A DNA stretch of 56,986 bases, filler included, from Catajapyx aquilonaris (lineage: Eukaryota): assembly GCA_000934665.2 (NCBI GenBank). It is 3 parts of 3 records of this genome, joined end to end, with 100 filler letters (N's around TTAATTAATTAA, not from the genome) between each part and the next. Parts side by side here need not be neighbours in the genome. Positions count along the whole stretch, not along the records: positions 19,021 to 37,942 come from JYFJ02006575.1; 2 more parts are not named here. One strand, written 5' to 3'. The notes beneath the pieces are model-generated. The model was not told where the DNA came from. It did not search any database and saw only the letters and a program-made list of their open reading frames with translations. Position numbers and translations under genes: made by a program. Below, piece by piece: positions 1 through 56,986 of the stretch; position 1 is the stretch's first letter; the number at the start of each line of letters is the position of its first letter.

Positions 1-1
1 G

Positions 2-1744
2 GCCAGGAGACTGGACCCCTGCGCCACCTTCCTCTTCGCCTTCGGGACACTGGACACCTTGTCTCCTCTGGTGGTCCACGCGGCCACTCTTCACCTCGTG
101 GACACCGGAAGGGACAGGTTCCTCTTCTGGCCCAGGGACGGAGGTCTGGACACAGTCTTGATGCATCCCATCGCCCAACTCATGCTCTTTCAGGTCGGGA
201 TCCAGTTCGACCAGGACTCCAGCTCGCTCAAGGTCATGGCGAACTGTCACTATTGCGATCAGGGTAATCCCAAGGTGGTGCATGTCTCTCAGTATACACG
301 GGGTAGCATTTTACCGGAATTGTTCTCGGATTATTCTACCAATCTTCACGGTAAGGTAATTAACGGCACGGCCGCGTTTGACTTGTCCAAGGAAGAGTTT
401 CGGTACATGTTGGACAATTTATTGCCAATGTTTGGAACTTTTAATTTCATTCTCTTAACTAGTGATATCCTAAATTTTGATTGGGGTTTTTATGCGCTCC
501 AAATTGATGACGGTGAGATTCCTGAGATTGTGTTGCCTGATGGTAATTACTCCGGTCAAACTGGTGTCATTATCCATAGAAGGGCGGAGATTGGCATCAT
601 ACCCATAAGCTTGATTAGTTCCGTTGTGAAGGTTACATTACCTGTCTATTACGTGCAGGACACGTTTACCACCAGGACGTCAAGACCTAGTTACTCGTGG
701 AATTCTGTCTTGATGCCTTACACTCCTGAAATGTGGGTTATGATATTCGTGGCCACTTTGGCAGGCAGCTTTGTCCTTTTCGCCCTGCTAAGAATAGAGA
801 GCACTTTCCGCAACCCTTTTCCAGACAAGGGTCCGTCCTATTCCCTCTTCCTCTACTCGGCCAGATACCTGTTTTCCACCCTGATCGAGGAAAACCCCAA
901 CACCATCCCCCGAGGTGTCCCCTCCAGACTCTTCATCTCCTTCTGGTGGATTTATGCCCTGGTCATAATCATCGGATACGAAGCCTTGTACTTTGGCTTC
1001 TTAGCATCTCCACTGCAGGAGGATTTGCCCACCTCGTATCATGAACTCATCAACAGGCGTAAACAATGGCAATGGGGAACTATTACAATGTTTAAGCCTT
1101 ATTTAGCAGGTGTTTTCGGGGAAAATGATTTGGAATATATTAAACCTATTGCAAGAAACATGATCGATCAACCAGACTTCGCCACATGTTTACGCAAATC
1201 AATAAACGAAAATTATGCATGCATAGCTCCAGCGGACATACTGCTTGCAATGATGACGCAATTTGTAGACAAGGCGGGAAATATTCCATTGACCACCGCA
1301 AAAGACGCTAGTATATTAGTGTTAGTTGGATTCATTTTGGATAAACACAGCAAATTGGGTCCAATTCTTGATAGAATGGCATATCATTACATCGATTCAG
1401 GACTTATGGATTATCATGGCAAGTACTTGGAGTATACATGCCATCTGACAGGAATCAAGGACGCGCGGAAATTGGATAGATCTTACCAGCACTCAATGGC
1501 TTTGAATTTTGAACAACTGAGAAGTGTAATGGTTTTTCTTGCCACCTGTTGTTGGGGTTGTGGTATGTTCTTGTTCATTGGTGAAGTTATATATTATGCA
1601 AAAAAAATGCACAGTCTAGTTAAAAAGAGGAAGGACAAGGTTTTGCAGAAGATAGGGGATAGGGATAGGATGGATCGAGGGAAGATGAAGAAAAAAAGAG
1701 ACAGGGGAAGAGGGAAAACAGGGGAGGTGTGGTGGAAGAGATGA
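2..1744 (+). CDS. Divergent ionotropic receptor (IR, iGluR-related chemoreceptor), intronless, 5'-incomplete
   Basis: Frame is open from the window edge to TGA at 1744. It has an S1-like segment (GNYSGQTGVIIHRRAEIGI), pre-M1/M1 (SVLMPYTPEMWVMI), a pore region (PRGVPSRLFISFWWIYALVIIIGYEA), an S2 lobe (YIDSGLMDY) and M3 after ALNFEQLRSVMVFL. This is the ligand-gated channel layout of divergent IRs. Confidence 0.85.
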   Translation, partial: ARRLDPCATFLFAFGTLDTLSPLVVHAATLHLVDTGRDRFLFWPRDGGLDTVLMHPIAQLMLFQVGIQFDQDSSSLKVMANCHYCDQGNPKVVHVSQYTRGSILPELFSDYSTNLHGKVINGTAAFDLSKEEFRYMLDNLLPMFGTFNFILLTSDILNFDWGFYALQIDDGEIPEIVLPDGNYSGQTGVIIHRRAEIGIIPISLISSVVKVTLPVYYVQDTFTTRTSRPSYSWNSVLMPYTPEMWVMIFVATLAGSFVLFALLRIESTFRNPFPDKGPSYSLFLYSARYLFSTLIEENPNTIPRGVPSRLFISFWWIYALVIIIGYEALYFGFLASPLQEDLPTSYHELINRRKQWQWGTITMFKPYLAGVFGENDLEYIKPIARNMIDQPDFATCLRKSINENYACIAPADILLAMMTQFVDKAGNIPLTTAKDASILVLVGFILDKHSKLGPILDRMAYHYIDSGLMDYHGKYLEYTCHLTGIKDARKLDRSYQHSMALNFEQLRSVMVFLATCCWGCGMFLFIGEVIYYAKKMHSLVKKRKDKVLQKIGDRDRMDRGKMKKKRDRGRGKTGEVWWKR

Positions 1745-1961
1745 AGTGAGGGGGCAGAAAGATAATTTATGTAGTATTGTAGTATTGTACTGTATTCTAG
1801 TGTCGCAGTGTATTATATTATTGTATTCTAGTGTAGTAGTGTATTATATTATTGTATTATGTTTGGCAAAATAAATTGTAGAGGGTCGGCCATGCGGCAC
1901 GAGCCGCAGGCCGACCCTGGAATAAATAAACGCTACAACAACAACAACAACAACAATATCC
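1612..1961 (+). mobile_element. Probable 5'-truncated non-LTR retrotransposon 3' end inserted in the IR C-terminus
   Basis: Purine-rich tract, GTATT-rich repeats, strong hairpin at 1882-1918 (agggtcggcc-a-tgcggc-acga-gccgca-ggccgaccct), AATAAA and a (CAA)n tail. Flanked by the direct repeat AAAATGCA at 1604-1611 and 1962-1969. Confidence 0.55.
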
Positions 1962-2495
1962 AAAATGCATTACAGAATAATAATAACATCGAAACCTCGT
2001 AATAGAAAGTAATATGTTCCATTCATGGAACTTATGATTGTTATAGGCTATGCATTGTGTTGTCTGTATGCATTTTATTCTCATTGCACAAATACTACTT
2101 ACAATTAAAGGGTTTGGTGCTGTTCACCTCAGGCTACTTTTGTCTGGACCTAGTCCAGTGTGGTCTGCGTGGTTTGGTAGTATTTTCGTGTACACATGTC
2201 CCAGTCCCAAGAGTCTGCTGTACTTTTAACTCGCCGCAGCGACCAACTAGTGTAAAATAGAAATCATATCAATTTTTGATGACCTCCAGGGAAAGCTGCT
2301 TCCAGCGTAGGATGGCATCAGTCAGCAGGGATTCCATTCAGAGGTGAGAGAGACCATTTTCACCAGTCAGTGCTTTCAAACGTGTCGGAAATGTTGCCTA
2401 TAGCACTAGGGATCTAGGGATAGTCCGTTGTCAGAATTAAAAAAGAAAATGGATCCGGATCCGGCGAAATCAGACGTGAACACTGCCAAGTATGC

Positions 2496-2780
2496 CTACA
2501 ATATATCCTGCTCTATATGCCCTCAGACGACGTCATTGTAGTAACACTGCTTGTTAGGCCAACTGGTGTCGTCACAACATCCTCGACCTTTTGATCCCCT
2601 TTGAATTGAGCAAGTACAAGGTAAGTGGTTACAGCTCCCACCGCCTGAGGAGTGAATGCATATCACTGTTCAATTATTATGATCTTCAGGAAGTTACACA
2701 ACACAACTTACAGAGGTCAGAAGGCCACGATTGACTGTGAAGTAACTGGCCGCTGTTATCTCCATGGGAGGACCAGTCAA
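2496..2780 (-). pseudogene. Gustatory receptor fragment (last two exons only)
   Basis: TGPPMEITAASYFTVNRGLLTS|gtaagt...cag|AVGAVTTYLVLAQFKG; one codon is missing from the TYLIVLAQF motif and no upstream exons are visible. Confidence 0.8.
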
Positions 2781-3362
2781 GGTTCGTGACTCCCTCTAGT
2801 GTTTAAAAATAATTGAGTAACGCAATGATGATGTTCTTGACACTGGTTGCTAGAAAAAACAGTGAATCTATCAGTTATTAGTGATGAAGCCAATAGTGAC
2901 AGTATTGTTTGAGGACACTATGCTCACCTCTTGCGTGTTGGAGACTGACCAATCGATACTGAGAAATGATGCAGCACATTCATTGGAGCAGTAGTTGGCC
3001 CTCCTGCACTGATCGGATTATTAGTGACTGTCGGCAACAATCATCCTGAATGAACCGCCACCCGTCATGCACAAGAGACTCTTGCGTGTCTCAGAACAGT
3101 CAGGATAACACTTTATTTTGTTGCGAGTAGCCTATACTGACATTTCCTTACACAGCAATTATTTGTAGGCTATTAATACTGTACTTGATATTTCTAAGTT
3201 TGCAAAACATTAATATTCAGTGTCAGAAATACACAATCGCCAATAAAATCCAAAACTATCATTTACATTGCAGAAGCATTGCTAAAGTGCAAAGTAGATC
3301 TATAGAATTTTCTGCTCTATTTTTCTTCAGCTGGAGTCATCACAGTAACACCACTTGTTAGG

Positions 3363-4190
3363 TCAACAGTATGTTGTGGTCACAATGTTATCAACCTTTT
3401 CAGCTCCTTTGAACTGAGCAAGTACTATGAGGTATGTGGTTACAGCTCCCACCACCTGTAGAGTGAATTAAATATATTGTTAAATTATGGGCGTTGTCAA
3501 GGTACAAACACAACTCACGGAGGTCAGGAGGTCACGGTTGACCGCGAAGTAACTGGCTGCAGTTACCTCCATGGGAGGACCAGTCATCTTTACGATCAGT
3601 GATTCTATCTGTAAGATTATAATATAACTTATATGCATAATGAGAAAAAGAGGCGACTTTGACTGAAGCCTATAAAATTATGTAATGCTCAAAAAATCAC
3701 TTACGTCTGCCTTGATGGTTGGATTGACTATACGACGATTAGTGTTTATTAGATCAGGCAGGGATCTCGTGCTCTGAAAATAGTAAAAACATTGCATATA
3801 GGCCTAGGCGAAAATCGGTGAATTTGTTCCCACATTTGGGTTACTTTTGTTTGTGCAAAAATGTAGTTAATCCACGGACCAAATACAGAAACCATATTCA
3901 TAACTGCAGTGGTCATTTTCGCTGTGGGGCTTCTTTCTATTATATGGCTTCATTAGTCATATTATTATTGGAGAAAAAAATGAGTATGGCGAGGTAAGTG
4001 GCGATTAATATCAAATGAACCATTGTTGGCCACCGTCTGCACCACTTCCCTTTATGATCATTCTTATTCTTGGGCCACGGAAAAGGAGCCATTCCTCCGA
4101 CCACTGACAAGATAGCCACTGGTCTCAACACTTCCCAAAAATGTTTTCGTTCCTTGTGTCACCTGATAAGGATGACCACAAAATAAACAT
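3363..4190 (-). pseudogene. Gustatory receptor pseudogene with large exon-1 deletion
   Basis: Exons 3705-3773, 3519-3608 and 3363-3456 (TTYLIVLAQF) are intact with GT-AG sites. Exon 1 (WEVLRPVAILSVVGGMAPFPWP) has a stop at 3940 and homology breaks off near 3808, so over half of exon 1 is lost. Confidence 0.85.
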
Positions 4191-4484
4191 GGATTCTGTA
4201 CGACTCTGGTTTTATTACTTTTGTCACCGAAGGCCACAACACAAGGAACGGTTAGATACAAGGAGAGCGAGGTCAGGACGGCAGCAGGAGGGACCAGTTG
4301 CCAGGGATTGGATCCCCCGGCAAAAGGCCTCACACATAGGTGGCTGGAAGGGGGGTTTTATAGAGCAGGGTGAGCACAATGGATGATGGGTATATGAAGT
4401 GGTGAGGTAGGACAAAATGATGCATGTACAATGTTATCAAATCTTACATCACTGTCACTCTCGTATATGTACAACACAACTTAC

Positions 4485-5764
4485 AGAGGTGATGAGGCCA
4501 CGATTGACGGTGAAGTAACTGGCAGCAGTTATTTCCATGGGAGGACCTATCATCATCTCCACTAATGATTTGATCTGAAGTCAAATACCTTGTAGTTATT
4601 TGTAATTAGTTTGGTGTTGTAATGAATCCAATTCACTTACGTCTGCTTTGCGTTGATCAGGTCATGCAAGGACACTGTGCTCTGAAAATGTAATAACACG
4701 TACTCTTACAGGTTTGTGTAATAAATAACATTTCAGGCAGAGTCAGTCAATTGAGATAATTTTCAGGGGTGCAGCCGCTGTATATACCTGTCGTGGAATG
4801 GATCCTAACACAATGGCAACGGCGGCCGCTGGGGACGTCATGGTGCAGATTCCAATAACCCAAAACACTGTCATAAGAGGGGGATAGCTTGAAGGCAAAA
4901 AGAAATAGAACAAGGTACTCGTCATCCATACAACAAATATCAACAAAATACTCATTAAAGGAAGTCCATAAATGCTGTCCATGAGGTTCACCAAGGATAC
5001 CAGTTCGTGGAAATGGTCGGCGAGACACCTTGTGCCCCGAATCACTCTCTCACTGTTGCCATCATCCAGTGTGTGAATAAAGAGTGTGTGATTACAAATT
5101 CTGGTTATTTCGCTGTTAAAATATTACCAACGAGACTGGTGGACGAGCACCAAAAATATCAACTGAACAGGAACCACGAACAACAAGAAATAAGAGTGAA
5201 CAAATAACAATATCTCAAATAAGTCATAAGGCTTATACAGAGTTACAGACCTTCAATCAAGAGATTAACGATCCATTTTGACTCTATCACAAAAGGGAGG
5301 GAAAAACCAGCGATAACCAGTAGCATCGAAAAAATTCGCAAAGTTTTCTTGTGAATTGTCACGTCCTGATTTGAGAATCGGTGAATCAGTCTCCACATTT
5401 GGGTGACTTTAGTTTGAACCAGGATGTAGTTGAGCCAAGGTGCACCAAGTGTCACTGCATCGCTGATCAGGCCACATATGTGTCGAGTCATACTCTTCGA
5501 TTTATTTGTGCTGATCCAGCGCTTCGGTGGATAACAGCTGAGTATGGCGATGTAAGTGACAAGCAATGAAAAATGCACCATTGTTAGCCACCGTCCGAAC
5601 CACTAAATTATGTCCCGCTTTTTTCTTGGCCACGGAAAAGGAGCGATTCCTCCAACCACTGACAGGATGGCCACTGGTCGGAACACTTCCCAAAACGAAC
5701 TTTGACCTTCCTGCTGTAGCTTTTTCTCCACCGAAATCACTCTATTCGCCATCCTCACGAACAT
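4485..5764 (-). pseudogene. Gustatory receptor pseudogene, inverted duplicate of the 6775 gene
   Basis: Same ATG context (MFVRMANRVIS) as 6775. In-frame TAG near 5603, small insertion giving TAA and a frameshift at 5243, and no final TYLIVLAQF exon after the donor at 4484. Confidence 0.88.
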
Positions 5765-6774
5765 GGTGATTCGAACTCAATGCACAACTCACGTAACACT
5801 GTCCCCGTTTTTTTTTGTATTTTTCGCAATGTCTGCGAGGCATATCGATCGAATATTCAGCTATGGCGTGTCAGACCTCTGAACACCTGCGAGGTGACAT
5901 ATCTTTCACAATTCACAAGACTTGGTGAATATTAATTATTATAGAGACACATTTACGTGCATGAGAGTTTGTGAAGACACTTTCATGCGACTCTTTCCCA
6001 ACAGACAGTTAAATTAATGATCGGTCTCTGGACCATGATTCAACAAATTAAAATTTTCAACTTAAAAATCTTGAAGTAACGGGCAACAGTTATCTTCATG
6101 GAAAGCCCTGATGTCCTCCTGATTAAAATGACTGCACTTGAGCGAATTGACCCGGGAGACACGTCTGGGAAAATTAATATCTTTATATCTAATATTCTCG
6201 ATGCGAGTCATATAACACAAGTTGCAATGTATTTTGGAAGTTGCCCACTGGATTTGTTGGATTGTTATTTCATGTTGACTGTGTTCCTCACACAATTAAT
6301 GTCATTAATACTTCTTGTCCACCAGTCACGTCTGTAATTTTCAAACGATCAAATGAGGTAAATGCGCAATTTCCTTCCGACAAATGCAATAGATGACCAA
6401 CCTGATGACAGAATAAGAGAAATGCAGTCAACACTTTTAGGCGAAAGGTTTAATTTATAGACTATACAATATCAGTGCAGAAAAGTTTATTTAACCACCT
6501 GTTGGGAGAGAATAGGCATTAAAGTACCTTCGCGAACAGAAATATTTCTGTTATTTTCCATGGTGTGCATGAATATGATGGGCGTGACTGTCTCTCGGAG
6601 GTGATAGATCGTCCTCAACTCTAATGGACTGCGCAAGGCGTCATTTTGCAGGTGTATATTATAGTGGTCTGACATCCCATAGCTGCAAACATTCGGTCAA
6701 AATACTAAAAACATGCCTCGCAGACATGGAATAAAGACAGTGTTGCGGAAGTTGTGCATTGAGTTCGAGTCACC

Positions 6775-8224
6775 ATGTTCGTGAGGATGGCTAATCGAGT
6801 AATTTCGTTGAAGGAAAAGGGACAGCAGGAAGGTCAAAGTGCGTTTTGGGAAGTATTCCGACCAGTGGCCATCCTGTCAGTGGTTGGAAAAATCGCTCCT
6901 TTTCCGTGGCCAAAGAACAAGCGGGACTTAAAGCGGTTCGGAAGGTGGCCAACAAGGGTGCATTTTGCATTACTTGTCACTTACATCGCCATACTCAGCT
7001 GTTATCCACCGAAGCGCTGGATCAGCACAAAGAAATCGAAGAGTATGACGCGACACATATGTGGCTTGATCAGCGATGCAGTGACACTTGGTGCACCTTG
7101 GCTCAACTACATCCTGGTTCAAACTAAAGTCACCCAAATGTGGAGACTGATTCACCGATTCTCAAATCAGGACGTGACAATTCACAAGAAAACTTTGCGA
7201 ATTTTTTCGATGCTACTGGTTATCGCTGGTTTTTCCCTCCCTTTTGTGATAGAGTCAAAATGGATTGTTAATCTATTCATTGAAGGTCTGTATAAGCCTT
7301 ATGATTTGTTTGAGATATTGTTATATGTTCACTCTTATTTCTTGCTGTTCGTGGTTCCTCTCCAGTTGATATTCCTGGTTCTCGTCCACAAGTCTCGTCT
7401 GCAATATTTTAACCGAGAAATAACTAGAATTTGCAATCACACGCTGTTTATTGACGCACTGCAAGATGGCAACAGTGAGAGAGTGATTAGGACCACAAGG
7501 TGTCTCGCCGACCTTTTTCACGAGCTGGGCTCATTGTCGAATCTCATGGACAGCATTTATGGACTTCCTTTAATGAGTATTTTCTTGATATTTGTTGTAT
7601 GGATCACGAGCACCCTCTTCTATTTCATTTTGCCTTCAATCCATCCTCCTATTATGACAGTGTTTTGGTTTATTGGTATATGCACCATGACGTTCTCAGC
7701 TGCCGTCTTTGCCATTGTGTTGGGATCCATTCCACGACAGGTGTGATATAGAGCTGCACGCCTGAAAATTACGTAAATTAGCAGACCTTGCGTGAAATAT
7801 TAATTACCTAATAATATTCCATGCTGTTAATAATATATTTACAGAGCACAGTGTCCTTGCGTGACCTCATCAACGCAAAGCGCCATGTATTCAATCCACA
7901 CATCAAAGCAAAAGTAAGTGCATTATTGCCTTCATTGAAACATCAAATTAACTGAATAATTACTGTGAAGTATTTTACTTCAGATCAAATCATTGGTCGA
8001 GATGATGACAGGTCCTCCCATGGAGATAACTGCTGCCAATTACTTCACTGTCAATCGCGGCCTCGTGACCTCTGTAAGTTGTTGTGTAATATTTTCTAAG
8101 CCCATTAAGCTCTGACATTTGATTCACCCTGTAGATTGTTGGAGCTGTGACGACTTACCTCATAGTTTTGGCTCAGTTCAACGTAGCTGAAGGACCCCAT
8201 GCATCGGCTAACAAAACGATATAA
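6775..8224 (+). CDS. Gustatory receptor (7TM chemoreceptor), intact, 404 aa; exons 6775-7740, 7845-7913, 7984-8073, 8135-8224
   Basis: Long first exon with multiple hydrophobic helices, then three phase-0 GT-AG introns. C-terminal motifs ITAANYFTVNRGLVTS and TTYLIVLAQF match the GR TYhhhhhQF signature. Confidence 0.92.
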
Positions 8225-9027
8225 TGCACCTCCATTAACGAAAAATAATTGCACATAAAAGAGACACGTCACGTATATGTAGTGTACAGTACAGAAATAT
8301 GGTATTGAAATTATGGCACTTTTTTAAAAAAATTGTACGCTTTTTCAAATACAGAGAAACGTGATATTCTACCACATTTAGCCTGAGTTGTCCAGAAATA
8401 TATTTACTCCTCATTGCGTCTTCACTTAAGTAATAAATTCACTAGAACATTGACCCGTACTCCTGACACGAAATAACGACGTAATTGCCGTGCATGCAAC
8501 CATCCGTGATCCGTTGCATTGACCGGTTTCGCAACACTTTCACTACCTTATCTTTCAATACGAGCATGACAAGGAAAAATGTTTTATAGGTGTAAGTCAG
8601 ACGTTGGGAAAACTTCTGAAAAATAATTATTAGAAGGCTACTAGGAAGCCTCCTTAAAATAGAGAGATATGTATTTTATCAGCGCATTTGGGTGGGATGC
8701 TTATCGCCACGGAACATTGAGCCTCGTTTTAGGGGCAGTCAATAATTATTTAGACAGTAAAGATTTTCACACGGATGACCATTTCTGGAGTCAGGGGATG
8801 ATTTTGTGCAAAAAATGAGTTGTGAAAATTGCGAGTTCGAGTGTAATAGAATTCTGCTGAAGAGCAGAGAGAGGAATAAAATGCTAGAATGCTACTCCTA
8901 GTATTTTATTGGTGGTAGCCCCTAAGTAAGACCGTAGCATGGATTTCAACAATGAAGTTTTTCAACATCTTGTTACGTTTTTTTTATTCGCCCTAACTCA
9001 AGTTCTGCTTTAGGTAGAGCTTCCAAA

Positions 9028-9222
9028 TTTTGAACACAGATCCCCACCGTCCGTCGTGACGTGCATTCCTACTATTTACGTCTAAACTCCATGTCTGTTC
9101 AAAACCCCGTAAAAAATAAAAAAACTACAAAATAATGCGTTTTTATTTATTTGCTTTCGGAATTTGGTTTCTTCATCAAAGGGCCGAATGCGCAGTAGGA
9201 TGGTGCAGATCTGTGTTCAAAA
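9028..9222. repeat. Short degenerate inverted repeat, possible MITE remnant
   Basis: ttttgaacacagatc..caccgtcc near 9028 is the reverse complement of ggatggtgcagatctgtgttcaaaa ending near 9222. Confidence 0.35.
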
Positions 9223-9290
9223 CCTCACAGTTCCTCCTCCTACAGGATTGACGTTATGATTTTTTCCCTTCCATTTTTTCCGTCATTACA

Positions 9291-10366
9291 TTAGTCATCA
9301 CCTAGCGCACTAAATAGCTGTAAGGCAACCGATAAGTATTTGACCTTTAATTTCACCATTAGTGGAAGGATAGCATTAGTTGCCACCATGCCTCTAGCAA
9401 CAAAATAGCTAGCCGTGTTATTAAATTTTGTTGAGGTATAAAAAGGTACACCAAGATACTTGTAATTGATTGTTATTTGTAACGGTTTGTCTACCCAATG
9501 GAATTTATCTGCAGTAGCTGGTCTCCCTCCTTTCTTAAATATCATCACATGTGTCTTGTCAGCATTAACGTGCAGGCCATTATTACCTAAATTGTGCGTC
9601 TATCTGTCGTTGTAAGTAGGCTACAGACGATTCTGCGCAAGTAGCACGACGTCATCAGCATACTGAAGAAAGTGAATTTCCTAGGTATTTGGTCCAAAGT
9701 TAACTCCCGGTATACTTTGTTGCTCAAAAATATCTTTCATATCCGCCATAAAGAGATTAAATAGGACTGGACTCAGTGATTATCCTTGCAAGACTCCAGT
9801 TTTTATAGCGATCGGCTCTTCACTGCTACTCATTGAAATCGATGCTTGGTCATATAACGATCTGAGTATTTTCGAAAAATTATTATTCCCAATACAGTAT
9901 TTATTTAGTTTACAAAACAACAATGAGTCAACCGAGTCAAAAGCTTTTGAAAGGTCCAGAAATAAAGTGTAAAGTTTACCAGATCTCTTGACCGTATATT
10001 TTTGTGCCAATACCGATAAGGTGAAAGTCAAATCACTGCAGCTTTTGCCAGGTCTAAAATCATATATTCCAGTAACGAAGGTAATGTAAATTTTAAGGCA
10101 GCTATTTCTGAACATATGACCGCCATTTTGTTTTGGGGATAGGTGTCAGGTGGCTCCCCTTCCTAAAGGTTGACAATATAGGTGTGGGCATGATGTATGC
10201 CAAGTTTTGGTGTTCTCCTCATAAAGTGCAGTTTTCTTATGAAAAATGTTGCTTGCCTAGGCGACCATATTGGAACCATGTCTTCAAGTTGAGTTTTGCA
10301 AGTCTCGTCATATCGCCGTCTTGTCGTTACAAATAAGTAATGGAATGGATATGATCTTTCTCGCAT
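9291..10366 (-). mobile_element. Degenerate non-LTR retrotransposon reverse transcriptase fragment (RTEX/L2-like)
   Basis: RT motifs appear in order across stops and frameshifts: FRPGKSCSD, LFLDLSKAFDSVD, GVLQG.LSPVLFNLFM, FLQYADDVVLL, KTHVMIFKKGGR, YKYLGVPF. The clade call is tentative. Confidence 0.88.
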
Positions 10367-11295
10367 GTACAGTAGTAGCCTGAAAAAAACACTAGGCTAT
10401 ACACTTTCAATGGTAAGTAACATAAATAGGCCAGTTTTGGAGAAGGTTTATTAGTCGTCCCTTACAAGTAGCAATGGACTATTAGTCTATTACGCTTTAC
10501 GCATAGCGGCAAGTCGTCACAAGCGTGATGAGCATTCTCGCGGAAAAGAAACACACCGTAGCAACTGTCGATGTCGGTAGGTCATCAAAGGGGCGAAATA
10601 GTTCTGACAGCTCGATGAAGGAAAATTTAACAGGCACTATTTTCATCTTACATCAATATCAACAGCTTCCACTACTAATATTGTTGATCTCAGAATAAAT
10701 CCAACTATCCTGGAAGGCATCCTCTGTCGATGATGTACGAGTAAATGCACGAAGACATGCGAGGCGTCAGCAACATATTAATGATGAAAAGGTAAAGGTA
10801 TTATTTAGCGTGCTGATCAATACTATCGTGAAACATCTGATAGTGTAGACTAGAATATTAAACACTTAGCCGTGAAGATCGCACCTGACACACCTATAGA
10901 GCTCCATATTTGATAAAAAGAGATTCATCTTTATTAAATTCCCACATCAATAGGTTCGTGGCCGAGACATCGTCATAAAAGGTTTTTAAATAATTTAGTA
11001 GGCCTACCTCTCAGGAAAGGCCAGACGTCACCAGTAAGCAGCAAACAGTAAATAAGAGTGAATAGGACTATACAGTGATCATCGGATATTCCAAGTTACA
11101 TAATAACTACATGACAAGGTTAGGTGTTGCGTCATTACCTGGTGATGAAGGATGCCAATCATTATTAGGAAATATCAGCCTTCATGTAGCACACCATGTA
11201 GGTTAAGTAAAAATAATAAAGAGAAGAAAAGCAGGTCTCAATCATATCTATGGACATTCTTTCCTCGACTCTGCCAATAAACTCCACCAGCACCA

Positions 11296-12767
11296 TTATG
11301 GTTCTTCTGACCCCTTGAATTGAGCCAGGACAATGAGGCACGTAGTCGCAAATCCGGCCATCTTTGGAGAAAAAAAGAGAGAAAAGTGTTAAAGGAAAAT
11401 TGGCATGTCACTGAATGTATTCATTGATTTGTAATTCATTGATTCAGGCGGTAACTTTTATCCCCTCGGGTAAAAGGGTACATTATACTATAATATTGAA
11501 GACATATTGACAACTTACCGAAGTCAAGAGGCCGCGGTTGATGGAAAAGTATCCACCGGCAGTAATCACAATGGAAGGCCCTGTCATCTTCTGGACGAGT
11601 GCTTCAATCTGATACAAATGGTGAAATTTTTTGTTATTGATACTATAAGAAGTAATAAGCAGGAACACTTACGTGAGCCTTGATGTTTGGATTGGTAACC
11701 AGAGGGCTTGCACTTAACAAATGAGTCAGAGACCGTGTGCTCTGAAAATATGAATTATTAATAACTGCACGATGACCCCTGCAAAAATGATGACATACTT
11801 GCGATGGTATGGATCCCAGGATCAAAGTAAATGCAATTATTGATATCAGTGTGGCTCCGGTGAAGGTAATTAATGCCGCTGTGTCCAACACACTAACAAA
11901 TGGCACCAAGAGCAACTCAGAAATCGAGCATATTACCCGCACTGCATTCATAAAGTAAGCAGCCAGAATGCACATTCCATAAACGCTGTCCATGTTTTCC
12001 ACTACGAAGCACAGTTCGTAATATTTACGAAAAAGCAACTCTATATTTTCGCCAAAAATCTCATTCGCTTTCTGCCTATGTCCCGATGAGGACAAAAATA
12101 ATGAATCGCACGTATTAATAATTTTCTCACTTAATTCGTTCAGCAATTCCCAGACAACAATCGCCAGAAATGCCACCTGAGTGGGGATCAAATGAGACAA
12201 AAAGTAGCAGTGCCACATGAAGAATAAATTCAATGTGTTCCTAAGCTCGAATGGGCTGGAAAACGCAAAACTTTTGATAATTAAGTTAATTACTTCCAAT
12301 AAAGGCAGAAGGACGCTGACAGTCACCAATATCAGTGAACGCTTGTGAAGGGGTTTCTTATGCCTGCTGAGATCAAGCTGAGAGAAGCGATGAAGCAGCT
12401 TCCACACTCTCCTCACTCTTCCTTGGATCCAAATGTAACTCATCCATGGAGTAGCACAGACTACGATCAGAAGAATCATCACTTTTGACCGTCGTGTAGC
12501 ATTGAATTTGGCGATTTGTTCCCACGTCGACGGTGGGAAGTAGATGTATGTAGTGACAGACAGGATCAGAATAATGAAGTGCACCATTGCAGGCCACCGT
12601 TGGTACCACTTCCAACTCTGCTTTTCCCTGGGCCAATAAGGGCAAGGAGCGATTCCTCCAAAGGTGGCCAAGATTCCCAATGGTCTGAACGCGGTCCAAA
12701 AGGCGTCATATTGGCCATTATTGTCTCCAGACTTAACACAAACAACGGTAGATCTTCTGCCAAACAT
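11296..12767 (-). CDS. Gustatory receptor, intact, 397 aa; exons 12767-11799, 11741-11673, 11608-11519, 11361-11296
   Basis: First in-frame ATG at 12767 aligns with the 6775 paralogue. The same three phase-0 introns are present, with motifs ITAGGYFSINRGLLTS and TTCLIVLAQF. Confidence 0.88.
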
Positions 12768-13390
12768 TGTTGCTTCACTCACTTTTGAAGCACAACTGCC
12801 AACATTTGTCCCCAACAGAATAAGTACTCATTGATTATTGCTTCCACAAGAACCGCACCCTGTCACACGGACAAGGTTCATTGGATAGTTTATAGCTTAT
12901 GAGTGTGGCTATTAACCCATAGCAATCTGTTGCATTATTACCATTATAACGGAAAACGATAATAATGCTTCTCGTAGCTTGTCAGTCTTAATACATTGTT
13001 TCGTGGTCGTGTTATAAATAAATGGTAGAATCTGTCACGGATGAAACTTCGATACGAAGATAATATTACTTACTCTCATGCTTGCAGAAGAACAAGATCC
13101 CATGATGCAAATGGCAATGAAGCGGATCACTGTCACAATGGCTGGTTGACCGCTTGACGCGAAAAATTCTCATTACAATCTCATTACAATTTATTCAGTT
13201 CATCAGTTTGGAATTAATTCAACTGTGGGGGCAGGGGACAAGAAACGTTTCCCTCCCGAATCCCCTTACTATTCCATTTTATTTCATCATCAACAACTTC
13301 CACTGATGGAGCACAGAAGAAATCAAACGATGCTGGAAGATATCCTTTGTCGATGACATACAGTATGTGTGAAAAATAGTAATCTCAGTA

Positions 13391-14270
13391 CAGTTACGAT
13401 CAGAAGTATTATCACTTTTGACCGTCACGTCGTGTAGCATTGAATTTGGCAATTCCTTGCCATGTCAACGGTGGAAGTAGATAACTTATACAGGGTGTAA
13501 ATGAATTCAGCCGACAAACTTGTGGGGGTAATAGAGGGGACCAAGACAAACATTTTTGACATAGGAACCCGTGTCCGGAAACGCCATCTAGAGGGGGTTC
13601 ATAGACAAGGAACGGGTGCGCTCAGACGCGTCACGCGAGAGGTTCTAGGCTGTTTTGTTGATAGATGGCGCTCGGATAGTAACCAACGATGCGATGTGCC
13701 ATAACGTGGCAACAACAGAGTCATCTAGCAACTAAAGTCCGCCTCCTAGGAGAGCGCGGATAGTCAACAGCGGTTCTGTTGTTGCCAGGTTATGGCGTAT
13801 CGCGTTGTTGTTTACTTACAACGACGCGATACGCCATAACCTGGCAACACCTGCGCGCCATCTATCAACAAAACAGTCCGCTCGACTAGCACCTCTCGCG
13901 TGACGCGTCTGAGCGCACCCGTTCCTTGTCTATGAACCCCCTCTAGATGGCGTTTCCGGACACGGGTTCCTATGTCAAAAATGTTTGTCTTGGTCCCCTC
14001 TATTACCCCTACAAGTTTGTCGGCTGAATTCATTTACACCCGGTATATAATAACAGACAGGATCAGAATAATGAAGTGCACCATTGCTGGCCACCGTTGG
14101 TACCATTTCCAACTCTACTTTTCCCTGGGCCAAGGACAAGGAGCGATTCCTCCAAATGTCGCCAAGATTGCCAATGGTCTGAACGCGGTCCAAAAGGCGG
14201 CATATTCCTCATTGTCTTCTTGCCTCACTCCTTTTTGAAGCACCACTGCGAATACATTTGTCCCCAACAG
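13391..14270 (-). pseudogene. Gustatory receptor 5' fragment interrupted by a MITE
   Basis: High nucleotide similarity to 12460-12830 (AFWTAFRPL...RWPAMVHFIIL) on both sides of the MITE; the rest of the gene is deleted. Confidence 0.82.
13491..14043. mobile_element. Tc1/mariner-type MITE, copy 1
   Basis: About 150-bp near-perfect TIRs starting CAGGGTG, TA on both sides, no transposase. The twin ORFs 13501+ and 14033- are a by-product of the TIRs. Confidence 0.9.
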
Positions 14271-15107
14271 ACGAATAAGTTCTCATCGATTGTTGCCTTC
14301 AAAAGAACCGCACCCTAATACCAAGCGGCCAGGGTACAAAACAAATTATAGTTTACAGCTTGGGAGTGGGACTATTTACTCATCAAGAGCTATTGTGTGA
14401 ATACGATATCTCGTGACTTGTCAGTCTTAATGCAGCGTTTCGTGATCGTGTTATAAATAAATGGTAGAAACTGTCATGGAGGAAAATTCGGCCCGAAGAT
14501 AATTATTACTCATTGTCATTCTGTCTGTGTTGCAGCTGTGTTTGATTAATTATTTGTTTGCTGGCAATTTTGTATTATGACACTGATGGCTTCAAATCCA
14601 GAATAATAAATCAGTTACCAATTTGTGCTGCAAATACTGCTTAGGATACAAGATGGCACTAACATAATCAGCGCAAGTTGCAGTACAGCTTTTATAATAC
14701 TATGTTGCAAAACATTATTCAGATATAGAAGTAACAAAATAAAGTAACACGTTCATAATAGTTGGATAGACCTTTTTAAATTATGGGGGTCACTTACTGT
14801 ACTTTCGCACAATTATTTGTTTCATTACAAACTTTATATACAGTAGATTGTGGAATGTGAGATGGTTCTTGCAGGGAAGTGTCTTGCTTCTTGGCTCGTT
14901 GAAACTGCTTGACACGTTTCAACTGAGTGCTGAGGCTGCAGTATACTGCGTGTTACTGATTCGTTAACAATCTGTGTTGCATTGCAATAAGTCATAAAAG
15001 GGCAAGTTACAAGGTTGGAAATGTGTTTTGGCAGCCCATAATAATTGCCATAATAATTATATTACAATCTTCTTTTGACGTGGATACGTCTGTAAAATCG
15101 GATCATG

Positions 15108-15274
15108 GGGCATGCAGGCAAACTCGAGCGTTACAGAAAGCGTTACAGCAGGACCCCGCCAGGGGGCCAATGGCGTGGGCATGCAGGTAAACTCGAGCGA
15201 AAAGCGTTACAGAAAACCCCCTGCCCCCAGCCATGGGCCCCGTGGCGGGGTCCTGCTGTAACGCTTTTCTGTAA
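15108..15274. repeat. GC-rich nested direct/inverted repeat island, probable transposon remnant
   Basis: ttacagaaagcgttacagcaggaccccgcca (15131-15161) is inverted at 15243-15274; gggcatgcaggYaaactcgagcg occurs twice in direct orientation (15108, 15177). Confidence 0.55.
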
Positions 15275-15988
15275 ATGCGAAATTGCCAGACGATTCTACA
15301 CACCTGTAATAATGATGGATTCCGACTATGATAATTTGAAAATTGCACTTGTCAATTACTGTATCATACAATCGTACAGTACTACATCCTTAATTATTTC
15401 ACTCTTGTATTTTGCGAACTGAAAATAAATTCATTGGTTAAGATATTTCTAGACCTGGTATGTAAGGTGCAATGTACAGTGTGGAATTGCGGTTTTATTT
15501 GCGAGTAGTTATTTTAATTGTGGTCCGTGTATAGGTTGATTTGTGCAATACTATTCATTCCCCTTTGTAACAACAGAGAGCAACAATGAGGTTATTCGCA
15601 GCCACCCTTGTCCTTCTCTTGACCTTATTTGCAGCAGTTATAACAGTCAACTGGTACATTTCAATAAATTCTCACTGTGTCTCTCTAATGTACGAGTCAC
15701 TATATGCCAACTGGGGCTTTGTTATTCACTGGCATAATATTAATGATGTCCTCTGAGGGGATCCCAACGGATATCAAACATCGATACAACAGTTACGCGT
15801 CGGAGTCCCTACTTGGAGCACATCGGCTACACACTGCACTCTCATGGTCCATGGACAATATTATTTAGATTTGAATAGTTTTCGTAATAAGTGAGTCATA
15901 AGATTCAAGCGACATTGGAGACTTTTCATAACTTTGATTTTGCATATAAAAGGAGTCGGGCAATTATTGCCAATTCATGGTTGGGGGA

Positions 15989-16820
15989 ATGTCGGCAAGA
16001 GTGATTTCAGTGGACGAGACCAACAATCAGGGAATAATTACGGAAGGAAAGGTGCATTTTGGGAAGTGTTGAGACCAGTGGCCATCTTGTCAGTGTGTGG
16101 AGGAATCGCTCCTTTTCCTTGGCCCAAGAAAGATGAGGATTTTAGAGGGAAGTGGTACAGACGATGGCCAACAATGGTTCATTTAATTTTGCATGCCTCT
16201 TACCTCGTCATCTTCAGCTCTAACCCACCAGGGGATTGGGATTGGCCCAATCATAATCAAACGAAAAGCCCGACTCAATGACTGACGGGTTTAATTGTGT
16301 TTCTCCTCGCGACGATTGGACCGTCGCTGAACTACATTTGGGCACAACGAAGTCTAACTAATATTTGGAAACTCATTAACCGATTTTCAAATCAAAATGT
16401 GCAACGTCACAAGAAAAGACTGAGAAAATGCTCCTTGTTGCTTTCTGTGACCTCCGTTTTACTTCCTTTACTGGAATTGCCCCGGTTTATAGCTTCTGTA
16501 GCTCTTGCTGGGGTGTTAGGTCAGCCATATTTCTTGCTTGTGATTTTCTGTTTGTGGCACTGTTTCTTCCTGCTGCACGTAGTTCCCATTCAGCTATTAT
16601 TTCTAGGTTCACGGTTCACGGTTAATCGAAGCCTCTTGACGTCGGTGAGTTGCGCTGCTAAATAGGGTAATTGCCATTAATCCACTGACATTAATTTTGA
16701 TTCCCCCTTCAGGTTGCCGGATCTGTGACCACATACCTCATAGTACTGGCTCAATTCAAAGGAGCAGAAAAGGTGGATGAATTTTCTATCTCGGCGTCAC
16801 CTAATGTAACAAGATCATAG
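15989..16820 (+). pseudogene. Gustatory receptor pseudogene with internal deletion
   Basis: AFWEVLRPVAILSVCGGIAPFPWP N-terminus is frameshifted relative to the ATG at 15989, TGA at 16279, exon 1 is fused directly to FTVNRSLLTS|gtgagt, and the last exon 16713-16820 carries TTYLIVLAQF. Confidence 0.87.
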
Positions 16821-17804
16821 TGAGGCTGGAGAGTCCGCTTGAGCCAATATTGTGGCCTTTCCATCCGGTAGTTTTGGCATCGCCGGTTCCCTTGCACGGA
16901 AATCAGCTCCTATCTGTGTGAACATTAGCTGAAGTGTGCAATTCATTTTGTGAATAAATATTTTAGTGTCTGATTTTTGTAAGCGCAAGGATCGCTCAAT
17001 TTGTTAAAAACATTAACAGTTAAGACCCACCTGCTTTTCACTAATTTCATTTTACTTCATCATCAGCAACTTCCACTGAAACACAGAAGAAATCAAACGA
17101 TCCTGGAAGGCATCCTTTGTCGATGACGTATGTATGAAAAATAGTAAGCCTACTGCCTACTGCGGTCGTGGGTCTCAGGTCTCCGGTCGCCGCGACTTAG
17201 GGTGGCGCGAGCAAGTAGAATTTGACCTCACACGCTTCGAAATCGATTTTGTGTAACAATTTATTAATCAGGTTTAATCAAATCGATCAGTCGCGTTGAC
17301 CCGCGACAGGCCAGTCGGGACCGGCGACCCGCCACCCGCGACCGGATGCAGGTGTTGTGGCTTTGAAAAATCGGTACTTTGGCTTGTATTTTGATCCAAC
17401 TAACGTGAAAATTAGCAGCAGGGGTGATGTTTGCACAACACTATAGGTCAAGCAGAATTAGGAAAGTCAAAAATTTTCAAAATTTAGGAGGGTAAGAAGA
17501 GTTAGTTTGGTTGTCAGTAGAGACCAGTGTCACCAATAAGTAGCAAGTCAGTAAATAAGAATGAATAGGAAAATACATTGATCATGGGATATTCCAAGTT
17601 ACAAATTACTACTTGACAAGGTTAAGGGGTACATAATTACCTGGTGATTGATGAATGTCAATTATTATTAGGAAAGATAACCTTCTTGTATGACACCATG
17701 TAGGTTAAGTAAAAAATAATAAAGAGAAGAAAACCATGTCCCAATCATATCTGTGGACATTCTTTCCTCTACTCTGCCAATTAAGTCCACCAGCACCATT
17801 ACGG

Positions 17805-18823
17805 TTATTCAGAGGCCTTGAATTGAGCCAGGAAAATGAGGCACGTAGTCCCAAATCCCGCCATCTATGGAGAAAAATAGAGAAAAAAGTGTTAAAGGAA
17901 AAATAATTGGCATGCCACTGAATGTATGCATTGATTTGTGAATCATTGATTCAAGCAGTAATTGTTCTCTTCTCATGTATAATTATACAAGGGTACATTA
18001 TACTATAATATTGAAGACATATTGACAACTTACTGAGGTCAAGAGGCCCCGGTTGATGGAAAAGTATCCACCGGCAGTAATCACTATGGGAGGACCTGTC
18101 ATCTTCTGGACCAGGGCTTCAATCTGATACAAACGGTGAAAGTTTTTGTTATTGATACTATACGATATAAGTAATACAGCAAGAACACTTACGTGAGCCT
18201 TGATGTTTGGATTGGCAACGAGAGGGCTTGCACTTAACAAATGAGTCAGAGACCGTGTGCTCTGAAAATATGAATTATTAATAACTGCACGATGACCCGC
18301 GCAAAAATGATGACATACTTGCGATGGTATGGATCCCAGGATCAAAGTAAATGCAATTATTGATATCAGTGTGGCTCCGGTGATGGTAATTAATGCCGCT
18401 GTGTCCAACACACTAACAAATGGCACCAACAGCAACTCAGAAATCGAGCATATTACCCGCACTGCATTCATAAAGTAATGAGCCAAAATGCACATTCCAT
18501 AAACGCTGTCCATGTTTTCCACTACGAAGCATAGTTCGTAATATTTACGAAAAAGCAACTCTATATTTTGGCCAAAAATTTCATTCGCTTTCTGCCTCTC
18601 TCCTGATGAGGACAAAAATAATGAATCGCACGTATTAATTATTTTCTCACTTAACTCGTGCAACAATTCCCAGACAACGATCGCCAGAAATGCCACCTGA
18701 GTGGGGATCAAATGAGACAAAAAAATAGCAGTGCCATATGAAGAATAAATTCAAAATGTTCCTAATCTCGAATGGGCAGGAAAACGCAAAACGTCTGATA
18801 ATTAAGTTAATTACTTCCAATAA
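17805..18823 (-). pseudogene. Gustatory receptor, recent duplicate of the 12767 gene, frameshifted and 5'-truncated
   Basis: Nearly identical to 11300-12303 including introns. One extra A in the run at 18719-18725, and homology stops at about 18823, before the gap. The last exon reads TTCLIFLAQF. Confidence 0.8.
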
Positions 18824-18920
18824 AGACAATCGTCTGGCCAGAGGAACATGGCTCTTCTATCCGGCCAATCACAGACGGGCGCCCTCCGCGCCACAGGAGA
18901 AGTGTGGCGGGGCCTTGTAC

Positions 18921-19020
18921 NNNNNNNNNNNNNNNNNNNNNNNNNNNNNNNNNNNNNNNNNNNNTTAATTAATTAANNNNNNNNNNNNNNNNNNNNNNNN
19001 NNNNNNNNNNNNNNNNNNNN
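18921..19020. other. Assembly gap with artificial linker
   Basis: N run, TTAATTAATTAA (stops in all six frames), N run. Confidence 0.97.
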
Positions 19021-19614
19021 CCACCTACCCCCAAACTTCGAACATTCCCAGAATCTAGGAGAGAAACTGAACTTAAATTAGTATGACTTGCGGTTCTCCC
19101 GATCATCTCTTCTCGACCCAAAAGGAAAATAACTGGAATGAAGGTCAGGCACTCGCAGCAGGTCCCAGGCGTAACCATGTTATCAATAAGGTATAAATAT
19201 ACTTATTCAAGGTTTAGTATCCCTTTTATTTGCCATTTAAGAAAAACAAAAGAACTTGCCATCACAGGTCCCAAGAAGATCCGCCCTCATGATCATGGCA
19301 CTTATTACTGATTGTAACCAATAAGTCTTTAAGATTTTGGCCGGCATTGTTCTGGTGTCGGGGGGATTACTCCCCATATTTTGTATAATGAAATCCAATA
19401 ATGACGTGGTTTATCACATTAACACTTGGTTGCTTCCCAATCAAAAACCTGCGTTCCTCAACAGATTACAGAGGCCTTCCCAGAAAATCCGGAAGGTCGT
19501 GACAAAAGGAACGCAATGAGATGGTAAGCTGCGGCATGATTGTGGTGGATGATTCATGGTTGACAAAGCGTCGCGTCTGGTTTGATAACGACGCGACGGG
19601 GAACATTGAATCCT

Positions 19615-19990
19615 TGGGGTTGTTTTTGGTCCCTCTCCAGGAAGATGGAGAGGAGAGGTGGAAGAGGGCGGGTCTTCCGGAATATCCCCCCCATCCCCCC
19701 TCTCCACGATTAAACCCAAAAACGGGCGGAATGGTGTAGCTAGGGGAGAAGGCATTCAAAACAGTTGAGAAGAGCGCGAGGCGAGGACCCTGCGTGGGCC
19801 TTGGTGACGTTTAATTCTTAAACCTTCACCCGCTTCCCGCCCTCCCTCCGCTCCAGCCCCCTCTCCAGAAAGTCTCTTCCACCTCCGAGGAGAGAAGACA
19901 CTTTTGGGGATATTGTGGAGAGCTCCGCCCATTTCACCCCCCATTTCCCCCCTCTCCAACTTTCTGGAGAGGGAACAAAAACAACCCCCT
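19615..19990. repeat. Degenerate inverted repeat pair (about 75-85 bp arms), probable old MITE
   Basis: ggggttgtttttggtccctctccagga...aatatcccc (about 19616-19689) matches the reverse complement of 19906-19989. Confidence 0.55.
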
Positions 19991-20825
19991 TATTGTTACG
20001 TTCATGCTCATTTCCCAGTTCATACAGACACCTACCATCAACGCTAAATATCTTGAACAGTCTGCTCAAGTCACAAACATCGGGCGGAAATCAAGTCGAA
20101 AGTGGTTCCAATAGGCATTTTTTTTTTTGAAATGAATGAAACGTGTTGATTTTGTTGGCCGCTCTTAAATTATTTGATGAGTTTCTCTTGTGCTTGTATA
20201 CTGCAATGGGGAGAGACAGGCTTCGGTATAATGAATTAAGGCTATTTGAAAATTATATTAATTCCTGCGTCATTTTCCGGATGGGACCAAACATGGCGGC
20301 CTCCTCCTTTCCCGCTGGGCCATACTCTCCTGGGTATAGATGTCCCAACCCTGCCTGCCATCTGACGGGGGAAGCAGCAACCAGGGCATCGCTAGTATCG
20401 CCGCACTATCGTCAACGTTGATCGCTACCCAACGGTTTATTTTCCTGTCTTCTCTTTCTCTAATCTGCGCCCCGGCAGAGATGCTCATTGCAATCATTGG
20501 CTTAGCATCACTGACAGTGTTTTCTGCAGGTGACCCATATGTTGGGCCGGAATGTTTAGAATACTTGCTACTTCGCTTCTTTATTCCTAGTTGTACATTA
20601 TTTTTTTATACTTTTATTCCACTAGCAAATATATTAATGATCTGTTTCCTTTAGACACTGATTAGGGGGTCATGGCCTAATAAACTCATTCCGGGACTGG
20701 GAACAGTCGCTCGGGAGAAAATTCACCAAGGTTTTAATAATTGTTATTAAGACCTGTAACCCCCAAGCCCGTTAGAGGAAGGATGTATGTGACTAGGTCG
20801 GGCGTCACCAACGACTAACAATATA

Positions 20826-21387
20826 CAGGGTGTTTATTGTAACTCTGCAAATACTTTCAGGGGTAATAGAGGGGACCTAGACAAGTATTTTTGACATAGG
20901 AACCCGGGTCCGGAAACGCCATCTAGAGGGGGTTCATAGACAAGGAACGGGTGCGCTCAGACGCGTCACGCGGGAGGCGCTAGTCGAGCGGACTGTTTTG
21001 TTGATAGATGGCGCGCAGTTGTTGCCAGGTTATGGCGTATCCCATTGTTGTTTACTTACAACAACGCGATACGCCATAACCTGGCAACAACAAATCCTCT
21101 GTTGACTATCCGCGCATCTCCGAGGAGGCGTACTTTAGTTGCTAGATGGCTCTGCTGTTGCCAGGTTATGGCACATCGCATCGGTGTTTACTATCCGAGC
21201 GCAATCTGTCAACAAAACAGTCCGCTCGCCTAGCGCCTCCCGCATGAAGCGTCTGAGCGCACCCGTCCCTTGTCTATGAATCCCCTCTAGATGGCGTTTC
21301 CGGACACAGGTTCCTATGTCTAAAATACTTGTCTTGGTCCCCTCTATTACCCCTGAAAGTCTTTGCAGAGTTACAATAAACACCCTG
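20826..21387. mobile_element. Tc1/mariner-type MITE, copy 2 (opposite orientation to copy 1)
   Basis: TA-CAGGGTG...CACCCTG termini, about 190-bp TIRs, and a body homologous to the reverse complement of 13491-14043. Confidence 0.9.
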
Positions 21388-22077
21388 CATAATGGGGAAG
21401 TAGCCTTGGTCTGGGATTTGGGATTTTTGTTCATAACTAGCTAGCCCATGCCTGTAAACATACATTCCATCACTTTGTTGCATCAAAATGACATTACTGG
21501 ATAAATTACGGCACATTAAAAAGTGCCTTCAAAATTGGCAGGTAAAATGCCCCGGCCGGGTGGTGCCAATCGAAAGGGTACACTGAATGAAATGCCTGGT
21601 TGACTGCGAGATATGAGGAATTTGACTTTGAATTAACCGCGGACACGACGGAAATCATTCGCAAGGCGGCTGTAGGCCATCGAGGTGGAGAAAAGGGGCC
21701 TTCATGTGCCGAATTCGGGTGACAGATAATTCCGACCTGGTGGCATCACTGCCATGTACAAAGCGGCTTGAGCGGCCTGGAATAAATACGCGCCCCGGCC
21801 GCTATCTTGCTCACGGAATGGGACGGTTGCTAACAACAGCGAAGCATTTTACGACAATGACGGGGCGCGTTCTATAACACCATTTTTGCGTTCATTTCAC
21901 TTCGCGTGACGTCAACATTTTCTAGGCTAACAGTGACGTCACCATTAGCCTACATAAAAACCCCAATTACTCCGGAACTGAAACTGATATCTTAAAACGG
22001 AATATGCCAAAAAAATCCAAAAAATATGGGCGAATTTATTATGTAGTTTCCAAAATGAAGGCTACTTCCCCATTATG
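21388..22077. mobile_element. Non-autonomous TIR element with 20-bp TIR CATAATGGGGAAGTAGCCTT
   Basis: Perfect 20-bp inverted repeat at 21388-21407 and 22058-22077; a related left-end sequence is at about 23640. No TSD identified. Confidence 0.65.
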
Positions 22078-22226
22078 TGAATAATACAAAGAATCAATTT
22101 AGGGTGTTAGCTCAGGTGTGTATCTCTCTTAGTCTGTCTCCCACACCCCAAAGGTTACCGCATCCAGGCGACATAGCTCTTTGGGTCATTGGAGAACGCA
22201 AGCCCCCCCACCAACGGCAAGGTATA

Positions 22227-22630
22227 GGACCATTCCACGTGAAATCGCCCATGGTGCTTGCTGGACTACCTATTTATTTTTTTCATTTTCACTGAAGGTG
22301 TGGCCTTTCGAACTTTTTTTTTTGCAAATATGTTCCAGTTGCAAAAGTTTTATCTTTGCTTATGCAATTTTCAGTGTGGCCAAGACCTCTAATCTCAGCC
22401 AGTGAAGGCCTGAATGTCCTATCTTTTAAAAAAACCAAACAACAGGTTTCTTTTTCGAAATCCTTTTCTGATCGCAACATTGAAGAAAAATGCGTGTCAA
22501 TCCTAGATGGTGGCAGAAAAAAAAGGCTGCTCAAAGCAGATCAATGCAAAGGCCACCTCTGGTGAAGATTTAAGCAAAAATTTAACTAGATAGCTGCATA
22601 ACTCCTGGGTGATATCACATGGAATGACCC
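22227..22630. mobile_element. MITE with GG..CATTCCAYGTGA termini
   Basis: ggaccattccacgtgaaatcgccca pairs with tgggtgatatcacatggaatgaccc (25 bp, several mismatches); the termini resemble those of the 26673 element. Confidence 0.55.
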
Positions 22631-24331
22631 TGGAGATACATGGGGGGGGGAAATAGGAGAGAAGGGAAGATGGGACCACTATACACACACACTCACACAC
22701 ACATATATACCACAACCACTTTCGGCGACCTCCAGCGTCCATGGGTTGGGGGCAGGGGAAAGAAAAGGACCACTATACACACACACATGTAGCACAACCA
22801 TTGTTGGCTCATTCAGCCGTTCAGCTGCTAGTGAAGATGTAGGGTTTGCCATGGTCTGCAGGGCCGACATCGAGTCCGACAACCTCCTGGTCAGAGTTAG
22901 AAAAACATTGTTGGTGTGACTTAACTATTATACATGAGAAATATAATTATAATGTTTATCTCACCTCACTGGCCTGGCATTTCTTGGGAGTGCTGGCGAG
23001 TGTTGTTGCCATGCCTCCTGCGGCATCGTGGCTGACCTGCACTATGTTCAGAAGGCCACATACAACTATTGGGAAAAATAATTAACATAATTACAGACGT
23101 GACATATTTAAAAGGCATCCATAAGACCAAACTATCAGCCAAAAATTGCAGATACTTGCAATGTCATACATCTTGCTGCTATACCTGCAGCACATGCTTC
23201 ACTTTTGGCAAGCGAGGAACATGGCACAGTTGTGCCACTCACAGATTCCTGCACAAACTAGTTTATGCAATCTTTAGCAATTGGCAACTTCATTTTAGGG
23301 AAAGACCCACATCTGCCAGCAAAGATACAGCAGCTCATGCAGATCTGAAACCTTTTCATTACAAGTTCCATGTTGAATGGATACCATTACCTGAGATAAC
23401 TGGCCTGATTAAATTGCTGATTTATTTGGATATTAAAGGGACACAGTCCTAAGAATTATACACACTTGGAATTTACTTTTAAAACATCACATTATGCTTT
23501 CAAAAATAATGCCAGTGAAAGGCGTAAGATCTTGTGCACTCCAAACAAAGATATGAGTTGTGAAACTTAGGAACAGATTGACTTTTTTTGTCCATGGAAA
23601 TTCATCAAGATATTCATGTTCCTTACGTCACATGTAACCCATAATGGGCATTCCTTTTGTCTGGGATTTGTTTTTGACCTCGGGACAGTTAAAATACAAA
23701 ATCACTAGCCGAATCTTTCCGAATCAACCACACCAAAATCACCAAACCAACAGGATATGGGCATCAGAACCTCCTCTTCAAAGCAGAACCATCTAACGCA
23801 CAGAAAACCCAAAAGCGATCTTGGTCCAGGTGCCTATATATATTAGTGTCCTGTTGTCTCTTGATATATGTAAATGAATTATTTCCCTTCTATGCTACAG
23901 TTCATTACCTTCAAGAAAATGTATATGTTGATTAGGTTGGGAATGTAACTTAAGGAGAAAAAAAAGTGCATGATTGGAGATTTGTTTAAAGTTGATTGTA
24001 CTATTAAATCTGATGAATATAGTCCTGCACATTACCAGACATTACTAAATAGAGGTTTATCCTAAAAACGTACGTAACATTTCATATCGGCTAACGGAAT
24101 AGTTCCAGAAATAAATGCGCAGAAAGGTCGCCTAGAGAAAAAGTGCATCTTTTCCCAGAAATGTTATTTGGTACCCCTTAAAATAAATAACCTATATTAA
24201 TATCTCGATGACTAAAATTAATGCCTACAATTGGATGTGGGCCTCATTTCTCCCCCAAAAAATCGATGACTGTTACTTGACACCCATACCCAATCTGAAA
24301 TGGCATCACCCCAATACATTAAAGAGTAGGT

Positions 24332-26078
24332 TTACCCTGGTATCCCTAAGTCCCTGCAGGCAGGGTACTCATGTCCCCTCATATGGCACCAATGGCAAGT
24401 GCCAATGGCAAATGGGGACTTCCCAGGAATTATGTGCCCTTCTTGAATCCCCGCTTCAGGGAACAGGCCATTCAGAAGTGTCCTAAGGAACCGGCACCAC
24501 TTGCTGAGACCCTTCATGGAAAAATGTAGGCCATCCCTGGCCAGCAAGTCTCGCCGGCCACAGAAACGAGCCTGTGGAATGATGTGTGAAAATGAATTAT
24601 TAAAACAACTTCATTACAGCCTACTGTTATTACTCACTAATGGAGTGTCATATAATATAATAATCTCTCATAATAATAATCCATCATAATTAAAGTGATT
24701 CTTTTAAAACTGCCCATTCATTTTGCCCTAACCTTGTTGCAAAAAATTAGTGAACTCTAAAAAATTATTCATAAGTCGCGCTGAACTTTGGAGCAATGGT
24801 GTCGGTGGTGCCGAAGGTAATCCAAACAATTAGTATCGCGTGGTAGCATTTTTAATTCAGAGATGCGCAAATCCGGTTTTCAGGTGAGATTTTGATGCTG
24901 GCGGAAGGGATGGAGTGCCCTCACCTGACTGCCAAGTCTGGTGAAAATCACAGCAGACCCGGAGATTGTTATGATGCACTTGTGAACGGAGGAAAATCAG
25001 TTTGACCTGAACCTTCCATGTCACAAGTCTTGTTGGAAGTGCCCAGTACAGTCATTCTTGTTCGTGCCCTTATGAAGTTTACATATCCTCCTCTGAGACC
25101 TGATGTCCAATATATTGGGCATCCGGATTTAATTATTATTTACCGCCTTGCTATGGATCAGATCGGAATAGCACTATAAGCTCGAGTGGTATGCTCAAGA
25201 TTTGGTGCTATAGCGAAAAAATACTCCAGGCAAGCAAACTTAGCAGCTTTCCATGACAAAATGGCAGTTCAATTACACTTAAACTACAAAAATTTAGTGT
25301 AAAAATGTGGTATTTATCTTTGTCTTAATGCACCACGTGACACAAATTGCTTGGATTACCTTCGGCACCACCCATATATATATACGGTTGCTGTAAATAT
25401 CAGCGCAACTTTTTAATTTATTTTTTAGAGTGCGCTAATTTTTGCAACAAAGTTAGAGCGAGGCAACTAGTTGGTGTTTAAACTGGGCATGAATTTTCTG
25501 TGAATCTTTGAAACCCAAGCAGATTCAGATCACTTCAGCATGTGACGACATCTTGGCAGTAGAGATAGAGGATTATCTATGTGAGCTAGATGACATGACA
25601 TATATTTTATGGATTGTACACGTGTATAGGCCTACTGTACCTCAACTTTGTATAGATGAGCGTCAGGAATCCGCTGCACCATCTTCTTCAGCTTCCGATT
25701 CCACCACATCCTATGTGTGTTGAGACCAGGTTGGTCCACTCGTGGCGCGACTTCTGCCACGATTATGAGGCAATTGGGCAGGTCTCCTCTCAATTGCCTC
25801 AGAATCCCCTCCAATTCATCCTGGCGTTTGGCCAGTTCAGCCCCAACCTGGGTTGGGTCATTTGCCTGGGCGTGGGCGATGTCGTTGGTGCCCACGGCTA
25901 CCACCACGAAGTCCAGTTCCTTCATATTCATCCTGACCACCTCCAGGGTAGGCTGCAGGTCAGCTACACGCCCCCCTGGCAGGCTGAAGGTTATGATATG
26001 ATGCTGGGGGGGCAGCACGCAGTTCCCCGGTCTGTATTTAATCATAGAGTCTCCTAGCAAAATTCCCTTCAGGATCAT
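24332..26078 (-). CDS. Spliced SGNH/GDSL-type hydrolase with C-terminal CCHC zinc knuckle; exons 26078-25641 and 24571-24332 (225 aa), possible further exons 23036-22965 and 22886-22679
   Basis: Block I LLGDSM, block II SLPGG and block III VAVGTND lie in exon 1. A phase-0 splice GAG|gtacag...attccacag|GCT brings in block V RDGLHF and C-HW-C-HMRG-H-EYPA-C (CX2CX4HX4C). Confidence 0.75.
24725..25460. mobile_element. Old MITE with about 125-bp degenerate TIRs inside the SGNH gene intron
   Basis: ctaaccttgttgcaaaaaattag...ggtggtgccgaaggtaatccaa (24728-24850) is inverted at 25327-25460. Confidence 0.65.
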
Positions 26079-26672
26079 CTGCAAAAACAAGAACTTATAT
26101 AATTAAAGTGCGAATTTTTAGGCACGAAAACACCCTGAAATAGGCACATAAATTTTAAACGATTTTACCTTTGCGGGTGTATGGATGGAGGATAACGTTA
26201 CAGAAAAAGGTAGACACAATTTACAGGCCTTAAGTATATTATAAGGCAACAAACCAGAGCAAAAGACAGGATGCTGGACACAGGACATCACTCCCTAACC
26301 CTCAGTTGGTAGTGTGAGTCTATCGGGACATCAGAACACACTCTTTAGCGATTGATTGTAACTGTAACTACTATCATGTTTGTTGATTAATAATTGGGAT
26401 TTTTAAACCGTTTCCGAGCTAAGCCTCATTTCAAATACTCCTGCATACACACGACAACTTTCAGGTTCTTTTCAGCTTGATGAGGCCTGACACGGAGCTA
26501 TAGGTATACTGACGGGGAGCGCTGCGCTAGTGGCCACGCACGCAGGTCCGTCTGCATGTCTCAGGTAGTGTATGCTTGTCCTTTGTGTTTAATTCACTTA
26601 TTAATATAGTTAATATAGCTATAGTTTTAGTATATCTAGAAATATAGTTCCAAATAAATTTGGTCCACTACT

Positions 26673-27450
26673 GGGCAATTCCACGTCAACGTGATCACCT
26701 TTTGCACGAAAAAATTTGACCGTCGATAAGTGTCAAAGTGTGAGATATGTTTAGGTCCAGGGTAGAACCCTTCGCATAAGGATTTGGTCCGCTGATGGCT
26801 GATGCGTGGTTGCCTCTCTACAGGCGTAAATTGTACTTTGATCACATTTACATGACAATGTAAATGCCTGATGTGATACTAGTTTCAGGTGTGAAATTGT
26901 CTTCTCTTTTCGACAAAAATGCTAACTTCCTGACAGATGTGCAAATTCATGGCAAAAAGCGAGAATTTTGCAAACAAATGAAATTTTCGAAGCGAGAGCC
27001 AAAGTTAAATGCCATCAGTCATCAAAATTCCGTTTGTATCACTGATAGAGGACACTGTGAGGTGTATTTTGATATCAATGTGATGACATTTGACTTTGGC
27101 CCTTTTTTGAAAATGTAATTTGTTTGCAAAAATGTCGATTTGTGAATGAATTTGTACAGCTATAGGAAAGTGACTATTTTTGTCGTAAAGAGGAGACAAT
27201 TTCACACATGAAACATGTATTACATCATGCATTTACGGTGTCATGTAAATGTAATAGGGGGGCGCCTCTAACTGTGGTCCAAGTGCAATGAGCGCCTGTA
27301 GATAGGCAACCACGCATCAGCGGACCAAATCCTTGTGGGAAAGGTCCGAACGTGACCTGGTCGTAAACATATCTCACACTCATCGACGTGCAAATTTTTC
27401 CGTGCAAATTTTTCCGTGCAAAAGGTGATCACGTTCACGTGGAATTGCCC
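26673..27450. mobile_element. Foldback MITE, near-complete imperfect palindrome with GGGCAATTCCACGT termini
   Basis: Termini GGGCAATTCCACGT/ACGTGGAATTGCCC; arm complementarity continues about 350 bp inward; non-coding. Confidence 0.85.
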
Positions 27451-28569
27451 TTGCACAGCATATGTTACGAATTATTTTCCTATATTTTCTACTTATTTGA
27501 ACCGCCTTTCGGCTCACACGCATCATGGTAACATGTTTCGTATTACTTCGGAACGATTTCGGTCCGTTCAGGAGCGCAAAAATAGCCCGCGAAATATCAA
27601 ACATGCCTATATGAAGGCATAAGTCCGAAATAGGCCCAAAAAGTTCCGAAATTGCATCAAAAAGTTCAAACCCTATTCAAAAAAATGCTAAATTAGGCAT
27701 GAAAAGTCACAAATAAAAAGCCAGAATATAGGCAAAATAGTTCCAAAAACATGTACATTTTCCACCTCCTACATTTATGAAACGGATAGATCTGCTCTTC
27801 ACAAAGCCATCCTAACTGTAGATGAACTAAATAGGCATTAGCCTAAAAATTCTGACTCTACTTATAATGTAAGACTTACCTTCAGCTAATGATGTGGACC
27901 ACAGACTGATCCAGACCTGACACTTCCCACTGTCAAAAATATTGAAACCTACTGCGGAACGGCCAGGCCAACCAATCAGAGCAGGGGGGCGGTAATTGAG
28001 ATGGAGTGATAGTTCAGATGTCAACCTTGGATGTCAACGGCTATGTAAATTAGGTTCAGGATCCGGGAACTGGGCCCTCTGCTTTCTCCAAGTTAATCTC
28101 CTTGCAAGGCCAAGTCTGGAAATACTCCGAGCCACTTGCTAATTATTCATTATCAGTATAGCATCTACAGATGCTGGCCTTCCCTGAAGTGTGGGGCGAC
28201 TTCTCTATATTTGGCCCGGGGGGGGGGGTTAATGCCCTCAGTGTTAAGTGAAAGTCTGAAACAGTAACAAGAAGAATTTCACTGTGGTATGGCACTGTAA
28301 TAATTGTTTCAACGGACATCCACAAATGCAACAAGCAAAACCAATCTTGTACTGTACCGAAATCGACCAAAATAGTAGTCATCCTTGAAAAAGCAAGTCA
28401 TTTACAATGATTGCTCTTCAATACTGATTATACACGTAACATGGTCAACAAAATAATGTTTTCAACTGTGCTAACTGCTACTGACTTATCTCATCTTCAA
28501 TGCATTATGACTATAAATGCAATTAACGCAGCATAATCACATTTTACATGTTTATTACTTTAATTATAA

Positions 28570-29012
28570 CTAGCAGCGGCACCCGTTCTTCACACGGGGA
28601 ATAAAGAGCGTGGAGATTCATTCCCATATGCATATGCACGCACTTGAATGAACGGTGTAAAATTTCATGTTGTTTGCGTAATAAAGAGCCACGGAGAGGT
28701 GTAGATGGCCGAGATGGTAACGTCTCGGCTTGCTGAGTGAAAGGCCCCAGGTTCGATCCCCGCCTGGGGAACTTTCCTTTCACCTGCGTCAGGTGTTGTT
28801 TACAGCCAATTGCGCATTATTAGAAGAGTGTTCCAAAGTCCTTTTCGCCTCCTGTGGCCAAGGATGACCTCGGAGGTCAATTCCAATGCGCTAAGAACCT
28901 TCCCGGTAAAAAACTACCCCTGGTGACACCCCTGGGGCATATGTGGAGGCCTCCGTATGGATCTGTTTAGGTCACAGACAGACAGATATAGGTCTTGAAA
29001 TATGTATTAAGA
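28570..29012 (-). mobile_element. Non-autonomous Helitron-like element
   Basis: Minus strand reads A|TC start, (TCTG)n microsatellite near the 5' end, subterminal hairpin cccgt-gtgaaga-acggg, and CTAG|T end, i.e. insertion in an AT dinucleotide. Confidence 0.65.
28697..28770 (+). mobile_element. tRNA-derived sequence (SINE head or tRNA pseudogene) nested in the Helitron
   Basis: Pol III A box TGGCCGAGATGG (28706) and B box GGTTCGATCCC (28750) at tRNA spacing; stems pair poorly. Confidence 0.6.
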
Positions 29013-29111
29013 TGACAACACAATCTGAACATGAAGGCATCACTCCAACACTTCTGAGACCAAACACAAGAACGTATATACCTGCTCTTCTTTCCTCTGT
29101 GTTTCCTGGGA

Positions 29112-32018
29112 GTGGAAGCGGTAAGCGTCATATTTCGGTAAAACCTGGCGTTTGATGATGAAAGTGTGCCACTTGGCATGGTGTTCCTAGGACCATAAGG
29201 AATGATTCCGGAAGTGGAACCGGAGATTTCGTCCATTAGGATTCAAGATGGCGGCCAATAATGAAACTTGCCTCCATTGTTACGAAATCGGTATTGTTCG
29301 CAGGAAATTGACCATTGAGGTGTCAATCCCTACCAATACGAAGTCGCTGAACACGATTCTAATGTCAGAATACAGTTTGAACACGTTTGAAGCCAATATG
29401 GCGGCCAATAATGGAAATGGCCTCCTTATGTTACAAAATCGGAACCGCATTTTTCGCAGGAAATTGACGATTAAGGAGTCCATTCCTAGCAATACGAAGT
29501 CGCTGAACACGATTTTAGCGTCAGAAGACAGTTTGAACACGTTTTAAAGCAGTTTTTAACAAAAATGTCCAGTTTTGAGCCATAGGTTTGAACAGGCACG
29601 TATGTGTGACTTAATCCAGGAAAGATAAGGTATGGGGTCAAAAGAACTGCAATGGAAATCATATGTGGAGAATAACATATCCAACGTTCAATGCAATTAG
29701 AGATAGGGAACCCGCCGCCATCTTGGAAAAATGGTGGCGAAAATAGGTTATTAAAATCTATCTCTTAGATGGCTGCACGTATATGAATTTATGAAGAGGA
29801 CGAAATGGAAGAATGTACAATTCTATCCTTATCATTCTTTTGTAGAGCGAATCGCTACAAAGATATCTCCGATTATATTGACACCACCTAACCACTCTAC
29901 GAAGATTTTTGCAAATATACTGTGCTTATACTCAAGCAATTACGTATATAAGTCACTTATTACAGTACTGTACTCTAATAACCCATAGACGAACTATCAT
30001 TGATGAAAATGGTTGGTAATGATAATAGTCTCTATTATAGCTGAAATTACAACAATGCCAGAAAATTGCGCCACAGTGATGGCCAGGTTGCAGAGTCGAG
30101 ATTGGAAGTGCACCAGGTATATGTCGCATGAGATTATAGACGAGAAACTGGTTTAGTGCAAATGTGGGAAAGAACCTGGTCCAAGTACTTTCTAAAGAAA
30201 TAAGAGTTAAAAAGAAGCCTACTTGAGTTTTTTAAACTCTATTTTTCTAGAGAGTAGGAAACAATATTTTCCGATCAAGTGGTGGGTCATACAATATAAC
30301 ATCAGAAGGGACTTTGTTTTGCGGAGAATATAATAAATTCTTGGTGACAAAAGAACTCACAGAGAAAAGTAAGAACACTATCTTTTTTGAGAACTACGAA
30401 TATAACAGAATGCTGCGCAAATCGTGGTGATGATGGCTCCTGCTGTTGTTGTGCGGCTGATTAATGTTGATTTGTTATATGGCATGTTGGCTTTATGTAT
30501 GTGGAATAAATAGCGGGAAACGGGCTGTAGGACTTGAAAGGTTAGGTCAGCCCTCATCCCCTTTTCCAGTCTTTGCGGTTAAAGGTCGAATTGAATTTTC
30601 CTTATGCTATGTTTGCAGCAGATTGTTTTTCACCATGTTCATGTCTCAGGCCTAGTGTAAACCTTTGTCACCAGGAATTTGTATATTCTCCACAAAACAA
30701 ACAGTTGTTGCTTCTAATGTTATATTGTAGTATAGTCTATGACCCACCACTTGATCGGAAAATATTGTTTCGTACTTGGACCAGTTTCTTTCCCACATTT
30801 GCACCGCAGTTCTTTTCTGTAATCTCTGTCAACCAGTTTCTCGTCTATAATCTCATGCGACATATACCTGGTGCACTTTCAATCTCGACTCTGCAAGCTG
30901 GCCATCACTGTTGCGCAATTTTCTGGCATTGTTGACCCCCACACATGTTTTCATCCTCTGCGACTAAGTTTACAAATTATAGAGATCATGCGGTTTTTTG
31001 ACGTTTTCTTGCATTCTTCTTTACTTTACTTTTCTTCTAATCTGGATTATTTACCAGCCAAACCGGAAACAAATATAATATGATTGTGATATTAATAATT
31101 TCAGCTATAATAGCTATTATCATTACCAACCATTTTCATCAATGATAGTTCGTCTATGGGTTATTAGAGTACAGTACTGTAATAAGTGACTTATATACGT
31201 AATTGCTTGAGTATAAGCACAGTATATTTGCAAAAATCTTCGTAGAGTGGTTAGGTGGTGTCAATATAATCGGAGATATCTTTGTAGCGATTCGCTCTAC
31301 AAAAGAATGATAAGGATAGAATTGTACATTCTTCCATTTCGTCCTCTTCATAAATTCATATACGTGCCATCTAAGAGATAGATTTTAATAACCTATTTTC
31401 GCCACCATTTTTCCAAGATGGCGGCGGGTTCCCTATCTCTAATTGCATTGAACGTTGGATATGTTATTCTCCACATATGATTTCCATTGCAGTTCTTTTG
31501 ACCCCATACCTTATCTTTCCTGGATTAAGTCACACATACGTGCCTGTTCAAACCTATGGCTCAAAACTGGACATTTTTGTTAAAAAATGCTTTAAAACGT
31601 GTTCAAACTGTCTTCTGACGCTAAAATCGTGTTCAGCGACTTCGTATTGCTAGGAATGGACTCCTTAATCGTCAATTTCCTGCGAAAAATGCGGTTCCGA
31701 TTTTGTAACATATGGAGGCCATTTCCATTATTGGCCGCCATATTGGTTTCAAACGTGTTCAAACTGTATTCTGACATTAGAATCGTGTTCAGCGACTTCG
31801 TATTGGTAGGGATTGACACCTCAATGGTCAATTTCCTGCGAACAATACCGATTTTGTAACAATGGAGGCAAGTTTCATTATTGGCCGCCATCTTGAATCC
31901 TAATGGACGAAACTTTCGGTTCCACTTCCGGAATCATTCCTTATGGTCCTAGGAAGCACCATGCCAAGTGGCACACTTTCATCATCAAATGCCAGGTTTT
32001 TCCAGCTACCGCTTCCAC
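29112..32018. mobile_element. 2.9-kb palindrome / foldback element
   Basis: Arms 29140-30049 and 31096-32000 are near-identical inverted copies (mirror ORFs 29791+/31351-). More diverged inner arms 30050-30352 and 30663-30934 enclose a spacer of about 310 bp. Confidence 0.9.
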
Positions 32019-32183
32019 ATGCACTGTACAGTACTGTATTGTTCGGTATTGTTGATCTCGGCACTCCCCGAAGTACTCCAACCGTTAATTGTTACAATAC
32101 CCTACGTGTCTGCTACGTGTACTGCAATTATTATTCTTGCCAACCTGCCCGTTGTTCTATTGCTTTCATTGTTGAATATGCAA

Positions 32184-32489
32184 TCTCTATCTCTATAAAT
32201 AAGGAAGTTTGTGAGTTTGTCAGTTTGGATGTTTGTCCCTTATAGAAATCCGGGGGAAGGCCCCTACACCGCCTTAAATTAGCATATCGGGAGTTACATT
32301 TTTCAAGGAATTTAATGCCGCATGTTTCAGCTTCCGAAAATGAACCTAACACCCATAACACGCATATTCCCAATTAACCAATTATCAATTACCGATTTAA
32401 CAATATTGATAGATTTCCATGGTAATGCCCTCATTACATTGTAGGCCTACCACCATAACATACCCGGGCAACGCCGGGTAACCTGCTAG
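32184..32489 (+). mobile_element. Non-autonomous Helitron-like element
   Basis: A|TC start, gtttgt-rich microsatellite near the 5' end, hairpin cccgg-gcaacg-ccggg, and CTAG|T terminus. Confidence 0.72.
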
Positions 32490-33022
32490 TGTTGATTATT
32501 TTAGAACGTGAGTGAGAGAGAGGCAGATCCTTCCTTTGGACTTGTTGACAGCCAGGGTTGCTAGGCAATTGCTTAATCTGCCGAAAACCCCCCTTAGACT
32601 CAAAAAAGTTCGGGTTTGGGACTTTTCTCGGGGTCAGTGATATGTAAGACATGGCTCTGGGAAATTTGAGCGCTCTCCGTGCCCGGGAAGTGGCTTAATT
32701 AAGCGTGACATAAAATAATTATATGTACAAACTTTCAGGAAGTCGTGATGGTGGTGTTGTTGTTGTTAGGCCAATTCAATGTTCACTATTTAGTTTTTGA
32801 CATAAAGGCTTATGTATGGGATTCCTTCTGGCCCTATCATTGAATGGCCGTGTCAAGGACGCGAAAATGAAGTGCGGATCCGCAATACTGAAATTACATT
32901 ATTTCGATGAAATGTGGGAGCTGTCACAAGGCCTCTGTACAATATTGCGGAACAGCGCAAGCACTTTCGTTCATCCTGGCTTGATACCACCCGTTCGCCC
33001 AAGTAGGCATATCAGATAGAGG

Positions 33023-33218
33023 CAGATTCGCAAATAAAAATGGTGCGATTTGGCCGCAGCGATCGGTATATGGTCGCAATCGGTTATGGATCGGTTATAC
33101 TGATCATAGTCGGTCGGTTATTGATCGGTTATTGGTTATTGATCGGTTATGGTCGCAATCGGATCTGCTGAATAACGGTCGCTGCGACCAAATCGCACAA
33201 ATTTTATTTGTGAACCTG
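33023..33218. mobile_element. Small MITE with about 43-bp TIRs and internal (atcggtt)-type repeats
   Basis: cagattcgcaaataaaaatggtgcgatttggccgcagcgatcg pairs with cggtcgctgcgaccaaatcgcacaaattttatttgtgaacctg. Confidence 0.7.
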
Positions 33219-33567
33219 AGTTATGACTGGCTATCACATATTTTCCATCTTTAATAATCCATACCTTGCAACAAAAAAAAAATCAAAGTCATTAGAACCT
33301 GNCCCCCCCCCCCGAGTGGTACAGATATTTTGGTCGCCTCGTGGCCTAGGTCAACCTTCTGGAATTTACAGGATACGCGCTAATTGATTGCCAGACGTAT
33401 GTCTGGTGGAGGTCCGGCGTCCGGGCCCAACTCTGCTGGAGATCCACTTCCTTATCTGTGCGATTTTTGACACATTTGCTTGGGCTCTGAGTTTCGACAC
33501 CAAGATGTAGGCGTGCCTCTCTGCTAGAGCATTCCCTTCAGATCATTCTGACAGTGAAGACGGGTAG

Positions 33568-33863
33568 TTTGTGAGTTTGTAGTGATTAGCTTTAGTGACA
33601 GTTTTATTCCTTTTTTGCACGGGTAGTTTGTTATATTATAACCTCTCTTTTGTGAGTTTGTAGTGATTAGCTTTAGTGACGGTTTTATTCCTTTTTTGCA
33701 CGGGTAGTTTGTTGTATTATAACCTCTCTTTTGTGAGTTTGTAGTGATTAGCTTTAGTGACAGTTTTATTCCTTTTTTGCACGGGTAGTTTGTTGTATTA
33801 TAACCTCTCTTTTGTGAGTTTGTAGTGATTAGCTTTAGTGACAGTTTTATTCCTTTTTTGCAC
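33568..33863 (+). repeat. 81-bp tandem repeat, about 3.6 near-identical copies
   Basis: gtgagtttgtagtgattagc recurs at 33571, 33652, 33733 and 33814. Confidence 0.95.
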
Positions 33864-34130
33864 TTGCAGTAATTTTATAGCCTTTATTTTAAGAGTTTTT
33901 AGTGTTTTGCTTAAGTAGACTATTCCATTTCATTAATTGTATTGTCTATTTTGTGAGTTGTAGTGTGCCATTTAAGCAAGATATTAGGTTTCATATCCAT
34001 TTTTTCAAAGCGAGTCTATAGATTATTGTTTCGACTTTGGAAAGTGACTCATTGTTGGTAGCTGGTGGTAGTGTAAAGGCGGATTCTGACGTTATTTTCA
34101 TACGAGTGTGTAGATTATTAGCAGTGCAAT

Positions 34131-37100
34131 ATGATTGATATTGGAACGTGGAGAGCCAGGCTGGAAAGAGGGCCACATTTGCGGAGGAGGATGAAGGATG
34201 ATGATGACCACCAAGACCAGCAGCGTGCTTGCACAGTGGCAGCATTTGCCCGGTGTGCAAAGAAGTCACTGCTTCTTTGGGTGTTAACTCTGGGGATCAT
34301 TAGTGTTCTTTTGATTCGTGGGGGAGTCGAGCAGAACCCAGGTCCTGGTCCTTCAGCCGCACCTGACTCACCTACTGTGGAAAGGGACTCCCAAACAGAA
34401 GGTGCTATGCCAAAAAAGCAGGTAGGCTTGTGGCTCTGTAAGTGTGGAAAGGGATTTGGGAAAAAATATAACCAGCAGAGACATATGAAGCAGTGTGCGG
34501 CAGTAGCCAGTAGCGGCAAGAGTATTTCACCCAGTGATCAATCATTAACATGTAGTACATGTGGGGTTATCCTTGCACAAAAATGGAACTTGGACCGGCA
34601 CCAAAATACTTCTTGTCAATCTAGGAAGCCAACAGGATTGGCGAAGAAAAGTTGCTTGGATCCTGCTTGTTCCCTGACATTTTTTCATAGAACTCGAATG
34701 TTTGCTCATTACTGCTCTGATCATCTGAAAACTGATCCAAAGACCAGCCACAGAGTGTTTAAAACCATGCAGGAATTTAATGAGTGGAAATTAGATCTGG
34801 AAAAGAAAACATATGCGTATTACGCCAAAATTTGTGGCACGAAAGATAACCAAACTCTTGTTAGATTTGCATACTATGCCTGCCAAAGGGATGGATCATC
34901 AAAATTCCATTCCGTCCGAAAAACGCTGCGCAAGCGCCATGATGGTCGCGTAAAAACAGACATGAATTGCCCTGCACGATTACTCGTCAAGTATGACCAT
35001 GATGGTGTAGACGTACAGTTCTTAGACTTCCACACACATCCCCTCGATTTTGCAGAAACGAAGTTTCAAAAGTTGCCTGTTGATGTCAGGGATCACATAA
35101 AAACCAGGTTAGCAGATAACGTTGAAGTACGTTCGTAGATGCACTGAAAGATGAGTTGAGAGCAGGGGTTGGAAATTTGGCGAGCTGGGATCCAAACCAT
35201 CACTTTCTACCGCAGCACTTTGTTTCAAAAAGGCGACTAAATCAAATTAAAAGCAAGATTGAATGGAACACTAAGCATAGTCATAAAGAAGACAGCATTT
35301 CCCTTGCAAATTTGGTGACAAGCTTATGCCAGGATCCAAGCACTTCTCCTATTTTGGTGTTCAAACTGCAGCAGGAAACAGTGCGTGTAGGGCCTCCTTA
35401 AATTGATACATTACCTGACGCAGAAAATTTGTTCCTTTTAGCATTTCAGTCTCAGCCACAGCTAGAAAACTTAAAAAAACATGCAGGTGTAATACTGTGC
35501 ATAGATGCCACACATGGTACTACATGCTATGATTTTTATCTAGTCAATATGTTAGTCCGAGACGAGTTTGGTCATGGTTATCCGGTGGGACATGTAATAA
35601 CGAACCACCAGGATTCCAATACATTGCATTGGGTCTTCTACGCAATCAGGCTCAAATGTCCTGATTTAAAAATTGGTGCTGTGATGACAGATGACGATTG
35701 CAGTGCGTACAATGCACTTAAATCTGTCTTTGGGGAGACTGACTGCGGTGTACACTTAATATGCAAGTGGCATCTTCATAGATCGTGGCATCGAAATCTC
35801 CGTCGCCTCATAAAAGGAGATGTGGTGGACCTTCGAGCATTAATCTACCAAGAGCTGATTGTAATATTAGAGGAACGTTCGGAACCTAAATTTCATCAGC
35901 TCTGCATGGGCTTCTGCAACAAATATGAATTAGACCAGCTACAGTTTGTTCAGTACTTTCGAAAGTATTACCTAGACAGGCCAGAAGTGTGGGCTATGTG
36001 TTTCAAAAATTTTGAGCATGGTCGTACAGACACCAACATGTACTGCGAGTCCTTCCACAACAAAATTAAGACATTTTATTTGAAGAGAAAACCAAACAGA
36101 CGGTTGGACGATTTAGTAAAATTGTTGCTGAAAATAGAGGAGGACATAAGAATGGCGCATACCAAGAATACTTTGGAAAGAAAGCCCCATGTAATGAATG
36201 TTTCAAAGAGTAAAAGCATTAAAAGCCGGCATGAAAGGGGGATGAGCATTTCCACATCTGATGTAGTTTGCATGGACAATAAAGCTGGGGTTTTCAAAAT
36301 CAGATCACAGTCCAACCCAGATACTGAGTACAAGGTAACAATTAAAAAGTCCTTTTGCAATGAAGCGCATTGTTATGAATTTTGCTATGAAGCAGGATGC
36401 TTGAATTTGTGCAGTCATTTGTACCGTTGTAACTGCCTTGATGGCAGCCGCCTTTGCAAGCACATACATAAACTTCACTCTCTTCGACAAACTGGTTGCA
36501 AGATTGAAAGTAGTAGACCGACAAATACTGAACAAAATGTGCCCATATCTGTTCCAGAGTCCTTTAGTAATTCTCCAGCAGTGCCTTCAAATGTAGAGTC
36601 TAGACTATCCTCAGTCGATTCAGCACTTGCGAAGATTTCAGACCTTCTTAGAAAGCCCCACATTCAAAAGTGGTATTTAGCAAATGCAGAGAGCAAAATT
36701 AATGAACTACTTTTGGGCCTTCAGGCTGTTGACAAACAATGCGAACAAGGATTGCTCTCCTCGGCGCCTCACTTGGAGCCAAAAGTCAAGTTTCATGGAA
36801 GGGAAAAGCTGAAACGGCAATCTTCCACTGCTGGAATTTACCGGACCTCTAAAAAGTACACTGCAATTAGTCCTTTCACCAAGCCGACAGAGAAAGAGAC
36901 TGTAGAAATTACACAAATGTTACTGGAAAGTGCAAATGATACAGGTAGCATTCCTGAAGTAAGCGATTTTACTCCAAAACTGTGTGGTGCTGCTTCCGTT
37001 GAACAGAAAGCAATTACTGTCCGTGGCATACATACACATATGAAGCAGTTGAAGAGCCTTGAGCCCTGCTTAGATAAAAAGGAACTTGCTCTTATCAAAT

Positions 37101-37819
37101 CCATACAAGCTGATTTTAGAGTAGGATGGTTCTATGACTGCATATTAGAAGCCTTTTTGAAACGACTGGAATCCACTTACACAAATACTCTAGTGGGAGA
37201 TGCCAACACATTAGATTTTCTTAAAAATCCAATCAGTCAGGCCTTAACAAGATTATTAGATGGCAGGAAACCAGAAAACATTGAACTCGTGTTGTTGCCT
37301 AGGTGTGTTAATAATAACCATTGGGTGTTGCTAGCAGCTCATGTGAAGGGAGATAGGAACATTTATTACATAGATCCTATGACGAATAACTCAAGGCCCG
37401 ATGATAAAGATATTAATACTTTCTCTAACTCCCTAAGTAAGTTTTTTGGCTTGGTTAACCCACTGAAGGTAGTTCAACCCATTCATGTATTACAAAATGA
37501 CGGCAAAAATTGTGGAGTGTTTGTTTGTTACTTTGCTGAGCAGCTCTGTAAAAAGTTAAGTCTAACAACCCCTATCACTCCCTCGCTTGATCATTACAGA
37601 AAACACATATATGACACAATACGTGCCAATTGCTTGCAAAGGAAAACAACAAAGGAATATGACAAATGCCTTGTATGCAAATCAAACCAGACGGTTCTAA
37701 ATGATTCGGATTGGGTTCAATGTGATGATTGCGATCAATGGTTTCACATTAAATGTGTTAAACTAGGTGCCACACAGGCTAGGAGGAATTCATTTACATG
37801 TCCAGGAGCTACAGTGTAA
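34131..37819 (+). mobile_element. Mutator-like (MULE) transposase, disrupted: 2A-like leader, C2H2 fingers, DDE core, SWIM, Ulp1-like peptidase, PHD finger
   Basis: Three C2H2-type fingers; YACQRDG..CPARL..HTH domain; core CIDATHGT, VMTDDD, CKWH, TNMYCESFHNKIK; SWIM CNC..LCKHIH; peptidase C48 motifs NNHWVL, YIDPM, QNDGKNCGVFVC; PHD CLVC..WVQCDDCDQWFHIKCV..FTCP. One frameshift near 35130 and one in-frame TAA at 35399. Confidence 0.9.
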
Positions 37820-37942
37820 TTTCAGGAATCTTAATGCAATTCAAGGGCCCAAGCATCTGAAGCTCATGACAATACAAGTACCTGTGATTATATATAAATA
37901 TAAAAATTTATCTGAACTTCATCATTGTGCTGCTGCAGAACT

Positions 37943-38042
37943 NNNNNNNNNNNNNNNNNNNNNNNNNNNNNNNNNNNNNNNNNNNNTTAATTAATTAANN
38001 NNNNNNNNNNNNNNNNNNNNNNNNNNNNNNNNNNNNNNNNNN
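37943..38042. other. Assembly gap with artificial linker
   Basis: N run, TTAATTAATTAA, N run. Confidence 0.97.
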
Positions 38043-41000
38043 TTGGTCAAATGTAAAGGACACCCATATGAACATGTTAAAACAAAAAAATCTCGCTAAG
38101 GAATTTGTCCGGGGTTCCGACCTTTCTTTCCTGTACTATACAGTTGGGCGCATATCACTGAGTAAACCGATAATATGCATGAGAGAGTCAATATTACGCG
38201 TATACCAGTTAACGGCATTTTTTTTAACGGTACATGTGCACTTCCTGAAGGTTTGTTAATCCCCCACGTGTCAGTGGGTCAGATTCTAATTCCAACACAT
38301 GCCAGACTCTTTCTAGCAGGGTAATTTTCCGGAAAAGAATTGGTCAACTGCCAAAGATAACAACCTTGCAAACCCAACAGTAAGCAGACATATCCGACTC
38401 TGAAAAAAAACAAAAAAAAAACAGGTTGGATTCGTAATGAATCAAACTTACGCAAGTGGCCCCCCCAGTTCGTCACCTGCAGTTCCGCACGTGACTCTGG
38501 CCACACTTCCCTTGTTTGCTCTGGGAGTAAATGTTTGTTTAATCGGGCCCTGACATAAACAAGACCAGGGGTTCAAACTGGGGGAGGAAGTTGGCATGTG
38601 CTGTTGGAATACGCACTGCATTTGTTAGGACAAGTGGGGTGTGTGTATATAGGGGCAGGGCAATGGGGGGTTGCTACTGTGCGGTGACGTAAAACAAGCA
38701 CTGTGATTAGTAGTGATGAGCCAGTCAGAGAAGTCTCCCATACACATGGAGCTAGTACGGTTCGGAAGACTGCAACGTACGGTGGTAAGGTCAACAGTCC
38801 CAATATTAATTTTTAAGGATTTAATCAGTCACATGTATTATATCGCTCAAAAAGATGGAGACGATATTGCATTGAAACCAAATGGACAATCATCTCAATT
38901 TTCTTCGTTTGAGCGATGTAGTACAGTCGTACTGGTGGCTCCAACAGTACAGCACCATTACTGCCCAGCACCCTCGGCAGAAAAATATGCAGTTTTTCAT
39001 TACTCAGCTTCTTTTCCCACAACTTTTATGGTGCAAAACTTGCGTTTTTCACATCTGTCACTGCTATGAGCTTTTCCATTTCATAAGTTTTGCACCTAAA
39101 AGTTGAAACTGAATTTCTCATTGCAAACTTCAACTGATTTAGTTTCGTGGAATAGTCTAATAGACCTGCTGTTCAGACTATTATTCGCTCCGGCCCGATT
39201 GTGCTTATATAGAAATAAGAGGATATCCGGAGTCGTATCCGGTTGCACCATGCAATCTTGCGTGGTCCAGCTTTTAGAATTCGTCACCGACCCTAGGATT
39301 TTTGACTCACTTCCTTATCAAATGTGGTGATTGCAGCTGGAACTATGCGGGATCGTTGCCCTTCATATATGTAGGCTACACTATAGTTTGCTGATTGTTT
39401 CTCCCAGCAACCCTAGCAGCTTGTAGTAATTGAATCGGATTCTATGCCCTTAGCAGACTTGTATATCGATTCGATTCCGTCTGAACACAAAGAATGCCGT
39501 CCCCTCCCATAGTTTTTGGGTGAAATCTAATTAGCAACGACTCACTGTTCGCAAGCTAGAGAGAGTCTGGGGACCTTCCAGAAATTGGACGCCCGAGGCA
39601 ATTTCCGCAACTGAATCTTGTGATCCGTGCAACTTCATCCGGGTGCGGATGCTGGGGGGAAAAGAAATGTCTAAGAATAGCGCTCCTCCTGTGGACAGAT
39701 TCCAATAGAAGAAAAGTCAGCGTGAAAAACGATGTATGTCGTGCAGTGCAAAATCCCGTGTCTGCTACCTGTCGCCTCACTTGACGTTTGAGATGTTCTG
39801 GTGTCACCCAGATCGGATTTGGCCAGAACTGCTACCACCTTTAAGGGAGGGATCATATTGGTGAGTTCAGGATCTGACCACACTGAGGCTCCACTAGCTG
39901 CAATGTCATCTATCGGCCGTAAGTCACAACAACACGTTTTCGACATGTTTCCTGCTTCACTGTGATATTCTGGGATCATATATACGCATATGCAGAACCC
40001 GGAAGTAGCCGTTTGTGCACGACATTGTCATTTCCTATACAGACAGCTTGGTAAAATCGACACTATCGGGCCCGGGACACCGCGTAAAGAAAGTGAAAAT
40101 GAGCCCAGCAGAGCAGAATATGTTTCTTCCTTCGAGTTGCCACATATCTGGCACGCAATGACCTCATAAATGAGTAATTGACACGTCCCCTCTATTACAT
40201 CGGGAGGGGAAGGGAGGCCATATTCATCCTTTCGTTTCAAACAGAAACTATATAGTCCGTCAGGTACACTTAACACTATTGCAGAGTAACCCGGTTGCGT
40301 CACTAATAGGCTCCGAGGATCTAGTTACTGATTGTTAATTAAGGACGACCCGTCCTACTTGCAACGCTCCGTACAATTCTTGACGTCACAGGCCATTGAT
40401 TTCCTATAAGTGCACGCCATGAGGGGTGTCTCGCAAAACCTATTGTGTTGTTATGTGGGATGTGGCAGGTATAGGCTGTCTAACAATGTATATAAAAAAA
40501 TACCCGCGCCTGATGGATTTATACAAGCCTTATCTGTACGTATAGTGCATTGGCGGAAAGCCTACAGTAAACATGAGCTACTGGGGCCATTTATTTACAA
40601 TGATGGACGCGTCCGACAATTCACCGGAATCTTGCTGTACAGTTCTTGGTACAGTGCATGAACAAATCCTGTAGTAAAACATCTTCGCCATGTCGTGCCG
40701 CTGTAGAATTGAGGAAGAAAGCAGCGTGCGCCGTCTACTGATTTCCTTTCCCAACGTCTGCAAAAAGGGGATATTTACGACTAGTACAATTTAAACCGGA
40801 TATAACAGACTTCAAGGGACCGCGGGGAAAAGTATGATCTAGCGAAATATGTACGCCCCAATTGTTATCATTCCATAAAATTCGGTACGACAACAATGTA
40901 GCATGCGTTTTATTATCAGCAAGTGCCAAGTGTTATAAAGCTATAGGGAACACCCATGACCTTTTTACGTCTGGGTACAACTTTTTGAGATGTCTGTGGG

Positions 41001-42235
41001 GGGACTCGCGAGACATCGAGCCACGCCCTGTGACGTCACCTTTTCTGGGATCGAAAGTTTTTTTTTTTTTTTGAGCAGGTTGAATGGGTCATAGCATCGA
41101 GTCAATGGAGAGCCTTCCCCCATGCTGGTGGAAAAAGGCATCTTGCCAATTTATTTTCTTTTAAAAAAAGCGGCGCTGTTTGTTCCTTTCTCTTTACGAA
41201 TTACTGTCTGAAGTATGTCACCTGTGGATTCAGTCATATGCCACAATTATTACTGATTGTTCTCTCCAGCAACCTTGATACTTGTTGCACATTCCGGCGT
41301 GGGTATATAGGCAACACGTAACCATCTGGCCGTGGAATTTCCTAGAAAGTCTTCACGACATGGAGCTAAAATTGAGAATCGCATGTTCCGTAGTATCTGT
41401 ACACACACGATCGGAAATCGTTCGGGTTTTAAATCTTATGAATGGGATGTCGTAAGCCAAGCCGCCATGTTTTTGAGAGGGTTCGGAAGAAAAACATGTT
41501 AACCGCCAGTTAACTCTCTCCGGAACCTGTACAGATTTTTAAAATATGGCCCACCTAATTTTTTTTATGGGCATGGGGGGGTTTAAGTCTGTTCCGCGTG
41601 GGCGTCTGTGCAACATGCGCCCCCATTTCACATCAGACGCCCACGACGCCCCATCGACGCCAGTGGTCCGCAAGCGCAGAAACATGGCGACGTCGCTTTT
41701 TCTCCGGGACTTGGGGCTTATCCCATCCCAGCTGCCAAATGAGACCGGATTCTGCTCCGTATAGGCCGGCAGGTGACCTGCGGCAGAGGTCAGGTCGAGT
41801 CATGAAGCTGCAGGTGGTGGTCATCGAGACTGGGGACAGGTGGAGGAGGGCTCTGTTGAGGTAGGTCAGAGGTCATTGGGGCGGCCATCTTGGTGGGAAC
41901 CGGAAACATGTGGAATTATTCACACAATTTTTGTTAAAAACTCAAATGTAGTGACCTGATTGTGACGTCATGTATATGGATTGATGATGTCACCGATGCG
42001 ACTTACAGGTGTGGTGTAATGCATTATTCATGTGCGATCTGACGTCACGGGCTTGGGGTATGACGCGGCATGCATTTTCAGGATTTCCCTGGAGGCGTTT
42101 ATTGCCATTTTTTACGATCCGCGGGGTCAGTCGAGCGGGATTACATTTATGCGAGTGACCATCAGAAATGGCGGGCTTATGTAATGAGGCTGACTTTTTA
42201 TCCCGGTTTTACTGTCGTACATGCATATTTTAAAA

Positions 42236-43010
42236 ATGAAGAGTGACATTGATGGACCTTGAATGATACGGGCATGATTTTTAAAATGTTGCGATTTCAT
42301 TCAGAGTGTAGGAAATATTGAACCCCCCCCCAAGAGAGCACTGCTCTATCACGGGGCAAAGAAAATAAATAATAAATCAAATACTGAAAAAATTGCGAAT
42401 TTAAAAAGGTCACATTGGGTACCGCATTCAAAAGTGCCAAATAATTTTGGTAATACATTTTTATAAATTATGCTTATTATAAGGGGTATAATGCCATACC
42501 CGGCCATACCTCATCTGAGGTTACGCACGGACCTTTATTTTGTCGAGATGGTACATTTAGTTTTGACAAAGTAGATGGCCATTGGTCCAAGGGCAGGGTG
42601 ACTGGGAGGGGATGTGCAGTGTGCAAGTGCAATGTCGTAGCTATCGTCATTTTGTGAGCTCCCCCGGGTGGTTCGTCTGTCGGAAATCCCACCCTAGACG
42701 AAGCCGGAGATGACCCCGAACTCCGTACGAGATGAAAGGGGGGAAAGCCCGGGCTTGGGGTCGAACCCGGGACCCTTCCATCCGTGGGCGCATGCGTTAC
42801 CGCAGCGCCACTCCGCCTTCCCTAATTATGCTTATTATAAATTATTATGAAGAGTGACATTGTGGGACTTTGAATGATAAGTCGGGACATATATATTTTT
42901 AATGCTGCGATTTCATTGAGAGTGCAGGAAAAATTGCAAAAATAATTTCGAATTGCGTGTTAAAAGTGCCAAATAAATTTGGTAATGTACATTTTATAAA
43001 CTATATATGC
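42236..43010 (+). repeat. Diverged direct duplication (about 165-240 bp units) flanking the SINE
   Basis: atgaagagtgacatt...gcgatttcatt...aaaagtgccaaataa..ttggtaat occurs at 42236-42470 and 42847-43000. Confidence 0.7.
42483..42823 (-). mobile_element. tRNA-derived SINE, full length, with 17-bp TSD
   Basis: A box gtggcgctgcgg and B box ggttcgaccc on the minus strand. TSD aattatgcttattataa at 42466-42482 and 42824-42840. Homologous to 55357-55590. Confidence 0.85.
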
Positions 43011-44051
43011 TAATTCAGAGAGAGGAGAATATAAAATACGATAGAAATATTCAGAAAAGTTGCGTATTGTTGCACGGTCTGTATGTCGCAAGTATTGAGC
43101 GCTCAGGAAGTGATGCGACAATATGGCGAATTTTGCTTATTTTTCAGCATTCAATTTGAGCATCGAAATGGTAGTTTTTTTCATTTTTTCGCGTTTTTTG
43201 CGTGTCTTTTCGAAGCCATGAATGTTGAGCATTTCCGCCACCTTTTCACGTCACACGATTACAATCGACCGGAAAAGATGGGTCACATGTCCCCCCCCCC
43301 CCCCTAATAAACCGGCGGATTATACACGTCTAGACTAGAGCCAGTGTCAGGAAAGGAAAACATCATGGTCACAATGTTTATGTAAACACTTGGACTTCCA
43401 AGCCAATAGCTCCGACCTTTTTCTGCGACCTCTTTTTTTTTTCTTCTTCTTCGACAGCATATCTCCTCAACATCAGGGTCAATGTCGCGTGAGAAAATAG
43501 CGTCGCAATTTTTTGCGTGCGAACTAATTAGAACCAGAATTGATGGCAATGGCATCTGGACTCCTCCTTCAATCTACGCCGTTTTTTGGCATGTGTTGAG
43601 AATGGCTTCCCAATTGCTCTGATTGGAAGCCCCCTCTATTTTATTCCGCCTCTCTTGTCACCCCCTCCCTCCTCCTGCTGGTGACGTATGACCAAAAGGG
43701 GACGGTCAATAGTCCCTAAAAATGAGAGATGCCAGAGAGAAAAGGGCAGCCAGGAGAAGTTCAGTGCATGTGTTCACCTGCAGGACACCCCGACAGGTAT
43801 ACAGCCAGATATTGTCAAACTTTAAACACCCCCAGCTAATTTACTTATCGTGTTTACCCCAGACGTGCCTATCGTCATATAGACAGGGTGTTCCAAGTTC
43901 CTGGGTCCTTTTAGTTATGGGTTATTATCGCTCAGAAGCTGTTACTTTTTTGTAGCTTGTTGCGCCCTTAACCAGATGCCCTATTCTATAGACAGAAACT
44001 GCTATATTCGACTACCTGATAGTAATGTCAGAACAAGCTACACAAAATAAC

Positions 44052-44255
44052 TAAGGTGAAGTGGGGGAAGTGCATACCCGGGGTAAGTGCATATATTGTG
44101 CCGCCATATTGGAATGAAAATGGCTGACGACACCAAAACGCGTCAGACAGTGCTACATAGCTGACGCGTTTTGGTGTCGTCAGCCATTTTCATTCCAATA
44201 TGGCGGCACAATATATGCACTTACCCCGGGTATGCACTTACCCCACTTCACCTTA
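44052..44255. mobile_element. Young palindromic MITE (95-bp arms, 14-nt loop, TA ends)
   Basis: 44052-44146 is the reverse complement of 44161-44255 with one mismatch. Confidence 0.88.
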
Positions 44256-44403
44256 CTTCAGTTGATATTAGTGATAAGTGATAACTAAAAAAAACTACCC
44301 ATGCGGGACACCCTTGCACAAATGTTACATTTTTTTAGTTATTTTAATCATTAATATTTTATTAGTATCACAGTTGTTAGTAGAAGTTGTTAATATTAGT
44401 ATT

Positions 44404-44500
44404 GGGTGGAATTTTCGTTCCACTGCTAACTTAGCAGTACCGGTGATGGCCATGGCACTGATAAGTTAGCAGTAACTATCAGTGGGACGAAAATTCCACC
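44404..44500. repeat. Small inverted-repeat element
   Basis: gggtggaattttcgttccactg pairs with cagtgggacgaaaattccaccc; inner tgctaactta pairs with taagttagca. Confidence 0.7.
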
Positions 44501-44955
44501 CTTTATTAGTTGTTAGTATTAATCAGTATAAGTTATCAGTTGTTAGTATTAATCAGTATAAGTTATCAGTTGTTAGTATTAATCAGTATAAGTTATCAGT
44601 TGTTAGTGTTAGTCAGTATTAGTTATTAGTAGTAGGTATTAGTTATTGTTATTAGTTATTAGTAGTAGGTATTAGTTATTGTTATTAGTTATTAGTAGTA
44701 GGTATTAGTTATTGTTATTAGTTATTAGTAGTTAGTATAGTTATTATTAGTAGTATTAGTTAGTAGTTATTATTAGTAGTTAGTAGTTGTTACCAGTATT
44801 AGTTATCAGTCGTTAGTTTTATTAGTTAGTATTTTATTAATTATTAGTTAGCTTTTTATTAGATACTAGTTAGCTTTTTATTAGTTACTAGTTAGTCATT
44901 ATTATTCGTTATTAGTTAGTCATTATTATTCGTTATTAGTTAGTAATTAGCTATT
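44501..44955 (+). repeat. TTAG/TTA-rich minisatellite array
   Basis: A 30-bp unit (gttgttagtattaatcagtataagttatca) about 3.5 times, a 33-bp unit about 3 times, then degenerate shorter units. Confidence 0.9.
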
Positions 44956-45764
44956 CATTAAAAGGAAAATACTTTTTTAAAAAACGAAAAAACTCCTGCA
45001 TGTATGGGTTAACCAAGAGTGTTGTGATATTGAGCAAATTTGCTTGGCTATAACAGTTACGAAGTTGGATAACCTTTTCTGAATAGTGTGCTGCTAATGA
45101 TACCCGTTGCACATCCGGATTAGGGTGCAATGGGTGCAATATGGGGGCCATGAATAAAATATGCGAGGCGTGGCCCCCCCCCCCTCCCCTCCCGTATCCA
45201 AATGAACGAGGTTAGTCTGTAACACGCTTAGTTGCTGTTTTGGTTATTTATGTGGGCGACTTAATGCGCGCTTAATGAGATGTCCTGTTACCCTCGATGC
45301 GCGTCCAATCAGAAGAGAGAGGAGACGAGGAGAGCCCTTGTTGTTTCAACCCCGCAAAAGTTCGCGGCCTTTTTGGGTGGGGTTTTTTTGAAAATGGGGG
45401 GATGGGGGAGGGGGGGGGGAAGAGATGGAGGATCCAGATAATTTGGGCTAGCCCCCTGGGGATCATAGGGGGGCGGCCCAGGGGGTGGTAGACACTTCTC
45501 TAATGAAATAACTGCAGTTTTTGTGCCCGCCCCCTGGATGCCGGTCGTGCAATCGGATCTCGGTACGTTTTTAAAATTTTCGGAGCGTTTGGGTTCACAC
45601 TGGGCGTCGTTAGGTCGTTGTGGTTGAGTCCAACCGATTCCAACAACAACGCAACGACACTCGTGTGATCCCATTAGGAATTAAGTGCCGGTTTTGCTTA
45701 ACCTGAGATAAAATTGAATCGAGTTTGTGCCTCTGTCCGGGGCGAGTCATCCGTTCAGCAAGGT

Positions 45765-46110
45765 GCATGTAATACCTCTACCCCTCGCATGATCCTGAGA
45801 GTGGCAGTAGTGTGCCGTCTGCGTCAGGAACATAGTACTACCACACACTGTCTCATATAGAATTGGCTAGGGGAGGCTGTCCACGGTGACTCATCACCAA
45901 CGTGCATGTTGTACTATTTTCCCCCTGGGAGTGGCAGTAGTGTGCAGAGAAGGAGGATGTGCCATTTGTGTGAGGGACGTAGTGCTACCATACACTGTCT
46001 CGTTGGCTAGGGGAGACACTGTCTACGGTGACCCATCACCAACGTGCATGTAGTTCACCCTGAGAATGGCACGAGTGTACAAAGAGTGGGTATGGGCCAT
46101 CTGTGTGAAG
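45765..46110 (+). repeat. Diverged about 130-bp tandem repeat, about 2.5 copies
   Basis: gagtggcagtagtgtgc and ttggctaggggag...acggtgacYcatcaccaacgtgcatgt recur at about 130-bp spacing. Confidence 0.75.
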
Positions 46111-49100
46111 GATGTGGACAGTTTGCCAAGTAAAGCATATTACGCCTTGATTTAATCCAAAATCGAACAGGGTGGAGCTGGCCTTATTTAGGTACGTCGT
46201 ACAACCAGACTTAAAACTGCATGTTTATGAAGACGTGATGATTTGCGCGTTTTGTTTACTACATCAATTATTACACATTGAACATATGTACCCCCTTTCT
46301 GTCTCCACACGGGTCAAAAGGTCCGGCTATTAAAAAGCTATCAGCATCCAGCTGGTATGACCTCTTTGATGACCCAACTGAATCCGGCCCTCCAGGCATT
46401 AACTCTATAGGGAAGGTCATCACGCCCATTCCGTGACCCTTTTTTTTATATACAGTATATATTCCGCTTCCATTTTTAGCGCCCCCCACCCCCGTGTTCT
46501 GCCATTGGGCCCTTTTCAGATGATATTGACGGGTATTTTTGTGGAGGGGGCGGCTTCAGGGTGTGGTTCTTCCGATTCTTCTTGATGGAGAAAAAGGGTC
46601 ATATGTTCGTTTGACCTTCATAGGACGAAGCGACGTCACAAATCTTGAAGCGCGATATTTCACTATATAGCACATTTATTGACCTTTCTGCACAATTTTT
46701 TTAATATTATAAAAACGTTCATGCGATTTATTTTGAGCGGCATGAATTATTTCTAGTTATGCTTGTGACAAAAGAAGACCACACACACAAAAAAAGTTTA
46801 GTAAGCTTTGAATTATTAGCATGGGTTTCGATCAGTGTCCCACATTGTGAATCCCGACGTGTATATTTATAGCCAAAGCTTATTGAGCAGCAGTATTTTT
46901 GTAACTCGCAAAAACTATTCTTGCACGTTATAATTTCTTAGAATCACGTAGATCTCCTTGAGTCAGTCCATGATGTCACTACAAGTGACTCACTATCATT
47001 CCGGATTGCCAAACACGTGCTTTAGTAGTTAGAAACGAAGCAGTGAGAGCAGATTCGCATTGAAGTTTGGCAATATTTTTTGTGTGTGTGTAAGTGTCGT
47101 ACAGGTGGGCGAGCTCAACAAGTAACCTAGAATGGTTGCATCAGGATTGTACTTTACTCCCGGAGTGTAAGTGACAAGATACAGGGCATGTGTTTATTAC
47201 TGATAAAATACTTGAAGTATGTCTCGATAGCATGTAATACCTGTCGAAAAAAAAAGGCACGTGCATAATGAGGTTGACTTCTGACCTTTTGTTAACTGTA
47301 AGGTCATGTCTATTCCGGATTGTTATGCAATTATTTATTTATCTGGCAGTCTGTGCATTTTGTTGGGGGAAACGTTATCGTTGGGATGGATAAAAGAGAC
47401 GGTAATGAGGTGCATTACGGCACACCGTACCCGCATCATTTATAATGCAGCTCTGTTGACGTTGTCAAATTCGGATTGATTTCATGAGGTTGCTGCCGCT
47501 ATACCAAATCTGCGCATTTGCGTAATAATAAAATTTAAAAAGACGTAACAAAATTCTTAACAACGGAGAGACATATTATCTAACTGCGTGAACCAGTTTG
47601 TTATATCTTGGTGCTACTTGAAAAACAATTATTATCAAATTACAGGTGTCAGTTTTGATATGTGGGCTTGATATCTGCTTAAGTGTATCTCAGTGTTTTG
47701 TTCGTTCGCCCAACTTTTCTGCGTCTGAAGTGATGTGCCGCAGCTTCCCACATTACGATGGTAAACTTTATTTATTTCTTAAGGGTGCGTATTGACATTA
47801 CGTGGTAGCAACCAGGTGTTAGCATCAGATTTTGCTGTTACAAAAGCGTTGCAATGGTAGAACTCATTTGCACGACAGCGGGCATAATTGCCACTATGGT
47901 ACTGCTAATTAGACTTGATTAGTGAAGAAGGACGCTTGAGAGCCAACCGCATACACTAACCAGTTGTTTACTGTTCCAGCAGAGACACTGAGGTGGTTTT
48001 GCTATTGGTTTTTGTTCCCTCGAAGCACATAATGTGAATTAATCCAATCAGGCAGGACGGTAACATTTAAGTTATATAATGTGAATAATTTGGAAATTAT
48101 GTAAGGTGTTGCCATTGTAAAAAAAAAAGAAAAAAAGAGAGAAATAGCATCATACTAATAATGATGAAATGTTGATTTCGATTGCAATAATTGAGATGTT
48201 GAGCATTGAGTTTCATTCCGCAATGCATAAATTGGGTTCAAGTAGACTGACAGGGCCATGCGTTAGAATCTCAGTGCACGTGCCCATAAATTTTGGACCA
48301 AGCGAACTGGCAGATGCAAAGCTTCAGCCGAGGAGTGGCATCCTAGTGATTTATCTGCACATAAAACTGACACCTGCATGGAAATGCCTGAAGTCATGAT
48401 TTGAACCGAATTCCAATAGCAAATATAGACTCCCAACTTTGAATGGGTTTTGTTGGGTTTTAAAATCAATGAACTCTATAGCGTGATCCAAAGGCAATGA
48501 AACTGTATCCTCCAGTCGATTGCAGACTGACTGGAACCTCCACAGATTTTCTGGACTGTTCTGGTTGCAACCGAAAAAGAGACGGGTCTGAACTCCAGCC
48601 CTTTGATTGTGGACAGGTTACCGCCTCGTATTGACCCGTAATGGTTGCATGCAGTCGTATAGATGCATGAGAGATAATGCGAAGCATGTAGCCCCCCCGC
48701 CCCTGCGTTTTTGGTGGGTGGCTCTACATAATTCATGTAGAGGGTGGCTGCAATTTTGGGCAGGTGGGTTTGGGGGAAAGCCTCTGTCAGTTCAGTACGT
48801 TATCGGTCTTTGCTGGTGGTGCGTCTCGGAGTAAACTGCGGTTAACAATATGATAAACAAGTATTTGCTGGCCATGTTAGAAGTCGCGTGTTCACTCCTG
48901 AAGGAACTGGCGCCTGGCATGTATTTGAGGTTGGTTTGACACTAATTGTTGTTTGTGATTGTATTATCAGCAGCGCTTTATTCTTTTGGAGAATGTCATA
49001 GTGTGACGGGGCTGATAACTGCATCCCCGTTACAATAGTGTGAGAATATCTTTGGGGGGAAAAAAGTGCAGGCAAGATTTCAGTGTTGTCGTTTTGAGGA

Positions 49101-50315
49101 ACAATTCGATTTGCTTGCACTTCATATTCACAACAAGAGACTGCCAAATGTAATAACCTTGCTGCAGGGAAGGTTCCTCTTCGAGCAAATATCTGGTAAT
49201 GCAATTGACCTGATTTTAGAGTCCGTTTGGTTTTGGCATCGAATCACATCCCTGTCAAAATTGGAAGGAAAATCATAACAAAACAGTTTCTTTTGTTGTG
49301 TCATTAACGTGAGTCACCTTCATCGCTACTGTCATTTTCATTGAGAAATTTACCGCTTTTTTAAAGTACTGTTGCAGTGTAATTACTAATTGCGTCCAGA
49401 TATGTTTTCATTGACTTGAAAGAGATTGATCTGAATCCATAGTGAGGTAGCCACTCAGCAAATGAGTGCTGGAAAGGTATGTGCCTTCAGTAAAAATGTC
49501 AATTGCCTAAAAGCATTGCATCTGAAAAATTCAGGATGTGACTCAGGCCCGATATCATCAGCGGCAGAAAGAATCGTTTTTCTTTTTTGCATTAATATAT
49601 TGGACATTTCTTGATTTTAGACATCACTAAACCGCAGTAAGTGTTTTTTTTTTTCTTTCGTGTATCTCAAGTGAAAATACAAAGTTTCAGTTTAAAATTG
49701 GAGGAGGAAATGTTTTCCCTGGAAGTGGTTTATGATTTTATGCTGTTAGCCAGATCTATATTTTTCTCGCTGATCCGCAAGCACTTTTGACCCGTTTCAA
49801 CTGTAAATGGCGCAGACATTTTTGTGACGGCGCTCACTGCCTCGTGCTTTATTAATGATATGCAATCTGCAGTTATATGGTGTTTTTTTTTTTGGTCAGT
49901 TTGTAAAGCCATTCTTTCGAGCCAGCTTGAAAAGGTCAAATCTGATCAATACCAAAGGCTAATGGATTTCTAGTCAAATGTTTGCAATATCGTAAAAAAT
50001 GGAAGTCCTGGTTACCAATATTTGTTCCGCCAGTAATGCAACTCAATAACAAAGCCTACCAAGTGTTAGTTCCAAAAATGGTAACGAATCACTGGACATT
50101 TTATGTGGAACATCTTATATCGACGGGTTAATACTTTTGAAGTCCTTCATACAACGAGACTGAAGTCCGACTGATGACCAGGTGAAGTCCGAGTTAAATC
50201 TGGTCGGAGTCCGTTGAGTACTATATAGTATCAAGCGACTAACCCCTCGCATGACATGCAACTTTGCGTATGTAATTACAGTGGATATTATTGCTATTTT
50301 TATTTCCAATGCAGG

Positions 50316-53273
50316 ATGGTGTTGGATCCCAAAATTGGTGGCAACCATGGGGACTACGGGAGCTTCCAGTCGACCCAGACTCTGCCCACAGTGGGCTACC
50401 CTTCCCAGGACCACGAGGAGGTAGAGGACCATCGCCGCCGCCTGATTCCCCTGCAGCCACCAAAGGACATTGAAGGTGGCAGCAACGCCACCTCATCCTC
50501 TGCAGATCTGGGCGAAGTCACCACCTCAAACACCGTGGCGGTCGGAAGCACCACCGCCAATGGGGTCGCGCCGGGGTCCATGGCCCAGGACGTGTACCAG
50601 CGCCAGCCTCTGCTTCCTCCAAAAGGCGACGAAGATACGTGGGACCTCACCGGAGGCCTGACTGCCAGCGACTTTAGGCCCAGGAACGGGATAGTGAGGA
50701 TAGATGTCCCTCCCCCAACACGCAACCCGGTCCCATTCCCCAAGGAGAAGGGAAAGACTCTCGTAGCATTTCTGTTTTTGTTTGTGAATTGGGTGCTGAC
50801 CACGTTTTCGCTCTCGATGGTGCATGAGCGTGTGCCAGACCGACGGACTTATGCTCCCTTGCCAGACACCATTTTGGATGCCGTTGGGGAAGGGAAGGAC
50901 TGGGCGCTTGATGTGTCCGAAGCGTTGATTATTGTCGCTGGGAACGCCAGCATGTTAGTTATATTGCTTCATCGCCACCGGTTCATAGTGCTGCGGAGGT
51001 TGTGCCTGTTGCTTGGACTCCTGTACATGATGCGGTCGGTGACTATGTATGTCACAGTGCTGCCTGTGGCCAGTCGGACTTACTATTGCTCGCCGAAGGC
51101 AAATGGGACTGATGCGTTGGTGATGGCCAAGCGGGTGGTGAAGCTGCTGTCCGGCCTGGGGCTGAGCATCAATGGACAGCACACGTACTGTGGAGATTAC
51201 ATCTACAGCGGTCACACCGTTATTCTCACCACAGCTTACCTCGTCATCCAAGAGTGTGAGTCGAATTTATTTGCGGCTTAAGCTGTGAAGATCACTTGTC
51301 TGTTATGCTGCAAATGTCACATGTCTAAATGGGGAGTTTGTTTTCTATTTGCTTTTGGAGGAAAGCCAGGTGAAAAGCTAAATTTTGCTTATAACTGCCA
51401 AGTATATTTCTGCAAAATTTTCACGCTCTCAAGGTTGCTGCTCTGGCATTACGGAAGTGATATTCGTATCCTGAAAATTAATACTGTTGTCGCATGAAGA
51501 CCTAATTTTATGGGGTAAAAATGTGTTCATACGAATCAGCAAGTGAACTGATGAACTTGCAATTGGTTTGAAACGAAATGAATATTTGCGCTGTGAATCT
51601 GCGTGAAGTTTCCAATCATGACTGACTGCTTCAACTCTTTTAATCTCCGAATTTATCAGCCATGTTTTCTAGAGCCGTTGTCAAAACAGTGGTCAGTTTC
51701 CATTGGTGAATGTCACACAGATATATCACTTAGATACAGCATGTTTGTAGCAGTAATTTGTCCTACGCCACGAGCACCCTTCATCACATGACTTGTTTTG
51801 CGAACTATTCTTTCAAGAGCCGCTCGGAATAATCAGGAAGTGGATCTTTCAGTAATGCGTTCATAAGTATTGAGCATGCTACAATTGATCCAGACCCTGC
51901 CTTCATTGTGTGTTGAATTGACTTTTGCCACGGCTTCTGCAGTCGTATTGATTGGCACTAATGATGGCACGCAGCATTGACACCACATATTATGGCCTCA
52001 TTCATATCGGATTTCATAAATGATAGATATATACATGGGAAATGTTGACATCAGAGTGACTCATTCGTTACTGGGCCAAAAAATTCACACAATTTTTCCA
52101 TTATGGAATTACGGCCAGCAGTAAGATACTGCTGGCGAGACTTGCCAAAGTTGCGAATAAGCCAGCGTAGTTGAAGAAGTATCAGGGAAAGAATTTAATG
52201 CTTGCAGTGTAAATTACAGCGTATGACTTTTAATCTGTGAATTTACTGCAGCCCTTTACCTTTTTTTTATTGCCTCTGATTCTAGCGATACTTTTTTAAC
52301 TTCCACGACTTGCAGCAATAAGTGACGAAATGGCCTACATTGCCCAAAAACCTTGAGATATTGTTGTGAATGAAACATGTGGCGCAGTATTTTGCAGCGG
52401 CTGATAAAACTAGCATAGAAGTAATCTAGAATAGGAATGTGACCTTGGTCCTTATCCACTCCTGCGTAGTAGTACATTGACGTTGCTTCTCCTAGCCGCT
52501 TCGCAGTGAATATGGAAATTTCAACAACCCCCCACCACATAAAGGTCATGGAGATAGAACCGTGTAGAAAGTTGAGGGTGTGTCTGCATGGGTTAATGTG
52601 CTGATAAGGCAGGCTAATTAGTGAAGGTGCCCTTTACCAATGCCTCTGGTGGACAGGCCGTGATAACACCAGAGGCATGTGATGTGATATGATATTAAAC
52701 TTAGGTTTTTAATGCGATACATGGCGTCTACAGGAATTTATTTAGCTGATGAACCATTTGAATGTAATGACTCGTCAATTCACTAGGTCTTCCTGCCGAG
52801 CTTTTGTTGACTGATGTTTTCCTTTACAGACTCGCCTCGTCGACTGTTTATCCTCCACTGGTTGGCATGGCTAATTGCAGTGACTGGTGTGGTGATGGTG
52901 CTGCTGGCCAGGGGTCACTACACAGTGGATGTCCTCATTGCTTACTGGGTCACCACCCGACTCTTCTGGATCTACCACACCATGGCCAATAATCCTCAAC
53001 TAAAGGTACAATTCCGTTATCAGCAAGTTAGCGTCGACCTCAGCATACATTTGCACCGACTACCTACGTAATAATTTCTTGTCAATTGAAATTTTCTTCT
53101 CCGATTTCCAGGAGAGGTGTCCGAGCAACTTCTTGGCCCGCGTATGGTGGTGGCCCATCTTCAGGTACTTTGAGAAGAACGTGACTGGAGTGGTGCCGAG
53201 GCAGTACGAGTGCCCGTTGCCCCCTTGCTGGGCCAGGAGGATATTCGCCAAGCCCACAAACAGGGACAGTTAG
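50316..53273 (+). CDS. SGMS: Sphingomyelin synthase (phosphatidylcholine:ceramide cholinephosphotransferase), SMS1/2-like, 425 aa; exons 50316-51255, 52830-53005, 53112-53273
   Basis: PLPD, HRFIVLRR, CSPK, CGDYIYSGHT and HYTVDVLIAY motifs, plus the SMS1-like tail LARVWWWPIFRYFEKNV. Splices GAGT|gtgagt..tacag|AC (phase 1) and AAG|gtacaa..ccag|GAG keep the frame. An acceptor at 50314 implies an upstream exon. Confidence 0.93.
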
Positions 53274-55356
53274 TGCCGACCTGCCACTCCTCACGTTTAT
53301 GCCATGCCACACAAAACACACACACGTACATGCAAAAACACACATTAACACATGGAACATCAACTCATCATGTGTGGGGTGTCTTATCCATATATTGGGA
53401 AGAAAGAGAGAGAGAGAGACAAAAAATCTCATCAGAGTCCTTTTGTTATTTTTTTTTAAATGTCACAACCTTATCTTGATTTTCTCCAGCGTGTAAAAAT
53501 CTGTCAAGAGTATTTTTAATACTTAAATACTCCTCGTATATGGTTTCGAGTATAATATTTTTTTTTCTTCAACATTGTCTTTTCCATTGCTGTTACAAGC
53601 TGATGTTGCCACACACACATTGACATAGACCTTGGATTGGCAGGAATTTTGAAAGCGCATTTCGAGCCCTTTCCGGATATAATGTCAATGCACAATGTTC
53701 ATATCGCAAAGGTTTTGAAATGCTGCTTTCTTCCTTCCTTTCATAAACAAAGGTCCGTACCGACCTCATAAGTCACATTGTAATGATAGTTATTTTGGAG
53801 CTTCAAACATTGAATTCACATACATATGCACATTCCAAGCGAACGAAACGGTTAAGAGTACAGAGCAAGTAAGAAGAAGAAAAGGAGCACACTCGTGATC
53901 TTCCATCTTCAATTTTTTTTTTTAGGTCTCTTGATAACGAAAAGTCCATAAGTGTAATTCTATCGTACAAACAAGAATTAGTGACGCAATATTTTTATGA
54001 GGGCTTCCCCTAGTTTTTTGAACAGAGGTAAAAAGTAGCAGTGCCAAATTTTTTTTAAAGCCTTTACCCTCCACCACAACTTTCAGTTTTCTTTTAAAAT
54101 TTGTTTAAAAAAAATTCTGTAGCATTTCCCGCTGAGTCCTTGCCTCTTTCCCTCCTTCATATCAAGAGTAGATCTGTGAGAGAAAAAAAAAGATACTTGT
54201 GTGCACAAGGGAGCAAAATCAGAACAAAGCGTGCCTTTTTTTTTGAGAAGGAAAACAGAAGCGGTTGGATTTACTACGATAGTTTGAAAGAGAAATTAGA
54301 GAACACATTTATAAGAAGACCCCTTTTACAAGAGTGATCTGACCAAGATGAAAAACTATTCCAAGGATTGTTAGTTGCGCATAATAGGGGATAAACTTCT
54401 ATAATATATTTTTCAAATGCAAATCTGTGACCAAATTTTTTTTTTTGGATCTTAACCAAAAAAAAAATCAGGTCTGCTTTTTCTATGGAACAATAACTTC
54501 GTAACTGCCTCGTGTGATAGTAGCAGCATAGCGAATATTTCTTTNTTCTAAATAGAGGGATTAAATGAAAACGGAGCCACTTTTTAAATGCAATTTTTCA
54601 CCCCCAAAAAATGTCGTTTGGGGGGAACTTAAAGGATGGAAAATGCGGATTTTTAAAATTGGGATTGGAAATGGTTATTTTCTCCAGCTGGCGTTATTTT
54701 TTTACAGGAAAATAAAGTTACTGGGGTTTAACAGGGTGGCACAAACGATTTTTCTGCTATCTGATGTGTGGACCAGTAACGAGAGATGTATACTTTAGGT
54801 GCGTAACTCCATGTCACACACATATTTCCCCTGTTGTTGTTTATTTTTTTTCCGCCCGTCACATAAGACACTGATGTGCAAATTATTATTTTTTAATTAT
54901 CAAGAATCTCAAAAGTGTTACATGTTGCCCCACCCCTATGGAGTTAGACTTTTATGCCCTAACCAAGTGGTTTTTCTCTCTATCGGGAGAGAAAAAGAAA
55001 AAAAAAAAGAGACTTACGAACTCAGTGGAACAACGGGTTTGGATTAAAATAATGTTTATGTGACTGCAACAATTTGTGAGAAAGAGAGATATATACAGAG
55101 ACTATTTGCTTCTTTTTTTTTTGTAAAAAAAAATATGATACGTTTTTGTCATTGTTAATACTGGTATAATGGGAAGTTGTGTTTTCATTGGCCGTCAGTC
55201 GTTTGACTTGCCCTTGTCTCCTGATGTTTTCTTGCAGGAAGAAGTCCATTGCATTTCAGTTACGGGAGAATAATTCTGAAACATGGTAAATCCACACAAT
55301 TAAAATAAATAATCAATATGATATTTGCAAATATGAAATATGTGATTTTCAAGGCA

Positions 55357-55590
55357 GGGAGGCGAAGTGGCACTGAGGTAATGTATGCGCCCAATGATGT
55401 TAAGGTTCCGGGTTCGATCCCAGCCCTGGGTTACCCCCTTCATCTCGTGTAGAGTTGGGTCGTCTCTGGCTTCGTCGTGGGTGGTATCTACTTAGACAAA
55501 CCACCCGGGGGAGTTCACAAAACAACCACGGATAAGACATTGCACTGCACTTTGCACATCCCCTCCTGTCATCCTGCCCGTGGGCCGGGG
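55357..55590 (+). mobile_element. tRNA-derived SINE, second copy, 3'-truncated or diverged
   Basis: A box gtggcactgagg, B box ggttcgatccc, and a body (aaccacccgggggag..cacaaaa..gacattgcact..tgcacatcccctcc) colinear with the 42483-42823 copy. Confidence 0.82.
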
Positions 55591-56867
55591 CGCTTTGTTA
55601 TAAGGTTCCGATGTACGAAAATGTACTAAAAGGTTATGATAAAGGTCCATGCAGATACCCTAATGGTGAGCACTACCCAGCCACAATTATTATTATATTA
55701 TTATTATTATTTTCAAGGCAAGATTTTTCAAATTCAACACCTCGCAAACCAGATGGAGTCAACAAGTGTATTGCAATTGCTGACCAGGCATAATTATGTT
55801 GTAATTAGCCATCGAGGCTTGCTAATAGACAACTTGAATTTTACCCCAGATGTATTTAAAAAATTATTCAGATTCTGCATACATTCAGAGTAATTATTGA
55901 GTTGTGCAATATTGTGGGTGGGGGAAGTGAGCTAATTGTGTAATTATTACACAAATGTTAATGGTAAGTACTGGTACCCAACTTGGAATACCACAAGACT
56001 TGTCTTACATAATAATTCATCTTTGCTATCGAATCAAAAAGTCGTCTGAGCCCTGCTCTATTGCAATTCCATGAAACTATTACGGTACTTGCTGCATAAT
56101 GCTTGCTGCAAGCAGTTAACAGCACAAATGAAGAAATCTGACAGACTTTTTCTGAAGAAGACAAACTCCATCGTAAGTTTCGTCATTTTGATTAAACCCT
56201 ATATAAAGCAGCATACACTGTGTACAGCAGCACATTAAAAACCTGCGAATAGCTCATTTTTATATACTGTAGTATCTAGGACCACTTTCAGATTATGCTT
56301 GTTTTCCGATTTAATATCCTGCTACACACACCCTTGCGTTCATTAGCCAGGATTACCGTTAGTACAGCGTATTTATTACGGTCTCCACCACCATATTAGG
56401 CAGCAGGCCTAGAAAAAAAGTGACCTAAGCGAGAGTTTTTCAAGTGCAGTGGTTTTCAAATAAACTGGGGTACGGGGACACAATTTAGGGGGCACACGAA
56501 AGATATCTTGCAATGGCGTCCACTATCTACATTAGTGGGAACCATAATGTATTATGATTCAACAGGAATGAACCAACTTGTGGGAAAAACATGCCAAAAT
56601 TGTCCTACTCATTCTCATCTTTCTTAGAGTTCATTGTTGAAAAATGATGTATAGGCTTACTAACTACCTCCTGCACAGTCTTTAAAAATTATAATCTTTC
56701 GTTACTTACGCCATGCTGCATTGTTTTAATCCGCACATGACTTTTGCCCCACCCTGTGCTATTTCAAATCCCACCTATACAGCGACAAAAAAAACATGTC
56801 GATTTTTTCTCATACCGCTTCCAATTGGACTGCTCACAATATGCTTGCACAGTAGATAACCATCCTT

Positions 56868-56868
<1 letters not shown>

Positions 56869-56928
<60 letters not shown>
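56869..56928. repeat. (TAA)n microsatellite, about 20 units
   Basis: Uninterrupted trinucleotide run. Confidence 0.98.
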
Positions 56929-56929
<1 letters not shown>

Positions 56930-56986
56930 CGACAGTAGGCCTCTCTCCAATTCGGCATAATTTTGTGTGGGAACATGATTGTAGAG

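Follow-up and report, generated by a model that had tools for sequence, protein, structure and literature searches.

Leaders of the 2A/StopGo type are known from RNA viruses, from non-LTR retrotransposons and from a few host gene families. In APE-type non-LTR retrotransposons (Rex1, L2, CR1, Crack, Ingi/L1Tc), 2A-like sequences are found at the N-terminus (Odon et al. 2013, PMC3708506). In leaders of sea-urchin NLR proteins, partial skipping is taken to set the fate of the protein (Roulston et al. 2016, PMC4981915). The StopGo core has been defined as (D/G/C/N)(V/I)ExNPGP (PMC12846837). Glycine at p12 of this core occurs in 1,207 viral octapeptides, compared with 908 exact matches to the Asp type, and a Leu-rich upstream motif ending with (A/G/S)G at p12 constitutes one of six named classes (PMC12846837). 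Enrichment of hydrophobic residues and leucine at positions -19 to -10 is described as a hallmark of active eukaryotic 2A-like peptides (PMC13405545). A 2A leader on a DNA transposase was not found reported in the full-text literature that we searched. The word "transposase" is absent from the main text of the 2A surveys that we searched, and in supplements of 2A papers it matches labels only, which among the matches listed are labels of LINE-1 ORF1.

Here we describe such an arrangement in an arthropod genome. A leader ending in a 2A/StopGo motif is joined to a full-length MULE-SWIM-Ulp1-PHD transposase gene, which forms a 1,229-codon frame with two lesions. The window, i.e. the whole stretch of DNA analysed, is 56,986 bases long. 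Features of the locus are listed in Table 1.

Table 1. Features of the leader-transposase locus, with positions counted along the window
Feature	Position	Strand	Basis or remark
T-rich 5' region without + strand ATG	33508..34130	+	ATG-gap count, shuffles
81-nt tandem repeat array	~33568-33960		within ATG-free region; repeat families D1 and D3
Leader, 72 codons, first ATG to Pro of NPG/P	34131..34346	+	predicted skip G71/P72
Leu-rich hydrophobic stretch LLLWVLTLGIISVLLI, L47-I62	34269..34316	+	-25 to -10 of skip site
StopGo core octapeptide GVEQNPGP, G65-P72, LLIRG before	34323..34346	+	
Ser/Pro/Asp/Glu-rich linker GPSAAPDSPTVERDSQTEGAMPKKQVGLWLCK and transposase junction	34347..34442	+	GC, donor-like sites, homology onset
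N-terminal DNA-binding part: three C2HC/C2H2-type fingers and WRKY/FAR1-like domain	34443..35135	+	
Frameshift breaking transposase gene	35112..35144	+	alignment frames of relatives
In-frame TAA stop	35399..35401	+	translation
Transposase body to final stop	35402..37819	+	Pfam, relatives
ZSWIM-type RNaseH-like/MULE DDE core	~35492-35779	+	PF21056 3.5e-12, PF10551 1.2e-10
SWIM finger	between DDE core and Ulp1	+	
Ulp1 C48 protease	~37277-37567	+	PF02902 3.6e-7
PHD finger	~37667-37804	+	PF00628 3.1e-8
Two N runs (assembly gaps)	37943..38042	.	124 nt after stop codon

Leader and its reading frame

The leader starts with MIDIGTWRARLERG (ATG at 34131, read on the + strand) and terminates in LLIRGGVEQNPGP at 34346, the proline P72 of RGGVEQNPGP being encoded by 34344-34346. 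This stretch (34131-34346, +) reads as given in a first-pass annotation of the same DNA, including the hydrophobic segment and RGGVEQNPGP. Placement of the motif in frame with the zinc fingers is equally borne out, since the frame is open from 34131 into the fingers. On the 5' side, the frame ends at a TAG (34119-34121) three codons ahead of the ATG; position -3 of this ATG is A. Downstream, the frame stays open to 35138, across the three zinc fingers and the WRKY/FAR1-like region. Between 34131 and 34442 it contains no stop, while the two remaining + frames are interrupted 5 and 7 times, and 104 open codons precede the onset of transposase homology. In-frame methionine codons are M1, M21 and M93.

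Upstream of the leader lie 623 nt without ATG, the longest of 1147 such gaps in the window. From the composition of this region 12.5 ATGs are expected and none is present. ATG-free sequences were obtained in 0 of 5000 shuffles, a test that overstates significance because the repeats in this region make its bases non-independent.

Assignment of the motif to the 2A/StopGo type

Six-frame translation of the window yields a single instance of G.E.NPGP, and 200 block shuffles yield none; the expectation for E.NPGP is 0.02 per window. GVEQNPGP matches both the core defined above and the "non-canonical" form GxExNPGP. It is preceded by a Leu-rich hydrophobic context with (A/G/S)G at p11-p12 (TLGIISVLLIRG-GVEQNPGP), and the coding sequence continues past the proline of NPGP into the zinc fingers. 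Judged by its sequence, the leader motif is above chance and of genuine 2A/StopGo type; a 2A-like motif had been proposed from the sequence at first reading. The caveat raised at that time, that glycine replaces the conserved aspartate, falls away because G(V/I)ExNPGP is itself a recognised core, p12 glycine being about as common as aspartate in viral 2As (PMC12846837, PMC13405545).

Matching sites were found elsewhere. The 13-mer LLIRGGVEQNPGP is letter-identical in L001, L002/L005, L003 and L006. L002 and L005 are one virus in two contigs, in which the 13-mer adjoins a canonical GDVEENPGP; the second ORF of L002 matches RdRP_4. In the metagenome locus L001 the 13-mer lies near the start of an ORF1 with a CCHC knuckle. 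LLIIGGVEQNPGP is present in two picorna-like helicase-3C-RdRp polyproteins (L007, L011), and xLLxxGGVEQNPGP in all 11 of 11 confirmed viral-contig loci, within ORFs of 224 to 1,834 residues. One further candidate, L004, was rejected as a chance match of the acidic run in a long, very GC-rich frame without NPGP. By eye, this frame resembles a bacterial membrane protein.

The closest assayed peptide, ILQIITILLVRGGVEQNPGP, is identical in 15 of 20 residues; its result in HEK293T cells was "fall-off only, reduced protein" (PMC13405545 supplement). Among the 30 listed of 54 occurrences of GG(V/I)E, 14 skipped, 4 fell off, 2 showed lower protein only and 10 were inert; three peptides with a (G/A)GVE(Q/K)NPGP tail were scored "nonskipping" (PMC13405545). 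2A activity cannot be predicted from sequence.

Homologs of the leader

Four short ENA proteins (P0189-P0192) are homologous to the whole leader from Met1. They are unnamed ORFs of 76-94 residues, representing four variants at about 90% identity. With the leader they share the Met start (MI..WRAR), the acidic run and LIRGGVEQNPGPGPS, which is kept in 4/4 of them, a conservation that concerns the leader and not the transposase. BLASTP of the leader against these proteins gave 36% identity over 80 residues (E 4e-11), and residues 1-29 alone, without the 2A, still matched start to start at E 4e-4. Because the whole leader has homologs, it is a pre-existing N-terminal module. The hydrophobic property is not conserved, since the stretch is absent from P0189-P0192 and a hydrophilic segment is found at the same place. 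All four proteins diverge and stop just after K-L-V-S, seven or eight residues beyond NPGP; to judge from these protein ends, they seem to end at an intron.

Comparison of the leader (90 aa) with proteins of 159-2000 aa yielded 215 word candidates, none of them at E<=10, and the ESM Atlas, searched with the leader and with P0191, returned no usable match. Residues 4-7 (IGTW) may resemble the opening strand of APE endonucleases, but with respect to the 2A the order would be wrong. Derivation of the leader from a neighbouring LINE was rejected: no NPGP lies near the RVT_1 fragment (9783-10145) or the GDSL esterase ORF (25635-26102).

Transposase gene

The DDE transposase domain and the SWIM-type region (PF10551, PF21056) assign the gene to MULEs. 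Matches of zf-C2H2 and FAR1 within 34443-35135 are weak in Pfam. What follows the 2A are zinc fingers, MULE, C48 and PHD domains, with no endonuclease or reverse transcriptase. The N-terminal DNA-binding part matched 479 library proteins at E<=1e-3 (best 2.4e-41), and for the transposase body 44 relatives at E<=1e-10 come from thrips, spiders, shrimp, hemipterans and amphioxus.

Disruption of this copy downstream of the leader, noted at first reading, amounts to one frameshift and one TAA, and the frame is consequently not that of an intact, autonomous copy. At the frameshift, relatives align in one frame to 35111-35132 and in another from 35135-35144, with no residues lost; the sequence is confirmed by a read contig that matches it letter for letter over 33900-35373. 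At the TAA, position 35399 is G in a diverged sister contig, and the codon there is a sense codon.

Terminal inverted repeats and target duplication were sought, and none convincing was detected on a sequence whose 3' side is interrupted by N runs. The best inverted pair measures 17 nt (32727/38256; E 0.055) and its flanks do not match. These N runs probably conceal where the element ends on its 3' side.

Leader and transposase have different relatives

NPGP was present in 0/188 MULE relatives. Among the 150 matches listed of 479, the best stretches start at query residue 78 or later, and tblastn homology to MULE relatives, with colinear matches, begins only at the first zinc finger (34443). 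GC content is 0.52 in the leader and 0.53 in the linker, and 0.40-0.42 in the downstream transposase. By these comparisons the leader module is foreign to the transposase family, and some capture or fusion therefore took place. Of the earlier proposal that a retrotransposon-type leader had been captured, the capture (or fusion) is thus retained; its retrotransposon origin is not, the only homologs of the whole leader being unnamed ORFs.

We wondered if sister copies carry the leader as well. For three DNA runs, made on what is probably the source sample, contigs were searched at a likeness of at least 80%. No second copy of 33900-35027 at this threshold was found in the read contigs, the region being covered by the identical contig only. 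Sister copies (80-91%) begin at 35028 and continue, covering 35028-37940; in run X5, a run of unspecified type, only 36872-37481 is covered, by diverged contigs. Both this result and the relatives without NPGP speak against the leader as a trait of a MULE lineage, which had been suggested at first reading; absence of the leader from sister copies is the outcome that the first-pass annotation itself had named as refuting its proposal. The sister-copy search is a weak test: what the sister contigs lack is the entire first third of the gene and not the leader alone, variants are lost from contigs, and any copy less than 80% alike would escape it.

Probable origin of the leader-transposase join

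The explanation that we favour, at slightly better than an even chance, is that a StopGo leader module was fused in frame before the first zinc finger of a complete MULE-SWIM-Ulp1-PHD gene, as a one-off at a single locus. The module would comprise, in this order, Met1, basic WRAR, the acidic run, the Leu-rich helix, GGVEQNPG/P and a short Ser/Pro-rich linker, and would possess its own long ATG-free 5' region. It would represent a separate unit that existed before; the same start codon and 2A are seen in unnamed sequences from another source. Most likely the join was one event, in which a leader exon that belonged to a different gene or element was placed against a transposase that may by then have lost its own short head.

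We infer that, as long as the frame was whole, ribosomes that began translation at 34131 would pause at GVEQNPG/P. Some of them would release the 71-residue leader and resume at Pro72, which would give free transposase, and others would read through or drop off at the skip site. The likely net effect would be a lower yield of transposase; such attenuation is suggested by analogy with the assayed peptide described above, which reduced protein. The present copy makes nothing useful because frameshift and stop break the gene 330 and 420 codons downstream.

Alternatively, a Mutator-like lineage might have adopted the 2A leader, so that its transposase regularly begins with it and partial skipping sets the dose, and the window would then hold a decayed member. 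We regard this as possible but rather doubtful. The frame of 1,229 codons is nearly intact apart from its two lesions, and leader and transposase meet precisely at a domain boundary, immediately ahead of the first finger. The start codon is also conserved, and no ATG occurs in the 5' region. Two lesions in about 3.7 kb together with the clean frame across leader and transposase also fit a recently active, leader-carrying element. Moreover, the leader homologs, with their four variants and apparent intron, would look like the first exon of a multi-copy DNA transposon. These points have to be set against the lack of NPGP in the 188 relatives, the fact that read contigs which do contain sisters of 35028-37940 yield no further copy of 33900-35027 with a likeness of at least 80%, and the fact that the leader is not enclosed by terminal repeats. 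A related reading, to which we give tentative credence of the same order, sees in the leader a portable StopGo first exon (Met-Ile..WRAR, acidic run, LIRGGVEQNPG/PGPS, splice donor) that would move between genes and elements and here heads a MULE transposase. The leader could also be the first exon of some other host gene or element, spliced from CAG/GTAGGC (34421/34422), with the transposase landed or truncated in its intron and the open junction accidental. Such splicing would agree with the donor-like sites of the linker (CAG/GTAGGC at 34422, 7/9, and TCT/GTAAGT at 34438, 6/9 versus consensus), with the ends of P0189-P0192 after K-L-V-S as if into an intron, and with the GC step at 34443. 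It is nevertheless unlikely: no candidate exon was recognised downstream, the ORFs of at least 90 residues scanned at 38.7-49.2 kb have no Pfam match, the next gene, PAP2_C (50229-51278), shows no need of a leader, and by accident a join in frame and free of stops over seven junction codons would arise in only about one case in three.

The role of the hydrophobic stretch bears on a further proposal of the first-pass annotation, namely that it functions as a signal or anchor sequence, which would hold unskipped protein at the ER and leave skipped protein free. Averaged over the best window of 17 residues, SLLLWVLTLGIISVLLI, its Kyte-Doolittle value is 2.64, which suffices for a membrane helix; Lys-Lys precedes this window, and sea-urchin NLR leaders offer a precedent of dual targeting (PMC4981915). 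Those leaders, however, which have a predicted signal peptide, measure 26 residues and lie at the very N-terminus (PMC4981915), whereas 46 residues precede the core L47-I62 here (26 if M21 is the start), and this core is missing in the leader homologs. A Leu-rich hydrophobic helix at -19 to -10 is, besides, intrinsic to active 2A-like peptides (PMC13405545). We thus consider an ER-directed function quite improbable. Mere chance, i.e. a fortuitous open stretch with NPGP upstream of a true transposase start at M93, is compatible with relatives that start 18-60 residues before the first finger. It is already close to refuted by the absence of G.E.NPGP from all 200 shuffles, by 104 open codons over a stretch in which the alternative frames are interrupted 5 and 7 times, by the identity of the 13-mer with viral sites and by the existence of full-length leader homologs.

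The 2A leader is seen in one dead MULE copy only, and it probably does not belong to the regular make-up of any transposon lineage. If a Mutator lineage did use it, a recoding module would cross between classes of elements, and nature would offer an example of a transposase that limits itself at translation. Were the leader a portable exon, skipping leaders would extend beyond RNA viruses and retrotransposons to DNA transposons, where they would act as an inherent check on the amount of transposase made and possibly also expose an N-terminal proline. Even as a one-off, the locus places in an arthropod genome a Leu-rich GGVEQNPGP module letter-identical to that of RNA viruses, and it led to a small family of leader homologs with a conserved start.

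Comparison with known systems

Downstream of the leader, the gene has the same colinear order as arthropod and amphioxus MULE transposases (thrips, spider, shrimp P0153, P0156, P0158, P0163), with 29-54% identity. Fingers, WRKY-like domain, DDE core, SWIM and Ulp1 are common to all, and PHD is added here. Full-length relatives, none of them with NPGP, start with a short acidic/Ser-rich head.

The 2A itself is matched, in its core and the six preceding residues, by the Leu-rich StopGo of RNA viruses with glycine at p12 ("motif 5", Li et al. 2026, PMC12846837; GxExNPGP, PMC13405545). Viral sites lie inside polyproteins between functional proteins, while the site described here ends a 71-residue leader without a recognisable domain.

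As in APE-type elements, the 2A and a Leu-rich helix occupy the first 50-150 residues of the ORF, before the enzymatic domains (PMC3708506); L001, with LLIRGGVEQNPGP ahead of its CCHC-knuckle ORF1, parallels these elements. Unlike in APE-type elements, the protein downstream is a Mutator-like transposase of class II that carries Ulp1 and PHD, the core has glycine and not aspartate at p12, and a single dead copy is known. The leader homologs, moreover, seem to be followed by an intron, and introns are absent from non-LTR elements. In sea-urchin NLRs (PMC4981915), finally, an N-terminal hydrophobic 2A-like leader stands before a cytoplasmic or nuclear protein, as it does here.

Leader frame and 2A motif

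The frame of the leader opens behind a TAG stop codon, with an ATG that has A at -3, and stays open up to 35138. Its 72 codons translate to MIDIGTWRARLERGPHLRRRMKDDDDHQDQQRACTVAAFARCAKKSLLLWVLTLGIISVLLIRGGVEQNPGP, P72 being encoded by 34344-34346; re-reading of the plus strand thus bore out the sequence reported for 34131-34346 in the first-pass annotation. In six-frame translation of the window G.E.NPGP occurs once, as against none of 200 block shuffles, and the expectation for E.NPGP is 0.02 per window. Over the leader and the linker that follows it (34131-34442), the leader frame contains no stop codon, the other two plus-strand frames 5 and 7. GC content is 0.52-0.53 here, 0.40-0.42 in the remaining gene and 0.365 just upstream.

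Upstream of the leader, 623 nt of the plus strand are devoid of ATG (12.5 expected; no gap of this kind in the window is longer), a stretch that includes an 81-nt tandem repeat, so that its bases are non-independent for this expectation. The repeat array, three near-identical and two degenerate units directly upstream of the leader, lies within this T-rich stretch; it may represent monomers of a promoter or 5' UTR, or else a transposon repeat of subterminal type. What looks like a small foldback element is an inverted repeat whose 47-nt arms, 85% complementary, enclose a 102-nt loop, with short direct TCGGTTAT repeats on its flanks.

Features of the window
Feature	Position	Strand	Basis
Chemoreceptor frames: one Lig_chan (ionotropic receptor), several 7tm_7 (gustatory-receptor-like)	2-1741, 4746-5123, 6763-7743, 11646-12827, 18001-18750		
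RVT_1 fragment	9783-10145	-	
GDSL/SGNH esterase frame	25635-26102	-	
Inverted repeat	33023-33218		
81-nt tandem repeat array	33568-33960		
TAG stop	34119-34121	+	
Leader	34131-34346	+	
Single frame change	about 35112-35144	+	tblastn alignments of 7 relatives
TAA stop	35399-35401	+	in-frame
ZSWIM-type RNaseH-like domain, MULE, Peptidase_C48 (Ulp1), PHD	35402-37816	+	Pfam
Two 44-base N runs	37943-38042		

Transposase gene behind the leader

In the first frame, Pfam gave weak zf-C2H2 and FAR1 signals. Seven relatives compared with the window by tblastn are colinear with it from the first finger (34443) to the gene end. Since they are colinear, with one frame change and the TAA, the gene is a MULE-SWIM-Ulp1-PHD transposase gene of full length, disabled by two lesions; disruption downstream had also been noted in the first-pass annotation. 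Related proteins, at 26-54% identity, come from arthropods (thrips, spiders, shrimp, hemipterans) and from amphioxus. A search for terminal inverted repeats around the gene yielded nothing convincing, and two N runs lie 124 nt past the stop codon; TTAATTAATTAA between these runs resembles an artefact of assembly or a linker rather than genomic sequence.

A HMMER search with the 335-residue first frame against 1.84 billion representatives gave 479 matches at E<=1e-3. In the 150 of these that were listed, the best-matching stretch always begins at query residue 78 or later. The first-pass annotation raised the question whether MULE relatives and sister copies keep the leader. NPGP is present in none of 188 relatives (the 150 listed and 38 more that are related to the C-terminal part), and in full-length relatives the protein opens 18-60 residues ahead of the first finger with a short head, acidic or rich in Ser. 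By these comparisons, there is no sign that the leader belongs to the transposase family. The best C-terminal relative, P0151 (1268 aa, ENA), starts with MTVILFFPNQ immediately ahead of the first finger; this could be a pyrimidine tract and CAG translated from an intron, in which case that MULE may have a further exon upstream.

Read contigs of three DNA runs, possibly of the source sample, were aligned at 80% likeness. The region 33900-35027 is covered by an identical contig only; sister contigs that have diverged from it (likeness 84-91% over the listed pieces) begin at 35028 and run to the gene end. Because one 1,014-base sister contig, 85% alike over 35028-35373, has 672 unrelated AT-rich bases upstream of 35028, sister copies break within the WRKY-like region. 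No leader was seen in these sister contigs; they also miss the zinc-finger third of the gene, so the comparison says little on the leader itself. At 35399 one diverged sister contig, the sole read contig over 35379-35415, has G instead of T, giving a sense codon where the window has TAA. Summed contig depth is five- to eight-fold higher over 36465-37274, and this linker and Ulp1 part seems common to more repeat copies than the remaining gene.

Homologues of the leader

A search restricted to proteins of 57-182 residues retrieved P0189 (89 aa, ENA, contigs up to 673 nt), whose 90% cluster includes P0190-P0192. These proteins read MITLDQWRARIGGYRCRGVK(D/E)EEEPSD...VIK(V/T)ELIRGGVEQNPGPGPS(P/S)KLVS, then diverge and end within 6-11 residues. 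In BLASTP a homologue of this type and the leader are 36% identical over 80 residues (E 4e-11); leader residues 1-29, without the 2A, align Met1 to Met1 at E 4e-4. Given these Met1-to-Met1 alignments, start codon, WRAR motif, acidic run, 2A and following GPGPS are inherited together, and the leader is a module with relatives. Since GTAAGT encodes Val-Ser, we infer that the abrupt divergence past KLVS is an intron translated by the gene caller. Donor-like sites occur in the window as CAG/GTAGGC at 34421/34422 and GTAAGT at 34438.

Relation to known 2A peptides

It had been feared that Gly in place of Asp may impair the motif. In the available text of Li et al. 2026 (PMC12846837), Gly at this position is found in 1,207 viral octapeptides versus 908 with exact D(V/I)ExNPGP, the core is widened to (D/G/C/N)(V/I)ExNPGP, and one upstream class is Leu-rich, ending (A/G/S)G at p12. 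A 2026 preprint (PMC13405545) names, in its accessible part, GxExNPGP a 'non-canonical' core and reports that active eukaryotic peptides are enriched in Leu and hydrophobic residues at -19 to -10. TLGIISVLLIRG-GVEQNPGP matches both descriptions.

Scans based on an alignment of the leader required IRGGVEQN or GGVEQNP, so independent evidence comes only from residues outside these words; xLLxxGGVEQNPGP is present in 11 of 11 confirmed viral-contig loci. The 13-mer LLIRGGVEQNPGP recurs in loci L001, L002, L003, L005 and L006. L002 and L005 are one virus in two contigs, in which this site lies 90 residues downstream of a canonical GDVEENPGP; the second ORF of L002 matches RdRP_4. In L001 it falls within the N-terminal 150 residues of an ORF that encodes three CCHC knuckles. 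LLIIGGVEQNPGP is present in two picorna-like helicase-3C-RdRp polyproteins (L007, L011). In viral contigs L008, L009 and L010 a single ORF contains GGVEQNPGP twice, at a distance of 134 residues (LLQIGGVEQNPGP, QLMIGGVEQNPGP); the 973-residue frame of L009 gave no Pfam match.

Activity of a 2A cannot be read from sequence. In the HEK293T sort-seq table of PMC13405545, within its accessible rows, the nearest peptide, ILQIITILLVRGGVEQNPGP (15/20 residues identical), is scored 'fall-off only, reduced protein', AVLFIGLLLLRGGIEPNPGP 'skipping' and three (G/A)GVE(Q/K)NPGP peptides 'nonskipping'. GG(V/I)E occurs 54 times, and of the 30 rows listed 14 show skipping, 4 fall-off, 2 a lowering of protein alone and 10 are inert, 4 of these 10 being without NPGP.

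Genomic neighbourhood

The surroundings comprise an ionotropic-receptor exon, several 7tm_7 gustatory-receptor genes, LINE fragments and a PAP2_C exon. The last two chemoreceptor frames in the table are near-duplicates. Retrotransposon debris is represented by the RVT_1 fragment and the GDSL/SGNH frame; such esterase frames occur in some LINE ORF1 proteins. No NPGP was found near either.

Origin of the leader and comparison with known systems

2A-like leaders are established at the front of non-LTR retrotransposon ORFs (PMC3708506) and in sea-urchin NLR genes (PMC4981915), according to the accessible parts of both papers. A DNA transposase with 2A is mentioned neither in the full-text literature searched nor in the available main text of recent 2A surveys. 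Among supplement entries listed, 'transposase' is a label only (a single 'Transposase, L1' in one; 'LINE-1 type transposase domain' in 2 listed of 4 occurrences in the other), and the largest PMC13405545 files, outside the search, may hold such a case. On this thin evidence a 2A leader on a DNA transposase is apparently new; 2A leaders as such are already known.

Shuffle counts and the stop-free leader frame argue that the motif is not due to chance, the probability of which we regard as negligible. We lean slightly towards a genuine StopGo-type leader module joined in frame, at one locus, to a transposase whose own short head had been lost. Before the frame was broken, skipping would have released the 71-residue leader and a transposase starting at Pro72, with some read-through or fall-off, and the net result would probably have been less transposase overall; the copy is now dead. 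A nearly intact frame, a tidy junction and leader homologues that are multi-copy and apparently intron-followed speak for a MULE lineage carrying the leader regularly, which we hold possible but rather doubtful. That another gene has the leader as its first exon and the transposase inside its intron, a reading overlapping with the one-locus fusion, seems improbable.

The first-pass annotation had suggested a signal-like role for the hydrophobic stretch. With a Kyte-Doolittle mean of 2.64 over its best 17 residues, the stretch would be enough for a membrane helix; dual targeting to the ER is nevertheless very unlikely, since P0189-P0192 are hydrophilic at the same place and the stretch coincides with the Leu-rich helix of the 2A itself. 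Together with its position, this argues for a part of the stalling peptide and not a conserved targeting signal: the sea-urchin precedent, as described in the accessible part of PMC4981915, is a leader of 26 residues at the extreme N-terminus, whereas the hydrophobic stretch of the window begins only at residue 47.
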